IMG/VR virus record: IMGVR_UViG_3300020577_002532
Span: 4,345-68,344 of that record
Origin: a virus
Lineage: Duplodnaviria; Caudoviricetes
DNA: 64,000 bases
Direction: 5' to 3' (one strand)
Shown here: positions 1 to 64,000 of the stretch, piece by piece
Numbering within the stretch: the stretch's first letter is position 1
Layout: every line of letters starts with the position of its first letter
Notes under the pieces: generated by a model
Told to the model about the DNA's origin: nothing
The model's database searches: none
Seen by the model: only the letters and a program-made list of their open reading frames with translations
Translations under genes and position numbers: made by a program

Positions 1-1
1 G

Positions 2-355
2 GAGGTATTCAACCGAATGTTGGCCTATCCCGGGTGGGAACGGATAGCTGAAGCCTACAGGGAAGAGTGTGATAGACTGGTGGATGTGGCGCAGGACAGG
101 CTTGTGAGGGCCATGATGCAGGAGCTGGACCAGTCCACAGCCCTCCGGGCCGCAACCTACGTTCTGGACCGGATGAGTCCCCAATTCAAACCCAAGAGCA
201 CCACCCAGATTGAAGGCGGTGATAAGCCCATACGGATTCAACAGGCGGTTGTAAACATCCCCGTTGAGTTTTTGAATGCTCCCCCAGAGCAGAAGAGGGC
301 CATCTTGGAAGCCATCGAAGCGGGAGACAATTATGACAAAAACCCCAACGAATAG
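2..355 (+). CDS. Terminase small subunit (5' truncated)
   Basis: The frame is open from the window edge. It is a helical protein ending in a ..TTQIEGGDKPIRIQQ.. tail typical of TerS, and it overlaps the start of terL. Confidence 0.65.
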   Translation, partial: EVFNRMLAYPGWERIAEAYREECDRLVDVAQDRLVRAMMQELDQSTALRAATYVLDRMSPQFKPKSTTQIEGGDKPIRIQQAVVNIPVEFLNAPPEQKRAILEAIEAGDNYDKNPNE

Positions 356-1916
356 CACATCTTTCACAGTTCCAAAAATGCATTCCCCAACAGGAAGAGA
401 AGCTGTTGGGGATGTCCAACAAAAGGACTCTTCCCAAGATTCCCCTTACATAACCCGGACTCAATTGGAAGCCAGCCTTTGCCGGGACAGTTTCCAGGAC
501 TTCGTGAAAAGGTTTTGGGACATAATCATCACGGAGAAGATGGACTGGAACTGGCATATGGGCGTCCTCTGTGATGAACTCCAGAGGGTTGCGGAACGGG
601 TATTCAGAGGGGAAAACAGGAAGTATGATCTGGTGATCAACGTCCCACCCGGAACATCCAAGTCCACGATTTGCTCCCGGATGTTCCCGGCTTGGGTATG
701 GACAAGGATGCCAACGGCCCAGTTCATTTGCGGTTCATACGCCCATTTACTGGCGCTGGAACTTTCCCGGCATTCCCGGGATATCATTACCAGCGAAAAG
801 TACATGCGGATGTTCCCAGAAGTCCGATTGGCTGACGACCAGAATGCAAAGGGCTTCTTCGTAAACACCAAAGGGGGCTTCCGGCTGGCGGTTGGTACTG
901 GAGGTGTCGCCGGATTCCACGCCCACTTCGTTGTGATCGACGATCCATTGGACCCAAATAACATCTACTCAGAGGCCGAACTGAAGGCTGCCAACGAATG
1001 GGTCAAGTACATAACCCGAACCAGGCGTGTGAAGAAAAGCCTCACCCCGTCCATCCTAATCATGCAGCGGCTACATCAGGACGATCCAGCCGGTAACATG
1101 CTGGAGAATTCCAAGGTGGATAGTCCGGTGAGACATATCTGCCTCCCAGCTGAGATTGTTCCACCCTCCGTGGACGATGTACCGGAGGGGATCACTGCAG
1201 AGATTCCAACGCAGTATTCAGTCAAGCCCAGACGTTTGGCCCGTTTCTACAAGGATGGGCTTCTGGACCCTGTGCGATTGTCCTATGAGACGTTGAAGGA
1301 GTTCAAGAAGGACACCTTCATGTACCATTCCCAGTTCCTCCAGTCCCCAGTACCTATTGGGGGTATGATGTTTAAGACGCACCTGATCCACTTGGAGACG
1401 ATGCCCCCAAAGGAATTTGTCCTGATGGTACGCTATTGGGACAAGGCCGGAACAGAGGGCGCGGGGGCTTTCACCGTTGGGGCCTTGATGGGAAGGGACA
1501 AGGAAGGTCACTTTTGGGTATTGGATATCAAACGTGGCCAATGGGATAGTGACAAGCGGGAGAAGCTGATTGTCCAGACAGCAGCCTTGGATGGAAGGAA
1601 AGTCATCATTGGGGTGGAGCAAGAGCCAGGATCAGGCGGCAAGGAAAGCGCAGAACAGACGGTCAAACGTCTGGCAGGCTATCGGGTGCGGGTAGATAAG
1701 GTGACCGGGGACAAGGTCCTGCGGGCTGATCCGTTCAGCGTCCAAGTCAATGGCGGAAACGTCTACATGCTTTTGGGCGAGTGGACGATGAGTGCCATAG
1801 ATGAGTTGACCTACTTCCCAAATAGCCGATATAAAGATCAGACGGATGCGATGTCTGGGGCATTCGCCATTCTGTCCCATGTCAAGCGGAAGGTTGGAGG
1901 GGTGCCAAGGAAATGA
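333..1916 (+). CDS. terL: Terminase large subunit
   Basis: Walker A-like INVPPGTSKS, Walker B VVIDDP, coupling motif IMQRLH and C-terminal RNase H-like nuclease (YWDKAG...DQTDAMS). Start placed at ATG 333 after GGGAG. Confidence 0.95.
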   Translation: MTKTPTNSTSFTVPKMHSPTGREAVGDVQQKDSSQDSPYITRTQLEASLCRDSFQDFVKRFWDIIITEKMDWNWHMGVLCDELQRVAERVFRGENRKYDLVINVPPGTSKSTICSRMFPAWVWTRMPTAQFICGSYAHLLALELSRHSRDIITSEKYMRMFPEVRLADDQNAKGFFVNTKGGFRLAVGTGGVAGFHAHFVVIDDPLDPNNIYSEAELKAANEWVKYITRTRRVKKSLTPSILIMQRLHQDDPAGNMLENSKVDSPVRHICLPAEIVPPSVDDVPEGITAEIPTQYSVKPRRLARFYKDGLLDPVRLSYETLKEFKKDTFMYHSQFLQSPVPIGGMMFKTHLIHLETMPPKEFVLMVRYWDKAGTEGAGAFTVGALMGRDKEGHFWVLDIKRGQWDSDKREKLIVQTAALDGRKVIIGVEQEPGSGGKESAEQTVKRLAGYRVRVDKVTGDKVLRADPFSVQVNGGNVYMLLGEWTMSAIDELTYFPNSRYKDQTDAMSGAFAILSHVKRKVGGVPRK

Positions 1917-2185
1917 GGACCAACTTGCTCGTGGGTGCTGCCATGTGGGCTATCATCGTCCTGTGTATGTGCGATTCCAAGGAGGAGAGACACCCAACCA
2001 TTCATGTGGAGAAGACCAGATGCCCTCTGTTGGAGAAGTACGCCCAACGCAACGACATACCCCCAGAGGTTCTGAAGGAGCAAGGCTCAGAGTGGCCCCA
2101 GTTTGTGAAGGACTTCTCAGTGTCCCACGGCCCCAACCTGTCCCGTGAGGAGCAACGAGAATTCACCCGTTGGCAAGTGAAGTGA
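1913..2185 (+). CDS. Hypothetical protein with N-terminal hydrophobic segment
   Basis: ATGA overlap with the terL stop; N-terminal LLVGAAMWAIIVLC. Confidence 0.55.
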   Translation: MRTNLLVGAAMWAIIVLCMCDSKEERHPTIHVEKTRCPLLEKYAQRNDIPPEVLKEQGSEWPQFVKDFSVSHGPNLSREEQREFTRWQVK

Positions 2186-2196
2186 AGGAGAAGACG

Positions 2197-3864
2197 ATGA
2201 ACGAGAAAGCCAAGGCCAAGGACGTAGCCAAGAAGGTGCTTACCAGTAACGCGATGGCGAGTTGGATGAACTCCAACGCTTCCCTCCTCCGGTCTGAGCT
2301 GCTTCAGACACTCTTGGACCCCAGACGGTCCATTGATACGGAGTGTGGCTACCCAGAGCGGATTGAACTCAAGCATTACAACAAAGTCTGGGAACGGGAG
2401 GGCTTGGGCAAGCGAGTGGTAGGCTGTCTCCCAGCGGAATCTTGGGCCTTGCCACCGATGATCTATGAGGTGGAGGATGAGGACGTTAAAACAGAGTTTG
2501 AGAAGGCTTGGAAGGAGCTGGAAGATGCTAAGAGCCTTTTCACCATATTACAGAGGGCTGACGAGTTGTCTGGGATTGGGCGATTTGGGGTCATCCTCCT
2601 TGGATTGAGCGATGGGAAGACCTTGGATCAGGAAGTATCTGGGAAGAAGCTGAAACTCAACTACGTCCGGGTGTTCGATGAGACCGTGGTTACCGTTTCC
2701 AAGATGGAGAACGATCAAAGCAATCCCAGATATGGCCTCCCAATTGAGTACAACGTGATCTTCAGCGATCAGACGGGTGGGGACATCGGCTCCATGGAGT
2801 ACGGGATGGTGACGACCACGGCCAACACTGTAAAGGTCCACTGGAGCCGGATCATCCATGTGGCGGACAACCGGAGAATGAGTGAAATCTATGGTGAGCC
2901 GCGAATGAAGCCGGTTTACAATCGGCTCTTGGACGTGCGGAAGGTCCTGAGCGGCTCTGGCGAGATGTTCTGGAGGGGTGCTTTCCCGGGTTACTCGTTT
3001 GAGGTGAACCCGGATCAGAAGGACGTTGAACTGGACGCCACTACCATCCGGGAAGAGTTCAACAACTGGTCCCAAGGGCTTCAGCGGTACTTGGCGGTGA
3101 CCGGGGTGAGCGTAAAGTCCTTGGCGCCGCAGGTTGCTGATCCTTTGAACCACTTGGAGGCCCAACTCAACTATATTGCCTTGACCTTGGGCATCCCCAA
3201 GAGGATTCTGTTTGGATCGGAAGAGGCTAAACTGGCCTCCACCCAAGACTCCAAGACGTGGAAGACTCGCTTGGTCCATCGCCAGAATTCCTACCTCACC
3301 CCGTACCTGATCAGGCCCTTCGTGGACCGGCTGATTGAGTTTGGGGTCCTCCCAGCTCCTTCTGAGTCAGACACCGAGATGGATTCCCCAGAGGAAGGGA
3401 AAGAGACCAAGCCCAAGCCCACGACCAACGCTGGGGAGGAGTCAGAATCCCGGCCCAAGTACGTGGTGGAATGGCCGGACATGTTTGCCATGTCTGAGGA
3501 GGACATGGCCAAGGTTTCTGAAAGTAAGACCAAAGCTTTGGCGTCATACGTCTCTGGAGGCGTGGAGACGTTGATTACCCCCATGGAATTCCTCACCAAG
3601 ATTATGCATATGTCTCAGGAAGAGGCTGAAGCCGTCGTGGACGCCGCCAAGGAGCGGGAGGAGGAATTGGCGGTGGAGCAGGAGGAGGAGGAGCAGGCCA
3701 TGCTGGAGGAGGAAGCCAAACGGCAAGGATTGGTGCCTCAGGTGCCCGGATTCATCAATCCTGATCTACCTCCAGCCCCCGGGGGAAAAGGCATGCCGGC
3801 TGTCAAGAAAGTGGGTTCTTCACAGTCTCCCGGGACCAAGCCAGGTGCAAAACCGATAGCCTAA
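2197..3864 (+). CDS. Portal protein (DUF1073/HI1409-like)
   Basis: Follows terL. Motifs ADELSGIGRFGVILLG and LGIPKRILFG, acidic/Pro-rich C-tail, and AAGGAG RBS before ATG 2197. Confidence 0.88.
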   Translation: MNEKAKAKDVAKKVLTSNAMASWMNSNASLLRSELLQTLLDPRRSIDTECGYPERIELKHYNKVWEREGLGKRVVGCLPAESWALPPMIYEVEDEDVKTEFEKAWKELEDAKSLFTILQRADELSGIGRFGVILLGLSDGKTLDQEVSGKKLKLNYVRVFDETVVTVSKMENDQSNPRYGLPIEYNVIFSDQTGGDIGSMEYGMVTTTANTVKVHWSRIIHVADNRRMSEIYGEPRMKPVYNRLLDVRKVLSGSGEMFWRGAFPGYSFEVNPDQKDVELDATTIREEFNNWSQGLQRYLAVTGVSVKSLAPQVADPLNHLEAQLNYIALTLGIPKRILFGSEEAKLASTQDSKTWKTRLVHRQNSYLTPYLIRPFVDRLIEFGVLPAPSESDTEMDSPEEGKETKPKPTTNAGEESESRPKYVVEWPDMFAMSEEDMAKVSESKTKALASYVSGGVETLITPMEFLTKIMHMSQEEAEAVVDAAKEREEELAVEQEEEEQAMLEEEAKRQGLVPQVPGFINPDLPPAPGGKGMPAVKKVGSSQSPGTKPGAKPIA

Positions 3865-3877
3865 CAGGAAACCACAG

Positions 3878-4012
3878 ATGAGCGATTTCTTCTGGATGTT
3901 GTTTTTGGCGTCTGCTGAGCACCGGAAGGAACCATTGATCTGTTGGCCTGCTGTCTGTGCCGGTTTGATCTTGGGGGCTTTGGTGGTCTACTTTCTGGGA
4001 GGTCTCAAATGA
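3878..4012 (+). CDS. Small membrane protein (44 aa)
   Basis: Hand-translated as MSDFFWMLFLASAEHRKEPLICWPAVCAGLILGALVVYFLGGLK; its stop overlaps the next ATG (ATGA). Confidence 0.55.
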   Translation: MSDFFWMLFLASAEHRKEPLICWPAVCAGLILGALVVYFLGGLK

Positions 4013-4167
4013 GAATGGTACTGGTTGCTTTCTTCCTGTTGGGATTGGTTGGGTGTTCCAACCAAAAGCATATTCGTACAGACGCCCGGACGGGAGATGA
4101 CTGGAGAATGGAGAACAAGTCCAACAGGCCCTCTCCAGAACACTTCAGGACCATCTGCCCTTTCTGA
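4009..4167 (+). CDS. Small lipoprotein
   Basis: MRMVLVAFFLLGLVGCSNQ: a signal peptide with lipobox LVGC; GGAGG upstream. Confidence 0.65.
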   Translation: MRMVLVAFFLLGLVGCSNQKHIRTDARTGDDWRMENKSNRPSPEHFRTICPF

Positions 4168-4179
4168 GGAGAAGTCCCC

Positions 4180-4308
4180 ATGAAAGAACGTTTGACGATT
4201 GCTTGGTTTGCTTTCTGGGTAGCCTTTGGGGGAATATGCTTGATGGAGATTTTGTACGTACTGCGCTCCATCGCAGAGTCCTTGGCCTCCATTGCGAAAG
4301 GAATGTAG
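4180..4308 (+). CDS. Small membrane protein (42 aa)
   Basis: MKERLTIAWFAFWVAFGGICLMEILYVLRSIAESLASIAKGM; GAGGAG RBS upstream. Confidence 0.6.
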   Translation: MKERLTIAWFAFWVAFGGICLMEILYVLRSIAESLASIAKGM

Positions 4309-4584
4309 ATGGATGACGTCCCATACATATCCTTGCTTCTGAAGAACAACTGGAAGCTGGGACGGGAAGAGATGGCTGAGGTGTTTGTGTCTCGGGGAGT
4401 GATGTTTGTGACTGACCGTACCCGGAGACTGGTTCACTTTACCAAGGAAGAGTTGGCCATGATCCCAACGAATGACGAGTTGGCTCAGGCCAAGAGGAAA
4501 CGTCAGGAGGGAACAGGTCATGGAAGTCAAACCAACGGAACAAGTATCAGGGCCGGGGGTGTTTGGGATCCAAATAACCCTTAA
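4309..4584 (+). CDS. Hypothetical protein
   Basis: The ORF abuts the previous stop codon; no recognisable motif. Confidence 0.5.
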   Translation: MDDVPYISLLLKNNWKLGREEMAEVFVSRGVMFVTDRTRRLVHFTKEELAMIPTNDELAQAKRKRQEGTGHGSQTNGTSIRAGGVWDPNNP

Positions 4585-4906
4585 TGGGGAATTGTGTCCG
4601 TTCAAGCTGGAGTTTCCCGTCCCACCTGAAGTCTTGGAGATGTTCAAACAGCCCTTCTCAGAGGAGCGGAGGCTGATGGTATTTCGGATGCTCTTGGATT
4701 CCGCCCATCAGAACGTTGGCCCCATGGAGATAATCGTTGGGGCTTCCAACTTGAAGGAAATGTTGGAGAAGGAATCAGTGGAGATAGATGGCCACACTCT
4801 CCGTCTCCATGGGGACTTCCCATGCGATACGGGGTTGTTGGAGGACATTGCGGGAATGTTGTTGAGGAGAGCAGATGAAGGAGGAGATGGAAATGAAGCA
4901 TCCTAG
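4520..4906 (+). CDS. Hypothetical protein
   Basis: AGGAGG RBS before ATG 4520 (MEVKPTEQ). Confidence 0.6.
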   Translation: MEVKPTEQVSGPGVFGIQITLNGELCPFKLEFPVPPEVLEMFKQPFSEERRLMVFRMLLDSAHQNVGPMEIIVGASNLKEMLEKESVEIDGHTLRLHGDFPCDTGLLEDIAGMLLRRADEGGDGNEAS

Positions 4907-5105
4907 AGGTCATTTTGCCCCACCGGACTTGTGGGACCTGCTCAAGGTCCTGTTTCTGGCTTTGGGTATTCCCATTTTGTCCATAGCTGGATTGGTGACC
5001 TTGTCCATACTGAAGTTCTGGTGTTCTTTCTCTTGGTGCTGGTTGGCCATCCCAGCTGGAGTCCTGGTTGTTTGGGCTTTGTACTTTCAGCCTTGGAAGT
5101 TTTGA
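4887..5105 (+). CDS. Two-TM membrane protein
   Basis: AGGAGG RBS and two hydrophobic segments. Confidence 0.55.
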   Translation: MEMKHPRGHFAPPDLWDLLKVLFLALGIPILSIAGLVTLSILKFWCSFSWCWLAIPAGVLVVWALYFQPWKF

Positions 5106-5117
5106 GAGGAGACATAG

Positions 5118-6005
5118 GTGGCTACCAACCCCATACGCATTGATCCCAGCCGCACCATCGCCATACGGACAGCCTTTGTGGCGGACATGAAGAGGCGGTT
5201 CAAGGCCGTGGAGAAGGACATCTGGGACGTCATTGTTGTGAAGGACGTTCTGGGGTTGAAAGAAAACAGCCCCATGCTATTCAACATTGAGAAACAGGCC
5301 TACAAGTTCCTCACCAGCGACAAGAAGCTGGAGTCCTTCAACACTTGGTTCAGTAACCAGGTGGACCAAAGAGTACTGACCGTGGACGGACAAGGCCAGC
5401 CTTGGTCCAATAAGTACGTGGGGTCAGCCTATCGCAAGGGCGTGGTCCGGGCATACGCAGATACCCACCGGGAGTTGATGACGCCTGGGATGGAATTCTA
5501 CAAGGGAAGCCGGGAGCAATTCTTGCGCTCCATGTTCGCCCAACCAGAACGGATAGCCAAGCTGCGATTGCTCTACACCCGGACGTTTGAGGGGATGAAA
5601 GGGGTCACCGCCAGAGCCAAGCAGGAGATGAGCCGCGTGTTGGCCTCTGGGATAGCCAACGGTGGGGGCCCAGTCAAAATCGCCCGGGAGATGCGCCAGA
5701 ACATTTCAGGCTTATCTAAGCAAAGGGCTGAGGTCATCGCCCGGACGGAGACCATACACGCCCACGCGGAAGGGCAACTGGACTCGTTTGAAGAGATGGG
5801 GATGGGGGAAGTGGAGTTGATGGCAGAATGGTCCACGGCTGGGGATGATAAGGTTTGTGACCTCTGTGCTCCCAAGGATGGGGAGGTCATGACGATTGAT
5901 GACGCCCGGGGGCAGATCCCACTCCACCCCAACTGCCGGTGTACGTGGGTTCCATCGGTTGGGGAGATGAAGAAGAAAAAGGCCAAGGAGAAGCCCCGTG
6001 CCTAG
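5118..6005 (+). CDS. Head morphogenesis protein (SPP1 gp7 / Mu gpF family)
   Basis: RAEVIARTET, EWSTAGDDKVCDLC and PLHPNCRC motifs. Confidence 0.9.
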   Translation: MATNPIRIDPSRTIAIRTAFVADMKRRFKAVEKDIWDVIVVKDVLGLKENSPMLFNIEKQAYKFLTSDKKLESFNTWFSNQVDQRVLTVDGQGQPWSNKYVGSAYRKGVVRAYADTHRELMTPGMEFYKGSREQFLRSMFAQPERIAKLRLLYTRTFEGMKGVTARAKQEMSRVLASGIANGGGPVKIAREMRQNISGLSKQRAEVIARTETIHAHAEGQLDSFEEMGMGEVELMAEWSTAGDDKVCDLCAPKDGEVMTIDDARGQIPLHPNCRCTWVPSVGEMKKKKAKEKPRA

Positions 6006-6213
6006 CAAGAAGAAATCCCAAGAGGATGAGAGGTCCCTTCACCAAGAGTTGAGAGGCTTTGGGTATGAGGTAATGAGCGTGGATCGGGCCTATGGGATGA
6101 TTGCCATAGAAGTGTTCGATACTACCAATGGACGGCACCGGTTTGGCATTGATGTAACAGTGTTGGGGGCCTTGAAACGTCTCCGTTCCAAGCTTCATTT
6201 GGAACCAAAGTGA
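5998..6213 (+). CDS. Hypothetical protein
   Basis: The ORF overlaps the previous stop codon (GTG start). Confidence 0.5.
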   Translation: MPSKKKSQEDERSLHQELRGFGYEVMSVDRAYGMIAIEVFDTTNGRHRFGIDVTVLGALKRLRSKLHLEPK

Positions 6214-6222
6214 GGGAAAGCC

Positions 6223-6432
6223 ATGCCCCAAGACCTCAAGAGCCGGCAACGTCAGGAACGGGAAGCCCAATGGGTCCGGGGAATCTTGGCCCAGTGGCAG
6301 TTGAGGGACCAGTATGGAAAGATTGTTATCACACTCCAAGACGGTTTTATCACACACGTGGAGGAGCAGAAAATGAATAAACCTCCAGCCAACGTCATAG
6401 AGGGTTTGAAAATTATTCCGAAAAGTTCTTGA
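6223..6432 (+). CDS. Hypothetical protein (DUF2292/YezD-like small beta protein possible)
   Basis: QYGKIVITLQDGFITHVEEQ resembles the YG-x-V-x-I-x-x-QDG pattern; GAGG RBS. Confidence 0.5.
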   Translation: MPQDLKSRQRQEREAQWVRGILAQWQLRDQYGKIVITLQDGFITHVEEQKMNKPPANVIEGLKIIPKSS

Positions 6433-6457
6433 TCCCTCCCATATTGGGGGGTAATCT
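6429..6457 (+). promoter_or_regulatory. Putative sigma70-type promoter
   Basis: TTGATC (6429-6434), a 17-nt spacer and TAATCT (6452-6457), in an intergenic gap. Confidence 0.45.
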
Positions 6458-6484
6458 CTAACAGACAACTCGATTGGACCTGCT

Positions 6485-6519
6485 AAGGGCCTGCCAGAAA
6501 TGGGAGGCCCTTTTTGTTT
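6485..6519 (+). terminator. Intrinsic terminator-like hairpin
   Basis: AAGGGCCT-g-CCA-GAAA-TGG-g-AGGCCCTT followed by TTTGTTT. Confidence 0.7.
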
Positions 6520-6540
6520 ACACCTTGGAGGAGGCCCCAA

Positions 6541-6903
6541 GTGAAGATTGCTTGGATGATGGTGGTGAGTTCAGGGATTTGGGTTGGTTTGCCTTTGGCA
6601 GAGATTGGGGAAGAAGCCGCTTGGAAGGTTGCGGAGAGGTTTGGGGCTTGGGCGGCTTTGAGCGTTGGCTTGGTTGGAGTCCTGACGGCTTTGTCATGGC
6701 TCCGGGAGAAACGAATGGCCAAGCGGATTGATACGCTGGAGGCCCAGAACAGAGTACAGAGTACAGAGGTGTGTGTAGCCTTGGAGAAAAACCGGAAACT
6801 GTTGGAAGAGTCCAATACCCTCCAATCCAAACAGCTGGAGGCCCTCCAAGCTTTCTCTATTGAGATGCGGGTGCGGCCTTGCTTGAAGGAGTCCAAGCGG
6901 TGA
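6541..6903 (+). CDS. Membrane protein, BhlA/UviB holin-like
   Basis: GGAGGAGG RBS and GTG start; TM segment(s) followed by REKRMAKRIDTLE and a coiled coil. Confidence 0.45.
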   Translation: MKIAWMMVVSSGIWVGLPLAEIGEEAAWKVAERFGAWAALSVGLVGVLTALSWLREKRMAKRIDTLEAQNRVQSTEVCVALEKNRKLLEESNTLQSKQLEALQAFSIEMRVRPCLKESKR

Positions 6904-8285
6904 AGAACGTCTTCCAATCCCTCACAGCCAACCTTGCCAAGGGTGTTCGCCACGACCAGATGGAGGGCCGGGATTATCTGGTGGCCCCCATGGTGATGAT
7001 CGTGGAAGGCGTCCTGAACGGCTCCAATGGACCTCTCCTGTACCCCAAGGAGGAGTTGGAGAAGACGCCGGTGGTCTGGAACCATAAGCCCATCGTGGTC
7101 TACCATCCCTCCAAGAACGGCCAGCCCATCTCCGCTTGCGACCCTGACGTCATCACCTCCCGGAAGGTGGGGGTGATCATGAATACCAAGTTTGAGAAGG
7201 GGAAACTGAAGGCAGAGGCGTGGCTGGACCCTAAACGGCTTGCAGAAGTGGATGCCCGTGTTGCAGAAAGCATCGAAAGCGGGAAGGTTGTGGAAGTATC
7301 CACGGGCCTGTTTACTGACAATGAGGCACTGGAAGGGGAGTGGGAGGGCAAGGAATACAAAGGCATCGCCCGGAATTATCGCCCGGACCACTTGGCCATC
7401 CTCCCAGATCAGGTTGGGGCCTGTTCGGTCCAGGATGGGGCGGGACTCCTCCAGCTGAATATGTCGTGTAATATTCTCCAAGGTAACTTCACTGGGAATG
7501 AACAAAGTTACGGTTCCACCATGAACGCCTTGGACGGCCTGATTCGCAAGAAGAATGAAAAGGCTTGGGTAACGGATGTGTATGATGCTTTCGCAGTTTA
7601 CGCATTGGAGGGGAAGCTGTGGAAGCAGGCGTACCAAAGAGACCCCAAGAGTGAAAAGGTCACCCTCGTGGGTGTACCTGTTGAGGTGGTCCGCGTCACG
7701 GAGTACAGGACGCTGGATGGCAAGTTTGTGGGCAATTCCCACAAAGGAGGCAAGACGATGGATAAGAAGGCTGTTGTGGATGCCCTCATCGCCAATAAGG
7801 CGTCTGGGTATTCGGAGGAAGACCGGGAAGCCCTGATGGCGATGGGTGACGCTCAGCTGGAGAAGCTGGCCAAACTGGCCGCCAACGTGGTCCAGCCTGC
7901 CCCCAAGCCGGAAGTGAAGCCGGTGGAGACCAAGCCGGAAGTCAACCTGGAGAAGAAGCCCCAGACCGTTGAAGAGTACATTGCCAATGCTCCCGAGGGG
8001 ATGCGGGATGTGCTCCTGAGCGGCATGGCTTCCCACGACCGGGAGAAGCAGGTTGCCATCGGCCAGATCATGGCGAACAAGGCCAACCCGTTCTCCAAGG
8101 AACAGCTCCAGGGCAAGCCTCTGGCTGAGCTGCAGGGCATGGCCAAACTGGCCGCCTCCACCGTGGAGAAGAAACCCACCCAGAACTACGCTGGGCAGGG
8201 AGACGTTGCACCGGTGTCGGAAATCAAGGAGGAGCCGTTGGCTGCTCCGGTGATGAACTTTGGACAGGAACAGGCCAAGAAGTAA
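6900..8285 (+). CDS. Prohead protease/scaffold (DUF2213-like)
   Basis: WNHKPIVVYHP, EVSTG and NYRPDHLAILPDQVGACS motifs, a helical Ala/Lys/Glu C-terminus, and position before the decoration and capsid genes. Confidence 0.8.
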   Translation: MKNVFQSLTANLAKGVRHDQMEGRDYLVAPMVMIVEGVLNGSNGPLLYPKEELEKTPVVWNHKPIVVYHPSKNGQPISACDPDVITSRKVGVIMNTKFEKGKLKAEAWLDPKRLAEVDARVAESIESGKVVEVSTGLFTDNEALEGEWEGKEYKGIARNYRPDHLAILPDQVGACSVQDGAGLLQLNMSCNILQGNFTGNEQSYGSTMNALDGLIRKKNEKAWVTDVYDAFAVYALEGKLWKQAYQRDPKSEKVTLVGVPVEVVRVTEYRTLDGKFVGNSHKGGKTMDKKAVVDALIANKASGYSEEDREALMAMGDAQLEKLAKLAANVVQPAPKPEVKPVETKPEVNLEKKPQTVEEYIANAPEGMRDVLLSGMASHDREKQVAIGQIMANKANPFSKEQLQGKPLAELQGMAKLAASTVEKKPTQNYAGQGDVAPVSEIKEEPLAAPVMNFGQEQAKK

Positions 8286-8348
8286 CTGCTAATTCAACCG
8301 ATTGTCGGTTGGGGGCAGTAAGGCCAGAGACAGAAGGAGATACAAAAG

Positions 8349-8789
8349 ATGTCGAATCAAATCCACCTGATTGGAGACTTCTTGGCCGATGAAGCCGTGG
8401 CCCATGCCGCGCTTTCTCCCGGTCACCTCATCGAGATGAACAGCGATGGGGAAGTCTTGAAGCACGCAACTGAAGGCGGCTATGCGGAACGCATGGTGGC
8501 CGTGGAAGATGCGTTGCAGGGGAACACGACGGCTGACGCCTATGCGGCGGCAGACAAGGTGTTCTTCCACCGTTACTACCCGGGCGCCAAGTGCCAGATG
8601 TACCTCAAGGCCGGTGAGAACGTTGCCATTGGCGACAAACTCATCAGCGCTGGCGATGGTACGCTCATTGCCAACGGCTCTGAGGCATCGGGCACTACTG
8701 TTCGGCAGATCGTTGCCATTGCGGCAGAAGCGTTGGACCTGAGTGGGTCCGGTGCGGTTGCTACCCTGATGGACGTGCGGATTCTCTAG
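8349..8789 (+). CDS. Capsid decoration/cement protein
   Basis: 146-aa Ala/Gly-rich beta protein between the scaffold and MCP genes; AAGGAG RBS. Confidence 0.7.
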   Translation: MSNQIHLIGDFLADEAVAHAALSPGHLIEMNSDGEVLKHATEGGYAERMVAVEDALQGNTTADAYAAADKVFFHRYYPGAKCQMYLKAGENVAIGDKLISAGDGTLIANGSEASGTTVRQIVAIAAEALDLSGSGAVATLMDVRIL

Positions 8790-8856
8790 ACCATTCGCCT
8801 GTGATCCTGTGTGGGGTCACGAATTGGTCTAACACTTGAGGGAAGGAGACAGAAAG

Positions 8857-9909
8857 ATGGATTTCATTCTGAACGGACAGGCGAATGGAACGGTGGCTGC
8901 GAAGTTGATGGCCAATAACTTCAACGTCCACGCCCTTCGCCCTTGGATCGGCAATGATGGCCGGTCCTACATTTCCACGGTCAACGCCGAGGGTGAGTTG
9001 GAAGCAACTCCTTTGGCCAACGCCACGGCCACCCTGCGGAAGGATGACTGGAAAATCCTCGATGAAGCGATTGTCAAGGCTGCCAAGCCCCGGCTGCGCT
9101 TCGTTGCGGACCTCCGGGCTGCAGGCCTGACTTACAACATCCCCAACGGGATGGGTAAGACGGTACTGGAGACGGAGACCCAGAGCGACATTTCGGAAGC
9201 GGACATCAGCATGGACGGGCTGCGGAAGAGCAATGCTGATCGGCCTCTGTTCGAATTGTCCAACCTGCCTCTCCCGATCATCCACAAGGATTTCCAGTTC
9301 AGCGCACGACAGATTGCAACGTCGCGCAATGGCGGAAGCCCTCTGGATACCACCACGGCTGAGTTGGCTGGCCGTCGTGTGGCGGAGATGGCGGAACAGC
9401 TGGCTATCGGCGTGGTGGACGGGATCACCTACGGTGGCGGCACCATCTACGGTATGGTGAACTACGTCAACCGCATGACGAAGGTTCTCACCACCCCGAC
9501 TGGCTCCAACGGCAGCACCACGTTGGCTGAAGTACTGGCCATGAAGAAACAGGCACAGGATGCCTACCACTTTGGCCCGTACATGCTGTACGTGGCACCG
9601 GCTTGGGACCAGTTCCTGGACAACGACTTCTCCACGTCCAAGGGTGATAACACCCTCCGGGAGCGTCTGGCCAAGATCGACGGTATCCAGGGAATCCGCA
9701 CGTTGGATTACATGGAGAACTACGACATGGTGCTTGTCCAGATGACCACGGACGTTGTCCGTGAGGTCATCGGCATGGACATCACCACGGTGCAGTGGGA
9801 GGAGCAGGGTGGTATGCTCCTGAAGTACAAGGTGATGGCGATTCTGGTTCCGCAGTTGCGCTGCGACCAGAATTCCAAGACCGGCATTGTCCACGGCTCC
9901 ACGGCCTAA
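8857..9909 (+). CDS. Major capsid protein (HK97 fold, encapsulin/linocin-M18-like)
   Basis: Size (350 aa), position and strong codon bias. TLRKDDWKILDEAIVKAA, PLPIIHKDFQFSARQI and YGMVNYVNR resemble linocin-type capsids. Confidence 0.88.
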   Translation: MDFILNGQANGTVAAKLMANNFNVHALRPWIGNDGRSYISTVNAEGELEATPLANATATLRKDDWKILDEAIVKAAKPRLRFVADLRAAGLTYNIPNGMGKTVLETETQSDISEADISMDGLRKSNADRPLFELSNLPLPIIHKDFQFSARQIATSRNGGSPLDTTTAELAGRRVAEMAEQLAIGVVDGITYGGGTIYGMVNYVNRMTKVLTTPTGSNGSTTLAEVLAMKKQAQDAYHFGPYMLYVAPAWDQFLDNDFSTSKGDNTLRERLAKIDGIQGIRTLDYMENYDMVLVQMTTDVVREVIGMDITTVQWEEQGGMLLKYKVMAILVPQLRCDQNSKTGIVHGSTA

Positions 9910-9913
9910 ACGA

Positions 9914-9974
9914 CTTGGGCCCTTGGGAAGGTAGGGGTGTGCCTCCTCTCATCCCTGCCTTCCTGAGGCCCAAG
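9914..9974 (+). promoter_or_regulatory. Long stem-loop after the capsid gene
   Basis: GGAAGGTAGGGGTG (9926-9939) pairs with CATCCCTGCCTTCC (9950-9963), extended by CTTGGGCC/GGCCCAAG. Confidence 0.7.
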
Positions 9975-10029
9975 AAAAGGTGGTCTTACCCAAGAGGAGG
10001 ATGGAACCAGTTGAAGAGGAGGATGTGAG

Positions 10030-10515
10030 ATGAGGACGTTCAAGAACCTTGGGGGTGTTCACTCCCATACGTACCCGGACGGGAGAGTGGTGGAGATTCA
10101 GAAGGGTGAACTGGTTGAGACGGATATAGACCTGGCCAAGGTCTTCCGGCTCAAGTTTGAAGAGGTGTTTGCCCGTCCTGAACCTGCTCCTGCCGGCCCA
10201 CCGCCAAAGCCCATTCCCACTTCAATCCCGGAGAAAGCACCTGCGAAACAGGCTGCGGCTGTCCCGGGGAAGGCGAAAGCTGCTGATCCTGCACAGCCTA
10301 CGGCACGCAGGGAAAGTAAGCTGGGGAAGGATGTGTCTGATCGTTTCCCGCTTGCAAAAGAGGTGGGTTTGGTGATCCTCCGCAAAGGTGGGAAGTACAG
10401 CGTGACGGAGGAAGAAGACTTGGAAGAGGCGTTGGTTGGGCCTGTTTCCAAGGAAGCCGTTGAGAAGTACCTGGAGAGCCAGAAGGCTGAGGCTGAAGCT
10501 GAGGTGAAAGGCTAA
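10030..10515 (+). CDS. Hypothetical protein with Pro/Ala/Lys-rich linker (possible capsid accessory)
   Basis: AGAGGAGG RBS; PAPAGPPPKPIPTSIPEKAPAKQAAA linker. Confidence 0.7.
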   Translation: MRTFKNLGGVHSHTYPDGRVVEIQKGELVETDIDLAKVFRLKFEEVFARPEPAPAGPPPKPIPTSIPEKAPAKQAAAVPGKAKAADPAQPTARRESKLGKDVSDRFPLAKEVGLVILRKGGKYSVTEEEDLEEALVGPVSKEAVEKYLESQKAEAEAEVKG

Positions 10516-10517
10516 CC

Positions 10518-11150
10518 ATGCCCCGATGGCAGATACAACCCTTGTGGGCCGGCAAAGAGGTCTTCATCATCGGTGGAGGCCCTTCGCTGAAGACGTTCGA
10601 TTGGGAACGGCTCAAGGGTGAGTTTACCATCGGTTGTAATTCTGCGTTCCGGTTGGGACCGGAGGTTTGCAAAGTGTGCATCTTTGGGGACATGGGGTTC
10701 TTCCGCGAAAATGCGGACCAATTGAAATCATTCAATGGCCCCGTCTTCACGTGTGCCCGGAAGCTGGCGCAGGAAGAAATCCCTTGGTTGTACACTCTGG
10801 AGCGCAGGAACAGAGGTCTTCACTCAACGGCTTTGGGCTGGAATCAGAACACAGGGGCTTTGGCGATCAATCTCGCCATACTGTTGGGGGCCAAGTGGAT
10901 TTACCTCCTTGGGTACGACATGAAGCTCCAAGGAAGAGATTCCAACTGGCATGTCCATCAAAGTCCCAACAACAGCTCGGCCACTTACATGAAGTTCTTG
11001 CTTGCGTACCGGGATGTGGTGAAGGATTGGAAGGCCAAGTTCAGTGATCGTGAGATCATCAATGTGACTGATGACTCAGACTTGGAAGGGTTTCCCAAGG
11101 TCCCTCTCAAAACCTTTTGGGAAGAGCGTCAGAGGAGGATTGCGTCATGA
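10518..11150 (+). CDS. Maf/DUF115 (MptE-like) glycosyltransferase-like protein
   Basis: VFIIGGGPSL, TIGCN and LGAKWIYLLGYD motifs. Confidence 0.75.
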   Translation: MPRWQIQPLWAGKEVFIIGGGPSLKTFDWERLKGEFTIGCNSAFRLGPEVCKVCIFGDMGFFRENADQLKSFNGPVFTCARKLAQEEIPWLYTLERRNRGLHSTALGWNQNTGALAINLAILLGAKWIYLLGYDMKLQGRDSNWHVHQSPNNSSATYMKFLLAYRDVVKDWKAKFSDREIINVTDDSDLEGFPKVPLKTFWEERQRRIAS

Positions 11151-11572
11151 AGAACTGGATTCTGTTGTTCCTGTTCAGCCTGTTTGTCTTGGGCTTCTCC
11201 CAAGCGGCTGAGTCCACCGTTATCCCGCCCCAAACACCTTCAATTCTGGATACCATTCTGGGCTTCCTGAATTCCAGCGTTGGGGTCACGGCTATCGGCG
11301 GCATCATCGTCTGGATTTTGGGGAAGGTCTTTACGGCCAAACCGGAGTGGAAAGTGTACTACGACAAGTACCAACCGCTCTTGATTTCCGCTGTCAAGCA
11401 AGCTGAGAAGGCCATCCCGGACGACACCGATAACAAGGCCCTCAAACGAATGGACTTTGCTTTGAAGTACGTTCTGACGATTGAGGGGTCTTTGGCCAAC
11501 GCCAATCAGACGGCGTTGAAGGATGCCATCACTGCCGTCCACGCGGAAGCAGAGGCCAAAGAGAACATCTGA
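11147..11572 (+). CDS. Holin (LL-H-like)
   Basis: N-terminal hydrophobic helix and a TM segment, then AVKQAEKAI...KRMDFALKYV...ITAVHAE. Confidence 0.6.
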   Translation: MKNWILLFLFSLFVLGFSQAAESTVIPPQTPSILDTILGFLNSSVGVTAIGGIIVWILGKVFTAKPEWKVYYDKYQPLLISAVKQAEKAIPDDTDNKALKRMDFALKYVLTIEGSLANANQTALKDAITAVHAEAEAKENI

Positions 11573-11581
11573 GGGTGATCC

Positions 11582-11743
11582 ATGGCTTACTTGGTCCAAC
11601 TTGTCGTAGGGTTGTTCAAAGCCATCTTGGAAGTATTCATGTCCAAGCCCTACGACAAGAAGACCGAGTACAACGATGTGGGAAAGGAGGACCCAAAGAA
11701 TGGTAAGGATGCTGATGATCCTTTCACTCCTGATGATTACTAG
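11582..11743 (+). CDS. Putative i-spanin (N-terminal TM, 53 aa)
   Basis: Hand-translated as MAYLVQLVVGLFKAILEVFMSKPYDKK...; overlaps the downstream lipoprotein gene. Confidence 0.45.
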   Translation: MAYLVQLVVGLFKAILEVFMSKPYDKKTEYNDVGKEDPKNGKDADDPFTPDDY

Positions 11744-11990
11744 TGGGTGTTTTCTCCAGCCCACTAACCGGGAGGAAAAAGAATACAACTTCGTGGACTA
11801 CGATGCCAAGGCCCTTCGCTTGGCCAAGCCTGTGAAGGCTGAACTCCTGTCCAAGAATCCTGAGACGGGGAAATGGGAGCCCATTGGTAAGGGGGAGATT
11901 CCGGCTGGGGCCTACATCAAGGGGAGAAAGCCCCAACCTGTAGACCCAACCAAGGAAGCCCCAGAACAAGCCGTTGAGAAGGGAAACTAA
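11700..11990 (+). CDS. Lipoprotein, putative o-spanin
   Basis: AAGGAGG RBS; MVRMLMILSLLMITSGC lipobox; Pro-rich mature part. Confidence 0.55.
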   Translation: MVRMLMILSLLMITSGCFLQPTNREEKEYNFVDYDAKALRLAKPVKAELLSKNPETGKWEPIGKGEIPAGAYIKGRKPQPVDPTKEAPEQAVEKGN

Positions 11991-11991
11991 C

Positions 11992-12411
11992 ATGGCTCGC
12001 ACGACTGCGGCAAATGTTGGGAAGGTTGTGGAGGTTGATGCCTCCATCGACCTTGAGCCCTTCATCGACATGGCCAACGAGTTGGTGACCGAGTGTTGTG
12101 TTGGGGTGAACGACACCGAGTACACCGCTGTCCGGTTGGAGTTGATTGAGCGTTGGTTGGCCGCTCATTTCTACGTCATCCGGGACCCAAGGCTGGCCAG
12201 CGAAGGGATTGGGCCGATGCGGGAACAGGCCCAGAATCCCCAAGTCCAAATGGCCTTCCACGGTACCAAGGAGGGTCAGCAGGCCCTCCTCTTGGATACC
12301 TATGGAGGCCTGGCCGCGTTGAGTGCCCGGATAGCCGGTGGAGGGAAGAAGGCTGCGGCTATCATTTGGGGTGGAACCACGGACCAAGATGAGGATGGGG
12401 TGGAGGACTAA
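11992..12411 (+). CDS. Head-tail adaptor (DUF4054-like)
   Basis: ELIERWLAAHF and TKEGQQALLL motifs; position. Confidence 0.7.
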   Translation: MARTTAANVGKVVEVDASIDLEPFIDMANELVTECCVGVNDTEYTAVRLELIERWLAAHFYVIRDPRLASEGIGPMREQAQNPQVQMAFHGTKEGQQALLLDTYGGLAALSARIAGGGKKAAAIIWGGTTDQDEDGVED

Positions 12412-12758
12412 TGGGGCTTCTGGAGCGGATTAGAAAGCAGACGGCTGTGTACTGGGCTCCCAGTACGGGAGCAGACCGTCATGGGCGTCCTCAGTACGGG
12501 GATGCTGTGGAGCTTTCTTGCCGATGGGAGCCTACTACCAGCGAGTTTATTGGTCCTGAAGGCACTCGGGAGTTGAGTACTGCCGTGGTATACCTTGGGG
12601 AAGACGTTGAGGTTGGAGGCATCCTGATGCTTGGGGCTTTGGCCGATGTGGAGTTGGAAGGAGACCCCAAGGCCAACCCAGACGCCCACGAGATCAGGCG
12701 GTTTGAGAAACTCCCCAACATCCGCCAGACCAAGATTATGCGGAGGGCCTTCCTATGA
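12411..12758 (+). CDS. Head closure / head-tail joining protein
   Basis: 115-aa beta-rich protein in the canonical neck position. Confidence 0.6.
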   Translation: MGLLERIRKQTAVYWAPSTGADRHGRPQYGDAVELSCRWEPTTSEFIGPEGTRELSTAVVYLGEDVEVGGILMLGALADVELEGDPKANPDAHEIRRFEKLPNIRQTKIMRRAFL

Positions 12759-13216
12759 GGCTCACTAAATGCCGGGGAATAGATACCGTCATCCGTAACA
12801 TCCGCAAACACCAGAAGGTGACCCAGGCCGCAGTCATGATCGCCCTCCTCCGGGCGGGATTGAAGCTTCAAAGGGCATCCCAGAAGATTGTCCCGGTCCA
12901 GTTTGGGAACCTGAAGGCGTCTGCTTTCACGCGGTTGACTTCCCGGGGAGACTCGGTGACGGTGGGATATACCGCAGCGTATGCGGTGTATGTCCATGAG
13001 AATCTGGACGCTGCCCACGGAGAAGAATTCAACCGGAAACATCGGAAAGAGATTGCAAACGCCCATACCCCGGCCCAGAAAAAGATTTGGTTCCGGCGTG
13101 GGAAAAACCAACAGGCTAAGTTCTTGGAACGTCCGTGGAAGGAGATGCGATTGGAGCTTTTCAATGATCTCCGCCATGACATCGCCAAGGCTTACCAAGG
13201 AGGGGGCAAAGAATGA
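12755..13216 (+). CDS. Neck protein (HK97 gp10-like)
   Basis: VPVQFGNLKASA, VGYTAAYAVYVHE and QAKFLERP motifs. Confidence 0.8.
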   Translation: MRLTKCRGIDTVIRNIRKHQKVTQAAVMIALLRAGLKLQRASQKIVPVQFGNLKASAFTRLTSRGDSVTVGYTAAYAVYVHENLDAAHGEEFNRKHRKEIANAHTPAQKKIWFRRGKNQQAKFLERPWKEMRLELFNDLRHDIAKAYQGGGKE

Positions 13217-13644
13217 ATCACGCTCCTTCTGAAATCATCTCCAAGATGATGCGGGACTTGGGCCTGTTTGAACCCTACGATTCAGACACTTGGCCGTTGT
13301 TTGAGACCTCCATGCCAGAGGACCCAGACAATTGCGCTTGTGTGTACGATACTGCTCCTGTGGAAGACGGGACACTCCAGAAGACCTCCAACCGGATTGA
13401 ACATTGGGGAATCCAACTCAAGGTACGTCACCGGGAGTACACCGAGGGTTGGGTAAAAGCCAAAGCTGCCTTTGATTCGCTCATGGCTATCTCCAATCAG
13501 GTTGTGGTGGTAGATGAGGATTCCTACTTGGTACATGCTGCCACGGCGACAGCTGGGGTGATTCCTCTTGGGGTGGAACAGGAGGGTACGAAGAGACGGG
13601 AGTTGTTCACAGTGAACTTTTTGGCCACCATAACCCAGCAATAA
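13213..13644 (+). CDS. Tail terminator / minor capsid-3-like protein
   Basis: PEDPDNCACVYDT, IQLKVRH and FTVNF motifs; position. Confidence 0.7.
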   Translation: MNHAPSEIISKMMRDLGLFEPYDSDTWPLFETSMPEDPDNCACVYDTAPVEDGTLQKTSNRIEHWGIQLKVRHREYTEGWVKAKAAFDSLMAISNQVVVVDEDSYLVHAATATAGVIPLGVEQEGTKRRELFTVNFLATITQQ

Positions 13645-13657
13645 GGAGGGCATTTGA

Positions 13658-14266
13658 ATGCCTACGCTGACTGCAGGAAAGTCGGGAAGCATCGGTGGGG
13701 TGAGCTTTTCTCAAAGCATCAACCTTTCCGCTGATGCCGCTTTGGTCCAAGAGGAAAGCATGGTTGCGGCCGATGCTGGAGTCTTGACCACCAGAACGGA
13801 CAACGATACCGGTGAAATCACGTTGGATGATTCCGATGCGGTTGTGGCCACCGGGAAGGTTGATGTGTACTGGGATGGCGGACGCCGATACAACATGGAC
13901 GCCACTCTGGCTGCGGGTGTCCTGACGGTTGATGGTGGGTCCGGGGATAACCTTCCCACGGAAGACACTGAGGTCACCGTGATGAACCCCAAGGTTTTGA
14001 GCTTTGAGCTGGCTGCGGACTTTGTCCACGTGGCCCTCCTTGCCAAGCTCACCCAACTGGGTATCGTCATCTTTTGGACGGGTGCTTCTGGTAGCGGCAC
14101 TCCGGTTCTGGCTTGGGACGTTGGCTTGAATCAGCAACGTGATTGGAACAACCTCAATGGCCAGGACGATCCGATTGGGGCGGTTGTAATTAACCATGTA
14201 AGCGTGAGTCACGGTGGTGTTGTGGCCGCAACGGCAAAGGTTGGAGCACTCTATAACAACGCCTAA
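13658..14266 (+). CDS. Virion structural protein (beta-rich)
   Basis: AAGGAGG RBS; Gly/Thr/Asp-rich; lies between the terminator and tail tube genes. Confidence 0.6.
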   Translation: MPTLTAGKSGSIGGVSFSQSINLSADAALVQEESMVAADAGVLTTRTDNDTGEITLDDSDAVVATGKVDVYWDGGRRYNMDATLAAGVLTVDGGSGDNLPTEDTEVTVMNPKVLSFELAADFVHVALLAKLTQLGIVIFWTGASGSGTPVLAWDVGLNQQRDWNNLNGQDDPIGAVVINHVSVSHGGVVAATAKVGALYNNA

Positions 14267-14312
14267 TCCGCGTTGATTACCAGAGGCTCCCAGAAGAAGG
14301 AGACAGAAGATC

Positions 14313-14738
14313 ATGGCGAGAATTGACGACGGACATAGCACTACGATCAGCTTTGCGGATAATCCCAGTGTTAAGTTGTACGAGAAAGAGGTCACCCCAC
14401 CGGGCATCGATGGCGGCGGGGAGAACGATACCACCACGATGCAGAACACGGCTTGGCGGACTCGTGCCCCCAAGAAGCTCAAGACCTTGAGCGAGTGCTC
14501 CTTTGTGGCGGCGTATGATCCGGCGGTGTATGATGAAATCCTCACCCTCATCAACGCCAACAACCTGATCACGATCACCTTCCCGGACGGCTCCACGCTG
14601 GCCTTCTGGGGTTGGCTGAACGAGTTCAAACCGAACGCCAACGTGGAAGGCGAGCAGCCTACCGCAGAGGTGACGATCATCCCGAGCAACCAGAACGATT
14701 CACTGGTTGAAACGGCACCTGTGTATAATGCTCCGTAG
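14313..14738 (+). CDS. Major tail tube protein
   Basis: EVTPPGIDGG..DTTT, ITITFPDGSTLAFWGW and PTAEVTI motifs of lambda-like tail tubes. Confidence 0.85.
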   Translation: MARIDDGHSTTISFADNPSVKLYEKEVTPPGIDGGGENDTTTMQNTAWRTRAPKKLKTLSECSFVAAYDPAVYDEILTLINANNLITITFPDGSTLAFWGWLNEFKPNANVEGEQPTAEVTIIPSNQNDSLVETAPVYNAP

Positions 14739-14745
14739 CAATGTG

Positions 14746-14786
14746 CCGGGGGTGAGGGCTGTTAGATTACACAGCCCTCCCCCCGG
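14746..14786 (+). promoter_or_regulatory. GC-rich stem-loop after the tail tube gene
   Basis: CCGGGGG-t-GAGGGCTGT pairs with ACAGCCCTC-CCCCCGG; loop TAGATTAC; no U-tract. Confidence 0.65.
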
Positions 14787-14839
14787 GGAGCTGTGCCGGT
14801 TGTCAGGAAAGTGGGTGAAAAGGGCATCAGAGGAGGAAG

Positions 14840-15187
14840 GTGAAGATGGAACCGATCAAACTGACTTTGAAGTTGAAGGAAATTCCGGTGACGCTGGATG
14901 AGAAAGCGTACACGCTCAAGGAACTGTCCGGGGAAGCCCGGGACAAGTACCTCACCGGGATGAGCGACCGAGTGAAGTTCACCGATGGGAAGATGACGGG
15001 CCTGAAGAACTTCAACGGCCTCCAAGCTTCTCTTCTGGCGTTGTGTTTGTACGATAGCGATGGGGTCTTGGTCCCAATGAAAGACCTCCAAGCTTTCCCG
15101 GCGTCCACCTTGGCCACGTTGTTTGATGCGGCCCAAGAACTGAGTTCCTTGGGAGAAGGAGCCCAGAAGGAGGCAAAAAAAGAGTAG
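14840..15187 (+). CDS. Tail assembly chaperone (gpG-like)
   Basis: Position between the tail tube and TMP genes; ends GCA AAA AAA GAG TAG. Confidence 0.8.
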   Translation: MKMEPIKLTLKLKEIPVTLDEKAYTLKELSGEARDKYLTGMSDRVKFTDGKMTGLKNFNGLQASLLALCLYDSDGVLVPMKDLQAFPASTLATLFDAAQELSSLGEGAQKEAKKE

Positions 15188-15531
15188 TGGGGGAGAGGCG
15201 GCTTTGGTTTAAGCTTGCCTCTCACCTTGGGATTCCGCTCCAAGAATTGCAGGCGAAAACGACATCGACTGAATTTCTGGAGTGGGCGGCTTACTTGGAA
15301 TGGGATGAAGTCCATGGCTTTCATGCGGAACGTTGGTACATGGCGTCCATTGCGGCAGAGGTCCGCAAGGGTCATGTTAAGAACCCCAAGAACGTTCGCA
15401 TTGAGGACTGTCTTCTCAAGTTCAAAGTATCCCACGGAAGCCCAAGAAGAGTCACTGAGGAGGATGTAGAGGAAAGGACCAAGAGGTCCAAGACATATTG
15501 GGGTGCGGCGATTGGAATGAAGTTGAAATGA
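15187..15531 (+). CDS. Tail chaperone frameshift extension (gpT-like)
   Basis: In the -1 frame relative to gpG and open from the A7 run at 15175; typical W..Y motif. Confidence 0.75.
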   Translation: MGERRLWFKLASHLGIPLQELQAKTTSTEFLEWAAYLEWDEVHGFHAERWYMASIAAEVRKGHVKNPKNVRIEDCLLKFKVSHGSPRRVTEEDVEERTKRSKTYWGAAIGMKLK

Positions 15532-15538
15532 GGTTAGC

Positions 15539-17809
15539 ATGGCTGGTCCTGCGGTGAACCTTGGTTCCTTGGTGGTAGACCTCCGGGCGGACACCCTAGG
15601 TTTCACCAAGGCTATGGCGGGCGTGGAGCGGACGGTTAATGCCGCCTCTGAGAAACTTACCTCTCTGGGCACCAAGCTTTCTATCGCCCTCACCGCCCCC
15701 ATCGTAGGTTTTGCTTACAAATCCGTCCGGGCCTTTGTAGATTTTGATCAAGCCATGACTCAGTCCATGGCGATTATGGGAGAGATTTCAGAAGCTACCC
15801 GGACGGAATTGGAAGCCACCGCCAAGACCATCGCCATAAATACAACCACGAGTGCTACTGATCTTGCGAAGGCATATTACTTCCTTGCGTCTGCGGGTTT
15901 GGACGCCCAACAATCCATGAAGGCTCTGGCTGCCGTGGAGCAGTTTGCGACGGCTGGGCTTATGGATATGGAGCACGCCACGACTTACGCCATGGACGCC
16001 CAATCGGCCCTTGGGCTAAAGGTGAAGGATGCTACCCAGAACCTTACCAATCTGATCCGGGTAACGGATGTGTTATCCAAGGCTAACATCTTGGCCAACG
16101 CCAACATTGAGGAATTCAGCAAAGCCCTTACCACCAAGTCCGCAGCGGCCTTGAGGAATTTGAACAAGGACGTTGAGGAGGGCGTGGCGGTATTGGCGGC
16201 TTTCGCAGACCAAGGTATCAAGGGGGAGATCGCAGGTGAGAAACTCTCCATTGTTCTCCGGGACCTCCAGACCTCTGTTTTGAAGGAGAACAAGGCTTGG
16301 GCTCAGATGGGAATGTCCATTTACGATGTTAATGGGAAAATGCTCCCCATCGCGGATATCATTGCTCAACTGGAAACCAAGTTTGGGTCGATGACGGATA
16401 AGCAGCAGAAAGCCACGGCTGAGATGTTGGGCTTCCAAGACCGTTCTTTCAGCGCCATCCAGACTCTAATGGGGACCTCTGCGAAAATCCGGGAGTATGA
16501 GGAAGCCTTGAGAAAGGCTGGCGGCACTACCCGGGAGATTGCTGAAAAGCAGATGACCTCTTTTGCCGGACAAATGAAGATTCTGTGGAACAATATTGTG
16601 GATGTGTCCATGGAGATTGGGAAGGCCCTGATCCCAGCTATCCAAAAGGTGACGGCGTGGATTCAACAGGCCCTTAATTGGTGGAGAGGTCTCAACAACT
16701 CCTCCAAGGAATCCATCATGCTGTTCGCCGGGATAGCGGCTGCGGTGGGGCCAGCCCTCCTGATCCTTGGGAAGGTGATTGGGCTGATGAGTCCCTTCAT
16801 CGTCCTGTTCAAGGTGGCTGGGGCCTATCTCATCGGGTTGTTCGGCTCCATCTCCTCTGTGGGGCTGGTAGCCTTGATTCCTCTGATCAAGGTGATTGCG
16901 ATTATTGGTCTAGTGGTTGGGGCTGTAGTGGGGTTGATCTACTGGTTGGTGGGTTCAGAGGGCTTGGGGCAAGCTTGGACAACGGTGACCTCCGCCATGT
17001 CCAACTTCTTCTCCAAAGCCTTTGGATTTCTGATGAACTTCAGTACCAACATGAAGGCCATCATGGATTGGCTTCCGAACAACTGGACTATTCTCCTCAA
17101 CGACATGCTCCGGGCCTTGGGTATCTTCATTACCAACATGGTTTACAACTGGTTGATTTGGCAAAAAACCTTGATGAGGCTTTTTGTAATGTTCCAAGGT
17201 TGGTTGTTAGGAAAGTTCACTGAGATATTCTCCGTGGGCTTCCTCAACACTTTGTTCAACGCTCTGGCGGACGCTGGAGAAGCTATTTACCAATGGGCCC
17301 TCCAAGCTTGGGAATGGATCAAGTCCGTGTTTACTGGAAAAGATTTGAACGCCAACACCTTGACTCAACAACTCCGGGATGCTATGAAAGAAGGCTTTAT
17401 TACCCAAGACATCTTTGGGTCTGCCAAGGATATTATCAAGTCTGGGATGTCTGAAATGCGTGGACCTTTGGAAGGCTTCAAGTCCAACCTCAAAGACCTC
17501 CCAAACTTGGTGTTCGATGTAAACAAGCCGGATGGCGGGGGCTTCTGGAAGAAGGCTTTGGAAGCCTCCAAGATTCCAAGCTTTGAGGAAGCCAAGAAGC
17601 AGGAAGAGAAAGTGGCGGCTGCTCTTCCATACGATCCCATGATGAAGAATCAGTTCAAGACCATGAGCCTTGGTAAGTTCTCCCTGGCGGGAACAGCGGT
17701 GACGGCCAAGAAGGAGGAACAGCAGGTCCATGATTCGGTGGTGGCTGAGAAGATGGATAAGCTGATTGAGGTTACCAAAGGAAAGCCGGTGGGAGCCATT
17801 CTGACCTGA
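15539..17809 (+). CDS. Tape measure protein (TP901 family core)
   Basis: NLGSLVVDLRAD N-terminus, LADQGIKGEIAG-type core and hydrophobic W/F-spaced repeats. Confidence 0.93.
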   Translation: MAGPAVNLGSLVVDLRADTLGFTKAMAGVERTVNAASEKLTSLGTKLSIALTAPIVGFAYKSVRAFVDFDQAMTQSMAIMGEISEATRTELEATAKTIAINTTTSATDLAKAYYFLASAGLDAQQSMKALAAVEQFATAGLMDMEHATTYAMDAQSALGLKVKDATQNLTNLIRVTDVLSKANILANANIEEFSKALTTKSAAALRNLNKDVEEGVAVLAAFADQGIKGEIAGEKLSIVLRDLQTSVLKENKAWAQMGMSIYDVNGKMLPIADIIAQLETKFGSMTDKQQKATAEMLGFQDRSFSAIQTLMGTSAKIREYEEALRKAGGTTREIAEKQMTSFAGQMKILWNNIVDVSMEIGKALIPAIQKVTAWIQQALNWWRGLNNSSKESIMLFAGIAAAVGPALLILGKVIGLMSPFIVLFKVAGAYLIGLFGSISSVGLVALIPLIKVIAIIGLVVGAVVGLIYWLVGSEGLGQAWTTVTSAMSNFFSKAFGFLMNFSTNMKAIMDWLPNNWTILLNDMLRALGIFITNMVYNWLIWQKTLMRLFVMFQGWLLGKFTEIFSVGFLNTLFNALADAGEAIYQWALQAWEWIKSVFTGKDLNANTLTQQLRDAMKEGFITQDIFGSAKDIIKSGMSEMRGPLEGFKSNLKDLPNLVFDVNKPDGGGFWKKALEASKIPSFEEAKKQEEKVAAALPYDPMMKNQFKTMSLGKFSLAGTAVTAKKEEQQVHDSVVAEKMDKLIEVTKGKPVGAILT

Positions 17810-17820
17810 GGAGTTGAACG

Positions 17821-18633
17821 ATGTCCACGGTGAAGATTGACCGGATAGAAGACCTGAACGTCACCGAGAAGTATGGTGCGCTGCAATCCCTCACCAGAAG
17901 GTTTGTTGTTTCCGGGTTAACCAGGTCCGACTACAGGGCCACCCTTGATGCACTGACGGCAACAGGGATTCCTGTGAATGGGGATGCCCTTACGGGCGGA
18001 ACCAACCTGATTTGTTCTGGACGTTCGGTCACGATGTTGGACAAGGATATAGCCTTGGTGGACGTCCAGTATGAACATTACCATAGCCCGGGCCAGAATT
18101 TTGATTCTCCTCCAGTGGGTGTTTTCACGGGAGAGTTGAGAGTCAATATCCAACAGGTCAATACGGACATGGATGAGAACGGGGAGCAAATTGTTCTCAG
18201 CCATACCTATCCGGCAACGGACCCAGACTATGCTGGGCAGACCAAGGAACAGACCGGTGAAATTCAAGTCTTTGTTCCCCAACGGACGATGATGTACCAA
18301 GGGATAAAGCAAACCGAAACGCCTTGGTTGATTGCCAATCAGGTCGTGGGGCGGGTAAACAGCGTTGCTTTCAGCGGTGGGGCGGTGCGGACTTGGATGT
18401 GTACGGGCTGCACTTGGAAGCTCCACGACGCCACGGCATACTCCAACCGGTATTACATGAGCTTTGAATTCCAGTACAACGAAGATACTTGGGACCCAAC
18501 AGCCCGATTCATCGATGACCGAACTGATAGGCCCCCAAAGGACTTGGTGGAGGGAACAGGGTACAAGACGATCAAGTGGCACCCAGAGGTAGATTTTGAG
18601 AACACTATTGGGACAACCCTTCAGGGAGGTTAG
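17821..18633 (+). CDS. Tail tip protein (distal-tail position)
   Basis: Directly after TMP; beta-rich; no specific family recognised. Confidence 0.6.
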   Translation: MSTVKIDRIEDLNVTEKYGALQSLTRRFVVSGLTRSDYRATLDALTATGIPVNGDALTGGTNLICSGRSVTMLDKDIALVDVQYEHYHSPGQNFDSPPVGVFTGELRVNIQQVNTDMDENGEQIVLSHTYPATDPDYAGQTKEQTGEIQVFVPQRTMMYQGIKQTETPWLIANQVVGRVNSVAFSGGAVRTWMCTGCTWKLHDATAYSNRYYMSFEFQYNEDTWDPTARFIDDRTDRPPKDLVEGTGYKTIKWHPEVDFENTIGTTLQGG

Positions 18634-18635
18634 GA

Positions 18636-21600
18636 ATGGCTAACCAAGGCGGTTTAGACCTCCCACCTGACTTTCGCCCGGGCATGGCGTTGTCCGCCTC
18701 AGACCTCAACAAAATTACTTCCCAGTTAATCACCCGGTTGACGGTTGGGGAAGGGTTGGAGTTGCGTTCCTTTGGCGGACGGATATTGTTGTCTCTGTCT
18801 GGGAATGTCCCAAGGTCCCAAGTCGTCATTCGTCAGTTTGTGGTGGTGTCCGCTGAAGACGATTATCTGGTTTGCCACTACCTTGACCAAGACGTTGAAG
18901 GGACTGAGGCTGTAAACGTAGCCAAGGAATGGTTATTGCGAAGGACTCCGTTTGATGGGCAGACTCGCAATAGCATTTCCTATGCCTACACCGATAGTTC
19001 CACCCGGACGGCTTCCAAGTCCGGGGAGACGGACATCACGGAAAAGATCACCCCAAGCTTCCAAGTGGGGGATGTAATCCTTGGAGTCCGGGGTTCCAAG
19101 GGTGGTATTGGAGTTGAGGATTGTGAGTGGTTCCAAGTACCAGATGGGAGGAAGTGGGCTGAGGAATGTGATGATGTAGGCCCGCAAGGCCCCCAGGGAG
19201 CCCAAGGTTATCAAGGCACCCAGGGTTATCGTGGTGTTCAAGGCTACCAGGGCGCCCAAGGCACCCAGGGTTATCGTGGTGTTCAAGGCTACCAGGGCAC
19301 CCAAGGCACCCAAGGAAAACAGGGTGCCCAGGGAACACAAGGTAACCAGGGAGATCAAGGTGACCAAGGCTACCAGGGAACACAAGGTAACCAGGGAGAT
19401 CAAGGTGACCAAGGCCACCAAGGTTACCAAGGTGTTCAAGGCGATAAAGGCATCCAGGGTGATCCGGGAGGTCCCCAAGGTTACCAGGGTGACCAAGGCG
19501 ACCAGGGTACGCAAGGAACCCAAGGTCATCAGGGTGACCAGGGTACGCAAGGCAACCAAGGCGACCAGGGTACGCAAGGAACCCAAGGCCATCAAGGCGA
19601 CCAAGGCTACCAAGGCGACCAGGGTGACCAGGGCACCCCGGGAGAATCCACCGGTCAAATTCTTTACTTCCACCATGAGGAATCTGAGGACCCTGCTGGG
19701 TATGAGGGCTTATATCCTGTTCCATCTTTCTCTGAAGAGGATGATGAGTCCGTTGAAGTTTCTTCCGCCACGGGAGAGGTGTTGATTGATTCCTATATCA
19801 CACACACTGGATACCCGGGAACAGAAATCATCAAGGCTGGATTCTGGATTTTCTCAGCCTACACTTATGTGAACAACTCTGGCGGAACAACTCAATTGGT
19901 ATTCCGGGTTTACAAGTATTCTTCCTTGGGGGTTGAAACCGAATTATTCAATGTGACTTCTGTGGACATAGACAACACCTCCGTGGCCCTGAAAGAAATC
20001 ACCTACACACAGGCCTCAGATATTGTATTGGATGCCACGGATAGATTGGTAATCAAGGTCTATGGTAAGACGGACTCCGTTGCGGCCAAGAACGTCCACT
20101 TTGTCTATGAGGGGAGTGTAAATACCTCCCACGTCAAAACTACGTTGTATGTTACGGGTGTTACAGGTCCCCAGGGAGCCCAGGGAGATCAAGGGGATCA
20201 GGGTACTCAGGGTGCCCAAGGAACCCAAGGCCATCAAGGCGACCAAGGAACCCAAGGAAATCAAGGCCACCAAGGCAATCAAGGCAATCAAGGCGACCAG
20301 GGTGATCAAGGAACCCAGGGCACGCAAGGTCCCCAGGGAGATCAAGGCGCGCAGGGGGCTGACTCGATTGTCCCCGGACCTCAAGGTGCTCAGGGGGCCA
20401 CTGGTGTTGCCGGATTGACGTTCAGTGGAACATGGCTACCTAACTTCACCTACTATCAACGGGATACGGTGTACCACGAAGGTTCATCATATTATTGTAT
20501 CGCAGTTTCTTCCTACAACGAAACGCCCAGCCCTGAGAGCGAGGTCTGGGCCGTCCTGGCTCTTGAAGGCGCACAAGGTGCCCAAGGAGACCAGGGGGCA
20601 ACCGGACAAGATTCCGCTGTCCCAGGTCCCCAGGGTGACCAGGGTGCCCAGGGTGCACAAGGGGACCAGGGTGACCAGGGGTACGATGGAGTCCAGGGTG
20701 ATCAGGGGTACCAGGGCGGAGAAGGCGCACAAGGTCCGCAAGGAACCCAAGGTCCGCAAGGTGCTGATTCCACTGTCCCAGGTCCCCAGGGTGATCAGGG
20801 AGATCAAGGAACCCAGGGCGTGCAAGGAACTCAAGGGGACGCCGGAACCCAAGGCCCGCAGGGAGACCAGGGTGCCCAGGGAGAGGGCGGTGGTGGCGTA
20901 ACCTGGGTGACCAAGACCACCACCTATACGGCTGAAGCTGGCGATGGGATTTTAGCCGATACCTCTGGCGGGGCTTGGACACTTACTCTTCCTCCCACTC
21001 CCACAGATGGCGATGAAGTCCAAATCCTTGATACCAAAGGAACCTTCCGCACTTACAATCTGACTCTTGGGAGGAATGGTTCCAAGATCCAGGGGGTTGA
21101 AGCGGACTTTGTTTTGGACGCGGATGACGCTGCGGTGCGCCTGATATACTCTGGCGCCACTGACGGCTGGAAGATATTTGATCTTGATGTTGTTGGAAGT
21201 TCCATGGGATTGCCCACAGCCTCCCGTGGTCTGATTGACGGTTTGATCCTGAGCAACGCGGCAGACGCCGATCACGACATCACGATTGCAGCCGGTGTGG
21301 CGCGGGACTCCACGGATGCCTACACGATGGGTCTGGCTGCGGCAATCACCAAGCAAATCGACGCAAGCTGGGCGGCTGGCAACAATGCCGGTGGATTGGA
21401 TACCGGCGCAGTTGGCAATTCGACTTGGTATCACGTTTGGTTGATACGCAAGGACTCAGACGGTTCCATTGATGCTCTGTTCTCCACGTCTGCGACTGCG
21501 CCCACGATGCCCGCTGGGTACAGTTACAAGCGCAGGATCGGTTCGGTGTTGACGAATGGGTCTGCGAATCTGATTGCGTTCTATCAGTCAGGAAACAAGT

Positions 21601-21968
21601 TCCTATGGAAGGCATCGGTGTTCGATGTTAATGCTGGAGCCATAAATAATGCAGCCTTGGCGACAACCTTGACAGTTCCTACCGGAGTTATGGTGTGGCC
21701 TTTCTTCTGCGCAACGGTACTTAAAGCCGCCGCTACTCCGTCGATGGCTGTTGCATCACCGAATGTAAACGATGAAGACCCCAACGTAATAGTAAGCGCC
21801 GGAATGGTATATACAGCCACTGCCGGAGGTGTTGGCTTCACCATTCGTGATCAGCAGAATTTACAGACGAACACGAGTGCTCAACTGCGGTTTTTCGCCA
21901 GTGCTGCGGGTTGTTCGTATTACGTGCGAACCTACGGTTGGATCGACCCCAGAGGGCGTGACGCATGA
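18636..21968 (+). CDS. Collagen-like tail fibre / receptor-binding protein
   Basis: Three (Gly-X-Gln)n blocks, a CBM5/12-like WLPNFTYYQRDTVYHEGSSYYC segment, a T4 gp9/10-like TTTYTAEAGD..ADTSGGAWTLTLP domain and a C-terminal beta domain. Confidence 0.85.
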   Translation: MANQGGLDLPPDFRPGMALSASDLNKITSQLITRLTVGEGLELRSFGGRILLSLSGNVPRSQVVIRQFVVVSAEDDYLVCHYLDQDVEGTEAVNVAKEWLLRRTPFDGQTRNSISYAYTDSSTRTASKSGETDITEKITPSFQVGDVILGVRGSKGGIGVEDCEWFQVPDGRKWAEECDDVGPQGPQGAQGYQGTQGYRGVQGYQGAQGTQGYRGVQGYQGTQGTQGKQGAQGTQGNQGDQGDQGYQGTQGNQGDQGDQGHQGYQGVQGDKGIQGDPGGPQGYQGDQGDQGTQGTQGHQGDQGTQGNQGDQGTQGTQGHQGDQGYQGDQGDQGTPGESTGQILYFHHEESEDPAGYEGLYPVPSFSEEDDESVEVSSATGEVLIDSYITHTGYPGTEIIKAGFWIFSAYTYVNNSGGTTQLVFRVYKYSSLGVETELFNVTSVDIDNTSVALKEITYTQASDIVLDATDRLVIKVYGKTDSVAAKNVHFVYEGSVNTSHVKTTLYVTGVTGPQGAQGDQGDQGTQGAQGTQGHQGDQGTQGNQGHQGNQGNQGDQGDQGTQGTQGPQGDQGAQGADSIVPGPQGAQGATGVAGLTFSGTWLPNFTYYQRDTVYHEGSSYYCIAVSSYNETPSPESEVWAVLALEGAQGAQGDQGATGQDSAVPGPQGDQGAQGAQGDQGDQGYDGVQGDQGYQGGEGAQGPQGTQGPQGADSTVPGPQGDQGDQGTQGVQGTQGDAGTQGPQGDQGAQGEGGGGVTWVTKTTTYTAEAGDGILADTSGGAWTLTLPPTPTDGDEVQILDTKGTFRTYNLTLGRNGSKIQGVEADFVLDADDAAVRLIYSGATDGWKIFDLDVVGSSMGLPTASRGLIDGLILSNAADADHDITIAAGVARDSTDAYTMGLAAAITKQIDASWAAGNNAGGLDTGAVGNSTWYHVWLIRKDSDGSIDALFSTSATAPTMPAGYSYKRRIGSVLTNGSANLIAFYQSGNKFLWKASVFDVNAGAINNAALATTLTVPTGVMVWPFFCATVLKAAATPSMAVASPNVNDEDPNVIVSAGMVYTATAGGVGFTIRDQQNLQTNTSAQLRFFASAAGCSYYVRTYGWIDPRGRDA
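19179..19643 (+). repeat. Collagen-coding tandem repeat block 1 (GXQ)
   Basis: 9-nt periodic CAAGGNNNN / CAGGGNNNN units. Confidence 0.9.
20157..20414 (+). repeat. Collagen-coding tandem repeat block 2
   Basis: GXQ triplets. Confidence 0.9.
20568..20883 (+). repeat. Collagen-coding tandem repeat block 3
   Basis: GXQ triplets. Confidence 0.9.
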
Positions 21969-22750
21969 CCGTACTCAGCACTTTACTCGGCGGCAATCGC
22001 GCATTCGGCAGGGGATATATCGACGGCCTGATCCTCGCCAACGGGACGGATGCCGACCATGACATCAACATCGCCGCTGGCGAGGCCAGAGACAGCACGA
22101 ACACGTACAATCTGATCAACACCGCAACGCTGGTCAAGCAGATTGACGCGGCATGGGCGGCAGGTTCGGCGGCTGGCGGTTTGTTCTCCGGTTCAGTTGG
22201 GAACGCGACTTGGTATCACGTCTTCTTAATTCGCAAGGATTCAGATGGGACGATTGACGCTGGGTTTGACACTTCTGTCACTGCCGCGAATAAACCCGCT
22301 GGATACTCCACATATAGGCGCATCGGGAGCGTGCTGACGAATGGATCAGCCGCCAACATTCTGGCGTTCAGTCAAATGGGTAATCAATTCTTGTGGAAGG
22401 TCGGAATCACCGATGTTAATGCCGCCGCGATTACCAATTCTGCTACACTGTATACGTTGAGCGTTCCTCTTGGGGTAAAAACATTACCTGTCATTACAAC
22501 ACAAGTTGCAAAAGGTGCAAATGTGATAGTCTATTGGAGTTCTCCGGATGTTACAGATTCAGCGGCCAGCCAACCCAATGTCACATCATATCAAATCAAT
22601 GGTCAAGGTGTTGACCCAACATGGCATAAAGGTCCAACGTCACTGAGAACAAATACAAGTAGCCAAATCAGGGGCAGAACAGACACCGCAGCGTGTACGG
22701 CATACGTATACACGCAGGGCTGGATCGACCCAAGAGGAAAAGATTCATAG
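21965..22750 (+). CDS. Stand-alone paralogue of the fibre C-terminal domain
   Basis: Shares IDGLIL..DADHDI.IAAG.ARDST, TWYHV.LIRKDSDG, RRIGSVLTNGS and GWIDPRG with the fibre C-terminus. Confidence 0.85.
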   Translation: MTVLSTLLGGNRAFGRGYIDGLILANGTDADHDINIAAGEARDSTNTYNLINTATLVKQIDAAWAAGSAAGGLFSGSVGNATWYHVFLIRKDSDGTIDAGFDTSVTAANKPAGYSTYRRIGSVLTNGSAANILAFSQMGNQFLWKVGITDVNAAAITNSATLYTLSVPLGVKTLPVITTQVAKGANVIVYWSSPDVTDSAASQPNVTSYQINGQGVDPTWHKGPTSLRTNTSSQIRGRTDTAACTAYVYTQGWIDPRGKDS

Positions 22751-22759
22751 GAGAAGAAC

Positions 22760-23086
22760 ATGGCAGAGATCAGATGGGTGGACCGTGACGCGGAGGGCAA
22801 GATCAAGGGCCACTACGCCAGAAAGCAGGACTGGCACAAGGCGGAAGACTTCGTCACCGAAGACTCAGCCGAATTGTTGGCCTTTGACGCAGAGATGAAG
22901 GCCCAACAAGAGGCGGATCAGAAAGCAGCGAAGGATAAGGATGCCTTAATCGGCAAGCTGTCTACCGATGTGGCCTCCTTGACAGCAGAACTGACCTCCG
23001 CACAAACGAAACTGTCTGCCCTGGATAAGCTACAGGCGGATGTGGAAGCCCTGAAGGCGTCCAAAAGGGACATGATAGTACGATAA
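22760..23086 (+). CDS. Fibre assembly chaperone-like coiled-coil protein
   Basis: Follows the fibre genes; heptad-rich C-terminal half; AGGAG RBS. Confidence 0.5.
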   Translation: MAEIRWVDRDAEGKIKGHYARKQDWHKAEDFVTEDSAELLAFDAEMKAQQEADQKAAKDKDALIGKLSTDVASLTAELTSAQTKLSALDKLQADVEALKASKRDMIVR

Positions 23087-23108
23087 TAAAGCAAGAGGAG
23101 GATTTACC

Positions 23109-24608
23109 GTGAAAAAGTCTGGATCTGAAGGATGTACTGGAGCACCTGGGACGCCTGGCCACCCTGGTCCTTCCCCAACTCTCAAGGGTTGGAGGCCTGG
23201 GCATTCTCCAGAACCATCCTGGTGGAAGGATTGTAAAGGGTGTCAATGTTGTGGAGGTTTTACAGACCCCGGCAGACCAAAAGAATGCAGAGAAAAACCC
23301 AGACGGGATTTGATTGAGCCTGGTCATTCTGGCGACACAGGACCCAAGGGTGAGCGTGGACCCTTTGGGTGTCACCCTGGGATGGTGAGCGTCATTATCC
23401 CAACCCATGACCCCAAGTACCTCCGGGAGACTCTGGAGTCAGTCGCTCAACAGACGGCCAAGAGTTTTGAAGTGTTGATTGCCCCCAACGGGAAGAAGGC
23501 CTGTGAGGTTGGTACCTTTGAGAAGATGTGTGAGGAGGTCTTCAAGGAGCGTCCAGACATCGGTTGGAGAGTGGTCCCACTGAAAGCCTCTGGGAAGGTT
23601 GGGGCGGTGAAGCATGAGGCTTTCTCCCAAGCGGGAGGGGATTGGCTTCTGGAACTGGATCATGACGACAAACTGTTCCCAACATGCGTCCAGAGGGTGG
23701 AGGAGGTGGGTGAGAAGAATCCTGAGGCCACCATGCTCTACTCAGATTGCCACTACAATGGGAAGTGGCATCCTTGGAGTGCCCTCTATGGGTGGACCTA
23801 TTACGACTTGCCCGATGGGAGAAAAGTGAACGTTGCTCCCCCACCGTTGCCCCAGAACCTGAGCCGGATTTACTATGGGCCTGATCACGTCCGGGTTTAC
23901 AATGCGGACTGGTACCATAGGGTTGGGGGCCACGATGCTTCCCTGGCCATAGCGGACGACCACGATATGACCTGTCGGGCATGGTTGGGAGGCCCCATGG
24001 TTCATATCCCGGAATGCCTGTATGAATACCGGGTACACGAGAAACAGACTTCCAAGGAGAAGTTCCAAGCCATCCAAGATACTCAATGGGCGGTTTATTT
24101 CCGCCACATAGAACGAATGGCCTTGGAATGGTCCCGCAGGGAAGGCCTGTTGTCCTTGGACTTGGGGGCCCAGTTCAATCCAAGGAAGGGCTTCATTTCC
24201 GTGGACCTCCAAGGAGCCCAGATCACTGCGGACCTCCGGGGGAAATGGCCCTTTGGGGATAACTCCTGTGGGTGTATCCGGGCGGCTGATATCTTTGAAC
24301 ACCTCCCAGACTCCATCAATACGATGAATGAGGCCTGGAGATGTTTGAAGCATGGGGGCTTCCTCATGATCCGTGTTCCCAGTACGGATGGGCGTGCGGC
24401 TTTCCGGGACCCAACGCATGTCTCCTTCTGGAACCTTGAGTCCTTCTGGTACTACACCAAGACCAAGTACCGGAAATACATCCCAGCCTTCCATGGACGG
24501 TTCCAGAACGTCTGGACCTCCAACATTACCATAGACGGGATACCCTACGTGGAGGCCCATCTGTTGGCGTTGAAGGATGGTCCCAGATTCTACGGCTTGG
24601 AGGAGTAA
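23109..24608 (+). CDS. GT2 glycosyltransferase + class I SAM methyltransferase fusion with Gly/Pro/Cys-rich N-terminus
   Basis: VSVIIPTHD, WLLELDHDD (DxD) and ADDHD in the GT2 part; LDLGA, ADIFEHL and RCLKHGG in the MTase part. AAGAGGAGG RBS before GTG 23109. Confidence 0.88.
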   Translation: MKKSGSEGCTGAPGTPGHPGPSPTLKGWRPGHSPEPSWWKDCKGCQCCGGFTDPGRPKECREKPRRDLIEPGHSGDTGPKGERGPFGCHPGMVSVIIPTHDPKYLRETLESVAQQTAKSFEVLIAPNGKKACEVGTFEKMCEEVFKERPDIGWRVVPLKASGKVGAVKHEAFSQAGGDWLLELDHDDKLFPTCVQRVEEVGEKNPEATMLYSDCHYNGKWHPWSALYGWTYYDLPDGRKVNVAPPPLPQNLSRIYYGPDHVRVYNADWYHRVGGHDASLAIADDHDMTCRAWLGGPMVHIPECLYEYRVHEKQTSKEKFQAIQDTQWAVYFRHIERMALEWSRREGLLSLDLGAQFNPRKGFISVDLQGAQITADLRGKWPFGDNSCGCIRAADIFEHLPDSINTMNEAWRCLKHGGFLMIRVPSTDGRAAFRDPTHVSFWNLESFWYYTKTKYRKYIPAFHGRFQNVWTSNITIDGIPYVEAHLLALKDGPRFYGLEE

Positions 24609-25654
24609 TGGGATCCAAGTTTGACTCCCACTGGCGGAATATCCGCTTTGATACGTTGAAGCGTAGGGATGCTTTTGATACCTTTGGAATGCCTCCTCTG
24701 GTTCCTCCCACTTTGGTTTTGGTGGGTGGTTTGTTTACGCTATTCCAAGGTAGTATCAACTATTTGACTTCATGGAATGAGTCCCTGTATGCTTGGGCCG
24801 CCAATGGGGTTTTTAACAACCGAGTGACTTGTATTATGTATCACCCAACTATGAATGCTATCATAGTGGGAGGTTGGTTCACTACGGTCAACGGGGTAAA
24901 TACTGGTCGTCTTGTTCAAACGACAGATGGGGTGAATTTCACCTCTTTGAATTGGGATGCTTCTTGGCAGAATCCAGGTAGAATTATTTTGAAGGGAAAT
25001 GACTTTGTGGTTCTTCATGGGGACTATTCCCCACAACCCCCAAGAGTATACTCTGGTGGATCTTGGTCTCAACTGGGAACGTCTTCTTGGAGGTATTATC
25101 TATACAGCTCTTTGAATATGGGTTTGGTTTATCTTGGGAGTGATATTCTTGCCTGTGGTTACGATGGATACAATTACAGATACGGTTTCAGCGTATGGAA
25201 TAGTGGGTATTGGCGGGACATAGCCATTTTGTATGAAGTGGGATATGATGTTATTTTATACAATGGAGAACCCTATTGTTCCTCCAATGAATACATGAGG
25301 AAATGGTTGGGGACTTATGGAGGCTCAGCGGCTGATTTTGGTCCGTCTTTGGGGAATGTAGTAGCCTACCAACTGATTGAATTTGATGGGCTGATAATTG
25401 GGCGTTGCCAAGGTTCTCCATACCTTGTGAGTACAGATGGCTCATCTCCTTGGGCAACCTATGCGGGCGGCACAAATGGCCCCATTACAGCCATGGCCGT
25501 CATCAACAACAGGTTGTACATCGTTGGGACTTTTACAACGGTGGGAAGTCCTGCCGTGGCCGCTGTCAACGCTGCTTATTATGATGGGACGGCTTGGCAC
25601 GCCATGGGCACAGGTCCTTCTGGGCCATACGCAGTTGGAGGAAGAGCACCATGA
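24608..25654 (+). CDS. Beta-propeller-like virion protein
   Basis: Repeated VGG.FT / VGTFT motifs; Trp/Tyr/Gly-rich. Confidence 0.6.
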   Translation: MGSKFDSHWRNIRFDTLKRRDAFDTFGMPPLVPPTLVLVGGLFTLFQGSINYLTSWNESLYAWAANGVFNNRVTCIMYHPTMNAIIVGGWFTTVNGVNTGRLVQTTDGVNFTSLNWDASWQNPGRIILKGNDFVVLHGDYSPQPPRVYSGGSWSQLGTSSWRYYLYSSLNMGLVYLGSDILACGYDGYNYRYGFSVWNSGYWRDIAILYEVGYDVILYNGEPYCSSNEYMRKWLGTYGGSAADFGPSLGNVVAYQLIEFDGLIIGRCQGSPYLVSTDGSSPWATYAGGTNGPITAMAVINNRLYIVGTFTTVGSPAVAAVNAAYYDGTAWHAMGTGPSGPYAVGGRAP

Positions 25655-26160
25655 ACCTAACCATTACCAATACCTCAGAAGGCGTCTGGACCTTCTCATG
25701 GGATGCTGATTCGGGAGTGTCCTATGAGGTCTGGTTGGATGGAGTCCTTCTGACTACCACGACGGATGGGGAATACATTTGTTCCTATCCCGGGTACATC
25801 TCTTCCCCACCACCTTTGGAGATTGTCCAAAGCCCAGCTGAGAGTGAGTTGTTTCCTCCCCATCTCCTTCTCCAATGGAGACGGGTGGCGAATGCCTCAG
25901 CCTACAAGGTGGAGGAAAGTGTATCTGGGGTTTGGATTCAACGCCGAATCATCATGGACCTTGGAGAGGAATACTTCAAGTTCCAGACAGGACCTTTGGA
26001 GGACGGGAGCACAGCCCTTTGGAGGGTGAGCGCCTTGGATACCCAAGGGGATGCTGGGACTTCTGTAGGCTTCTCCGTTCTCATTTGTCGCAATCCCCCA
26101 GAACCAGATGTGGACATGGCTTATGGTTCTGATGGGTTGCTTACCATAAGTGAGGGCTAA
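25651..26160 (+). CDS. Ig/Fn3-like virion protein
   Basis: WTFSWDA..YEVWLDG, LQWRRVANASAYKVE and WRVSALD are Fn3-like patterns. Confidence 0.55.
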   Translation: MNLTITNTSEGVWTFSWDADSGVSYEVWLDGVLLTTTTDGEYICSYPGYISSPPPLEIVQSPAESELFPPHLLLQWRRVANASAYKVEESVSGVWIQRRIIMDLGEEYFKFQTGPLEDGSTALWRVSALDTQGDAGTSVGFSVLICRNPPEPDVDMAYGSDGLLTISEG

Positions 26161-27636
26161 ATGGAACAGAACACTTGGTTTCATCGGTTGGGTATCTTCC
26201 TCACGGGAGGGACCTCCAACATAGACCCAGCGGCCAGTTTGGGTGGGGCGGCTTCTACGATTGAGTATCAGGAACTGGGAGCCCAGATCAACAACCCCAT
26301 CCCCGGGCTTCAGCTCCTCCGGGCCTTCTCTGAGAATGGGGAGGGCCAAGGGCTCATAACCGTAAATGGGGATGGGGACTTGGAGTACACTCCCCCGGGA
26401 GACGTAGCTGGGGAAGCCGTGGAGATAGCTGTAAATGAAACCAAGATTCTTCTGGGTGGGGAGGATTTGGTTAAGGCTGTGATGGTGAAGCGAGTAACCC
26501 GCACCTTGGGATTCCTTGGTCAAATGACGTTGGATCTTGTCCGGCGTGCGAATGGCGTCTTGGCCATGGGGAATCTCTCCAGCGCAGAAAGGACGGCTGG
26601 GAAGACCACCTACCGTTGTATCATCCTGAAGAACCAAGGGACCTTGGACTCACTGAGTCAATTGTCCCTCTGGGTCCCAGACAACGGCCCACAGGCCACC
26701 TACTCCTTGGGAGTGGAGGATGTGGATTCGGATGGGGCTGTCCAGACCATAGCGGATGAGGAGACGGCCCCCAGTGGGGTGGTCTTCCAAGAGGTCATGG
26801 GCGTCCTGAACGCTTTGGACATTGGGGAGATTCTACCCGGGGAAAGCGTGGGGCTTTGGATCAAGAAGGAATTCCCAGCTTCAGGAGTAGTGTCCTCCAA
26901 GGAGGTTGTGGACCTTGAGATTTTCGTTGGAGAGGAGGGGAGTGATGATAGCTCAACTGAGAGTTCCAAGGCGGGTGGGTTCAGTCGCTCACTGTTGGAA
27001 TTCTACAGAGTTGCAGATTCTAGTCTGGAGCGGTATGAATTGTACGTTGGTGAAGATCAAGCCCCAGACTTTCTTGCCTCAGACCAACCTGTCGTTACCT
27101 CCACAGGCCTTCCCTTCACCCATACTCTCACCCCACCGGCTTCTGGGACCACTCGTTTCCACTGCTGTGTGCGGAAGCGGAATCAATACGACCTGTTGAG
27201 CTTCAACCAAGGCTGTACCATCTTTGAGATTGATAGCGATGGGGCAGAAGAGTTGGGGCCGCTAACAGCCCCAGTCCGGGCCAAGGCTTTGTCCGCTCCC
27301 AGCAGTGGGGTTCTGGCCGCCGCATCGTATTTAGGGGTGGACCGATACCCACCTGACCGTTGGCAGGTATGGGCGAAGGAAGGCTCAGACCCTGTGCCGG
27401 GGGTGGATTCCCCGGTGTTAGATCAGGCTTTCTCAGAGTTACAGTTCCAGAGCCTGTTGGGGTCTTTGGGAGCGTTCACCCCGGGTTCAACCGTCCACGT
27501 CCTGATCGGTGTTACCCGGGATGAGGACGGAGAAGTTGCGACGGCTGCGGTTGTCCAACATGTTGTACCATTAGCAGATGCGTTGTCTGCTGATGACTCA
27601 GCGGTGTTTGGAGGTGGAGCTGGTCAAGGAGCCTGA
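26161..27636 (+). CDS. Virion structural protein, probably Ig-like
   Basis: LTGGTSNIDPAASLGG, YRCIILKN and GESVGLWIKK segments; acidic and beta-rich. Confidence 0.55.
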   Translation: MEQNTWFHRLGIFLTGGTSNIDPAASLGGAASTIEYQELGAQINNPIPGLQLLRAFSENGEGQGLITVNGDGDLEYTPPGDVAGEAVEIAVNETKILLGGEDLVKAVMVKRVTRTLGFLGQMTLDLVRRANGVLAMGNLSSAERTAGKTTYRCIILKNQGTLDSLSQLSLWVPDNGPQATYSLGVEDVDSDGAVQTIADEETAPSGVVFQEVMGVLNALDIGEILPGESVGLWIKKEFPASGVVSSKEVVDLEIFVGEEGSDDSSTESSKAGGFSRSLLEFYRVADSSLERYELYVGEDQAPDFLASDQPVVTSTGLPFTHTLTPPASGTTRFHCCVRKRNQYDLLSFNQGCTIFEIDSDGAEELGPLTAPVRAKALSAPSSGVLAAASYLGVDRYPPDRWQVWAKEGSDPVPGVDSPVLDQAFSELQFQSLLGSLGAFTPGSTVHVLIGVTRDEDGEVATAAVVQHVVPLADALSADDSAVFGGGAGQGA

Positions 27637-27647
27637 GGAGGCAAATC

Positions 27648-28286
27648 GTGATTGTCAAAGAGGAGCGTTGGGATTCCCCAAACCCCCACCCTTTCCGGGT
27701 GGTGGGCTTTTATACGATGATGACCCCATACGAAAAAGAGAAAGATGTCCTCAAGCTTTCCTTGGAAAGCCTTGGGTATTCCTACTTTTTCGGTGGCGTC
27801 CAGAACCAAGGCTCATGGCAGAAGAATACCCAATACAAAGCCCGATTCATGGAATGGGTTTTGGCCAACATCCCCGGGCCGGTGCTGTATCTGGACGTGG
27901 ATGCGATTATGGTCCAGCCCCCGGTTCTCTTGGATACGATCCAAGCGGACATTGCCGCCGTCCACTTCTCCAACACCACGGAATTTCTATCTGGGACGGT
28001 TTACTTCAGCAATTCCCCAGTGTGTAAGGACGTGGTACAGCGTTGGATAGCTTTGAACGCCAAGTACCCAGTCAAACTCCCGGACGGGAGACCAGCTTGG
28101 GATCAACGCACTTTGGAAATGGCTATCCGGGAAACTCCGGGTTGTAAGTTTGTTGAGCTTCCTCAGGAGTACACTTGGATCACGGAGTTGACTCAGAAGA
28201 GATACCCGGGATTGGCCCCTGTGATCATGCATACCCGTGGGGCGTATCGTTTCAAACGGCAGATTAATCGTGGGAGGGCCGAATGA
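27648..28286 (+). CDS. GT-A fold glycosyltransferase (nucleotide-diphospho-sugar transferase / GT77-like)
   Basis: VLYLDVDA (DxD), FLSGTVYF, WDQRTL and VELPQEY motifs. Confidence 0.8.
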   Translation: MIVKEERWDSPNPHPFRVVGFYTMMTPYEKEKDVLKLSLESLGYSYFFGGVQNQGSWQKNTQYKARFMEWVLANIPGPVLYLDVDAIMVQPPVLLDTIQADIAAVHFSNTTEFLSGTVYFSNSPVCKDVVQRWIALNAKYPVKLPDGRPAWDQRTLEMAIRETPGCKFVELPQEYTWITELTQKRYPGLAPVIMHTRGAYRFKRQINRGRAE

Positions 28287-29548
28287 ACATTTGGGTAGTC
28301 TGGCCAACCGTCCACCCCCAGCTTTCCCGGGACATGGCAAAGAAGTGGAAAGCCTTGGGCTACAAGGTAGCCATTCTGGTTAACCCTCCGCACGACCGGG
28401 AGGATTTAGGTGCAGATAAAGTCATCGTGCAGCAGAAGTGGGCCGGATTTCCAAAAGCTGCAAACGCCTTATGTCGATCTGTGGATGCTGATATCGTAGT
28501 GGCCGCTGGAGATGATGTCCACCCCGATTCCACAAGGATCATGCAGGAAGTGGGAGCCCAGTTTTTGGAGCGTTTCCCGGATTTGTTTGGAGTCATGCAG
28601 CCTACGGGGGATGACTTTGCGAACACTTCCATCTGCGCCGTTTCTCCTTGGATTGGAAGGACTTTCATTGAGAAGGCTTACAATGGGAATGGGCCGTTCT
28701 GGGAGGAGTATTTCCATTACTACTCAGACCATGAACTCCAAGTGGTTGCGGAAATACTTGGGGCCTTCCACCAGCGAAAGGACATAACCCAATACCACGA
28801 TCATTGGCAACGCCGTGGGGAGCAGCGCCCACCCCATCTCCAGAAGGCCCAACAAATGTGGAAGCGGGACCGGATGCTGTTTGAGGAGCGGAAGAAACGC
28901 AATTTCCCAGGCCACGAGGTAACGGGAATGACCCATCTTCAACAGACCAACGCTTGGAGAAACCAATACCGCGCAGGCCCGGGGGAGCTGGAATCGGTGA
29001 GTGGGTATGGTTCCTACTTGGAGAACACCAAGGAGATACGGGAAGCCTTGCCCGGGATTTTCACAGCCTACGACATCAAGACCTTCACCGACATCCCATG
29101 CGGAGATTGGAACTGGATGAAGGAGGTTGATCTGGGAGGGATTGAATACCGTGGGTATGATATCGTCCCAGAGATGATTCTAGCCAACCAAGCAAAGTAT
29201 GGGAAGTTGGAAGGAATAACCTTTGGGGTGAGGAACATCGTGGAAGACTCCATCCCCAAATCAGACTTGGTAATGTGCCGGGACCTCCTGTTCCATCTCT
29301 CCAACTGGTGGATAACCAAGGTTTTGAAGAACATCAAGGTCAGCGGTTCCAAGCTTTTCCTTTCCACCTCATTCCCCAATGTAAAGGTGAATGACCCCTT
29401 GGAGATGGGAGGTTCCATAGGCTGGCGTCCAATCAACCTTTGCCTCCCACCCTTCAATCTACCCAAGCCCATCGAGTTCATACAGGAGAACAATTCCCAC
29501 GCCTGTCGCGGGAGGATTGTTGGCCTGTGGAATGTGAGGGACCTCTAA
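28283..29548 (+). CDS. GT2-like + class I SAM methyltransferase fusion
   Basis: VAAGDDVHPD and FHYYSDHEL in the N-terminal part; SGYGS, DIPCGDWNWM, YRGYDIV and DLVMCRDLLFHL in the C-terminal part. Confidence 0.85.
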   Translation: MNIWVVWPTVHPQLSRDMAKKWKALGYKVAILVNPPHDREDLGADKVIVQQKWAGFPKAANALCRSVDADIVVAAGDDVHPDSTRIMQEVGAQFLERFPDLFGVMQPTGDDFANTSICAVSPWIGRTFIEKAYNGNGPFWEEYFHYYSDHELQVVAEILGAFHQRKDITQYHDHWQRRGEQRPPHLQKAQQMWKRDRMLFEERKKRNFPGHEVTGMTHLQQTNAWRNQYRAGPGELESVSGYGSYLENTKEIREALPGIFTAYDIKTFTDIPCGDWNWMKEVDLGGIEYRGYDIVPEMILANQAKYGKLEGITFGVRNIVEDSIPKSDLVMCRDLLFHLSNWWITKVLKNIKVSGSKLFLSTSFPNVKVNDPLEMGGSIGWRPINLCLPPFNLPKPIEFIQENNSHACRGRIVGLWNVRDL

Positions 29549-30117
29549 TGGCTTTTGAATGCGTCGTTTCCAAGGAGCATCCCCATCTGGGTGGGAACAT
29601 TCCCGGGGGAGATTCCTTCACCTTCTGTCCCGGACTTTGGGATTGGATAGTCCCAACCTTTGCCGTTAAATCCGTCTTGGATGTAGGTTGTGGGGAAGGC
29701 AATGCCCTTCTCTACTTCCGCCAGCTTGGGGTTCAAGCCATAGGTTTGGAGGGCCTTGCTGAGAATGCCTCCAAAGCTTTTGACCCCGTTATCATCGCAG
29801 ACCTAACCAAAGGCCCCATCATTCTCGCCAACATTGACTTGGTGTGGTGTTGCGAGGTAGTGGAGCACGTGGACGCCAAGTATTTGGACTACTTGTTAGC
29901 CACCATCTCTGTGGGAAGGATGTTGGCGATGACCGCAGCAGAACCGGGACAGCCCGGGCATCACCATGTAAATTGCCGACCAATTGAGTATTGGGTCAAT
30001 CACCTTTCCCGGTTCAAGATGAAGTATGACTCAAACCTTACAGAGATGGGAAAGTCCAAACTCCCAAAGAACAACCACTTCAATTGGCATGGGATGATTT
30101 TCAGGAGGGAATCATGA
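29548..30117 (+). CDS. Class I SAM-dependent methyltransferase
   Basis: SVLDVGCGEG and DLVWCCEVVEHV motifs. Confidence 0.88.
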   Translation: MAFECVVSKEHPHLGGNIPGGDSFTFCPGLWDWIVPTFAVKSVLDVGCGEGNALLYFRQLGVQAIGLEGLAENASKAFDPVIIADLTKGPIILANIDLVWCCEVVEHVDAKYLDYLLATISVGRMLAMTAAEPGQPGHHHVNCRPIEYWVNHLSRFKMKYDSNLTEMGKSKLPKNNHFNWHGMIFRRES

Positions 30118-30833
30118 TCATTCTAACCACGGCTCTTCACTACGACAAGCAGGACGTTCTGGCCTTCCACCAGTCTCTTTTGGCTTCTGGATTCGTGGGA
30201 AGCCTGGTGGTGTTGTCTAACAATTGTAAAGCTGCCTCTTTCCTGTCTGGGGAAGGAGCCCATATCATCCGGGACAAAGAAACTGGGTACCCCATCAACA
30301 CCCGGAGGTTTCTGGCGTACCGGGATTTTCTGAGAGGGGTGACTGAGCCCGTACTCATAACCGACATCCGGGATGTTATCTTCCAACAGAACCCAGAGAA
30401 ACACATGCCCTCCTCAGGGGTAAACGCCTTCCAAGAGTGGGAGGGAATGACCATAGGGAAATGCCCCTACAACTCCAAGTGGATGCAGCAGGTGTTTGGG
30501 ACGGTTAAATGGGCAGACCTTCCCATCATCTGCGCAGGAGTGACCTCAGGCCTTTTGTCGGATTACTGTTCTGAGATGTGGGAGATGCTTTCCACCCTTC
30601 CTCCCATCATAGGCTTGGACCAAGCCGTTCACAACCACCTGTTCTACTCCTGTAAAGTGCCGGCAAAAGTTTGGGCGAATGAGGAGGCCCCCGTGTACAC
30701 CGTTGGGTACATCCCAAGGGAAACGGTTTCCATTAATGAGGGCGTGATCTCCAATCGGGCCAACGCGATTCCTTGCATGGTCCACCAGTACGATAGGCAC
30801 CAGAACCTCAAAGGAGGCATCCCATGGCGGTAG
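30114..30833 (+). CDS. Putative GT-A glycosyltransferase
   Basis: VLITDIRDVIFQ, IICAG, DQAVHN and MVHQYDRH motifs. Confidence 0.7.
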   Translation: MIILTTALHYDKQDVLAFHQSLLASGFVGSLVVLSNNCKAASFLSGEGAHIIRDKETGYPINTRRFLAYRDFLRGVTEPVLITDIRDVIFQQNPEKHMPSSGVNAFQEWEGMTIGKCPYNSKWMQQVFGTVKWADLPIICAGVTSGLLSDYCSEMWEMLSTLPPIIGLDQAVHNHLFYSCKVPAKVWANEEAPVYTVGYIPRETVSINEGVISNRANAIPCMVHQYDRHQNLKGGIPWR

Positions 30834-31402
30834 GGTCTCAGTATGGGGAAGACCTAGTGTTGGAGGACTTCTTCAGGGGTCAGGAAAAGGGTTTCTTGGT
30901 AGATGTTGGGGCTGCGGACGGACAGGACAATTCCAACTCTTGGAATCTCCTCAAACGTCCTGGATGGGGAGGCATCCTGATCGAACCAGAGATCAGCCAG
31001 TTCAAGGTGTTGGAGAAACGGTACAAGGACCGGCAGAACGTCAAATGCGTCCAGTGCGCCATAGGCTCCAGCCCGGGGATGACTACCATTTTCTGCTCCA
31101 AGCAAGTCTCCACCCTCCTCCCAAGTTGGAGGGACCGGTGTATTGAGGTCCACGGAGTCCCATACACCGAGCAACTGGTGGCCGTGAGGACTTTGACCAC
31201 CGTACTGGACTGGTTGGGACTCACCCCAACGTTTGATTTCCTGTCCATAGACTGCGAGGGGATGGATTATGAAGTCCTTCAGTCCTTGGACCTGTCCCGA
31301 TTCACCCCCAAGTTGATTTGTTTGGAATGCAAAGGGGTCACCATCCCCGGGTACCAAACCCTTTGCTCAACGGGAGGAAACACTTTCTATGTTAAATCCT
31401 GA
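30824..31402 (+). CDS. FkbM-family methyltransferase
   Basis: SQYGED, LVDVGAADG, GILIEP and FLSIDCEGMD motifs. Confidence 0.9.
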   Translation: MAVGSQYGEDLVLEDFFRGQEKGFLVDVGAADGQDNSNSWNLLKRPGWGGILIEPEISQFKVLEKRYKDRQNVKCVQCAIGSSPGMTTIFCSKQVSTLLPSWRDRCIEVHGVPYTEQLVAVRTLTTVLDWLGLTPTFDFLSIDCEGMDYEVLQSLDLSRFTPKLICLECKGVTIPGYQTLCSTGGNTFYVKS

Positions 31403-32183
31403 ATGGATAGATCACCCGATTGATTGCGAGAGGGTGGCCAACCTAGCTGGGGCCCACTACAAGGATGAGCGAGTGGGGCAAGGTCCCATCCGGTACTGCC
31501 GCACCCATTTTATGGTGGATAATATTCCTGAACTGGAGAAGGGCCCACCCTGTGTCCTGATCACCAGCGGGAGTGATGCGAGCGTGATGCGGGAGGATGT
31601 TCGCAGACTACCTGAGAACGTTCGACAGTGGTTCTCCACCAACGTCATGGTCCAGGATCAACGAGTGTTGAGCCTTCCCATCGGCTTCATTTTCAACCAC
31701 CCACGCTTTCTCATGATCCGGGCTGAGTGGGAGAAAGGCCCCATCCCCCGGGTGAACCTGATGTATACCAACTTCACCCGTAATGGGATTGCCTTGAGAG
31801 GCGTGAGAGACGGGTTGTATGAGGAGTTTGGGAAGTATTCTTGGAATACTACCAAAGGTGGTTCCTCCTACAATGACGTAGCCCCAGAGGAATTCTACCA
31901 CGATCTTCATAGCCACTTCTTCACCCTGTCTCCCCCGGGCGCGGGACCAGATTGCCACAGAAGCTGGGAGGCTTTAGCCTTGGGTTCTATCCCCATCGTC
32001 CTGAGATCCCAAGCCATGCGGATTTTCGATGATCTCCCGGTTCTCCAAGTAGACAGTTGGGCGGAAGTAACCCCAGGCCGATTGGAGTCATCCATAAAGA
32101 TTCTGACCCCAAGGTTTGAGACGGAAGCCATGCGGAAGTTGGGATTGAAATACTGGGAGGAGAAAATCAAGTCATGGGTTTGA
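31389..32183 (+). CDS. Exostosin/GT47-like glycosyltransferase
   Basis: FTLSPPGAGPDCHRSWEALALGSIPIV and DDLPVLQVDSW motifs. Confidence 0.82.
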   Translation: MLNPEWIDHPIDCERVANLAGAHYKDERVGQGPIRYCRTHFMVDNIPELEKGPPCVLITSGSDASVMREDVRRLPENVRQWFSTNVMVQDQRVLSLPIGFIFNHPRFLMIRAEWEKGPIPRVNLMYTNFTRNGIALRGVRDGLYEEFGKYSWNTTKGGSSYNDVAPEEFYHDLHSHFFTLSPPGAGPDCHRSWEALALGSIPIVLRSQAMRIFDDLPVLQVDSWAEVTPGRLESSIKILTPRFETEAMRKLGLKYWEEKIKSWV

Positions 32184-32815
32184 AACTGGTGTCTTTCAGT
32201 TTGTACGGGACAGCCCCACGATACTTCCTTGGAGCCGTGGAGAACGCCAAGGCCATTCTCAAGCACTATCCCGGTTGGGCTATGAGGGTGTATTGTGAGG
32301 ACACCTCTGATGTAGCTCAACTTATCTCCATGGGAGTCCAAATAGTCTACATGGGGAAAAGCCTTCAAGACTCCGGCATCCTTTGGAGATTCCTCCCAGC
32401 ATGGGAAGACGGTGTGGATCATGTAATCTTCCGGGACTGCGATTCCATAGTGAATCCCCGGGAAGCTGCCGCCGTTCAGGCTTGGATAGCTTCTGGGAAA
32501 GAAGCCCATGTGATGCATGACCATCCCCATCACATCTGTCTTCCCATGATGGGAGGTATGTGGGGAGTGGAAGGCAACTTCCTTCCCAACGTAATGCCCC
32601 AATGGATGCGGGCTTTCTCCGGGCTGACCAAAGGTGTCCAAAGCGCCCAACTCATGCAGTTGAGTATCTATCCCCATATCAAGGACAACCTGTTACGGCA
32701 TTCCTCAGTTCCGGTGGAATGGCCGTATGAACTCTTCCCACCCCATGAGTCTTGGAACGGATTCATTGGGCAGCAGCACGACGACAACTGGAAACCTGTT
32801 TGGCCTGTTTGTTGA
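32174..32815 (+). CDS. Putative glycosyltransferase (paralogue 1)
   Basis: SFSLYG, YPGWAMRVY, WRFLPA, IFRDCDS (DxD), HVMHDHPHH and MGGMWG motifs. Confidence 0.6.
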   Translation: MGLKLVSFSLYGTAPRYFLGAVENAKAILKHYPGWAMRVYCEDTSDVAQLISMGVQIVYMGKSLQDSGILWRFLPAWEDGVDHVIFRDCDSIVNPREAAAVQAWIASGKEAHVMHDHPHHICLPMMGGMWGVEGNFLPNVMPQWMRAFSGLTKGVQSAQLMQLSIYPHIKDNLLRHSSVPVEWPYELFPPHESWNGFIGQQHDDNWKPVWPVC

Positions 32816-32828
32816 GAGGAGAACTGAG

Positions 32829-33473
32829 ATGAAGTTGATCAGCATTTCCGTCTATGGGAAGAAACCGATGTACGTTCATGGGGCTTTGCTCAACATTCCC
32901 CTCATGAAACGATACTACCCGGGCTGGACGTTACGGGTGTACCATTCCATGGAAGCCCCTGTGAAAGCCCTCCGGGAAGCCGGGGGAATCCAGCTGATTA
33001 ACATGGGCCGGTCTTTGGAGCATTCTGGGATGTTCTGGCGATTCCTTCCAGCTTGGGAGGAGGACGTGGAGCGGGTGATCTTCCGGGATTCTGATTCCCG
33101 GTTGAATCCCAGAGAAGCCGCAGCGGTGAAGGAGTGGGAAGACTCTGGGAAGGTTGCGCACTGTATGCATGACCATCCCCACCACGCCTGTCTCCCGTTG
33201 TTTGGGGGTATGTGGGGGATTATTCCCGGGCATTTGGATCGTGAGTCCCTCCACCGGCTCAGGAAGGCTTTCCAATATCCCCAGGCCCGTGGGGCGGATA
33301 TGACTTGGCTTACCCGTTGGATTCTTCCCCAGATACAAACGTCCTTGATGAGGCACTCTTCCCAGAAAGTCCGTTGGCCGGGAGCCTTGCCTTTCCCACC
33401 GCATGAAGAGTACAAAGGTTTTGTAGGACAGCAGCACGACGACAACGGAAAACCAATTAATCCCAAAACTTAA
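32829..33473 (+). CDS. Putative glycosyltransferase (paralogue 2)
   Basis: Same motif series as the preceding gene (IFRDSDS, MHDHPHH, FGGMWG, GQQHDDN). Confidence 0.6.
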   Translation: MKLISISVYGKKPMYVHGALLNIPLMKRYYPGWTLRVYHSMEAPVKALREAGGIQLINMGRSLEHSGMFWRFLPAWEEDVERVIFRDSDSRLNPREAAAVKEWEDSGKVAHCMHDHPHHACLPLFGGMWGIIPGHLDRESLHRLRKAFQYPQARGADMTWLTRWILPQIQTSLMRHSSQKVRWPGALPFPPHEEYKGFVGQQHDDNGKPINPKT

Positions 33474-33513
33474 ACAACTTTCGGAAAATCCGGGAAAATC
33501 AGGTGAAAAGGTC

Positions 33514-33542
33514 TTGCCGATCCTTGGTTGTCGGGTTATAGT
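33514..33542 (+). promoter_or_regulatory. sigma70-type early promoter
   Basis: TTGCCG (33514-33519), a 17-nt spacer and TATAGT (33537-33542), with phased GAAAATC tracts upstream (UP-like). Confidence 0.7.
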
Positions 33543-33587
33543 CCTAGTACCGGACGACGGGGTGTCCGGCCTTGGGAGGATGGGACG

Positions 33588-34151
33588 ATGGGTAAAGCTG
33601 AAGACTTTGGGAACCGATGGACAGAGGCCCAAAAGGCCCTTCTCCGTGGGATCGTGGGGAAGCAAATCCGGGTTCAGATGGATACCCACCTGTATCTCAA
33701 CGGCGTGGCGGCTCTGGTGGAAACCGATTTTGGCCCCAAGATCATTGTACGGCTTCCTAATGGGACGGAAGTGGATCCCCCCAAGGGGACTTTTGAAATC
33801 AATCTCACTCCCATAGAAGTCCAGAAGGTCAAGGAGGAGCGGGAAGCCGCCCCAGAAGCCATCAAGGATTGGCCGGAAGCCCTCCAAGCCAAGCTGGAAG
33901 AGGACGTTTTGGACCTCGTGGAGCAGAACCAGAAGAAGTGGGGAAAGCATGAGGGAAGCCGCCAGAGCGGAATCCCCTTCACCATTCTGGTAACCAACCT
34001 TCGCAATCGGGCCTTCCACCGGGACCATAAGCTCAAGAGTAACCGCCACTGGGTTATGGGCCAGTGGAGAATCCGGGAATTGGAAGATTGGCTTCCTAAG
34101 CGTGGTTTCACGCTGGCCAATTCCAAGTTTGGTTTGGAAGTGTCGATTTAA
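33588..34151 (+). CDS. Hypothetical early protein
   Basis: GGAGG RBS; first gene after the early promoter. Confidence 0.65.
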   Translation: MGKAEDFGNRWTEAQKALLRGIVGKQIRVQMDTHLYLNGVAALVETDFGPKIIVRLPNGTEVDPPKGTFEINLTPIEVQKVKEEREAAPEAIKDWPEALQAKLEEDVLDLVEQNQKKWGKHEGSRQSGIPFTILVTNLRNRAFHRDHKLKSNRHWVMGQWRIRELEDWLPKRGFTLANSKFGLEVSI

Positions 34152-34192
34152 CCGTCTGGGGATTTCCCAGACCTTTTTGAGGAGAACGGACC

Positions 34193-34921
34193 ATGTTGAC
34201 GATCAGAGAACGGGCGAATTCCAGAGAAGTGAGCCGGGAGGACTTGGCTGGGATCAAACTGGTGGAACCACCCCGCGCTGGAGCCGGGTGGAAGGGCATC
34301 CCCCACAACCGTCTGGTTACCCAGCTGGAGAAGGGGTTGGCCAAGCGCGACATCAAGATCGTGGACCAGCACTGGTTTGTGGAAGGCGTGGACGATGGGA
34401 AGCTCACCGGCTCCATGGAACTGGAAATCCCGGGGGTCAAGACGCCTGAGGGGATGAACTATTCTCTTGGGATCAACCACTCGAACAATCGGGATTATGC
34501 CCTACGGTTTGCGGTGGGCGCCAAGGTCTTCATCTGTTCCAATGGGATGGTGGTCGGGGATTTCTGTTTGCAACGCCGACACACCTCCGGGTTTGATTTG
34601 AAGGAAGAGTTGGGAGACGGGCTGGATCAGTATCTGAAGTCTGTGCTATCTGTCAAGGACGTGGTGCAGAACCTGAAGGCCCGGGAGATGTCGCCGGAAG
34701 GAGTGGACCGAGTGCTGATGGAGGCAGGACGGGAGAAACTGCTGCCGTGGTCCCGGATTGGGGTGGTGGATGAGCAGTGGAGGAAGCCCCGCTTCAGCGT
34801 CTTCAAGGAGCGGAATGGCTGGAGCCTGTACAACGCCTTCACCTATACCGTCCAGAAGTGCCCGGCCCACGAGCAGATGCCGGCCATGAACCGCTTCCGG
34901 GAATTGGTGCTGTCCAACTGA
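34193..34921 (+). CDS. DUF932-family protein
   Basis: IPHNRLV, SLGINHSNN and VFICSNGMVVG...RRHTSG motifs. Confidence 0.75.
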   Translation: MLTIRERANSREVSREDLAGIKLVEPPRAGAGWKGIPHNRLVTQLEKGLAKRDIKIVDQHWFVEGVDDGKLTGSMELEIPGVKTPEGMNYSLGINHSNNRDYALRFAVGAKVFICSNGMVVGDFCLQRRHTSGFDLKEELGDGLDQYLKSVLSVKDVVQNLKAREMSPEGVDRVLMEAGREKLLPWSRIGVVDEQWRKPRFSVFKERNGWSLYNAFTYTVQKCPAHEQMPAMNRFRELVLSN

Positions 34922-34935
34922 GAACCCAAGGGAAC

Positions 34936-34962
34936 AGGGTGGGGAATTGGCCCCACCCTTTG
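34936..34962 (+). terminator. Terminator-like hairpin
   Basis: AGGGTGGGG-aattgg-CCCCACCCT followed by only a short T run. Confidence 0.55.
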
Positions 34963-34975
34963 AGGAGGACGGAAG

Positions 34976-35218
34976 ATGCTTACCATACGGATTGGAAATA
35001 CCCAAATCCAACCCCAAGTCCAAGGGGATGCTGAGTATTGGGTATGCACCCTTCTGGTACCCAGATACTTGGCCAAGGGGAATCTACGGACAATTTGGGA
35101 GCAGTTTGTTCAGGATGAAGGAAGAGGGATTCCAGGTGAGGCTTTCGCCCACCGTCCTTCCATGCGGTTCATTGAGGGTGACGTGATCTTCAGGCAGTCT
35201 GGGGGTCTGGACATCTAG
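34976..35218 (+). CDS. Hypothetical protein
   Basis: GAGGAGG RBS. Confidence 0.6.
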   Translation: MLTIRIGNTQIQPQVQGDAEYWVCTLLVPRYLAKGNLRTIWEQFVQDEGRGIPGEAFAHRPSMRFIEGDVIFRQSGGLDI

Positions 35219-35221
35219 GGG

Positions 35222-35353
35222 ATGATCATGGCTGAGACCAGATCGTATCCAACGGCTTGTCTTTCGGCCAACTGCGGGAAGACGGGGGATCAATGCCGCA
35301 ATTGTCCCCTCCGGGCTTCCAAGGACCGTTTTTTGAAGTGGGTAGGAAACTGA
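35222..35353 (+). CDS. Small Cys-rich protein (43 aa)
   Basis: MIMAETRSYPTACLSANCGKTGDQCRNCPLRASKDRFLKWVGN, containing four Cys. Confidence 0.45.
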   Translation: MIMAETRSYPTACLSANCGKTGDQCRNCPLRASKDRFLKWVGN

Positions 35354-35415
35354 CGCCAAGCTGTTGGATCCTACTTGGAGCCCAACGCTTTGGACAGCCC
35401 AGAAGGAGAGATAAC

Positions 35416-35646
35416 GTGGCCCATCGTACCCCACCGCCCGACGTCTGTAAGCATCGACGGCTTCTCAACAAGATTAGTTCTTTGGGGAATCCCAAGAACA
35501 ACTATCTCCACTACCTCAACCGGGAAGAAGCCCGTTGGACGGCCATTCGTTTGGATTACAATGATCCCCGATCTTACTTGGTGATTAAGGCTTTCCGCTT
35601 GGAGAAACAACGGATTGCCCAAGAGATCAAAGGATTGATCCGATAG
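35416..35646 (+). CDS. Hypothetical basic protein
   Basis: AAGGAG RBS; GTG start. Confidence 0.55.
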   Translation: MAHRTPPPDVCKHRRLLNKISSLGNPKNNYLHYLNREEARWTAIRLDYNDPRSYLVIKAFRLEKQRIAQEIKGLIR

Positions 35647-35701
35647 TAAAGCAACCAGGCTTGGAGGCCAGGTTGGGAACCTTTTGGACAAGGAGAAAGT
35701 C

Positions 35702-36151
35702 ATGTCGAACAAGGGTGTGGTGTCTTTCCGGGAAGCCTGTGAGGCCGCTGCCAAGATTCTGGAGGAGCGGGAGAAGACCTGTGACACCGTACAGGAGGCC
35801 CTGAGGGTACTCCATGAGAACCTCAAGGAGGAGCAGGCCAAGCTGGAAACCCGGGAGAAGAAACTGGACGCCCAATTGGAGTCCGTCAAGAACATCCGGG
35901 AGATAGCTGCCCAACGCAAGACGGAAGCCCTGGCCGCCCAAGACCAAGCCGTCAAGGCCCATGAGGCCCGGAAGAAAGCCGTGGCAGATTTGAAGGTGGC
36001 CATGGAGGAGAAGAAACGGCTGGAAGCTGTCGTGGCCACGCTATTGGTTGAGAAGGCGTCCTTGGAATCCCAGAAAGCGGACTTGGAGAAGGCTCTGGCT
36101 GAAGTCCAACAGTCCGCCATCGCACCCATTCCCGAATCAATGAAGGCTTGA
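35702..36151 (+). CDS. Coiled-coil protein
   Basis: Continuous heptad pattern; AAGGAG RBS. Confidence 0.7.
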   Translation: MSNKGVVSFREACEAAAKILEEREKTCDTVQEALRVLHENLKEEQAKLETREKKLDAQLESVKNIREIAAQRKTEALAAQDQAVKAHEARKKAVADLKVAMEEKKRLEAVVATLLVEKASLESQKADLEKALAEVQQSAIAPIPESMKA

Positions 36152-36156
36152 GGAGG

Positions 36157-36221
36157 CAGGGCGGAAGAGGGCCGCAGGCCCAACGGTTGGGGATTTCCCC
36201 ACTTACTTCCGCCCTGTTTTT
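36157..36221 (+). promoter_or_regulatory. Three-way-junction RNA element with U-tract
   Basis: An 11-bp outer stem CAGGGCGGAAG/CTTCCGCCCTG encloses two hairpins and is followed by TTTTT. Confidence 0.6.
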
Positions 36222-36290
36222 CCTTCTTGCCTTCCAACACCCGGGGGGTTAGACTACTAGGAACCTTTGGGAACCTGAGAGGAGAATAGG

Positions 36291-36911
36291 ATGAACGGGA
36301 AAGCTGAGAAGGTGTTCAAGAAATTCCGCTGGATCGCCAGAGACATCGCCCGCAGGACCTTCCGCCATTATGGGAAGAGTTACCGGGAGGTTTTGGGGAA
36401 TGCTGAGTTTGCGTTGGTGATGATCCTCAATGAGCCCAGTACGTTTGACCCCGGGCGCAACGTCTCCATAAAGACGTGGCTCTGGCGGAAGGTGTATTGG
36501 TACATCAAGGAAGTGTACGTGAGAGGACGCCACCCCCACCATACAGACCTCCGGGAATTCCGGGCGGGAGAAATCCCCTTCAGTTGTTGGGATAAGGAAT
36601 GGTTGGGAAATGGGGATGAGGAAATGAGTGGGAGCCGTGAAATCCATAAGGTTCTGGAGGAGAGGTTGGTGGTCAAACCCAACTGGTTCCAGAACCTCCT
36701 CCAAGAGGTGAGTGAGGAGGGTCAGGTGCTCCTCAGGACGGTGGTGGAGGCCCCCAAGGAAGTATTGGCGGAGTTGTATCCCAAGCGCAGGACTCCCGAC
36801 ATTGAGAACCGTCGTCAGGTGATCAAAGCCTATCTGGTGGACGTTCTGGACTGGGACCATCCCAAGCTTGATCGGGCTTGGAAGGAGGTACAGGAATGTC
36901 TCCTTCCATAG
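36291..36911 (+). CDS. Sigma-factor-like protein (region 2-like)
   Basis: IARDIARR..YREVLGNAEFAL..TFDPGRNVSIKTWLWRKVYWYI resembles sigma70 region 2, and a C-terminal helix pair is possible. Confidence 0.55.
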   Translation: MNGKAEKVFKKFRWIARDIARRTFRHYGKSYREVLGNAEFALVMILNEPSTFDPGRNVSIKTWLWRKVYWYIKEVYVRGRHPHHTDLREFRAGEIPFSCWDKEWLGNGDEEMSGSREIHKVLEERLVVKPNWFQNLLQEVSEEGQVLLRTVVEAPKEVLAELYPKRRTPDIENRRQVIKAYLVDVLDWDHPKLDRAWKEVQECLLP

Positions 36912-38329
36912 GTACCCAAATCCGGGCCACTCTTTATACCACCCCCAAGAAGTACCAGATTCAGGGGGTGCGTTTCTTGGAAGGCTTGGGTGGCCGTGGG
37001 ATACTTGGGGATGATATGGGATTGGGGAAGACGTATCAGGCGATTGCTTGGAAGGCCCTCCACCGGGAGATTCTATCCACCGTTGTAGTTTGTCCAGCTA
37101 CCCTCAAGGAACACTGGTGCCGGCAATTCCGTCTCCACGCGGCCTTGGGAGCGGAAGTCCTTGAGGGGGAAACCCCATATAAGCCCAACCAGCCCATCGC
37201 CATCATTAACTATGAAATCTTGGCCACGGCGATTTGGGACCCCAAAGATAAGCGGAAACTGTTCCCAAGATTCCCTTGGGTTGAGATGTTACGCTCCTTG
37301 GACCCCAAGCTCATCATCATCGATGAGTTCCACTACATCAAGACGCGCCAAGCCCTCCGCACCAAGGCTTGCGTCCAACTGGCGAAGGGATGCCCGCATA
37401 TAATTCCCCTCAGCGGGACACCCATCAACAATCGTCCGGTTGAATTCTTCCCCACTCTTCAGTTGGTGGCCCCAAAGGACTTCTCCTCCTTCTGGAAGTT
37501 TGCTTTCCAGTACTGCGACCCCAAGCCGGGATTCCGGGGAAGGGGTTGGGACTTCTCTGGGGCTTCCAACCTTGATGAACTACATATCCGGGTTTCCAAG
37601 TATATGATTCGCAGGTTGAAGACAGAGGTGGCCAAGGAGTTACCTCCCAAAATCCGTACCACCCTCCCCATCTGTATCACCAACAAGAAAGAGTACCAGA
37701 AGGCAGAGGAGGATTTCTTGGGGTGGTTGGAGAAGATGTCCGGGAAGGAAGCCGCCTTGAGGGCTGCTGGGGCGGTGGGACTCACCCGATTGGGGGCCTT
37801 GAAACGATTGGCGGCTGAGGGGAAGTTGAAGGCCGCTGTCCGTTGGATAGAAGACTATTTGGAGGAGTCTGGGGAGAAGCTGATTGTATTCTGCGTCCAT
37901 AGGAAGATATTGGAAGCCCTTTTGGAACACTTCCCAACCTCAGCAAGTATCCATGGGGGAGTCGATGCCTCCAAGCGCCAAGCGGAAGTGGATCGGTTTG
38001 AGAATGATCCCAAGTGTAGGACGTTCTTGGGACAGTTGAAGGCCGCTGGGGTTGGGTTAGACGGCCTCCACCGAGCAGCCTCCAGCGTCCTGTTTCTGGA
38101 GCTGGGGTGGTCTTTCGCGGACCACGAGCAGGCGGAAGACCGTGCGCTGCGGATTGGAACGGTGGCTGATAGCATCAATATCTACTACCTGCTGGCCCGG
38201 GACACAGTGGATGAAAAGATAATGGTGCTGCTTGAGAAGAAACACGATATTTGTAACAAGGTACTTGACGGGAAGATACGGGAGGTGTTGGGTTTGACCA
38301 CTCCAGAGGAGGAGAGCCATGCCGAGTAA
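36896..38329 (+). CDS. SNF2-family (HARP/SMARCAL1-like) helicase
   Basis: LGDDMGLGKT, IIDEFHYIK, LSGTPINN, MIRRLK, AAGVGL and QAEDRALRIG motifs. Confidence 0.93.
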   Translation: MSPSIGTQIRATLYTTPKKYQIQGVRFLEGLGGRGILGDDMGLGKTYQAIAWKALHREILSTVVVCPATLKEHWCRQFRLHAALGAEVLEGETPYKPNQPIAIINYEILATAIWDPKDKRKLFPRFPWVEMLRSLDPKLIIIDEFHYIKTRQALRTKACVQLAKGCPHIIPLSGTPINNRPVEFFPTLQLVAPKDFSSFWKFAFQYCDPKPGFRGRGWDFSGASNLDELHIRVSKYMIRRLKTEVAKELPPKIRTTLPICITNKKEYQKAEEDFLGWLEKMSGKEAALRAAGAVGLTRLGALKRLAAEGKLKAAVRWIEDYLEESGEKLIVFCVHRKILEALLEHFPTSASIHGGVDASKRQAEVDRFENDPKCRTFLGQLKAAGVGLDGLHRAASSVLFLELGWSFADHEQAEDRALRIGTVADSINIYYLLARDTVDEKIMVLLEKKHDICNKVLDGKIREVLGLTTPEEESHAE

Positions 38330-38510
38330 CTCAAAGAACCGTCCGGGGGAATGCGCCTTAACTGTTTGGGGAATCCCCATTGAGATCAAGGCGAATTTCA
38401 AGGCGGCTTGCGCCCGCAGAGGACGCACCATCAAGGAAGCAATCATTGAGGCTATGGTGCGGGAAGACTCTATCCAAGCCCCCATTCCCAAGGACCAAAG
38501 GGATGTTTAA
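38319..38510 (+). CDS. Ribbon-helix-helix DNA-binding protein
   Basis: LTVWGIPIEIKANFKAACARRGRTIKEAIIEAM. Confidence 0.7.
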   Translation: MPSNSKNRPGECALTVWGIPIEIKANFKAACARRGRTIKEAIIEAMVREDSIQAPIPKDQRDV

Positions 38511-39399
38511 CTTCCTACGGTTTGCCCAAGAACGAAACATCCCCATAATTGAAGGGGGTCACCACCATTCCCACCAAGGTTGGATCCAAACCCATTGCCC
38601 GTTCTGTACCAACGGGACTCATGGGTGGCATCTGGGATTCAGCCTCCAGAAGGGAAACTTCAATTGTTGGAGGTGCGGAGGTCATTCGGTCTGGAAGGTG
38701 GTTGGGACGTTCCTCCATACCAACCAAAAGGACTTGATTAGTAGGGTGCTCCGGGATTACAGCACTGATCCCAAGCCCCTGGTCCCACAGAGGAAGGCCC
38801 GGAGGAGAACGTTGAAACCTCCTCCGGGCATGGGACCTCTTGGCAGGCCCCACCTACGCTACCTGGAAAAACGTGGGTTTACCCCGGGGGATTTGGTGGA
38901 GGAATGGGGCCTAGAGGGTACTCAGCACCTGTCCGGCCCATGGTCTTGGAGGGTGGTTGCTCCGGTGAAGGACCGGGAGAACCACATTGTAGCTTACGTG
39001 GGCCGGTCCATCCTCCAGAACGGAAAGCCCAAGTACAAAATGACGGATGAGGAAGACATTCTGGTGGATCCCAAGACCTTACTGTATGGGATTGAGAAGG
39101 TCCAGAAGAAGGTCTTGGTGGTGGAAGGCCCTGCGGACGTTTGGAGGATGGGGCCGGGAGCCGTGGCCCTCCTTGGAATAGACTGGAAAAGAGAACAGGC
39201 GGCTATCCTGAGGGACATCCCAGAACGGTATATCATGCTGGACCCAGAGTCCTTGGCTCAACGAAGGGCAAGGCGTCTGGCGGAATGGCTGGGGATATTC
39301 CCGGGCATTACAGAAATCCTTACGGATTTAAGCACGGACCCAGGTGGGCTATCGCCTCAGAGGGCCTTGGGCATTCGGAAGGTGTTAGGTTTTTCGTAG
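38503..39399 (+). CDS. DNA primase (Zn finger + Toprim)
   Basis: CPFC...CWRC zinc finger; LVVEGPADVW Toprim motif; LDPE. Confidence 0.85.
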   Translation: MFNFLRFAQERNIPIIEGGHHHSHQGWIQTHCPFCTNGTHGWHLGFSLQKGNFNCWRCGGHSVWKVVGTFLHTNQKDLISRVLRDYSTDPKPLVPQRKARRRTLKPPPGMGPLGRPHLRYLEKRGFTPGDLVEEWGLEGTQHLSGPWSWRVVAPVKDRENHIVAYVGRSILQNGKPKYKMTDEEDILVDPKTLLYGIEKVQKKVLVVEGPADVWRMGPGAVALLGIDWKREQAAILRDIPERYIMLDPESLAQRRARRLAEWLGIFPGITEILTDLSTDPGGLSPQRALGIRKVLGFS

Positions 39400-39430
39400 C
39401 TTCCGGTCAGAAAATCCGATATAAAGTACA

Positions 39431-39535
39431 GGCGCAGGACAATTTAAGATTGAACGGCTTTCCCAGTCCCTCCATCGGTTGGATGACTCCCACCATCCTG
39501 CGCCACCGATGGAGGGCTGGGGATGTTTGTGGGAG
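39431..39535 (+). promoter_or_regulatory. Structured leader of the replication initiator gene
   Basis: 12-bp perfect stem 39468-39479/39505-39516. The loop is complementary both to upstream 39431-39439 and to the SD region 39529-39535. Confidence 0.6.
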
Positions 39536-39543
39536 GTAAGAAG

Positions 39544-40797
39544 ATGGAGAAGGAGTTAGCCCAGAACCTTTTTCAGAATACAACTTCAAAATATATTGGG
39601 TATGTAGTGGGGTATCGAAAGTTGACGGGAAGTGTAGTTGGGGCAATTGTACTATCCCAATTGATGTATTGGGCTTCCAAGAAACTCAAGTTTTGGAAGA
39701 CGGATGAGGAGTTGATGGAAGAAACGGGAATCACCCGCAACGAGTTAATGCGAGCCAAACGACAATTGAAAAGGCTTTCCTTTCTCAAAGTAACACTTGA
39801 GGGAATCCCTTCAAAGACTTGGTACGAAGTGGACCCAAAGGCTTGGATGCAAACAATGGAAAAGGATTTGGGAAATGCCAAGGACTCCCCAAAGGTTCCT
39901 GATATTCAGGAGGCTGGGACCTTCACAGATATGGGAAATAACCAAGCTACCCCAAAGGTTACTGGAAAGCAGGAACCTAGGTTACTGGAAAGCAGTAACC
40001 TATCCTCTGTTCTAAAATTATCTTCTAAAACTACTTCTGTCCAAGACAAGCTTGGCCAGCAAGAGACAACACCTACCATTCACGGTAAATGGATCAAATA
40101 CGCCATGATGTTGTCCAAGGCCATTGGAGTTCACAGGAAGGAGAAGACAGCTCAACGAATCCCAGCTTGGGCCAGAGAAATTCGGAAACTACAAACGGTT
40201 GAAGGTGTAAAGCCCCACCATATTCGGGAGGTAATGGAATGGTATTGTGAGGAATTGTCCAAGCAGGACTTGATTAAAGCCAATCCCAATTTCCTCCCAG
40301 TAGCTTATTCAGGTGATGCCTTCCGTAACAAATTCCTCAAGTTGGAAGCTGCCATGAATAGAAGGCGTCCCACTCCAGAGAAGCCCAAGGAATATCCGCC
40401 TTGGGTGAAGAAGGTGAAGGTTGAATTCCTCCAACAGTTGAGGAATGAAGGAGTGATTACCAGACCCATGGGTGTTGAGAACCTCCTGATAAAGGTCAAT
40501 CAAAGGTCCAAGGAAGTCCGGTTGGCTTGTGAATCCATCGTTGAAAAGGAATCCCACCTGAGTCCGTTACAACGCAGGGAGACTTTCTTTGCCAACCTGT
40601 TCTTGGAGCGTCGCCATACCTTTGGAGAGATGTATCAGAGCTGGATGATACGCCAGATTGTTTCTTGGGAGTCCTGGGGCGGGGATATGTCCTCCTTTGC
40701 CCCCGGGGGAAAGAATTGGTTGAGATACTTGGGATTCTTGCGTCAAGAATGGCAGACCGATTTTGGTCCTTTGGAGGGAAAGTTGCGTGAAGCGTGA
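39544..40797 (+). CDS. Replication initiator (lambda O-like, N-terminal winged helix)
   Basis: GAIVLSQLMYW..KTDEELMEETG..ELMRAKRQL N-terminus; internal iterons; position upstream of DnaB. Confidence 0.72.
   Translation: MEKELAQNLFQNTTSKYIGYVVGYRKLTGSVVGAIVLSQLMYWASKKLKFWKTDEELMEETGITRNELMRAKRQLKRLSFLKVTLEGIPSKTWYEVDPKAWMQTMEKDLGNAKDSPKVPDIQEAGTFTDMGNNQATPKVTGKQEPRLLESSNLSSVLKLSSKTTSVQDKLGQQETTPTIHGKWIKYAMMLSKAIGVHRKEKTAQRIPAWAREIRKLQTVEGVKPHHIREVMEWYCEELSKQDLIKANPNFLPVAYSGDAFRNKFLKLEAAMNRRRPTPEKPKEYPPWVKKVKVEFLQQLRNEGVITRPMGVENLLIKVNQRSKEVRLACESIVEKESHLSPLQRRETFFANLFLERRHTFGEMYQSWMIRQIVSWESWGGDMSSFAPGGKNWLRYLGFLRQEWQTDFGPLEGKLREA
39893..40040. repeat. Putative replication origin: three 23-bp palindromic iterons + AT-rich tract
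   Basis: AGGTTCCTG-atatt-CAGGAGGCT (39893), AGGTTACTG-gaaag-CAGGAACCT (39956) and AGGTTACTG-gaaag-CAGTAACCT (39979), then TTCTAAAATTATCTTCTAAAACTA. Confidence 0.65.
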
Positions 40798-42238
40798 GAG
40801 AATCAACCAGATTGAGAGACAACTACTCATAGCCTTGATCACTTCTCGGGACTTCCTGAGTCAGGCTGTCCCAACTTTGGATGTAAACCTTCTCCCAGCG
40901 GGACCATTCCGGGAGGTCTGTGGGTGGTGTATAACCTACTTCAAGGAGTATGGGAAGGCCCCAAACCGAGACATTGAGACGGTATATCACCGCTGGGCCG
41001 AATCCAATGAAGGCCCGGAGGTGGAGCCCATCCACGATTTGTTGGAGGGCCTCAGCGATGAGTACGATACCAAGGACCCACTCAACATCCCATACCTCTT
41101 GGACTGCCTCCGGTCTTTCCTCTCCAAGAAGAATCTCCAGCGGCTTTATGAGAGCGTGGAGACGGCTTTGGGGTCTGGGAAGCCGGAAGAGGCTGAACGC
41201 CACGTGTTGGAATACAAGCCGGTGGAGATGGCTGGGGGCTTTGGCCTTGATCCTTTCCGGGATGGGGGAAGTTGGGAAAGGGCCTTCTCTGATCCGGCCC
41301 AACCGTTGATGGAATTCCCTGAGCCAGCTGGACGGTTCTTGAACCCAGCCCTCACCCGGGATGCTCTTGTAGGAATCCAAGCACCCGAGAAACGGGGGAA
41401 GACGTGGTGGTGTATTGAATTCGTGGTCCGGGCTTTACGGATGCGGCGCAAGGTTGCGTTCTTTCAAGTCGGTGACTTATCCGAAAACCAACTGTTGATC
41501 CGGCTTGGAACCTACTTCACCGGCAGGCCCTCTCGTCAGGACCTTTGCGGGATTGTGCCCTTTCCACTACGTTTGACGGAAGGCACTGAACCAGCCCGGG
41601 ACACAGATGAGGAGGGGGAGAATGGTGCTAGGGGTCAGGAAACTGTGTTGCCGACTGTGGAGGTTGAAGACCGGAACATCAAAACGCCTGTGACCCTGCC
41701 GGCATGCCGGAAAGCCCTGCGGAGGTTTTCAAGGGGATGCGGGTTGAATCCAAAAAAGAGTTATCTGAAGATCAGTACACACGCCAACAGTTCCATAAAC
41801 GTTCTGGGTATTTGTTCTATTCTGGATCGGTGGGAGATGGTGGAGGGCTTCATTCCAGATGTGGTGGTGATTGACTATGCCGATATTCTCTCCCCAGAGG
41901 ACCCCACCAAACAGGCCCGGGATCAGGTAAATGATACGTGGAAAGCTTTGAGGCGATTATCCCAAGACCGTCATTGTTTGGTGTTGGTCCCTACCCAAGC
42001 TAACGCTGGATCGTATGAGACGGAAACCCAGACCATGCGCAATTTCAGTGAGGACAAACGGAAGTTGGCTCACGTTACCGGGATGTTGGGACTCAACCAA
42101 TCGACCAGAGAGAAAGAGGTGGGGCTAATGCGATTGAATTGGATTGTTCTCCGGGAAAGCCCTTCCAGTGTTGGAAGGTGTTTGTGGGTTGGACAATGCT
42201 TAAACCTAGGCAGGGCCTTCTGTTGCGCAAGAATTTAG
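40787..42238 (+). CDS. DnaB-like replicative helicase
   Basis: Walker A APEKRGKT, VVIDYAD, LVPTQA and SEDKRK motifs. Confidence 0.85.
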   Translation: MKRERINQIERQLLIALITSRDFLSQAVPTLDVNLLPAGPFREVCGWCITYFKEYGKAPNRDIETVYHRWAESNEGPEVEPIHDLLEGLSDEYDTKDPLNIPYLLDCLRSFLSKKNLQRLYESVETALGSGKPEEAERHVLEYKPVEMAGGFGLDPFRDGGSWERAFSDPAQPLMEFPEPAGRFLNPALTRDALVGIQAPEKRGKTWWCIEFVVRALRMRRKVAFFQVGDLSENQLLIRLGTYFTGRPSRQDLCGIVPFPLRLTEGTEPARDTDEEGENGARGQETVLPTVEVEDRNIKTPVTLPACRKALRRFSRGCGLNPKKSYLKISTHANSSINVLGICSILDRWEMVEGFIPDVVVIDYADILSPEDPTKQARDQVNDTWKALRRLSQDRHCLVLVPTQANAGSYETETQTMRNFSEDKRKLAHVTGMLGLNQSTREKEVGLMRLNWIVLRESPSSVGRCLWVGQCLNLGRAFCCARI

Positions 42239-42323
42239 ATTTAGTTCAATCGCCTGATCCGATAGTAGAACAGTGGACGTTTGGACGTTGAAGAGTAACC
42301 CGATGGGTGAGGAGGATGGACCG

Positions 42324-43124
42324 ATGGACGCGAACAAGAAGCGGACGGTGATGATGGGGATTCTGGCGAAAATGGGGGCTTCATTTACGCCCAGTATCTC
42401 TCTCAGTCGGGCAGAGACCAAGCTGGCCCGGTATGTGGAGAAGGACGGCATTCCCAAAGACTTGACGGACGATGAACTGGCCCTGCTCAAGGAAATGGGA
42501 ATCACTTCCAACGCCGCCAAGTCCGGCAAGAGCGTGTTGGAGGTCTTGGACGATGAGGAGGATGAAGAGGAAGCCCCCAAGCCGTCCAAGAAGCCTGCCA
42601 AGAAGGAAGAGGCAGAGGACGATGAGGAGGATGGGGAAGAGGCAGAAGAGGCAGAGGATGAGGACAAGGATGTCCCAGAGGACGATGAGGAGGATGAAGA
42701 GGAAGCCCCCAAGCCGTCCAAGAAGCCTGCCAAGCCCGCCAAGAAGGAAGAGGTGGAGGAGGATGGGGAAGAGGCTGAGGAGGATGAAGAGGAAGCCCCC
42801 AAGCCCGCCAAGGAGGAAGCGGAAGAAGAGGCTGAGGAGGATGAGGAAGAAGCCCCCAAGCCTGAGAAGAAGCCCAAGGCCCCCAAGCCTCCCAAGGTCG
42901 CCAAGGCTGGTTGGATGGCTTGCGCGGCTCTGGCCGTCCTGTCTTCCAAGACCTTGGAGGACGCCGCCAAGAAGGCCATTGAAAACTATCTGGCGGAAGG
43001 TGGACGGGAAGTGCCCCAGATCCAGAAGCGTGGGGTGCTGTACGTCTCCCGGGCCTTGGCCGTCCTGACGCTGGAGCAGGTGGCCCTCGTCAAGGTGGAT
43101 GGTAACAAAATCATCCATGGCTGA
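42324..43124 (+). CDS. Protein with long acidic/Lys-Pro block repeats between two small folded domains
   Basis: DDEEDEEEAPKPSKKPAKKEE repeats; GAGGAGG RBS. Confidence 0.8.
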   Translation: MDANKKRTVMMGILAKMGASFTPSISLSRAETKLARYVEKDGIPKDLTDDELALLKEMGITSNAAKSGKSVLEVLDDEEDEEEAPKPSKKPAKKEEAEDDEEDGEEAEEAEDEDKDVPEDDEEDEEEAPKPSKKPAKPAKKEEVEEDGEEAEEDEEEAPKPAKEEAEEEAEEDEEEAPKPEKKPKAPKPPKVAKAGWMACAALAVLSSKTLEDAAKKAIENYLAEGGREVPQIQKRGVLYVSRALAVLTLEQVALVKVDGNKIIHG

Positions 43125-44199
43125 ACCGCCAAAGGTATACCATTCTGCGGTTGGAGTGAGAGGGGACTGCTTGTACTGTCCCCTCTCGCTCAGCATAGAT
43201 AGTTATTGGAATTGCGAAGCTGATTGTCACCACTGCTATTGCCGCCGATTGAATCGAATATGGGGCCAAGACCTTCGCCCAGCAGACCCAGAAGCCGTCC
43301 GCAGGAAGCTGGAATGCGGCCTGAGGAATCCCAACCCTTGTACCACTGTGGCCTACGCTCTGTTCAACAAAAAGACTTTGAGGTTGGGGAGCCGGACAGA
43401 CCCATACCAAGACGCTGAGCGCACCCATAAGGTGTCCTCCCGGATTCAAACGGTGTTAATCCGGTTGCGTTGGACCTATGTGATCCAATCCCGGTTTATG
43501 TCCAACATGCTTTGGGATGAGGGGAAGATGGATACAGCTCGGGGGCTGAAACTCCTCCAGATTATGCCGGTGATCTCTCCCGGCGCAGAACTGGATTGGG
43601 AGGTCTTGGAGCGAAAGCGGACCACCTCTATCCCACGCCGTCTGAGGATCATCCAACGTTGGATCAAGAGGGGTCATCGGGTTGGGGTTAATGGGGAGCC
43701 GTTCATCCCAGGTTACCATACCCCAGAGCAATTCCGGGATATAATCAAGCGGATTAAAGCCGTGGGGGTAACCAGTTACAATACGTACAACCTTCACTTC
43801 AACGACCACGTAGCCAAACGCCTCCATTCCATAGGGTTGGATATTGAGCGTATCTGGGAACATAACCAAGATGATAAATGGCGGCCCATCCTCCAGAAGT
43901 TGTTGGACATAGCCAAGGAAGAAGACATCCTGTTGGGATGCCCTGACTTTGTGAATACTGGTTGGGGCTGGAGAGAACGGGCCAACACTTGTTGCGGATT
44001 GAACGTCCCAAATCCTTCCCGGTTCAACTCTCACCGCTGGAAGCAGTTGAAGCAGAAGGGGATTTCTGCGGAGGAGATCATCAGACGGACTTGGGAAGGT
44101 ATTGGGGACTTTGAGGACGGCAAGAAGATTGTTTTTGGGGAGTCTGGGAAGTTTTTCAGTTTGGCCGATGTGAAAGGAGATCAGCATGAGTCTGTTTGA
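43117..44199 (+). CDS. Radical SAM protein (SPL-like) 1
   Basis: CEADCHHC (CxxxCxxC), LRLGSRTDPYQDAE and GEPFIPG motifs; extra Cys (GCPDFVN, TCCG). Confidence 0.9.
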   Translation: MAEPPKVYHSAVGVRGDCLYCPLSLSIDSYWNCEADCHHCYCRRLNRIWGQDLRPADPEAVRRKLECGLRNPNPCTTVAYALFNKKTLRLGSRTDPYQDAERTHKVSSRIQTVLIRLRWTYVIQSRFMSNMLWDEGKMDTARGLKLLQIMPVISPGAELDWEVLERKRTTSIPRRLRIIQRWIKRGHRVGVNGEPFIPGYHTPEQFRDIIKRIKAVGVTSYNTYNLHFNDHVAKRLHSIGLDIERIWEHNQDDKWRPILQKLLDIAKEEDILLGCPDFVNTGWGWRERANTCCGLNVPNPSRFNSHRWKQLKQKGISAEEIIRRTWEGIGDFEDGKKIVFGESGKFFSLADVKGDQHESV

Positions 44200-45094
44200 C
44201 GGCGTTCCCAAGGATGATTTGGAGACGGTGGAGCGACAAACCGAGATAGCCGTGGTGGGGGCTGGGATAATGGGGGCCTCCATCGGTGAGAACCTCCGGT
44301 CCAAAGGTCGGAAGGTCACCATCCTGGACGATGGGAGGCCCATGTCCGGTTCCAGACCTTGTGGGGGCAGCATCAAGCCTTCCCCTCTCACCGGCCTGAC
44401 CAAGGAAGAAGAGAAACCCATACTGGACGTCATGGACCGATTGTTTACCATTCGGCAGGAACAGTTTGTGATCCGGCCCTCCGGGGGATTCCTCAAGATC
44501 AACGTCTATCAGGTCTGTATGGACAAGGTATTTGCCGTCCAGAAGAAGACAGCCACGGTTGAGAAGGTGTTTCTGAAGGGAAACATGCCGGTGGTGATTT
44601 ACCGCACCGAAAAGCGCAGGGTCCACCTTAGATGTGAGCGGGTGGTGATCGCTGCCGGAGGGTGGTGCGGGCAGCTGTTACCGGCCCATTTCCCGGAGAA
44701 GTCTATCCAGCTGAAGCGGGGAGCGGCCTTTATCTTTGACCGGAAGACCGAACAGGCCTTTGTTCAAACGTGGGCTCCATACAAGCAAATCACCGTCCAT
44801 CCTATCCAAGTGAATGGGGAGGAGAAGACTTGGGGAGCGGATGGGACGGCTCTGATCCCAGAGAGTTGGGAGGATGGACGCACCGCCATGTGTCTCCTCC
44901 GCATCCAGAAGGCTATGGGGGTGAAGGATGTCCCGTCTCAAACCTTGGAGGGTTACAGGCCCTTCCATGTGTCCAAGGCCAAGCCTTGCTACTTGGAAGA
45001 AGTTCTCCCGGGGATTTGGGCTACCACTGGAGCTGGTAAGTTTGGTTGCATTTCCGCCGCATGGGCCGCCAACAAATTGGGAGAAAAGCTATGA
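44186..45094 (+). CDS. FAD-dependent oxidoreductase (DAO/glycine oxidase-like)
   Basis: VVGAGIMG, VVIAAGGW, LEGYRP and ATTGAGKFG motifs. Confidence 0.88.
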   Translation: MSLFDGVPKDDLETVERQTEIAVVGAGIMGASIGENLRSKGRKVTILDDGRPMSGSRPCGGSIKPSPLTGLTKEEEKPILDVMDRLFTIRQEQFVIRPSGGFLKINVYQVCMDKVFAVQKKTATVEKVFLKGNMPVVIYRTEKRRVHLRCERVVIAAGGWCGQLLPAHFPEKSIQLKRGAAFIFDRKTEQAFVQTWAPYKQITVHPIQVNGEEKTWGADGTALIPESWEDGRTAMCLLRIQKAMGVKDVPSQTLEGYRPFHVSKAKPCYLEEVLPGIWATTGAGKFGCISAAWAANKLGEKL

Positions 45095-46080
45095 GATGGG
45101 ATCAGGTTTTGGAGGAGTTGAAGACCAAGCGGAGTTTTCAACAGATGTCTCCTCTCACCATTGATTCCCTCCGTGGGACTCTTTGGGGAGACAAATACCG
45201 GGGAAGTCTGACGGAGTATTGGGAAAATGGGAGTGAAGACCGATACAAATTGTTGGTAAACACTGTCCAACGTATCCAACACTTGTTCCACACTGAGTTA
45301 CAAACCCAACGCCTTTCCCATGAACCCCAACCTTACAGGATGGGTTGGGGTACTTATGGGTGGGACTACAATCCGGCCTTGGTTAGGAAAGCGGTGGAAG
45401 GACATTGCTTAATTGATACGGCTTCCACCTATGGTTATGGGAAAGTGGAAAAGGAATTGTCCAAGGCCCTTTACCAGATAGACATAGTGGCCAAGATTTC
45501 CACCAAATTCCCAAGGACCCAATCTTCCTTCAAGGCTACCATGGCCGCTGGGTTGAGGGCCAGTACGACCTTTGGGAGGTTCCATAGGTTGATGTTGAGT
45601 ATCCATTGGCCAAATGAGAAGACCATGGAGACCATGCGGGCACTCCAGACTCTCAAGGACCGTAACCGGATTGACGAGATTGGGGTTTGTAACTTCTCCT
45701 TGGACCGTCTGATTCAGGCCCAAAGGATGCCTCTGGGTGCTCTCCAGATACGTTTTAACCCTGTTGATCGATCAGCTAGGCGCGTGGTAATCCCCAATTG
45801 TCTTCTCCGGGGGATTCCGGTTGTTGGGTACAGTACCTTTGGACAAGGTCTCAAGAAGTTGTTGGTCAAGGACCGTCATCAGGTTCTGAGTAGACTGTCC
45901 AAGACATACCAAGCGACACCGGCCCAGATCATTCTGGCTTGGTCTATGAGTTATGGGGTCATCCCATTATTCCAGACGAACAATCTGAAGCACCTCCAAG
46001 AGAACGTGGAGGCCCGGGACTTAAAGCTGGAGAAATCCGATATTCTAGCAGTGGAAGAATCTTTCATCGAGGAGGTGTAA
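45091..46080 (+). CDS. Aldo/keto reductase with about 80-aa N-terminal extension
   Basis: MGWGTY, IDTASTYG, ISTK, IHWP, IGVCNFS, QIRFN, TPAQIILAW and HLQENV motifs. Confidence 0.88.
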   Translation: MRWDQVLEELKTKRSFQQMSPLTIDSLRGTLWGDKYRGSLTEYWENGSEDRYKLLVNTVQRIQHLFHTELQTQRLSHEPQPYRMGWGTYGWDYNPALVRKAVEGHCLIDTASTYGYGKVEKELSKALYQIDIVAKISTKFPRTQSSFKATMAAGLRASTTFGRFHRLMLSIHWPNEKTMETMRALQTLKDRNRIDEIGVCNFSLDRLIQAQRMPLGALQIRFNPVDRSARRVVIPNCLLRGIPVVGYSTFGQGLKKLLVKDRHQVLSRLSKTYQATPAQIILAWSMSYGVIPLFQTNNLKHLQENVEARDLKLEKSDILAVEESFIEEV

Positions 46081-46081
46081 G

Positions 46082-47485
46082 TTGTTAGACTACTACGAAT
46101 TGCGGAAGAAGGTTGCTGGGATCATTCCCAGAATGACTCAGTTGGTGATGAAGAAGAAGCACACGGCGGCTGTCCAAGAGAAGGGACGCAAGGCTGGGTA
46201 CCGGGAGTTTAAGCTTGGACAATGCGAGTGGGTTAAACAGGAACGTCTCCTGAATACCCAAGAGATCAACAGCTTTGCTGAAATATCCTGTCGGGCCCAA
46301 GCTTGCCCCATGCCCCTGAACTTGGACGTTTGGGACGGCTTGCTTTGTCCATACAACTGTCGGTACTGCTTTGCCAACGCCTTCCGGGCTTCCCTGTACA
46401 CGGCTTTCTTTGATAATTCCAAGACCATGGGAATCCGCCATTGTAACCCAGACATGTATAAGCGGGAGTTGGGGAAGCTGATGAAGTACCGGGGGAAGGA
46501 CCCCCATAGTATTTCCAACGATGTTGGGAAGGCTGTAGCCATGGACCTCCCCATGCGTCTGGGAATCCGGTTTGAGGACTTCTTGGATGAGGAGAAAGAG
46601 GCTGGGATCAGTCTCCAGCTCTTGAAGTATCTGTCCTCCCAGAGTTACCCAGTCATGATCAACTCCAAGAGTGCTCTGGTTGGGACTGAACCTTACGCCA
46701 AGGCCCTCTCTGGGAACAAGGGGAAGGCTGCTGTCCATACAACCCTCATCTCCAGTGACGACAAACTGTTGAAGGAATTAGAACCTGGTGCCCCGCCATA
46801 CAAGGACCGATTGGAGGCCATGGCGGCCTTGGTACAGGCTGGGGTACGGGTGGTGGCCCGAATTGAGCCTTTCCTCCCATTCATCAACGACAAGGAAGAC
46901 GATGTGAGGAAGTACATTGCGGACATGAAGCGAATAGGCGTTGGGCACATTACCTTCGACACCTACTCATACTCCGCCAACAACCCGGGCATCCGCCAAT
47001 CGTTCATCAACTCTGGGTTCGATTGGGAGCGGATATTCCTGATTGGGTGCGATTCTCAGGCCCTTGGGAGCCTTCTCTTGGGTTCTTTCATGGAGATGTT
47101 CCGCAAGGAGGGCTTCAGCTGCTCCACCTTTGATATGGGGAATGTCCCAACAAACGACCAACGGGTGTGTTGTGAGGTGGAGGACTGGTTCCCCAAGAGT
47201 GGGTTCAACTATGGGTGCTCCGTCTATGCGGCCCGATTTGTCCAAGCCTCCAAGAAGCCCGTCCGGTGGAGGGATTTCCAAGCTTGGGTGAACGAACATG
47301 GGGGCTTCCTGAGCCCAGCCTTGGAGATGGAGGTCCATCAGCTTTGGAACATGGAAGGGAATGAAGCATACTCCCACGCTTGGGCGCGGGGGATTGAGGC
47401 TTGTGGTTGGGAGAGGGATGGGATGGTTTGGCGATTCTCTCCCAAGGGAGATTTCAGGGAAGACCTTTTGGAGGGAATGCTGTGA
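46082..47485 (+). CDS. Radical SAM protein (SPL-like) 2
   Basis: CPYNCRYC, RLGIRFEDF, LEPGAP and RIEPF motifs; TTG start after GAGGAGG. Confidence 0.9.
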   Translation: MLDYYELRKKVAGIIPRMTQLVMKKKHTAAVQEKGRKAGYREFKLGQCEWVKQERLLNTQEINSFAEISCRAQACPMPLNLDVWDGLLCPYNCRYCFANAFRASLYTAFFDNSKTMGIRHCNPDMYKRELGKLMKYRGKDPHSISNDVGKAVAMDLPMRLGIRFEDFLDEEKEAGISLQLLKYLSSQSYPVMINSKSALVGTEPYAKALSGNKGKAAVHTTLISSDDKLLKELEPGAPPYKDRLEAMAALVQAGVRVVARIEPFLPFINDKEDDVRKYIADMKRIGVGHITFDTYSYSANNPGIRQSFINSGFDWERIFLIGCDSQALGSLLLGSFMEMFRKEGFSCSTFDMGNVPTNDQRVCCEVEDWFPKSGFNYGCSVYAARFVQASKKPVRWRDFQAWVNEHGGFLSPALEMEVHQLWNMEGNEAYSHAWARGIEACGWERDGMVWRFSPKGDFREDLLEGML

Positions 47486-47979
47486 AAAACACCATGATTC
47501 TTTCTGAAACAATCCCAACTTCCATCGTGGGAAAATGGGGGGAAAGTTTTGTACAAGCTATTTTGTTGGGGAAGGGATACCAAGCGGAAATTTGGAGAAA
47601 CCGGACTATAGATGTTTTTGCTTTCCGTGGGAGTTTGAGGTTGGGGTTTTCTGTAAAGGCCCGGAGAAGAAGTTTGATGGATGAAGAGGAGAGTATCAAC
47701 CTGTTTGAAAGTCCAGAGAATAGGCGTAAATTTGAAGAGGTTTGTTTTCTTCAAAATTGTGTACCTTGGATTGCTTGTGTGGTATCTTTTGAATTGGGAG
47801 GTACGGAAGTGTTTCTTATGCCTTTGAGTTACTATGATGAGAAATACAGAGGGAAGACTGGGCGGAAGATAGATGATCTGAAGATGGGGCTCAAGTACCG
47901 TCGTGCATACCCTTCTGACCCAAATGTAATTTGGGGAAGGATTCCCATAGATTGGTTGAAGAGAGGAGAACTACTGTGA
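47482..47979 (+). CDS. PD-(D/E)XK restriction-endonuclease-like nuclease
   Basis: GKWGESFV...IDVFAFR...FSVKARR; visibly AT-richer than its neighbours. Confidence 0.65.
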   Translation: MKNTMILSETIPTSIVGKWGESFVQAILLGKGYQAEIWRNRTIDVFAFRGSLRLGFSVKARRRSLMDEEESINLFESPENRRKFEEVCFLQNCVPWIACVVSFELGGTEVFLMPLSYYDEKYRGKTGRKIDDLKMGLKYRRAYPSDPNVIWGRIPIDWLKRGELL

Positions 47980-48728
47980 AACTTTCTAACCGATTGGAAG
48001 ACATTTTCGCCCACGCCGTTGCGCTCCAACAGAGCGGACGGCTGCGCTCCACCGTGTATTGTATTGGGAGGAAGGTCTTCATCCTGAACCAAGACCAAAC
48101 TGTCCTCCTCCGGTTCTTGCTCCGGGAGACGGACAAGATGGAGTTTGAGCATCCGGTATCCTTCGCTGCCAACGATTATGACTCCAAGGAAGTGGAGGAG
48201 CGGGATGGGAGGATTTGCTTCATCCAGAACGCTGCTGGGTTTGAGAGGGTGAAGTCTTGTCGGACGCCTTCCATGAGCCCAGAGGAGGTTCAGGCCCTCT
48301 TCAAAGGCTATGAGCTGTTCCAACAGAACCAAGTTGTTCTCCATAAAGACGTGTTGGGGTTGTTGGATGAAAGCCTATCTCATATTGAGTTCTCCGCCAA
48401 GGGTGGGGCTTTCAAGATTGTCCAGAGGAACATCTACTCTGGGAGTCATATTGAGCTGAAACGGGAGGAGGCCAAGGGCCTTGGGTTGAACGTGGTGGAG
48501 GATTCTTTGGAGGACTTCAAGCCCATAGGGTTGAGAACAGACGATTTCTTGGCCCTCTTTAGTTTTGTGGATAGCCTGACTTTCTACTTCCAGACGGGCG
48601 GGTTGGTCTGGGCCGAATCCAAGGATGCTAAGATGCCCTTGAGGGCATTGATTTCCAAGTGTAAGTACGATGAACTGGGAGGAACGGATCATGGGAGGCA
48701 AGAGCAGGAAGACCGGGGGAGTGAGTAG
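47976..48728 (+). CDS. Hypothetical protein (250 aa; sliding-clamp-like fold possible)
   Basis: AGAGGAG RBS; alternating alpha/beta pattern; fold call is speculative. Confidence 0.55.
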   Translation: MKLSNRLEDIFAHAVALQQSGRLRSTVYCIGRKVFILNQDQTVLLRFLLRETDKMEFEHPVSFAANDYDSKEVEERDGRICFIQNAAGFERVKSCRTPSMSPEEVQALFKGYELFQQNQVVLHKDVLGLLDESLSHIEFSAKGGAFKIVQRNIYSGSHIELKREEAKGLGLNVVEDSLEDFKPIGLRTDDFLALFSFVDSLTFYFQTGGLVWAESKDAKMPLRALISKCKYDELGGTDHGRQEQEDRGSE

Positions 48729-48766
48729 AGCATTGATCAATCGGATCAAGCAAGGAGGAAAGACCT

Positions 48767-49573
48767 GTGGAAAACCTAAACCCCAACCTCAAACCGGAGG
48801 ACTTCTGGGCTCTTCTGGAGCAAAGCCCTCTGGTACCTAACTTCTGGATGACGGAAGAATACGTCCAGAGGAAGGGCCTTCAGTGGGTGGAGGAGGACGG
48901 GGAGTGGGGTTGGCAGGAGTTGGAGGAGGGGGGTTGGATTTTCCCTCCCATTCACAACACTGGTCCCAACCTGTTTGGGTTTGATTTGAAGGCCCCATGT
49001 TGGGCTGGGTTCTTGGTAAAGGCCATGGACGTTTCTTGGGACCAAGCCATGAACATGTTGGACCAACAATTCATTTACGACCCCAAGCAGTTTATGGACC
49101 TCACTGGGAGCCGGTGGAAGGTATTCCGCAAGAATGTTCGGAAATATCCTGACCGATTCCCAGGCTTTCTTGAGTACAAGTCCATCCAGCCCGGGGAGTA
49201 TGATCTGGAGCTTACAGAGATGCTTCTCAATTGGGCCGGCGCCAAGGAGGTCCAAGACAACGAAGTCATGGTGGACTACCTTTTCAATGGGAACCAACGT
49301 TGGGGCCTGTTCCGGGATGGGAAGCTGGAAGGGGTGAATGTGGCGGATGAGAACCATAAACACCTCATCTTCCGGTACTGTCTGGATTGTGGTATCCCAT
49401 TCCTCAACGAGTATCTGCGTTGGAAATTCTACACGGACCCATACGTTCAAAGTTCTGGGAAGCTGGTGAACGATGGGGGAAGCTTGGGAAGTCAAGGTCT
49501 GTTTACCTTCAAGATGAAGTTGAATCCGGTTGAAGTCTACCATGTAGTCACCACTCTCAAGAAAGGGGTGTAA
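48767..49573 (+). CDS. DUF2156-like / aaPG-synthase C-terminal GNAT-fold protein
   Basis: KVFRKNVRKY, GKLEGVN and LVNDGGSLGSQGLFTFKMKLNP parallel the DUF2156 ..IN..EDLG..GLR..K.S..P pattern. Confidence 0.55.
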   Translation: MENLNPNLKPEDFWALLEQSPLVPNFWMTEEYVQRKGLQWVEEDGEWGWQELEEGGWIFPPIHNTGPNLFGFDLKAPCWAGFLVKAMDVSWDQAMNMLDQQFIYDPKQFMDLTGSRWKVFRKNVRKYPDRFPGFLEYKSIQPGEYDLELTEMLLNWAGAKEVQDNEVMVDYLFNGNQRWGLFRDGKLEGVNVADENHKHLIFRYCLDCGIPFLNEYLRWKFYTDPYVQSSGKLVNDGGSLGSQGLFTFKMKLNPVEVYHVVTTLKKGV

Positions 49574-49574
49574 G

Positions 49575-50018
49575 ATGTGGTCCAAGGTCATTCCCAATCG
49601 GAAGGAAGTGATATCCACCCTTTGGACAATCATCGCTGAGAATCCCAACTTGAAGGACGTTGATGGGGTGTTGGTATTCCCTCCGGTTCCATACCCCAAG
49701 TTCCAGTTGGAGAATTACAACCATTGGAACCTCCCAGAGAATGTGAAGGTGGCGTTGGCCAAGGCCCTTACTCACCGGGAAAGCCGGGGAGCTTTGGTGG
49801 CCACGGCCAAGGCTCAGTGGTTCATAGCGGCCACGGGTTCCAACTACCAAGAGATGTTTGAGAAGTTCTTTTGTTATGGGGAGGCCCAAGGGTTGTTTGA
49901 GAGTGGTTCAGAGCCTATCCCACTACCCAGTTGGTGGGGAAAGACGTGGGGAGTGGAAGGAACCGTGGAGGAGCAGAAGGCCCGGAGCAGGAAAACATTC
50001 TGGACCCACCAAGGATAG
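49575..50018 (+). CDS. Hypothetical protein
   Basis: The ORF is coupled to the previous gene; no motif recognised. Confidence 0.6.
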   Translation: MWSKVIPNRKEVISTLWTIIAENPNLKDVDGVLVFPPVPYPKFQLENYNHWNLPENVKVALAKALTHRESRGALVATAKAQWFIAATGSNYQEMFEKFFCYGEAQGLFESGSEPIPLPSWWGKTWGVEGTVEEQKARSRKTFWTHQG

Positions 50019-50051
50019 TCCTGGTGGGAACAATAGCTGAGGAGAAGTCCC

Positions 50052-51062
50052 ATGAAAGTCAAGCGTGAAGAATTGCTTCAATCCCTCCAATTTGCTCGGT
50101 TGGGGCTTTCCAACCGGGGAGAAACGTTGGAACAGTCCAATTCCTACGTCTTCAAGGATGGGAAGTTGGTTACGTTCAATGATGAGATTCTTTCCCGGTG
50201 TACCAGCCCTTTGGGCGACCTCCAAGCGGCTGTGTTGGCGGAAGAGTTTCTGACGCTGGTGGAAAAACTCCCGGATGAGGAGTTGGAGGTTGAGTTGAAG
50301 GGCAAGGAGATGGTGTTGGTTGGAACCCGGAGGAGTGCTGGGATCACGGCTTTCATTGAGATCCAGCTTCCCTTTGATGCCGTGCCGGCCCCAGAAAAGT
50401 GGTACAAACTTGGGGAGAAGACCTTTGGGATGCTCCAACAGGCTGCTCGCATCTGCTCCCGGGATGCTACCATGGAACTCACCACGGTGGTCCACGCCAC
50501 TCCCAAGCTGGTAGAATCCTGCGATAACTTCCGGTTGTTCCGGGCCACCATTGAAACGGGCTTCCCGGAGGAGGTTTTGATCCCAGCGGAATCCCTACTC
50601 AAGTTGGAGCCTTGGAAGGTGGTCTCCGTCAGCGTTGGGAAAGGTTGGGTACACTTCCGAACAGAAGACAAGACCCACGTTGTCTCCATCCGTTGCTCCC
50701 ACGAGAAGTACCATGGGAATCTGGATGTTCTCCTGACCTTGGGGAAGGACGCTGAGACGGTATCTCTCCCGGGTAACTTGGTAGAGATTGTGGAACGCTC
50801 CAGCGTTATGTTGGACGCTGAGCGTCCTGCCGTCCAAGTGAAGATGGAGGCTGGGAAGCTGACCTTGATCTCCCGGAAAGATACGGGTTGGTACAAGGAG
50901 ACCAAGAAAGTCAAGTATGAGGGGAAGCCCTTGGACTTTGAGGTCAACGCCAAGTTCCTGGTGGAGGTGTTTGGTCGTTCCAAGGATGTCCAGGTGGATT
51001 CCAAACGCCTCAAGTTGGTTACGGATGAAATTGAATTCGTTTCCGCTCTGAAGAGGGACTGA
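50052..51062 (+). CDS. DNA polymerase sliding clamp (beta-like)
   Basis: MKVKREELLQSL, VTFNDEI, three-domain length and FEVNAKFLVEV motifs. Confidence 0.8.
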   Translation: MKVKREELLQSLQFARLGLSNRGETLEQSNSYVFKDGKLVTFNDEILSRCTSPLGDLQAAVLAEEFLTLVEKLPDEELEVELKGKEMVLVGTRRSAGITAFIEIQLPFDAVPAPEKWYKLGEKTFGMLQQAARICSRDATMELTTVVHATPKLVESCDNFRLFRATIETGFPEEVLIPAESLLKLEPWKVVSVSVGKGWVHFRTEDKTHVVSIRCSHEKYHGNLDVLLTLGKDAETVSLPGNLVEIVERSSVMLDAERPAVQVKMEAGKLTLISRKDTGWYKETKKVKYEGKPLDFEVNAKFLVEVFGRSKDVQVDSKRLKLVTDEIEFVSALKRD

Positions 51063-51157
51063 TGGGACCGTGGGGAGTCAGCGGTTTGGCCATGCGTGCC
51101 CTACCTTGCCCTGTGTGGGCGAATACCGCTGACCCCACTCTTGAGAAGGAGAATGCC

Positions 51158-52351
51158 ATGGGTTTCTTTAGTCCTTCCTCTTGGCAGTTGAAAGAGAAAA
51201 TCCAATCCAAGATTGCTCGGTGCGGTCAGTGCGGCCTTGGGAAGAAGTGTTACAGCCCACGGATGGGAGTCACTGGGAAGGGAAACCGGAAGGTGTTGTT
51301 TGTGGCGGAAGCCCCCGGGGAGCAGGAGGACCGGCAAGGGACCCAGCTGGTGGGAGACGCTGGGAAGTGTCTCCGCAGGATTCTCAAGGGCGTGGGGATG
51401 GATTTGGAGGAGGGCTGGAAGACCAACGCTGTGATTTGCCGGCCTCCAGAGAACAAGATGAACCCATTGTATATTGAGTGTTGCAGGCCTTTTCTACTGG
51501 AGACCATCCAGAAGCTGGCCCCCAAGGTGATCGTGTTGCTAGGTGGCAGCGCGGTGGAAAGTTTGGTGGCTCCCATCTGGAAGAAGGATTTGGGACCTTT
51601 GGAGAGGTGGGTGGGGTGGACGATTCCATCTGGGGTTTACAACTCGTGGCTCTGCCCCACCTACCATCCGTCTTACATCCTTCGCTTGGGAGAGGATGAG
51701 TTGTTGGTAAAGATTGTCCAAGATCACTTGGAGAGGGCTTTGGCTTTGGAGGATGAGCCTATCCAGATACCCACTTTGGAGTCCCTCAAATCCAAGGTGG
51801 AGGTTATCCATAAGCCTCGGGAAGCCCGATTGAGACTCAAGGATTTGGCGACCAAGGAGGGCCTTCTGGCGTTTGATTATGAGACCACCGGCCTGAAGCC
51901 GGAACGGCCTGAACAACGGATAGTGTCCGTATCATTTTGCTTGGACGGGAAGGACACTTTTTCTTGCAAGCTGGGACCGAATGTGGATAGGCTGGTTTCG
52001 GCTGTGCTATCGAACAGGAAACTGGGTAAGATAGCCAGCAATCTGAAGTTTGAGGAACGCTGGACCAGAGTTAAACTGGGCCACCCCGTTCAGAACTGGG
52101 TTTGGGATACGATGCAGGCGGCTCACATCTTGGACAACCGTCCGGGGGTCACCTCTATCAAGTTCCAAGCTTTCCTTCACTTTGGGGTGGCTGATTACAA
52201 TTCTGGGGTGGATGATTACTTGAAGGCGGATGGGGCTAATGGGATCAACCGGATAGATCAGTTGGACGATCAGGACCTTCTGATGTATAACGGGTTGGAT
52301 TCCCTGTTGGAGTTCATGGTGGCGAAAAAACAGATGGAGGCAATGGTATGA
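51158..52351 (+). CDS. Family-4 uracil-DNA glycosylase + 3'-5' exonuclease (N-terminal half of a split PolA)
   Basis: CGQC, VAEAPGEQED, NAVICRPP and TYHPSY in the UDG part; AFDYETTG, SNLKFE and DTMQAAH in the exonuclease part. Confidence 0.88.
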   Translation: MGFFSPSSWQLKEKIQSKIARCGQCGLGKKCYSPRMGVTGKGNRKVLFVAEAPGEQEDRQGTQLVGDAGKCLRRILKGVGMDLEEGWKTNAVICRPPENKMNPLYIECCRPFLLETIQKLAPKVIVLLGGSAVESLVAPIWKKDLGPLERWVGWTIPSGVYNSWLCPTYHPSYILRLGEDELLVKIVQDHLERALALEDEPIQIPTLESLKSKVEVIHKPREARLRLKDLATKEGLLAFDYETTGLKPERPEQRIVSVSFCLDGKDTFSCKLGPNVDRLVSAVLSNRKLGKIASNLKFEERWTRVKLGHPVQNWVWDTMQAAHILDNRPGVTSIKFQAFLHFGVADYNSGVDDYLKADGANGINRIDQLDDQDLLMYNGLDSLLEFMVAKKQMEAMV

Positions 52352-53772
52352 TCCCATACTCCCGGGATGCTTACAAGCTGATGCACGAGGGTTCCATAGC
52401 CTTGGCCCAGATGGAAACCAACGGGATTTGCGTGGATACGGATTACTTGTCCAAGGCTATCCGTCGCACCACCCGGAAGATCAAACGCCTTCAGGAAGCC
52501 CTTTCCCAGTCGGAAGTGGCCAAGGCTTGGAAGAGGACTTTTGGGCCCAAGACCAACCTGAACTCCACGGATCAGTTGGGAAGGGTGTTGTTTGAAGTAA
52601 TGAAGTTTGATTGTACTTCCCGGACGGCTTCCTTGAAATACAGTACGGATGAGAAGTCCTTGGCCCAAGTGAACCATCCATTTGTCCAAGACTACCTCAA
52701 GGTGAGAAAACTCCAGAAGAGTTTGGGGACCTATTTGTTGGGAATTCAGAGGGAAGTGGTTGATGGGAAGGTCCACCCCAACTTCTCTCTTCACTTGGTA
52801 CGCACCTTCCGGTCTTCCTCAGACAACCCCAACTTCCAGAACATGCCTATTCGCAATCCCGATATTGGGAAACTGATTCGGCAAGCTTTCAAATCCCGTC
52901 CGGGCCATCGGTTGGTAGAATCCGATTACAGTGGGATTGAGGTTAGTATAGCAGCTTGCTACCATCAGGACCCAACAATGCATACGTATCTCCGGGACAA
53001 GACCAAGGACATGCACCGGGATATGGCTATGGAGTGCTACAAACTTCCTCCAGAGGAAGTGAAGGCCCTTCCCAACGATAAGGATGATGCCAAGCGGATC
53101 AAGACCATTCGCTATTGTGGGAAGAATATGTTTGTGTTCCCACAGTTCTATGGGGATTGGTATATCGAATGCGCCCGGAATCTTTGGGAGGCTATCCAGA
53201 CTATGGGCCTCCATCTCCGGGATGGAACCAGCTTGGAGGACCATCTCAAGGCCCAAGGGATCAGGCGTCTGGGGGCTTTGGACTTCAAGGAGAAGCCTGT
53301 TGCTGGGACTTTTGAAGCCCATATCCAAGCCGTTGAGAAACGGTTCTGGGAAAAGCGTTTCCCGGTGTATGCCCGTTGGAAGCGGAAGTGGGTGGAAGAG
53401 TACCGGGAGAAGGCTTGGATGTTGACCAAGACGGGCTTTATTTGTCAGGGATGGCTGAAGAAGAATGAGATCATTAACTATCCGGTCCAAGGCTCTGCTT
53501 TCCATTGTCTCCTTTGGGCCCTCACCCAGATTCAGTTGGAGTTGAACCGGAGGAAGATGAAGACCTTGTTGGTGGGACAAATCCATGATTCTCTACTCGC
53601 TGACGTACCAGAGGAGGAGATGGATGAATATATGGATTTGTCCCACCAGATTATGGTTCCGGGATTGATGAAGCATTGGAAGTGGATTAATGTTCCTCTG
53701 GAGACAGAGGCGGAAGCTACACCGGTTGGGGGAAGTTGGTTCCAGAAGGAGGTTTGGAAGAATGGGTCCTGA
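52348..53772 (+). CDS. DNA polymerase family A, polymerase domain
   Basis: SDNPNFQNMP, motif A DYSGIE, motif B KNMFVFPQFYG, NYPVQG and motif C QIHDS. Confidence 0.95.
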   Translation: MIPYSRDAYKLMHEGSIALAQMETNGICVDTDYLSKAIRRTTRKIKRLQEALSQSEVAKAWKRTFGPKTNLNSTDQLGRVLFEVMKFDCTSRTASLKYSTDEKSLAQVNHPFVQDYLKVRKLQKSLGTYLLGIQREVVDGKVHPNFSLHLVRTFRSSSDNPNFQNMPIRNPDIGKLIRQAFKSRPGHRLVESDYSGIEVSIAACYHQDPTMHTYLRDKTKDMHRDMAMECYKLPPEEVKALPNDKDDAKRIKTIRYCGKNMFVFPQFYGDWYIECARNLWEAIQTMGLHLRDGTSLEDHLKAQGIRRLGALDFKEKPVAGTFEAHIQAVEKRFWEKRFPVYARWKRKWVEEYREKAWMLTKTGFICQGWLKKNEIINYPVQGSAFHCLLWALTQIQLELNRRKMKTLLVGQIHDSLLADVPEEEMDEYMDLSHQIMVPGLMKHWKWINVPLETEAEATPVGGSWFQKEVWKNGS

Positions 53773-53932
53773 GCCAAACAAACATGTGGAGTTGGCTTTT
53801 CGGGAGTTGGCGATCACTTTGGGAAACGCCAAAGCGTATGAACGCCAAGGACGGGTTGCCTTGGCCGCCAAGTACTGGGATCAAGCCCGGGCGGTTGTCG
53901 ATTGGTTGAATAGTGGGAAGAAGAAAGGATGA
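53762..53932 (+). CDS. Hypothetical protein
   Basis: AAGGAGG RBS; helical 56 aa. Confidence 0.5.
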   Translation: MGPEPNKHVELAFRELAITLGNAKAYERQGRVALAAKYWDQARAVVDWLNSGKKKG

Positions 53933-53935
53933 GCC

Positions 53936-54844
53936 ATGGAACTTTACAAGAAGCATCGACCAAGGGCATTGAAGGCGGTGATGGGGGCCGAACAGACCTG
54001 CGCGGCCTTGACCAACATGTTGGAGAAGGGGACACTTCCACACACCATCCTCTTCCACGGCCCATCTGGGTGTGGAAAGACTACGTTGGCCCGGATTCTC
54101 AAGACCGGACTCAACTGCCACGACATGGATTACAAGGAATTAAACTGCTCAGACTTCCGTGGGATTGATACCATCCGGGAAATTGCCCGTCTGATGAACT
54201 TGGCTCCCACCGGGGGAGACTGCCGGATATGGCTTCTGGATGAGGTCCACCAGTTGTCCAAAGACGGCCAGAATGCGGCGCTGAAGATGTTGGAAGATAC
54301 TCCTCCGCATGTTTACTTCTTCCTGTGTACCACTGATCCCCAGAAACTCCTCAAGACGATCCAGACCAGGTGTTGCGAGATGCCGGTCAGACTTCTTACC
54401 CATGAGGAGTTGGAGGAATTGGTGAAGAAAGTGTGTCGCCGGGAGAACCTGACCGTGACGGAGGACGTTCTGGATGAGATTGTAACTTGCTCTCAGGGAT
54501 CAGCCCGGACGGCTCTGGTGCTTCTGGACAAGGTGGTAAACCTGAAGGCTGAGGAGCAGGTCCAAGCCATCCAACAGAAGCTGGCGGAGGAGAACGAAGC
54601 AATTGAGCTTTGCCGCGCCCTCCTCCAGAAGAAAGATTGGGGAACAGTGACGGCTATCCTCAAGAATCTCAAAGGAGAACCAGAAGCCATTCGCCATGCG
54701 GTTCTGGGGTATTCCCGGGCTGTTCTTCTCAACAAGAAGGACACCCAAGCCTTCATGGTCATTCAGGCCTTCCGGGACAACTTCTATGACTCCAAAGGCC
54801 CGGGCTTGGTGGCGGCTTGTTTTGAAGCCTTGTACTCCCAATGA
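53936..54844 (+). CDS. Clamp loader AAA+ (DnaX gamma/tau-like)
   Basis: LYKKHRP, GPSGCGKTT, LDEVH, TIQTRC and GSARTAL motifs. Confidence 0.92.
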   Translation: MELYKKHRPRALKAVMGAEQTCAALTNMLEKGTLPHTILFHGPSGCGKTTLARILKTGLNCHDMDYKELNCSDFRGIDTIREIARLMNLAPTGGDCRIWLLDEVHQLSKDGQNAALKMLEDTPPHVYFFLCTTDPQKLLKTIQTRCCEMPVRLLTHEELEELVKKVCRRENLTVTEDVLDEIVTCSQGSARTALVLLDKVVNLKAEEQVQAIQQKLAEENEAIELCRALLQKKDWGTVTAILKNLKGEPEAIRHAVLGYSRAVLLNKKDTQAFMVIQAFRDNFYDSKGPGLVAACFEALYSQ

Positions 54845-54874
54845 AACCGATAGTAAAGGCAGGAGGAAGTAGCC

Positions 54875-55381
54875 ATGAATAATGAGTTTGAGAAGGAAAA
54901 GTCTATTGACCCCCAACAGCTGGATTTGGAATGCGTCCGCCAAACTGATTTGTTTTTCAAGTACGCCCATCAATCCGTGGACGCCCAGGTGGAGGTCGAT
55001 AGGGCCAAGATGCGGTTGGAGGTTGTTGAGGCTGGACTGGAGTTGGCGATCAGAAAGGACCCAGAGCAATTCGGCCTGATCAAGCCCACGGAGTCCGCTA
55101 TCAAGGCGGCTGTCCGTTTGGACAACAAATACTCCAACGCTCTGGAGAGGTACATCAACGCCAAGAGGGAAGCCAAGTTGTTGGAGATTGCCGTTGATAC
55201 GATGGACCAGAAGAAACGGATGTTGGAGAACTTGATAACGCTCCATGGCCAGCAGTACTTTGCCGGCCCCAGTGTACCAAGGGACCTTGTAGCCGCATGG
55301 AAGGAGGGTCAAGAGCAATCTGAGCAATCCCTCAACGAGAGGCAGCGTGCTCGCACTCGCCGCAGGGGAGAACAAAGATGA
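54875..55381 (+). CDS. UvsY-like recombination mediator (helical)
   Basis: Long helices with PTESAIKAAV and DTMDQKKRMLENL; position next to the SSB and RecA genes. Confidence 0.55.
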   Translation: MNNEFEKEKSIDPQQLDLECVRQTDLFFKYAHQSVDAQVEVDRAKMRLEVVEAGLELAIRKDPEQFGLIKPTESAIKAAVRLDNKYSNALERYINAKREAKLLEIAVDTMDQKKRMLENLITLHGQQYFAGPSVPRDLVAAWKEGQEQSEQSLNERQRARTRRRGEQR

Positions 55382-55512
55382 TTACTGCGTGTTGGGTCGT
55401 TGGTTGTGGATTAGTGGGCATCGTCTGGTTATACGTGGTGGCACGCGTCATCACCCGGGCGGTGTTGAGGACGATTGAGGAACGAAGGAGATCAAAAGAT
55501 GGGAAAGCATAG
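55378..55512 (+). CDS. Small membrane protein (44 aa)
   Basis: MITACWVVGCGLVGIVWLYVVARVITRAVLR..; ATGA overlap. Confidence 0.5.
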   Translation: MITACWVVGCGLVGIVWLYVVARVITRAVLRTIEERRRSKDGKA

Positions 55513-56860
55513 GCGAGTGAACCGGGATGCTGTCCGCCAGAACGCTGAGAAGGGCTCAGGAGGCAACTCTTGGTTTGCCCTGCCGGAAGGTGTTCGGGAT
55601 TGGTCGCCCAAGAAGGCAGAGCGGATGCTGCTGGATATTCTTCCGTATGAGGTGAAGACTGAATCCCACCCAGACGACATTGCCCAAGGGGAATTGTGGT
55701 ACAAACTCCCCTTCTCCGTCCACCACGGGCTTGGTGGGTCCAGTACCTCCTTGGTCTGTCCCAAGAGTATCAACAAAAGGTGTCCGGTTTGCGAGGAGCG
55801 TGACCGGCTGACCAAGGAAGACCCAGAGAAGAATGAGGACGCCATCAAGCAGCTCAAGCCCCAGAGGTTTGTGGCATACAACATCAAGGACCCAGAGGAC
55901 GCTGAGAAGATTGCGGTGTTTGTGTACTCCTATGGGAAGTTTGCGTCTTGCCTCCAAGATGAGTTGAAGGACCCAGAGAACGATGAACATCTGGCGTTCT
56001 TTGACGTCACGGAGGATGGGCGCACTCTCAAGGTCCGGTTCAGTGAAGAGGAGTTCATGGGCAAGAAGTTCATTGCCGCTACCAAGATTGACTTCCGTCC
56101 CAGAGAGGAGATGGATGAAGAAGAAATCTTGGGGAAGGTGGTCTGCTTGGAAGAAGCCCTCCAAGTGCCTACCTATGAGAAGTTGAAGGCCCTCTTCTTC
56201 CAAGAGTCTGAAGAGGAAGCCCCCAAGGAAGACGATGAAGAGGAAGCCCCCAAGGCTGGGAAGAAGCCCGCCAGGGAGGAGGATGAGGAGGAAGAGGCTG
56301 AGGAGGATGAGGAGGAAGAAGCCCCCAAGCCCAAGAAATCCACCAAGCCCGTTGAAGAAGATGAAGATGAAGACGATGAAGAGGAAGCCCCCAAGCCGTC
56401 CAAGAAACCGGCCAAGAAGGATGACGATGAGGAGGAGGTTGAAGAGGACGATGAGGAGGACGCCCCCAAGCCCGGGAAAAAGCCTGTGCCGGACACAGAA
56501 GATGATGACGAAGATGGGGAAGCTGAGGAGGAAGATGAGCCTGTCGGTAAAAAGTGCAAGGCTTGTCAGGGAAGTGGGAAAAACTCCAAGGGGGGGAAGT
56601 GCCTGCCCTGCGCCGGGACTGGAAAGCTGAAAGCCCCGAATGCCCGGGTGGAGGAGGATGAGGAGGAAGAAGCCCCCAAGCCCAAGAAACCGGCCCAGAA
56701 GGAGCCAGCGGAAGACGATGAGGAGGAAGCCCCCAGCAAGCCAAAGACTGGTGGTAAGAAGTGCCCCGCTGGTGGGACCTTTGGCAAGGACGTGGACAAG
56801 CATGACGAGTGCGATGATTGTCCACTTTGGGAGGCCTGTGAAGAGGCTTCCGGCAAGTAA
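55499..56860 (+). CDS. gp32-like single-stranded DNA-binding protein with long acidic tail and Zn motifs
   Basis: LDILPY, HHGLGG..LVCPKS..KRCPVCE and DGRTLKVRF; acidic repeats; CKACQGSG..CLPCAGTG. Confidence 0.72.
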   Translation: MGKHRRVNRDAVRQNAEKGSGGNSWFALPEGVRDWSPKKAERMLLDILPYEVKTESHPDDIAQGELWYKLPFSVHHGLGGSSTSLVCPKSINKRCPVCEERDRLTKEDPEKNEDAIKQLKPQRFVAYNIKDPEDAEKIAVFVYSYGKFASCLQDELKDPENDEHLAFFDVTEDGRTLKVRFSEEEFMGKKFIAATKIDFRPREEMDEEEILGKVVCLEEALQVPTYEKLKALFFQESEEEAPKEDDEEEAPKAGKKPAREEDEEEEAEEDEEEEAPKPKKSTKPVEEDEDEDDEEEAPKPSKKPAKKDDDEEEVEEDDEEDAPKPGKKPVPDTEDDDEDGEAEEEDEPVGKKCKACQGSGKNSKGGKCLPCAGTGKLKAPNARVEEDEEEEAPKPKKPAQKEPAEDDEEEAPSKPKTGGKKCPAGGTFGKDVDKHDECDDCPLWEACEEASGK

Positions 56861-56886
56861 CCGCTCAAGCTTGAACCTGGGAGCCT

Positions 56887-56916
56887 GGGGAGAGGCTAAC
56901 CACCTCTCCCCATTTT
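56887..56916 (+). terminator. Intrinsic terminator-like hairpin
   Basis: GGGGAGAGG-ctaacca-CCTCTCCCC followed by ATTTT. Confidence 0.65.
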
Positions 56917-56932
56917 GATTGGAGGAAAGGTC

Positions 56933-58018
56933 ATGGGAAAGTTGAGTAAGCAGGTTGAGGAAGCCGCTGAGAACGATGGGGAAATCCCCAGCCGTATCTC
57001 CCGGAAGGATTTGTTGAATACAGGTTCTACTCTTTTGAATCTGGCCTGTAGCGACAATCCCTTTGGGGGATTCCTCAAGGGGAAATACTACTTTCTGGTT
57101 GGGGACAGCGCCAGCGGTAAGACGTTTTTGTCCATGACCTGTTTCGCTGAGGCCGCCATAAGCAAGTGGTTCAAGGACTACAGGTTGATCTATGATAACG
57201 TTGAGGATGGTTGTTTGATGGACGTGGAAAGCCTCTTTGGGAAAGCGGTGGCTGATCGGTTGGAGTATCCCGCCAAGGATGACGATGGGGAGCCGGTGTT
57301 CTCCTCCACCGTGGAAGAGTTGTACTACCACTTGGACGACCTCATCAAAGAAGGGCTTCCATTCATCTACGTTCTGGACTCTATGGACGCCTTGTCCAGC
57401 GATGATGAGCGGAAGAAGTTTGTGGAACACAAGGAAGCCTACCGGAAGCAAACCAAGACTCCGGGATCATACGGGGATGGGAAGGCCAAGAAGAATTCAG
57501 AGGGTTTGCGGAAGGTTTTGAATGGACTCCGGGACACTGGGTCCATCCTCATTATCATCTCCCAAACCCGGGATAATCTGGGCTTTGGGTTTGAGACCAA
57601 AACCCGTTCTGGTGGGCGCGCCCTCAAGTTCTATGCTACCGTTGAGATCTGGTCTAGCATCTCCGGTACCATCAAGAAGACGGTGAAGGGCAAGGAGCGG
57701 GGGATTGGGGTCAATATCAATCTCAAGGTGAAGAAGAATCGTATCACTGGGAAATGCCGGGAAGTAGATGTGGATATATACCCAACCTATGGGATTGACG
57801 ATGTTGGGACTTGCGTGGACTATTTGGTTTCTGAGGGCTGGTGGCCCAAAGGAAAGCAAACCATCCACGCCAAGGACTTCTCCATTGAGGCTACCAGAGA
57901 CAAATTGATAGCCATGATTGAGAAGGAGGGTTGGGAATCCCACTTACGATCCATTGTTGGGAAGTGTTGGAAGGAGATTGAGAAAGCCTCTGCGCCGGTG
58001 CGCAAGGCCAGATACTAA
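56933..58018 (+). CDS. RecA/UvsX-like recombinase
   Basis: LNTGSTLLNLA, GDSASGKT, VLDSMDAL, ISQTRD and SGGRALKFYA motifs. Confidence 0.93.
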   Translation: MGKLSKQVEEAAENDGEIPSRISRKDLLNTGSTLLNLACSDNPFGGFLKGKYYFLVGDSASGKTFLSMTCFAEAAISKWFKDYRLIYDNVEDGCLMDVESLFGKAVADRLEYPAKDDDGEPVFSSTVEELYYHLDDLIKEGLPFIYVLDSMDALSSDDERKKFVEHKEAYRKQTKTPGSYGDGKAKKNSEGLRKVLNGLRDTGSILIIISQTRDNLGFGFETKTRSGGRALKFYATVEIWSSISGTIKKTVKGKERGIGVNINLKVKKNRITGKCREVDVDIYPTYGIDDVGTCVDYLVSEGWWPKGKQTIHAKDFSIEATRDKLIAMIEKEGWESHLRSIVGKCWKEIEKASAPVRKARY

Positions 58019-58047
58019 AAGTAAACGGAATTACCTGGAGGTGAACC

Positions 58048-58326
58048 ATGTACGTCATTGAGCGCGAAAGGTCCGGCAGATGGATTGAAACGGGTAGCGC
58101 GTCAAACAACAAGGGCAAGGCGCGGGCCTTGCTCGCATCGTGGGTTGCTCACAGGCCCAAAGATCGCTTCAGGATAGCGCCTTACGAACGGGCTGCGGGA
58201 TGCTCCTGCGAGGAATGTGGCCGCTTCGTCCGAGACGGAAACCCTTGCCATCAATGGGCCGACGGGATCGTTACCTGTCGTTCCTGCGGTGGCCCGTCGT
58301 TACTTAAACGCATCAAGGCAAAGTGA
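58048..58326 (+). CDS. Hypothetical Zn-ribbon protein
   Basis: CSCEECG...CRSCGG; GGAGG RBS. Confidence 0.6.
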   Translation: MYVIERERSGRWIETGSASNNKGKARALLASWVAHRPKDRFRIAPYERAAGCSCEECGRFVRDGNPCHQWADGIVTCRSCGGPSLLKRIKAK

Positions 58327-58356
58327 GTTACCTTTACCAGTTGGAGGAGAATTGAA

Positions 58357-59280
58357 ATGAAACCTTGGGTGATAGTGGATGTGAGTTACTTGGCTTACAG
58401 AGCCAAGTATTCCATAGAGAAATTGGATTGGGAAGATTATTCAACGGGGGTCATTTACGGATTGTTGGAGCAGTTGAGGACGATCTGCCGGGATGAACGG
58501 GTGAACTCTAACAAACTCCTGTTGTGTTTTGATTCCCGGAAGTCTTACCGGAAGAAAGCCCACCCTTGGTACAAGGCCAAGCGCCATAAAGACCTGCCAG
58601 AGGAAGAGTTGGAACAGTTGAAGATCATGTACCAACAAATCCGGTTACTCCGCCAAGAGTTACCAAAGCTTGGGTTCAGTATCGCTCACCAAACCGGCTG
58701 TGAGAGCGATGATGTTATGGCCATGGCTGCCAAGAACTTTGCAAGCTCAAACCTTCGGGCTATCTTGGTGACGGCGGATGGGGATTTGTACCAGTGTATT
58801 ACGGAAGCCGTTCACTGGTACGATCCTGCTCGCAATGCTTACTACGATCCCAGAGCCTTCCTCAAGAAGAAAGGCATTGCTTCTTCCCGGTGGGGCTTGG
58901 TAAAGGCCATAGCCGGATGTTCGGGGGATGGTGTTCCGGGCATCCCCGGGGTGGGGGAAACCACAGCCATTCGGTATCTAACAGGTTCTTTACCCCAACA
59001 CCTAGCCAGATACAAGGCTATCACCAGTGTGGAGGGGAAGTGGCTGGCTGATCGAAACAAGGAGTTGGTCTTACTTCCCCACCGGAAGACCAAACCTTTC
59101 ACCCCAGTTCCTCCAGAGTACAAAGTGGCTTCTTTCTTTGGGTTCTGCGAACAGTTTGGGATCATGAGTTACCTCCGGGAGCCAAGACGGAGTGAATGGG
59201 TTGCCTTTTTGTCTGGGGATAGGATTCACACAAGGAGACCAAAGCATGGGAAGGTGCAAGGGCAAGGGTTCCTCTTTTGA
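58357..59280 (+). CDS. 5'-3' exonuclease / flap endonuclease (T4 RNase H-like)
   Basis: IVDVSYLAYR, CFDS, YKAKR, ESDDV, TADGDLYQ and GCSGDGVPGIPGVG motifs. Confidence 0.92.
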   Translation: MKPWVIVDVSYLAYRAKYSIEKLDWEDYSTGVIYGLLEQLRTICRDERVNSNKLLLCFDSRKSYRKKAHPWYKAKRHKDLPEEELEQLKIMYQQIRLLRQELPKLGFSIAHQTGCESDDVMAMAAKNFASSNLRAILVTADGDLYQCITEAVHWYDPARNAYYDPRAFLKKKGIASSRWGLVKAIAGCSGDGVPGIPGVGETTAIRYLTGSLPQHLARYKAITSVEGKWLADRNKELVLLPHRKTKPFTPVPPEYKVASFFGFCEQFGIMSYLREPRRSEWVAFLSGDRIHTRRPKHGKVQGQGFLF

Positions 59281-59827
59281 ACGCCAATTGTGTAAGATGC
59301 TTTCCCTCTGGTGGTCTAATGGGAAACGGGATGATCTGTATTGGCGTTCATCGATGTCTGGGGGAAGGGCCACTGTCCGTGCCCGGAAGTCCAAGTCCAC
59401 CGCTGGACATTATGGGGATATAACCAGTACAGATACCGTTGGGAGGGAATTAACCCAACTCTGCGTGATAGAAGCCAAACGAGGATACCAAGAGCATACG
59501 GTTGGGGATTTGGTAGATGCTACCCCAGCGAATAAGCCCCAGTTTGAAGATTGGGTAGAACAGGCCATGGAGGAGCAGGAGTTGGCTGGGACGCCTGGTT
59601 GGTTATTGATTACCAAGAGGAACAACCGGGAGATTATGGTGTACATGCCGTGGAAGTTCTATCATTTGTTTTCCGCCCATGGAGTCCCATTGTACGAATG
59701 TCGTCCATACCTCAAATTCCTTTGGGGGGAATGCGGGTTGTTTGGGACCACGTTGAATTCCTTCCTCAAAGTGGTGACCCCCGATATTATCTCAGGGATG
59801 GTGGAGGAGGAAACAGAGGAGGATTGA
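59246..59827 (+). CDS. Holliday junction resolvase (PD-(D/E)XK)
   Basis: KGKGSSFERQLCK..RSSMSGG..YGDI..IEAKRG. Confidence 0.82.
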   Translation: MGRCKGKGSSFERQLCKMLSLWWSNGKRDDLYWRSSMSGGRATVRARKSKSTAGHYGDITSTDTVGRELTQLCVIEAKRGYQEHTVGDLVDATPANKPQFEDWVEQAMEEQELAGTPGWLLITKRNNREIMVYMPWKFYHLFSAHGVPLYECRPYLKFLWGECGLFGTTLNSFLKVVTPDIISGMVEEETEED

Positions 59828-59829
59828 TC

Positions 59830-59982
59830 ATGGAGAAAGCGTATGTCTGCCAACACTGCGGGTTCAAAACGGTTGTGGTTAACCCAGAGACAAAGGCGTA
59901 CACCTGTACCACCTGTGGGCTGGTGGATTTGCCTAGGACAAGGAGAGAAAGCCGTGAGAAGAAAGTACCTGGTAAAGGTTGA
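59830..59982 (+). CDS. Small Zn-ribbon protein
   Basis: CQHCG...CTTCG. Confidence 0.55.
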   Translation: MEKAYVCQHCGFKTVVVNPETKAYTCTTCGLVDLPRTRRESREKKVPGKG

Positions 59983-60220
59983 GGACACCGTTGTGGCGTT
60001 GTTCAAGCGGATTCACGTCTTCAAGAGTACAATCTATGGGCAGAAGAAGGTGTACAAACTTCTGTTCACGGCTGAGGGGATGACCCAACAAGAGATCAAG
60101 GACTTCATGAAAGACCTCCGGGCTGGAATCTACCCAGCTCAGTTGAAGAAGCCCAAGAACTACGATATGGGGGAGTGTTCGGATTGCAAGGCCCATGACA
60201 TTGGAGGAGGATGCCCATGA
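59954..60220 (+). CDS. Hypothetical protein
   Basis: AAGGAG RBS; GTG start. Confidence 0.55.
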   Translation: MRRKYLVKVEDTVVALFKRIHVFKSTIYGQKKVYKLLFTAEGMTQQEIKDFMKDLRAGIYPAQLKKPKNYDMGECSDCKAHDIGGGCP

Positions 60221-60327
60221 CCTTCAAGGAATTTGCGAGAGACTTTGGCTGGTTTACCGGCTTGGGGATTATGGTTTCAGCCATTGTTGGGATCGTAGTG
60301 GTGAAAGTGATCCAATCCTTTTTTTGA
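60217..60327 (+). CDS. Small membrane protein (36 aa)
   Basis: MTFKEFARDFGWFTGLGIMVSAIVGIVVVKVIQSFF; GGAGG RBS. Confidence 0.5.
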   Translation: MTFKEFARDFGWFTGLGIMVSAIVGIVVVKVIQSFF

Positions 60328-60335
60328 GGTGGGCC

Positions 60336-61346
60336 ATGAAGCTAATCATTAAGAACTTTCAGGCTCATAAGGCCCTTGAGGTGGAGTTTGGGCCCCATGT
60401 AACCTCCATAGTGGGTCCCAGTGACATTGGGAAGTCCGCCATCCTCCGGGCCTTGCGGTGGGTTCTTTTGAACCAACCTTTGGGTGAGGCTTTCATCCGG
60501 GAGGGGGCCAAGAGGGCAGAGGTGGAATGGAGGGATGGGGAACACCGGATTCTCCGGGTGCGTGGGGCTGGGGTGAATACCTATGAGGTGGATGGGAAGG
60601 AGTTGGAGGCTTTTGGGAATGATCTTCCTCCTGAGGCCCGGAAGCTTGGGAAGGTCTCTGAGATCAACTTCCAATCCCAACATGATTCTCCATACTGGTT
60701 TGGGGAGACGGCTGGAGAGGTTAGCCGCCAGTTGAACCGGATAGTCAACTTGGAAGTGATTGATACCACCCTCAGAAACTTGGGAACGGCTCTGAGGAAG
60801 GCCCAGACGGAAAAAACGGTTTTGGCGGAAATGTTGGAGAAGGATCAGGAGCAGCGTCAGGGTTTGAAATACGTCCGGGAGATGTCCGCTGAGTTTGAAG
60901 ACCTGACGGCTTTAGAAGCTCTGCCCGTTGAATTACAGCAGAAATCCACTAGGCTTGCTTCATTGATTGAAACCATATCGGAACACACCCGTGTGGGAGA
61001 AAGTGCTGCTAGCTGTGCAGAAAGTGGAGAAGAAGCCTGTAGGCGGATGAAGGCTTTGATCGACTTGCAGGAGGAACAACAAAGGCTTTCCCGGCTGTTG
61101 AAAACAATTGAAGTAAGTCAGGAGGTTTCAGCCCGGGAGTTGCCGGACCTCTCAGAACTGGAGGCTTTGAAGACCAAGTGGGTGGAAGTGGAGTCTGAGC
61201 GGGATTGCTTGGACATTAACCTGAGAAGCCATAGGGCTTTGGAAAGAACCGTGGAGGAGAAGAGGGAATCATGGCGAAGCGCAAACGCTCTACTGAAGAA
61301 GATGATGCCCAACGAGTGTCCATTGTGCGGACAGAAGATGTGTTAG
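60336..61346 (+). CDS. SbcC/Rad50-like ATPase, N-terminal half
   Basis: IKNFQAH, Walker A GPSDIGKS, Q-loop FQSQHD, coiled coil and terminal CPLC zinc hook. Confidence 0.88.
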   Translation: MKLIIKNFQAHKALEVEFGPHVTSIVGPSDIGKSAILRALRWVLLNQPLGEAFIREGAKRAEVEWRDGEHRILRVRGAGVNTYEVDGKELEAFGNDLPPEARKLGKVSEINFQSQHDSPYWFGETAGEVSRQLNRIVNLEVIDTTLRNLGTALRKAQTEKTVLAEMLEKDQEQRQGLKYVREMSAEFEDLTALEALPVELQQKSTRLASLIETISEHTRVGESAASCAESGEEACRRMKALIDLQEEQQRLSRLLKTIEVSQEVSARELPDLSELEALKTKWVEVESERDCLDINLRSHRALERTVEEKRESWRSANALLKKMMPNECPLCGQKMC

Positions 61347-62254
61347 CCGTCCTTTGTGGGGACCTCCATCTGTCCCTCAACCCTCCGGTGGCCCGGGCCA
61401 AGGAGCCTTCTTGGTTTACAGCCATGGGGCGTCCTTTGCAAGAGTTGAGGACTCTCCAGAGCAAGTACGAATGCCCCATCCTTTGCGCTGGGGATGTCTT
61501 TGATAGCTGGAAAGCCCCAGCGGAATTGATAAACTGGGCCTTGGATAACCTCCCAGAGATGTGGAGCATCCCGGGCCAGCACGACATGCCCCTCCATAAC
61601 CTTGAGCAAATGAACCGGAGTGCTTACCAGACTCTGGTTAAGGCTGGAAAGTTGAAGCGTTGGTGTAGTCAAGTTTTGGAGTACAACCATAAACGTCCCA
61701 TGTTGGTCCAAGGCTTCCCTTGGGGTTGTCCTGTTTCAACCCCCCCAGCAGCCAGCCCCAAGGGGGCCTTGCGTGTAGCGGTGATACACCAGTACGTTTG
61801 GACCTCTCACCATTGCTATCCGGGGGCACCAGAGGCTTTCCAGCTGAGTTCCATGGCCTCCAAGCTAGATGGGTGGGATGTGGCTGTGTTTGGGGATAAT
61901 CACAAAGGTTTTACGGCTTCCGCAGGAACCACCCGGGTATTCAACTGTGGGACCTTGATGAGGAGGAAGACGGATGAATGGGGATACCACCCCCAAGTTG
62001 GGCTATTGTTGGAGGATGGGTCTATTGTTCCCCACCGGCTGAATACGGATTCTGATGTATTGGAGGTTGGGGATAAGGTGGAGAAGGATGAGGACCTGGC
62101 CACCATGTGCGAGCTTGGGGCTTTTATGGATGAGTTGAAAGGACTCCAACAGACCGAGTTGGATTTTACAGAGGCTTTGAAACACGCCATGAACAAGTTT
62201 GGGGTACGCCCAGCCGTTAGGAAGATCATTTTGGAGGCTCAAAGCAATGGCTAG
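61271..62254 (+). CDS. SbcD/Mre11-like metallophosphoesterase nuclease
   Basis: GDLHL, AGDVFD, IPGQHD, VIHQY and FGDNH motifs. Confidence 0.9.
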   Translation: MAKRKRSTEEDDAQRVSIVRTEDVLAVLCGDLHLSLNPPVARAKEPSWFTAMGRPLQELRTLQSKYECPILCAGDVFDSWKAPAELINWALDNLPEMWSIPGQHDMPLHNLEQMNRSAYQTLVKAGKLKRWCSQVLEYNHKRPMLVQGFPWGCPVSTPPAASPKGALRVAVIHQYVWTSHHCYPGAPEAFQLSSMASKLDGWDVAVFGDNHKGFTASAGTTRVFNCGTLMRRKTDEWGYHPQVGLLLEDGSIVPHRLNTDSDVLEVGDKVEKDEDLATMCELGAFMDELKGLQQTELDFTEALKHAMNKFGVRPAVRKIILEAQSNG

Positions 62255-62489
62255 TCTTCAGGAATTGACGGAGTTGAAGTCCAAGGTGGAACGGCTGGCC
62301 CGGGAGAGGGACAAGGCCGCTGGAGCTTTGGAGCAGAGTTTGAGGCTGCTCAAGGAGCAGTTTGGGTATTCCTCCGTGGAAGAGGCTGAGAAGGGCCTCA
62401 AACGGTTGTCCGTCCAAGTCAAAGATGCTTCTGAATCCTTCCAGGCGGCTATGGAAGCCTTCCAGAAGAAGTGGGAGGGTAAACTGTGA
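62247..62489 (+). CDS. Small coiled-coil protein
   Basis: Heptads; GGAGG RBS. Confidence 0.65.
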   Translation: MASLQELTELKSKVERLARERDKAAGALEQSLRLLKEQFGYSSVEEAEKGLKRLSVQVKDASESFQAAMEAFQKKWEGKL

Positions 62490-62947
62490 ACCACGTAGCT
62501 GAACCCTTCCAACCGGGACCTCTTCCAGAGGGTTTCTTTTTGATATCCTGTCCTGGTGGGAAGGAGATCATTGTACTGAAAGGCTTTATCCCAGCCTTTC
62601 TATCCATTCCAGAAGTCCGGTTGTCCAAGAATAGCCGGTTAAACATTCGGGAATTGAATGGAAAGCCTCTGAAGCCGTTGAGCTGGTACCATTTGGTCTT
62701 GGAGTGGACGGCCTCCAACGAGAGTCGATTTGTTTTGGTTATGGATTTGAAGGGATACAAACCCCAATTCCCATTCTTCAGGCGTCTTGGTTCGCTCCAT
62801 ACCACTACCAAGCGAACAATTCGCCGGTTTACCATGTCCGGGAGCGAATTTTCGTGGAAGAGCATCCCAAAGCATGCCATTTACACTACTTTTGGGTGGG
62901 TGGAGGTCCAAGGAGAATCCCATGAAGCTGACTCAAGAAGACATTGA
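62486..62947 (+). CDS. Hypothetical protein
   Basis: GTGA overlap with the previous stop; no motif. Confidence 0.5.
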   Translation: MNHVAEPFQPGPLPEGFFLISCPGGKEIIVLKGFIPAFLSIPEVRLSKNSRLNIRELNGKPLKPLSWYHLVLEWTASNESRFVLVMDLKGYKPQFPFFRRLGSLHTTTKRTIRRFTMSGSEFSWKSIPKHAIYTTFGWVEVQGESHEADSRRH

Positions 62948-63371
62948 GAATTTCCTTCGATGTATGGTAGAGCGGGGTCACACTCCCGGCCCTTGGAGAT
63001 ATGATGGGAATTGGAAGGTCATTTCCCAATGTAAGGATTGCGATTTGGAGGGGCATTTGGTAGAAGCCCTTCATCCTCCGGGGTGTCTTATGGTACAGGG
63101 CCCAGCTATATTGAACTTTTGCAAAACCAAACCCCGTCCCACCGATTTATTCACCCAATTTGAGATAGATACTCTGGTGCTCCATTTACAGTACCAGAAG
63201 CACGATCCTGGTACCCCATACGTTGATGGGAATACGGTGAGGATGATATGCAAGAAATGCTGTAGGGCTTTCTTCCTCACTCGTGTTCCCAACTCCAAAG
63301 GTTCCTTCAGTTGCCATTCGGAAGAGGGACCCATTGACGAAGGTTGCTCAGGGGAGAAAGCAAATGGATGA
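62922..63371 (+). CDS. Hypothetical protein with duplicated His/Cys motif
   Basis: AAGGAG RBS; two H-x-PG...DGN...CxxC units. Confidence 0.6.
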   Translation: MKLTQEDIENFLRCMVERGHTPGPWRYDGNWKVISQCKDCDLEGHLVEALHPPGCLMVQGPAILNFCKTKPRPTDLFTQFEIDTLVLHLQYQKHDPGTPYVDGNTVRMICKKCCRAFFLTRVPNSKGSFSCHSEEGPIDEGCSGEKANG

Positions 63372-63933
63372 TCTCAAGAAACGAGTGGCCCGGAAGGTTG
63401 CCGACTGGAACCTGATCCGCAAGAAGGTCGTGGAAGACAAGGGCCTTCTGGAGGCCGCAGAGGCCCGGGTGGTAGATGTTACAGAGGCGCAGGAGTTCAC
63501 ACAGTCTATCGCTCAGGAAGTCCAGCAGAAAGCACACGCCCGGATAGCCGCTGTTGTGAGTCAGTGTCTGGAAGCCGTATTTGATGAGCCTTACACCTTC
63601 AAGATTCACTTTGAACAGAAGCGGGGGAGAACGGAAGCCGCCTTGGTATTTGAGAGGGATGGGATGGAAGTGGACCCATTAACGGCTTCTGGGGGTGGGG
63701 TGGTGGATGTGGCGGCTTTCGCCCTCCGGTTGAGTTGCCTAATGCTCTCCAGACCTCCCATGAGGCGGTTGGTAGTGTTGGATGAGCCTTTCAAGTTTGT
63801 CTCTGAGGAGTATCGTGGGAGAGTCCGGGAGATGTTGGACCGATTGTCTCTGGAGTTGAACGTCCAGATTGTAATGGTAACCCATATCCCAGAATTGGAG
63901 ACTGGGAAAGTGATACGATTGGGAGGAGAATAA
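63364..63933 (+). CDS. SbcC/Rad50-like ATPase, C-terminal half
   Basis: Signature ASGGGVVD, Walker B LVVLDEPF and H-loop MVTH. Confidence 0.9.
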   Translation: MDDLKKRVARKVADWNLIRKKVVEDKGLLEAAEARVVDVTEAQEFTQSIAQEVQQKAHARIAAVVSQCLEAVFDEPYTFKIHFEQKRGRTEAALVFERDGMEVDPLTASGGGVVDVAAFALRLSCLMLSRPPMRRLVVLDEPFKFVSEEYRGRVREMLDRLSLELNVQIVMVTHIPELETGKVIRLGGE

Positions 63934-63934
63934 C

Positions 63935-64000
63935 ATGAGCGATGATCTTGAACTGGCGGACGATCTGGATGAACCGCGCCCATCCCGGGTAGATGGGTAT
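63935..64000 (+). CDS. Hypothetical protein (3' truncated)
   Basis: GGAGGAG RBS; runs off the window end. Confidence 0.45.
   Translation, partial: MSDDLELADDLDEPRPSRVDGY

Follow-up and report, generated by a model that had tools for sequence, protein, structure and literature searches.

A conserved radical SAM, clamp-fold and tandem-GNAT gene set in phage replication loci as a candidate route to DNA hypermodification

The window, i.e. the whole stretch of DNA analysed here, comprises 64,000 nucleotides (positions 4,345 to 68,344) of IMGVR_UViG_3300020577_002532, the IMG/VR record of an uncultured phage, which is 68,344 bp in length, carries 77-bp direct terminal repeats and has all of its genes on the + strand. 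An earlier note, made from the sequence alone, had described eight coupled genes between DnaB and the clamp/UDG-PolA genes, and all eight ORFs were recovered, stop/start coupled and with GGAG-type ribosome binding sites, as were both flanks, with SNF2, primase and DnaB on the 5' side and a beta clamp, UDG-exo, PolA and clamp loader on the 3' side. The eight genes do not hold together as one unit, as only four of them are conserved in a comparison set of 82 related phage loci, together with a ninth gene that had been overlooked, a 49-aa micro-ORF at 48691..48840. DnaB is followed by a conserved neighbour, an acidic/basic low-complexity protein of family 'c3' (42273..43124), for which a Pfam search returned no family and which was matched at E 1.9e-8 by an HMM built from the post-DnaB protein of 59 related loci. 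The beta-type sliding clamp (50052..51062; Pfam DNA_pol3_beta_3, E 1.8e-6), given for context only, is conserved in 60 loci.

Two of the conserved genes encode paralogous radical SAM enzymes (BLASTP E 5e-9). rSAM1 (366 aa; 43099..44199, with an alternative start at 43117) carries the CxxxCxxC motif at C39/C43/C46 and four more conserved cysteines (C27, C281, C298 and C299); it has no Pfam match, is assigned to the NCBIfam PA0069-type radical SAM family (E 3e-11) and occurs in 74 of the 82 loci at a median identity of 50%. rSAM2 (467 aa; 46082..47485), with CxxxCxxC at C89/C93/C96 and conserved C75, C323, C363 and C364, matches the NCBIfam PA0069 and Rv2578c families (1e-11) and, slightly below the cut-off, PF04055 (E 3e-6, 27.8 bits), and has more than 500 metagenomic homologues. 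It is present in all 82 loci with a median identity of 58% versus 41% for PolA, the highest conservation among all replication-module proteins, and in some relatives it carries inteins at the cluster motif. The four extra cysteines in each enzyme are suggestive of an auxiliary cluster. The label 'SPL-like' given to both proteins in the earlier note is justified at the level of the COG1533-type family but not beyond it, as their sequence profiles gave no match to solved SPL; judged by profile comparison, they are members of the M6 gp53/COG1533 branch, the rSAM2 profile aligning with gp53 at an hhalign probability of 86% (E 5.5e-6) and the rSAM1 family profile scoring 23 bits.

Between the two radical SAM genes lie an FAD-dependent oxidase and an aldo-keto reductase (AKR), both recognised as such in the earlier note and both confirmed. 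The FAD enzyme (44186..45094; Pfam DAO, 1e-12) is a homologue of PaMx11 gp47, the N-alpha-glycinylthymine oxidase/lyase NGTO: in the PDB it matches nothing but 8z2o/8z79, 'Flavin-dependent lyase' (E 1e-36, residues 18-299 against 2-282), and a search of 50,697 GenBank phage records gave 20 matches, every one a gp47-type gene from a PaMx11-like phage (28-33% identity). All five members of the FAD family retain the NGTO residues Y180, Q182, R242 and K268; in NGTO, Tyr180 acts as the DNA wedge, Gln182 contacts the thymine, and Arg242 and Lys268 bind the carboxylate (PMC11472151). Rather than the oxidative deamination proposed previously, the more likely reaction at this step is that the C-N bond of an N-linked glycine adduct is cleaved oxidatively. 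The AKR (45091..46080, the longest ORF beginning at 45046; Pfam Aldo_ket_red, E 2e-28) has an N-terminal extension of ~95 aa, is DkgA/DkgB-like by NCBIfam, and its Asp, Tyr, Lys and His tetrad is readable from the sequence. The genes for these two enzymes are accessory tailoring genes and do not form the centre of the system: the FAD gene was found in only 5 related loci (the window included), each time with the AKR right behind it, and the AKR in 13, the remaining 8 of which have a methyltransferase-like gene immediately before it.

Downstream of rSAM2, the protein listed earlier as a 250-aa unknown (47976..48728) is a genuine ORF and need no longer be called unknown, as it is predicted to adopt a PCNA-like clamp fold. 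Its AlphaFold2 model, built with 59 sequences (pLDDT 88, pTM 0.84), returned RAD9 and PCNA from the PDB at E 1e-9 in Foldseek, viral sliding clamps among its matches in BFVD, and a VIA Z of 16.6 over 218 residues against yeast PCNA. The gene is present in 78 of the 82 loci, directly 3' of rSAM2 in every case, and given the beta clamp at 50052 it represents the second clamp-fold gene of the phage. The micro-ORF overlaps both the end of this gene and the start of the next, has GGGAGG 8 nt 5' of its ATG, and was detected by HMM in 79 stretches, i.e. nearly all loci covering the junction. Within its head, MGGKSRKxG, residues G2, G3, K4, S5, R6, K7 and G9 are invariant in 61/61 distinct sequences, yet every synonymous codon is in use (AGY and TCN for Ser; AGR and CGN for Arg), codon usage from which clear protein-level selection is inferred; a hydrophobic pair lies close to the C-terminus in 54/61. 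The last conserved gene (48767..49573) encodes a 268-aa stand-alone DUF2156/tandem-GNAT transferase, predicted from its fold to be of the aminoacyl-tRNA-dependent type, which bears out the DUF2156-like GNAT-fold assignment made earlier. The AlphaFold2 model (pLDDT 94, pTM 0.90) gave VIA Z values of 20.6 with 2hqy, 14-15 with MprF/aaPGS catalytic domains and 12-13 with FemX and Sbb17/Sba18, and the family profile also found 2hqy among PDB sequences (E 7e-4). The family comprises 562 clusters at 50% identity and is represented in 71 of the 82 loci.

The two remaining ORFs are specific to the window, without homologues in the 82 related loci. The 161-aa protein at 47494..47979, previously called a nuclease, is a real ORF, possibly a mobile or selfish nuclease inserted here, its function being backed only by a PD-(D/E)xK-like motif, readable as GE...IDV...SVK, and an NCBIfam YraN match of E 0.087; it has no PDB match. 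The 147-aa ORF at 49575..50018 remains the unknown it was said to be, with no family in Pfam, PHROGs or NCBIfam and a poor Atlas model (pLDDT 0.41) lacking a credible structural neighbour, and it probably lies outside the module.

The gene-neighbourhood comparison suggested in the earlier note established that the core, consisting of the two radical SAM enzymes, the PCNA-fold protein, the micro-peptide and the tandem-GNAT transferase, is syntenic in 71-82 of the 82 loci, which represent a large family of uncultured phages, and is located between DnaB and PolA in every one. The slot between the two radical SAM genes is a swappable tailoring cassette, whose genes vary combinatorially (PLP 41, methyltransferase-like 22, AKR 13, DUF362 7 and FAD 5) and into which DNA methyltransferases are also inserted. 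The PALP gene of 41 loci is 36% identical to the M6 gp52 PLP decarboxylase over 98% coverage (E 3e-46), has no match among solved cellular PLP enzymes, and is located directly 5' of rSAM2, reproducing the PLP-then-rSAM order of M6 gp52-gp53.

The enzymes with which known pathways of this kind begin, dUMP hydroxymethylase among them, are missing. The earlier note had reported no kinase, aGPT transferase or thymidylate synthase in the window, and this holds genome-wide, as six-frame HMM searches of the whole genome found no thymidylate synthase family member, ThyX, 5-hmdU kinase, amino acid:DNA transferase or Tet_JBP; nor did HMM searches of four relatives, three of them complete, detect a thymidylate-synthase homologue, 5-hmdU kinase, amino acid:DNA transferase or TET/JBP. 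In the PaMx11 pathway to 5-AcNmdU, gp46 is the amino acid:DNA transferase, gp47 NGTO, gp48 an acetyltransferase and gp49 the 5-hmdU DNA kinase (PMC8989533, PMC11472151). The window shares with it a full-length gp47 homologue (32% identity) and a setting among DNA-metabolism genes, but lacks gp46, gp49 and a thymidylate-synthase homologue by HMM, has an AKR in place of gp48, and would rely for the upstream steps on its pair of radical SAM enzymes together with the clamp-fold protein, micro-peptide and tandem GNAT. The M6 pathway to 5-NedU employs gp51 as amino acid:DNA transferase, gp52 as PLP decarboxylase, gp53 as radical SAM isomerase and gp54 as kinase (PMC8989533). Half of the related loci share gp52 and its position relative to a gp53 relative, albeit a remote one in the case of both rSAM2 and rSAM1; the window itself, however, has no PLP gene, gp51, gp54 or hydroxymethylase, and possesses a pair of radical SAM paralogues where M6 has a single enzyme, their extra-cysteine pattern differing from that of gp53. 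In phage Mu, the GNAT enzyme Mom takes glycine from Gly-tRNA and attaches it to N6 of adenine in dsDNA, a precedent for a member of this superfamily using charged tRNA in post-replicative DNA hypermodification, and in Elp3 a radical SAM domain is coupled with a GNAT domain in an enzyme modifying C5 of uridine (PMC13219725). Mom is a single small GNAT that acts alone on adenine, whereas the transferase described here is a tandem enzyme of DUF2156/MprF/Fem type, always paired with the radical SAM enzymes, clamp-fold protein and micro-peptide, and its donor and acceptor are inferred. Elongator Elp3, compared here by chemistry and not by sequence, likewise uses radical SAM chemistry and a GNAT-bound acyl donor to form a C-C bond on a pyrimidine, carboxymethylating C5 of tRNA U34, but both domains lie in one fused protein, the target is RNA and the donor is acetyl-CoA.

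We therefore consider it probable, though by no means certain, that the module performs post-replicative, thymidine-type hypermodification by a new entry route that depends on radical chemistry and on tRNA; this chemistry is inferred and not shown. The enzyme set is widespread and undescribed, and most likely adds an amino-acid-derived group to bases of the phage DNA without the starter enzymes of known pathways. The novel base-modification route raised in the earlier note, without hmdU kinase, aGPT transferase or thymidylate-synthase entry, is accordingly favoured on the strength of the gp47 homologue, the gp52 homologue in relatives, the gp53-branch radical SAM enzymes and the co-occurrence of the core, while the small-molecule pathway it had offered as an alternative is weaker but not excluded. 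Under the proposed scheme the phage would replicate with ordinary dNTPs, and the PCNA-like ring would hold the enzymes on newly made DNA. Charged tRNA would supply the transferase with an amino acid, glycine being the likeliest, and one or both radical SAM enzymes would join this amino acid radically to a pyrimidine, most simply at the C5-methyl of thymine, yielding a glycinyl-thymine-type adduct. The FAD enzyme might then cut this adduct oxidatively to 5-aminomethyl-deoxyuridine and glyoxylate, as NGTO does, and the AKR might reduce the resulting carbonyl, either glyoxylate or a DNA-bound aldehyde. If this is correct, the phage would probably benefit by having its DNA shielded against host nucleases.

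No modified base has been demonstrated, and the acceptor base, amino acid and order of steps are all inferred. Several observations argue against hypermodification: the thymine-stacking residues W51 and F52 of NGTO, as well as K202, are not conserved in the FAD enzyme, the role proposed for the AKR is weak because 8 of its 13 loci have no FAD gene, and the lack of a profile match between the radical SAM enzymes and solved SPL also counts against it. The steps do not yet connect, as an aminoacyl transferase would form an amide or ester, while the substrate for the gp47 and gp52 homologues is glycine in N- or C-alkyl linkage. In the modelled fold comparisons, CoA-dependent tandem GNATs (VIA Z ~10-11) fall only a few Z units below the tRNA-dependent ones. 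Furthermore, the PCNA-like protein is tied to the module by position alone, and as it also adjoins replisome genes it could be a replication clamp.

The invariant micro-peptide and the two radical SAM enzymes also fit a peptide-modifying, RiPP-like or scaffold-peptide pathway, which we regard as unlikely. Here the micro-peptide would be the true substrate: its N-terminal glycine would receive a tRNA-borne amino acid through the transferase, and remodelling by the radical SAM and tailoring enzymes would give either an altered peptide or a small molecule derived from it, for example a cofactor or anti-defence compound, with the PCNA-like protein serving merely as a second replisome clamp. The selection on the micro-ORF head, the overlap of its gene with that of the transferase and the putative auxiliary clusters are all in keeping with this, as is the activity of the transferase's fold relatives (Fem, L/F-transferase, ATE1 and NMT-type enzymes), whose targets are peptide amines, whether N-terminal or on side chains. 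The combination of a radical SAM enzyme, small peptide, flavin oxidase and reductase also brings to mind PQQ and mycofactocin biosynthesis. However, both tailoring enzymes are specifically homologous to enzymes acting on DNA-borne adducts, with the DNA wedge Tyr180 retained in the FAD enzyme, the slot showed neither a RiPP recognition element nor a peptidase or exporter, and the invariable location between DnaB and PolA and the DNA methyltransferases in that slot also speak against a peptide pathway.

Chemistry directed at the nucleotide pool or at RNA, whereby a non-canonical dNTP would be made before replication or tRNA/RNA modified in parallel to cmnm5U/nm5U formation (MnmC) and Elp3 on U34, appears improbable. 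The FAD enzyme scores weakly against MnmC and glycine-oxidase models, Elp3 shows radical SAM and GNAT domains joined for chemistry at C5 of uridine, and conservation of the module is on a par with that of core replication genes, as is true of the dNTP-modifying genes of T4 or SPO1; yet the far stronger matches are to enzymes working on DNA polymers, the clamp-fold protein sits inside the conserved block, and searches of the phage genome revealed no nucleotide kinase, dNTPase or hydroxymethylase. A repair module of photoproduct-lyase-type radical SAM enzymes and a 9-1-1/PCNA-like damage clamp amid unrelated neighbours, as hinted at by the JGI name of the rSAM2 family ('DNA repair photolyase'), the COG1533-type NCBIfam matches and RAD9 of the 9-1-1 checkpoint clamp as best Foldseek match, is scarcely credible, since it leaves unexplained the extra-cysteine paralogues, the aminoacyl-tRNA-type transferase, the invariant peptide and the gp47- and gp52-type tailoring enzymes, and since rSAM2 is more conserved than the polymerase, solved SPL is not matched by sequence profile and PCNA and 9-1-1 score equally within error for the clamp-fold protein.

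With regard to expression, the motif CGATAGTAGA at 42260..42269, directly 5' of the first gene of the unit, is a candidate phage promoter or operator, a function that is inferred only. Exact matches to CGATAGTARA occur three times in the window (35641, 42260 and 54848) as compared to 0.01 expected, and the copies at 42260 and 54848 flank the region 42273-54844.

The phage genome that contains the window as its bases 4345-68344 (68,344 bp, from IMG/VR) has 77-bp terminal repeats and every gene on the + strand, and a single densely packed gene block spans window positions 42273-54844. Following DnaB, this block comprises an acidic protein (42273-43124), the radical SAM enzyme rSAM1 (43099-44199), an FAD enzyme (44186-45094), an aldo-keto reductase (AKR; 45091-46080), the paralogous radical SAM enzyme rSAM2 (46082-47485), a 161-aa nuclease-like ORF (47494-47979), a 250-aa protein (47976-48728), a 49-aa micro-ORF (48691-48840), a 268-aa protein (48767-49573), a 147-aa ORF (49575-50018), a beta clamp, a UDG-exonuclease, PolA and a clamp loader. 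Gene junctions consist of stop/start overlaps or gaps of no more than 40 nt, with a GGAG-type ribosome binding site at most starts. The eight genes that had been called in an earlier note from the sequence alone are real as judged by their ORFs, coupling and ribosome binding sites, yet that count was incomplete as the micro-ORF constitutes a ninth gene, which overlaps the end of the 250-aa protein gene and the start of the 268-aa protein gene and is preceded by GGGAGG 8 nt 5' of its ATG. The motif CGATAGTARA occurs in three copies in the window (35641-35650, 42260-42269 and 54848-54857) as compared to 0.01 expected, each just 5' of a gene start, and the copies at 42260 and 54848 flank the block, one ahead of the acidic protein gene and the other beyond the clamp loader gene, suggesting that the motif is a promoter or operator specific to the phage. 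The acidic protein consists of conserved N- and C-terminal helical parts with long Glu/Lys/Pro charge blocks between them, and its position is kept in at least 59 loci. DNA polymerase A is split in two (51062-53772), one gene encoding the UDG domain plus the 3'-5' exonuclease and the other the polymerase; in relatives, additional genes are found between the two halves (a MazG-like PRA-PH gene in locus L002, and DUF7178 in another contig).

We consider it fairly likely that this block specifies a post-replicative DNA hypermodification module with a PaMx11-like end in this phage, an M6-like end in half of its relatives, and a start that differs from that of either pathway. Its constant and variable parts were separated by a census of 82 related loci, namely 80 from IMG/VR and two from JGI, in which gene order and counts were obtained by tblastn and ORF clustering; an IMG/VR query with the rSAM2 sequence alone gave no match, and an alignment of rSAM2 homologues, of which there are >500 in metagenomes, was required. 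The constant order in relatives is DnaB, acidic protein, rSAM1, a variable slot, rSAM2, 250-aa protein, 268-aa protein, clamp, UDG-exonuclease and PolA. The earlier note had treated all eight genes as one unit, and the gene-neighbourhood check in IMG/VR upheld this only for the four core genes, which are syntenic and present in 71-82 of the 82 loci (rSAM1 74/82, rSAM2 82/82, 250-aa protein 78/82, 268-aa protein 71/82), missing core genes often being due to loci that end too early. The FAD gene occurs in just 5 loci, including the window, and the AKR gene in 13, and the redox pair is therefore accessory, while the 161-aa and 147-aa ORFs, inserted inside the conserved block, had a counterpart in 0/82 related loci. 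For neither of these two ORFs was a family, fold neighbour or relative found; with its PD-(D/E)xK-like motif, the former could be a nuclease of the selfish or homing type. Median identity is highest in the module for rSAM2 (58%) as compared to PolA (41%) and the clamp (29%), a comparison made inside the same loci, although these had been selected via rSAM2.

The variable slot, the interval between the rSAM1 and rSAM2 genes, holds a PLP enzyme in 41 loci, a probable class I methyltransferase in 22 (on weak evidence), DNA N6/N4 methyltransferases in 11+3, DUF362 together with a divergent rSAM1 in 7, and AKR in 13, where it always lies immediately 3' of the FAD gene (5 loci) or of the methyltransferase-like gene (8 loci); in some relatives the slot is empty. 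Thymidine hypermodification clusters have been described as following this pattern, in which the core is constant and the tailoring genes vary in combination (PMC8989533). The seven DUF362 loci (L010, L011, L020, L035, L061, L072 and L077) look like a separate subtype of the module, as DUF362 (Pfam, 7e-36) is located 5' of an rSAM1 that is divergent, longer (377-409 aa) and only ~23-25% identical to rSAM2. In a few phages a third radical SAM paralogue of ~505-520 aa is encoded 3' of the 268-aa protein gene (L022 11754-13268, L057 8688-10211 and L071 12175-13737), preceded by a conserved ~113-aa ORF without known family.

The tailoring enzymes are specifically related to enzymes with demonstrated action on DNA. 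Among PDB sequences the FAD protein matched PaMx11 gp47 and nothing else, in two entries titled 'Flavin-dependent lyase' (8z2o/8z79; full length, 282 residues, E 1e-36), and all 20 of its matches in GenBank phage records were gp47-type genes of PaMx11-like phages, with an annotated aGPT pyrophosphorylase adjoining the gp47-type gene in one of these 20 records. PaMx11 gp47, or NGTO, oxidises DNA-borne N-alpha-glycinylthymine, which yields 5-aminomethyl-dU and glyoxylate; in the NGTO-DNA structure Tyr180 is a wedge required for DNA binding and Gln182 contacts the flipped thymine, while Arg242 is the likely carboxylate binder (PMC11472151). Residues Y180, Q182, R242 and K268 are kept in 5/5 family members, W51, F52 and K202 are replaced, and Y244 is changed to Phe; the FAD site of the window's protein reads GAGIMG, which fits GxGxxG. 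The window's FAD enzyme is accordingly placed in the NGTO family by sequence, its activity being inferred. The PLP enzyme of the relatives is 36% identical to M6 gp52 at 98% coverage (E 3e-46) and had no match among solved cellular PLP enzymes. In M6, gp52 decarboxylates C-alpha-glycinylthymine, acting after the radical SAM isomerase gp53 (PMC8989533), and the gene order PLP then radical SAM is common to gp52-gp53 and the PLP-bearing relatives. The AKR domain scored 99.7 bits against a Pfam cut-off of 24 and the Asp-Tyr-Lys-His tetrad is readable, identifying it by sequence as an aldo-keto reductase. Its location 3' of the FAD gene in every FAD locus points to a carbonyl product of the oxidase, but in loci without FAD the AKR gene is paired with the methyltransferase-like gene, and its role remains unsettled; a role as electron donor of the radical SAM enzymes was set aside for lack of support.

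All published thymidine hypermodification pathways, in literature searched to August 2026, begin with 5-hmdU from a thymidylate-synthase homologue, followed by a DNA kinase and then an amino acid:DNA transferase (PMC13458397). No such entry was revealed by six-frame HMM searches, which covered this genome together with four or five relatives (three or four with complete genomes). The thymidylate-synthase family PF00303 was absent at E<=1 from this genome and 5 relatives, whereas control genomes were positive; no 5-hmdU DNA kinase (PF18748, or M6 gp54 as query) was found at E<=1 in this genome and 4 relatives; no amino acid:DNA transferase of the aGPT-Pplase clade 2 (PF18724, or M6 gp51 as query; clade 2 only) was found at E<=1; and no TET/JBP dioxygenase was detected in the same kind of search of this genome and relatives. 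The lack of kinase, aGPT transferase and thymidylate synthase, remarked in the earlier note for the window alone, thus extends to the whole genome, which is taken to lack the established way into thymidine hypermodification. With regard to the 5-hmdU route, tailoring homologues are present (gp47-type FAD enzyme here, gp52-type PLP enzyme in relatives only) but entry enzymes are not. No thymidylate synthase of either type was found in this genome; ThyX was seen in two complete relatives only (L087, genome G005 74167-74712; L088, genome G003 69571-70176).

As metagenome surveys have been anchored on the 5-hmdU kinase (PMC8989533), this module family could not have been found by them. A DNA-level search of GenBank phages gave no match, rSAM1, rSAM2 and the 268-aa protein had no usable relative among 50,697 phage records, and the nearest PolA in these records was <30% identical, indicating that there is no cultured relative. 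Among 185,579 species genomes rSAM2 was present in only 5 contigs, all of them from MAGs and spread over five phyla, which probably are mis-binned phage contigs and for this reason permit no host call. With >500 rSAM2 clusters at 90% identity and 562 clusters of the 268-aa protein at 50% identity, the module is present in hundreds of uncultured phages. The sequencing runs listed with the DNA of this phage include a bioreactor metagenome, and no RNA run is listed.

The core genes represent the different front end. A model of the 250-aa protein built from 59 sequences (pLDDT 88) shows a two-domain clamp fold, with Foldseek matches to RAD9 and PCNA (E 1e-9, probability 1.0) and a VIA Z of 16.6 to yeast PCNA over 218 aligned residues (rmsd 4.0). 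The model therefore assigns it a PCNA/sliding-clamp fold, whereas ring closure, loading and binding of partner tails are inferred; as the phage also encodes a beta clamp, it is a second clamp-fold protein. A 404-aa PCNA-like protein in L071 proved to be an over-extended ORF and no fusion. The 268-aa protein was modelled as a tandem GNAT (pLDDT 94) whose nearest structural neighbour is 2hqy, a soluble DUF2156 protein (Z 20.6), which agrees with the DUF2156-like fold proposed from the sequence alone; next come MprF/aaPGS catalytic domains (Z 13-15), and then FemX along with Sbb17/Sba18, which are peptide synthases dependent on tRNA (Z 12-13), as compared to Z ~10-11 for CoA-dependent tandem GNATs. 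Its family profile matches 2hqy (E 7e-4), and no Pfam family was matched at E<=0.1. An aminoacyl-tRNA donor is inferred from this ranking of folds. Mom of phage Mu is a GNAT enzyme that modifies DNA from Gly-tRNA (PMC13219725). No module-dedicated tRNA gene was found: there is none in the window, and 60 loci held four assorted tRNAs with no consistent feature. A tRNA-Gly(CCC) gene lies directly 3' of the clamp gene in L044 (14682-14757), tRNA-Leu, tRNA-Ile or tRNA-Gln genes lie close to the module in three other loci, and 56/60 loci are without a tRNA. Fusions of the transferase, sought among longer proteins, were not found, though this is weak evidence.

The micro-ORF HMM matched in 79 stretches, and residues G2, G3, K4, S5, R6, K7 and G9 are invariant in 61/61 distinct sequences while all synonymous codons occur, including both Ser and both Arg codon families, so that selection acts on the micro-peptide itself. 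This head is followed by a short amphipathic stretch and a Lys/Ser/Gly-rich linker, and 54/61 sequences possess, close to the C-terminus, a hydrophobic pair whose likeness to clamp-binding motifs is inferred. Conserved C-terminal tails also occur in rSAM1 (YT[LM]KDAG) and rSAM2 (DFRxxLLE).

Both rSAM families retain an invariant CxxxCxxC cluster motif. PF04055 scored 27.8 bits for rSAM2, under its cut-off of 29.5, and gave no match for rSAM1, while NCBIfam radical SAM families matched both (E 1e-11 for rSAM2 and 3e-11 for rSAM1) far under their equivalog cut-offs, and on these grounds the two are assigned to the radical SAM superfamily. Four cysteines outside the SAM cluster are kept in both families (a Cys-Pro ~12-14 residues N-terminal to the motif, a Gly-Cys and a late Cys-Cys), which suggests an auxiliary Fe-S cluster; to our knowledge SPL has none. 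SPL was not among the PDB sequences retrieved with either family profile (E<=1 or E<=10), and what links the two enzymes to SPL is their similarity to NCBIfam families of the COG1533 type and to M6 gp53, for which the authors reported a match to SPL (PMC8989533). The rSAM2 profile aligned to gp53 with an hhalign probability of 86% and the rSAM1 profile with 23 bits, a relationship of shared branch and not of orthology.

Taken together, known finishing enzymes stand behind a different front end, in which radical SAM enzymes are combined with a tRNA-type transferase, a clamp-fold protein and an invariant micro-peptide. Three steps of the hypermodification reading are inferred: the enzymes would be tethered by the clamp-fold protein, the donor would be glycyl-tRNA, and a radical SAM enzyme would attach it to thymine. 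The weakest joint is chemical, since the products of an aminoacyl transferase are amides or esters but the glycine on which gp47 and gp52 act is alkyl-linked. The micro-peptide might serve as a carrier that closes this gap, or it might itself be the true substrate. We can offer only as a tentative scheme that thymine is functionalised directly in DNA by clamp-tethered enzymes, with the micro-peptide presenting glycine and glycinyl-thymine arising without 5-hmdU, kinase or amino acid:DNA transferase. A radical SAM enzyme would take H from the thymine C5-methyl in duplex DNA, giving the allylic radical of SPL chemistry in the forward direction, and this radical would be coupled to glycine displayed on the invariant N-terminus of the micro-peptide. 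The tandem-GNAT enzyme would recharge the micro-peptide from Gly-tRNA, with peptide and enzymes held on a dedicated PCNA-like ring via their C-terminal motifs, and the base would afterwards be varied by interchangeable cassettes (FAD/AKR, PLP or methyltransferase). That the micro-peptide is instead the true substrate of a RiPP-like system is regarded as unlikely. Chemistry directed at nucleotides or RNA, which accounts for less of the evidence, is more doubtful still, and a DNA repair module, which likewise accounts for less, is very improbable, plain photoproduct repair having been set aside for want of any support.

If this reading is true, DNA base hypermodification has a second entry, which is radical, and the module is the first phage clamp-associated DNA-modifying machinery and a novel use of a charged tRNA and a ribosomal peptide; it would provide new enzymes for site-independent DNA derivatisation and would explain possible restriction-enzyme resistance and poor sequencing of such phage DNA. 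The rSAM2 genes of some relatives (L062 8662-11131, L082 3020-5622 and L083 8540-11158) carry an insert of ~1 kb directly 5' of CxxxCxxC, and protein P0008 contains Hint and intein-splicing domains; inteins reside at the cluster motif in some relatives. In another contig, a third radical SAM paralogue contains an intein with a DUF559 endonuclease.
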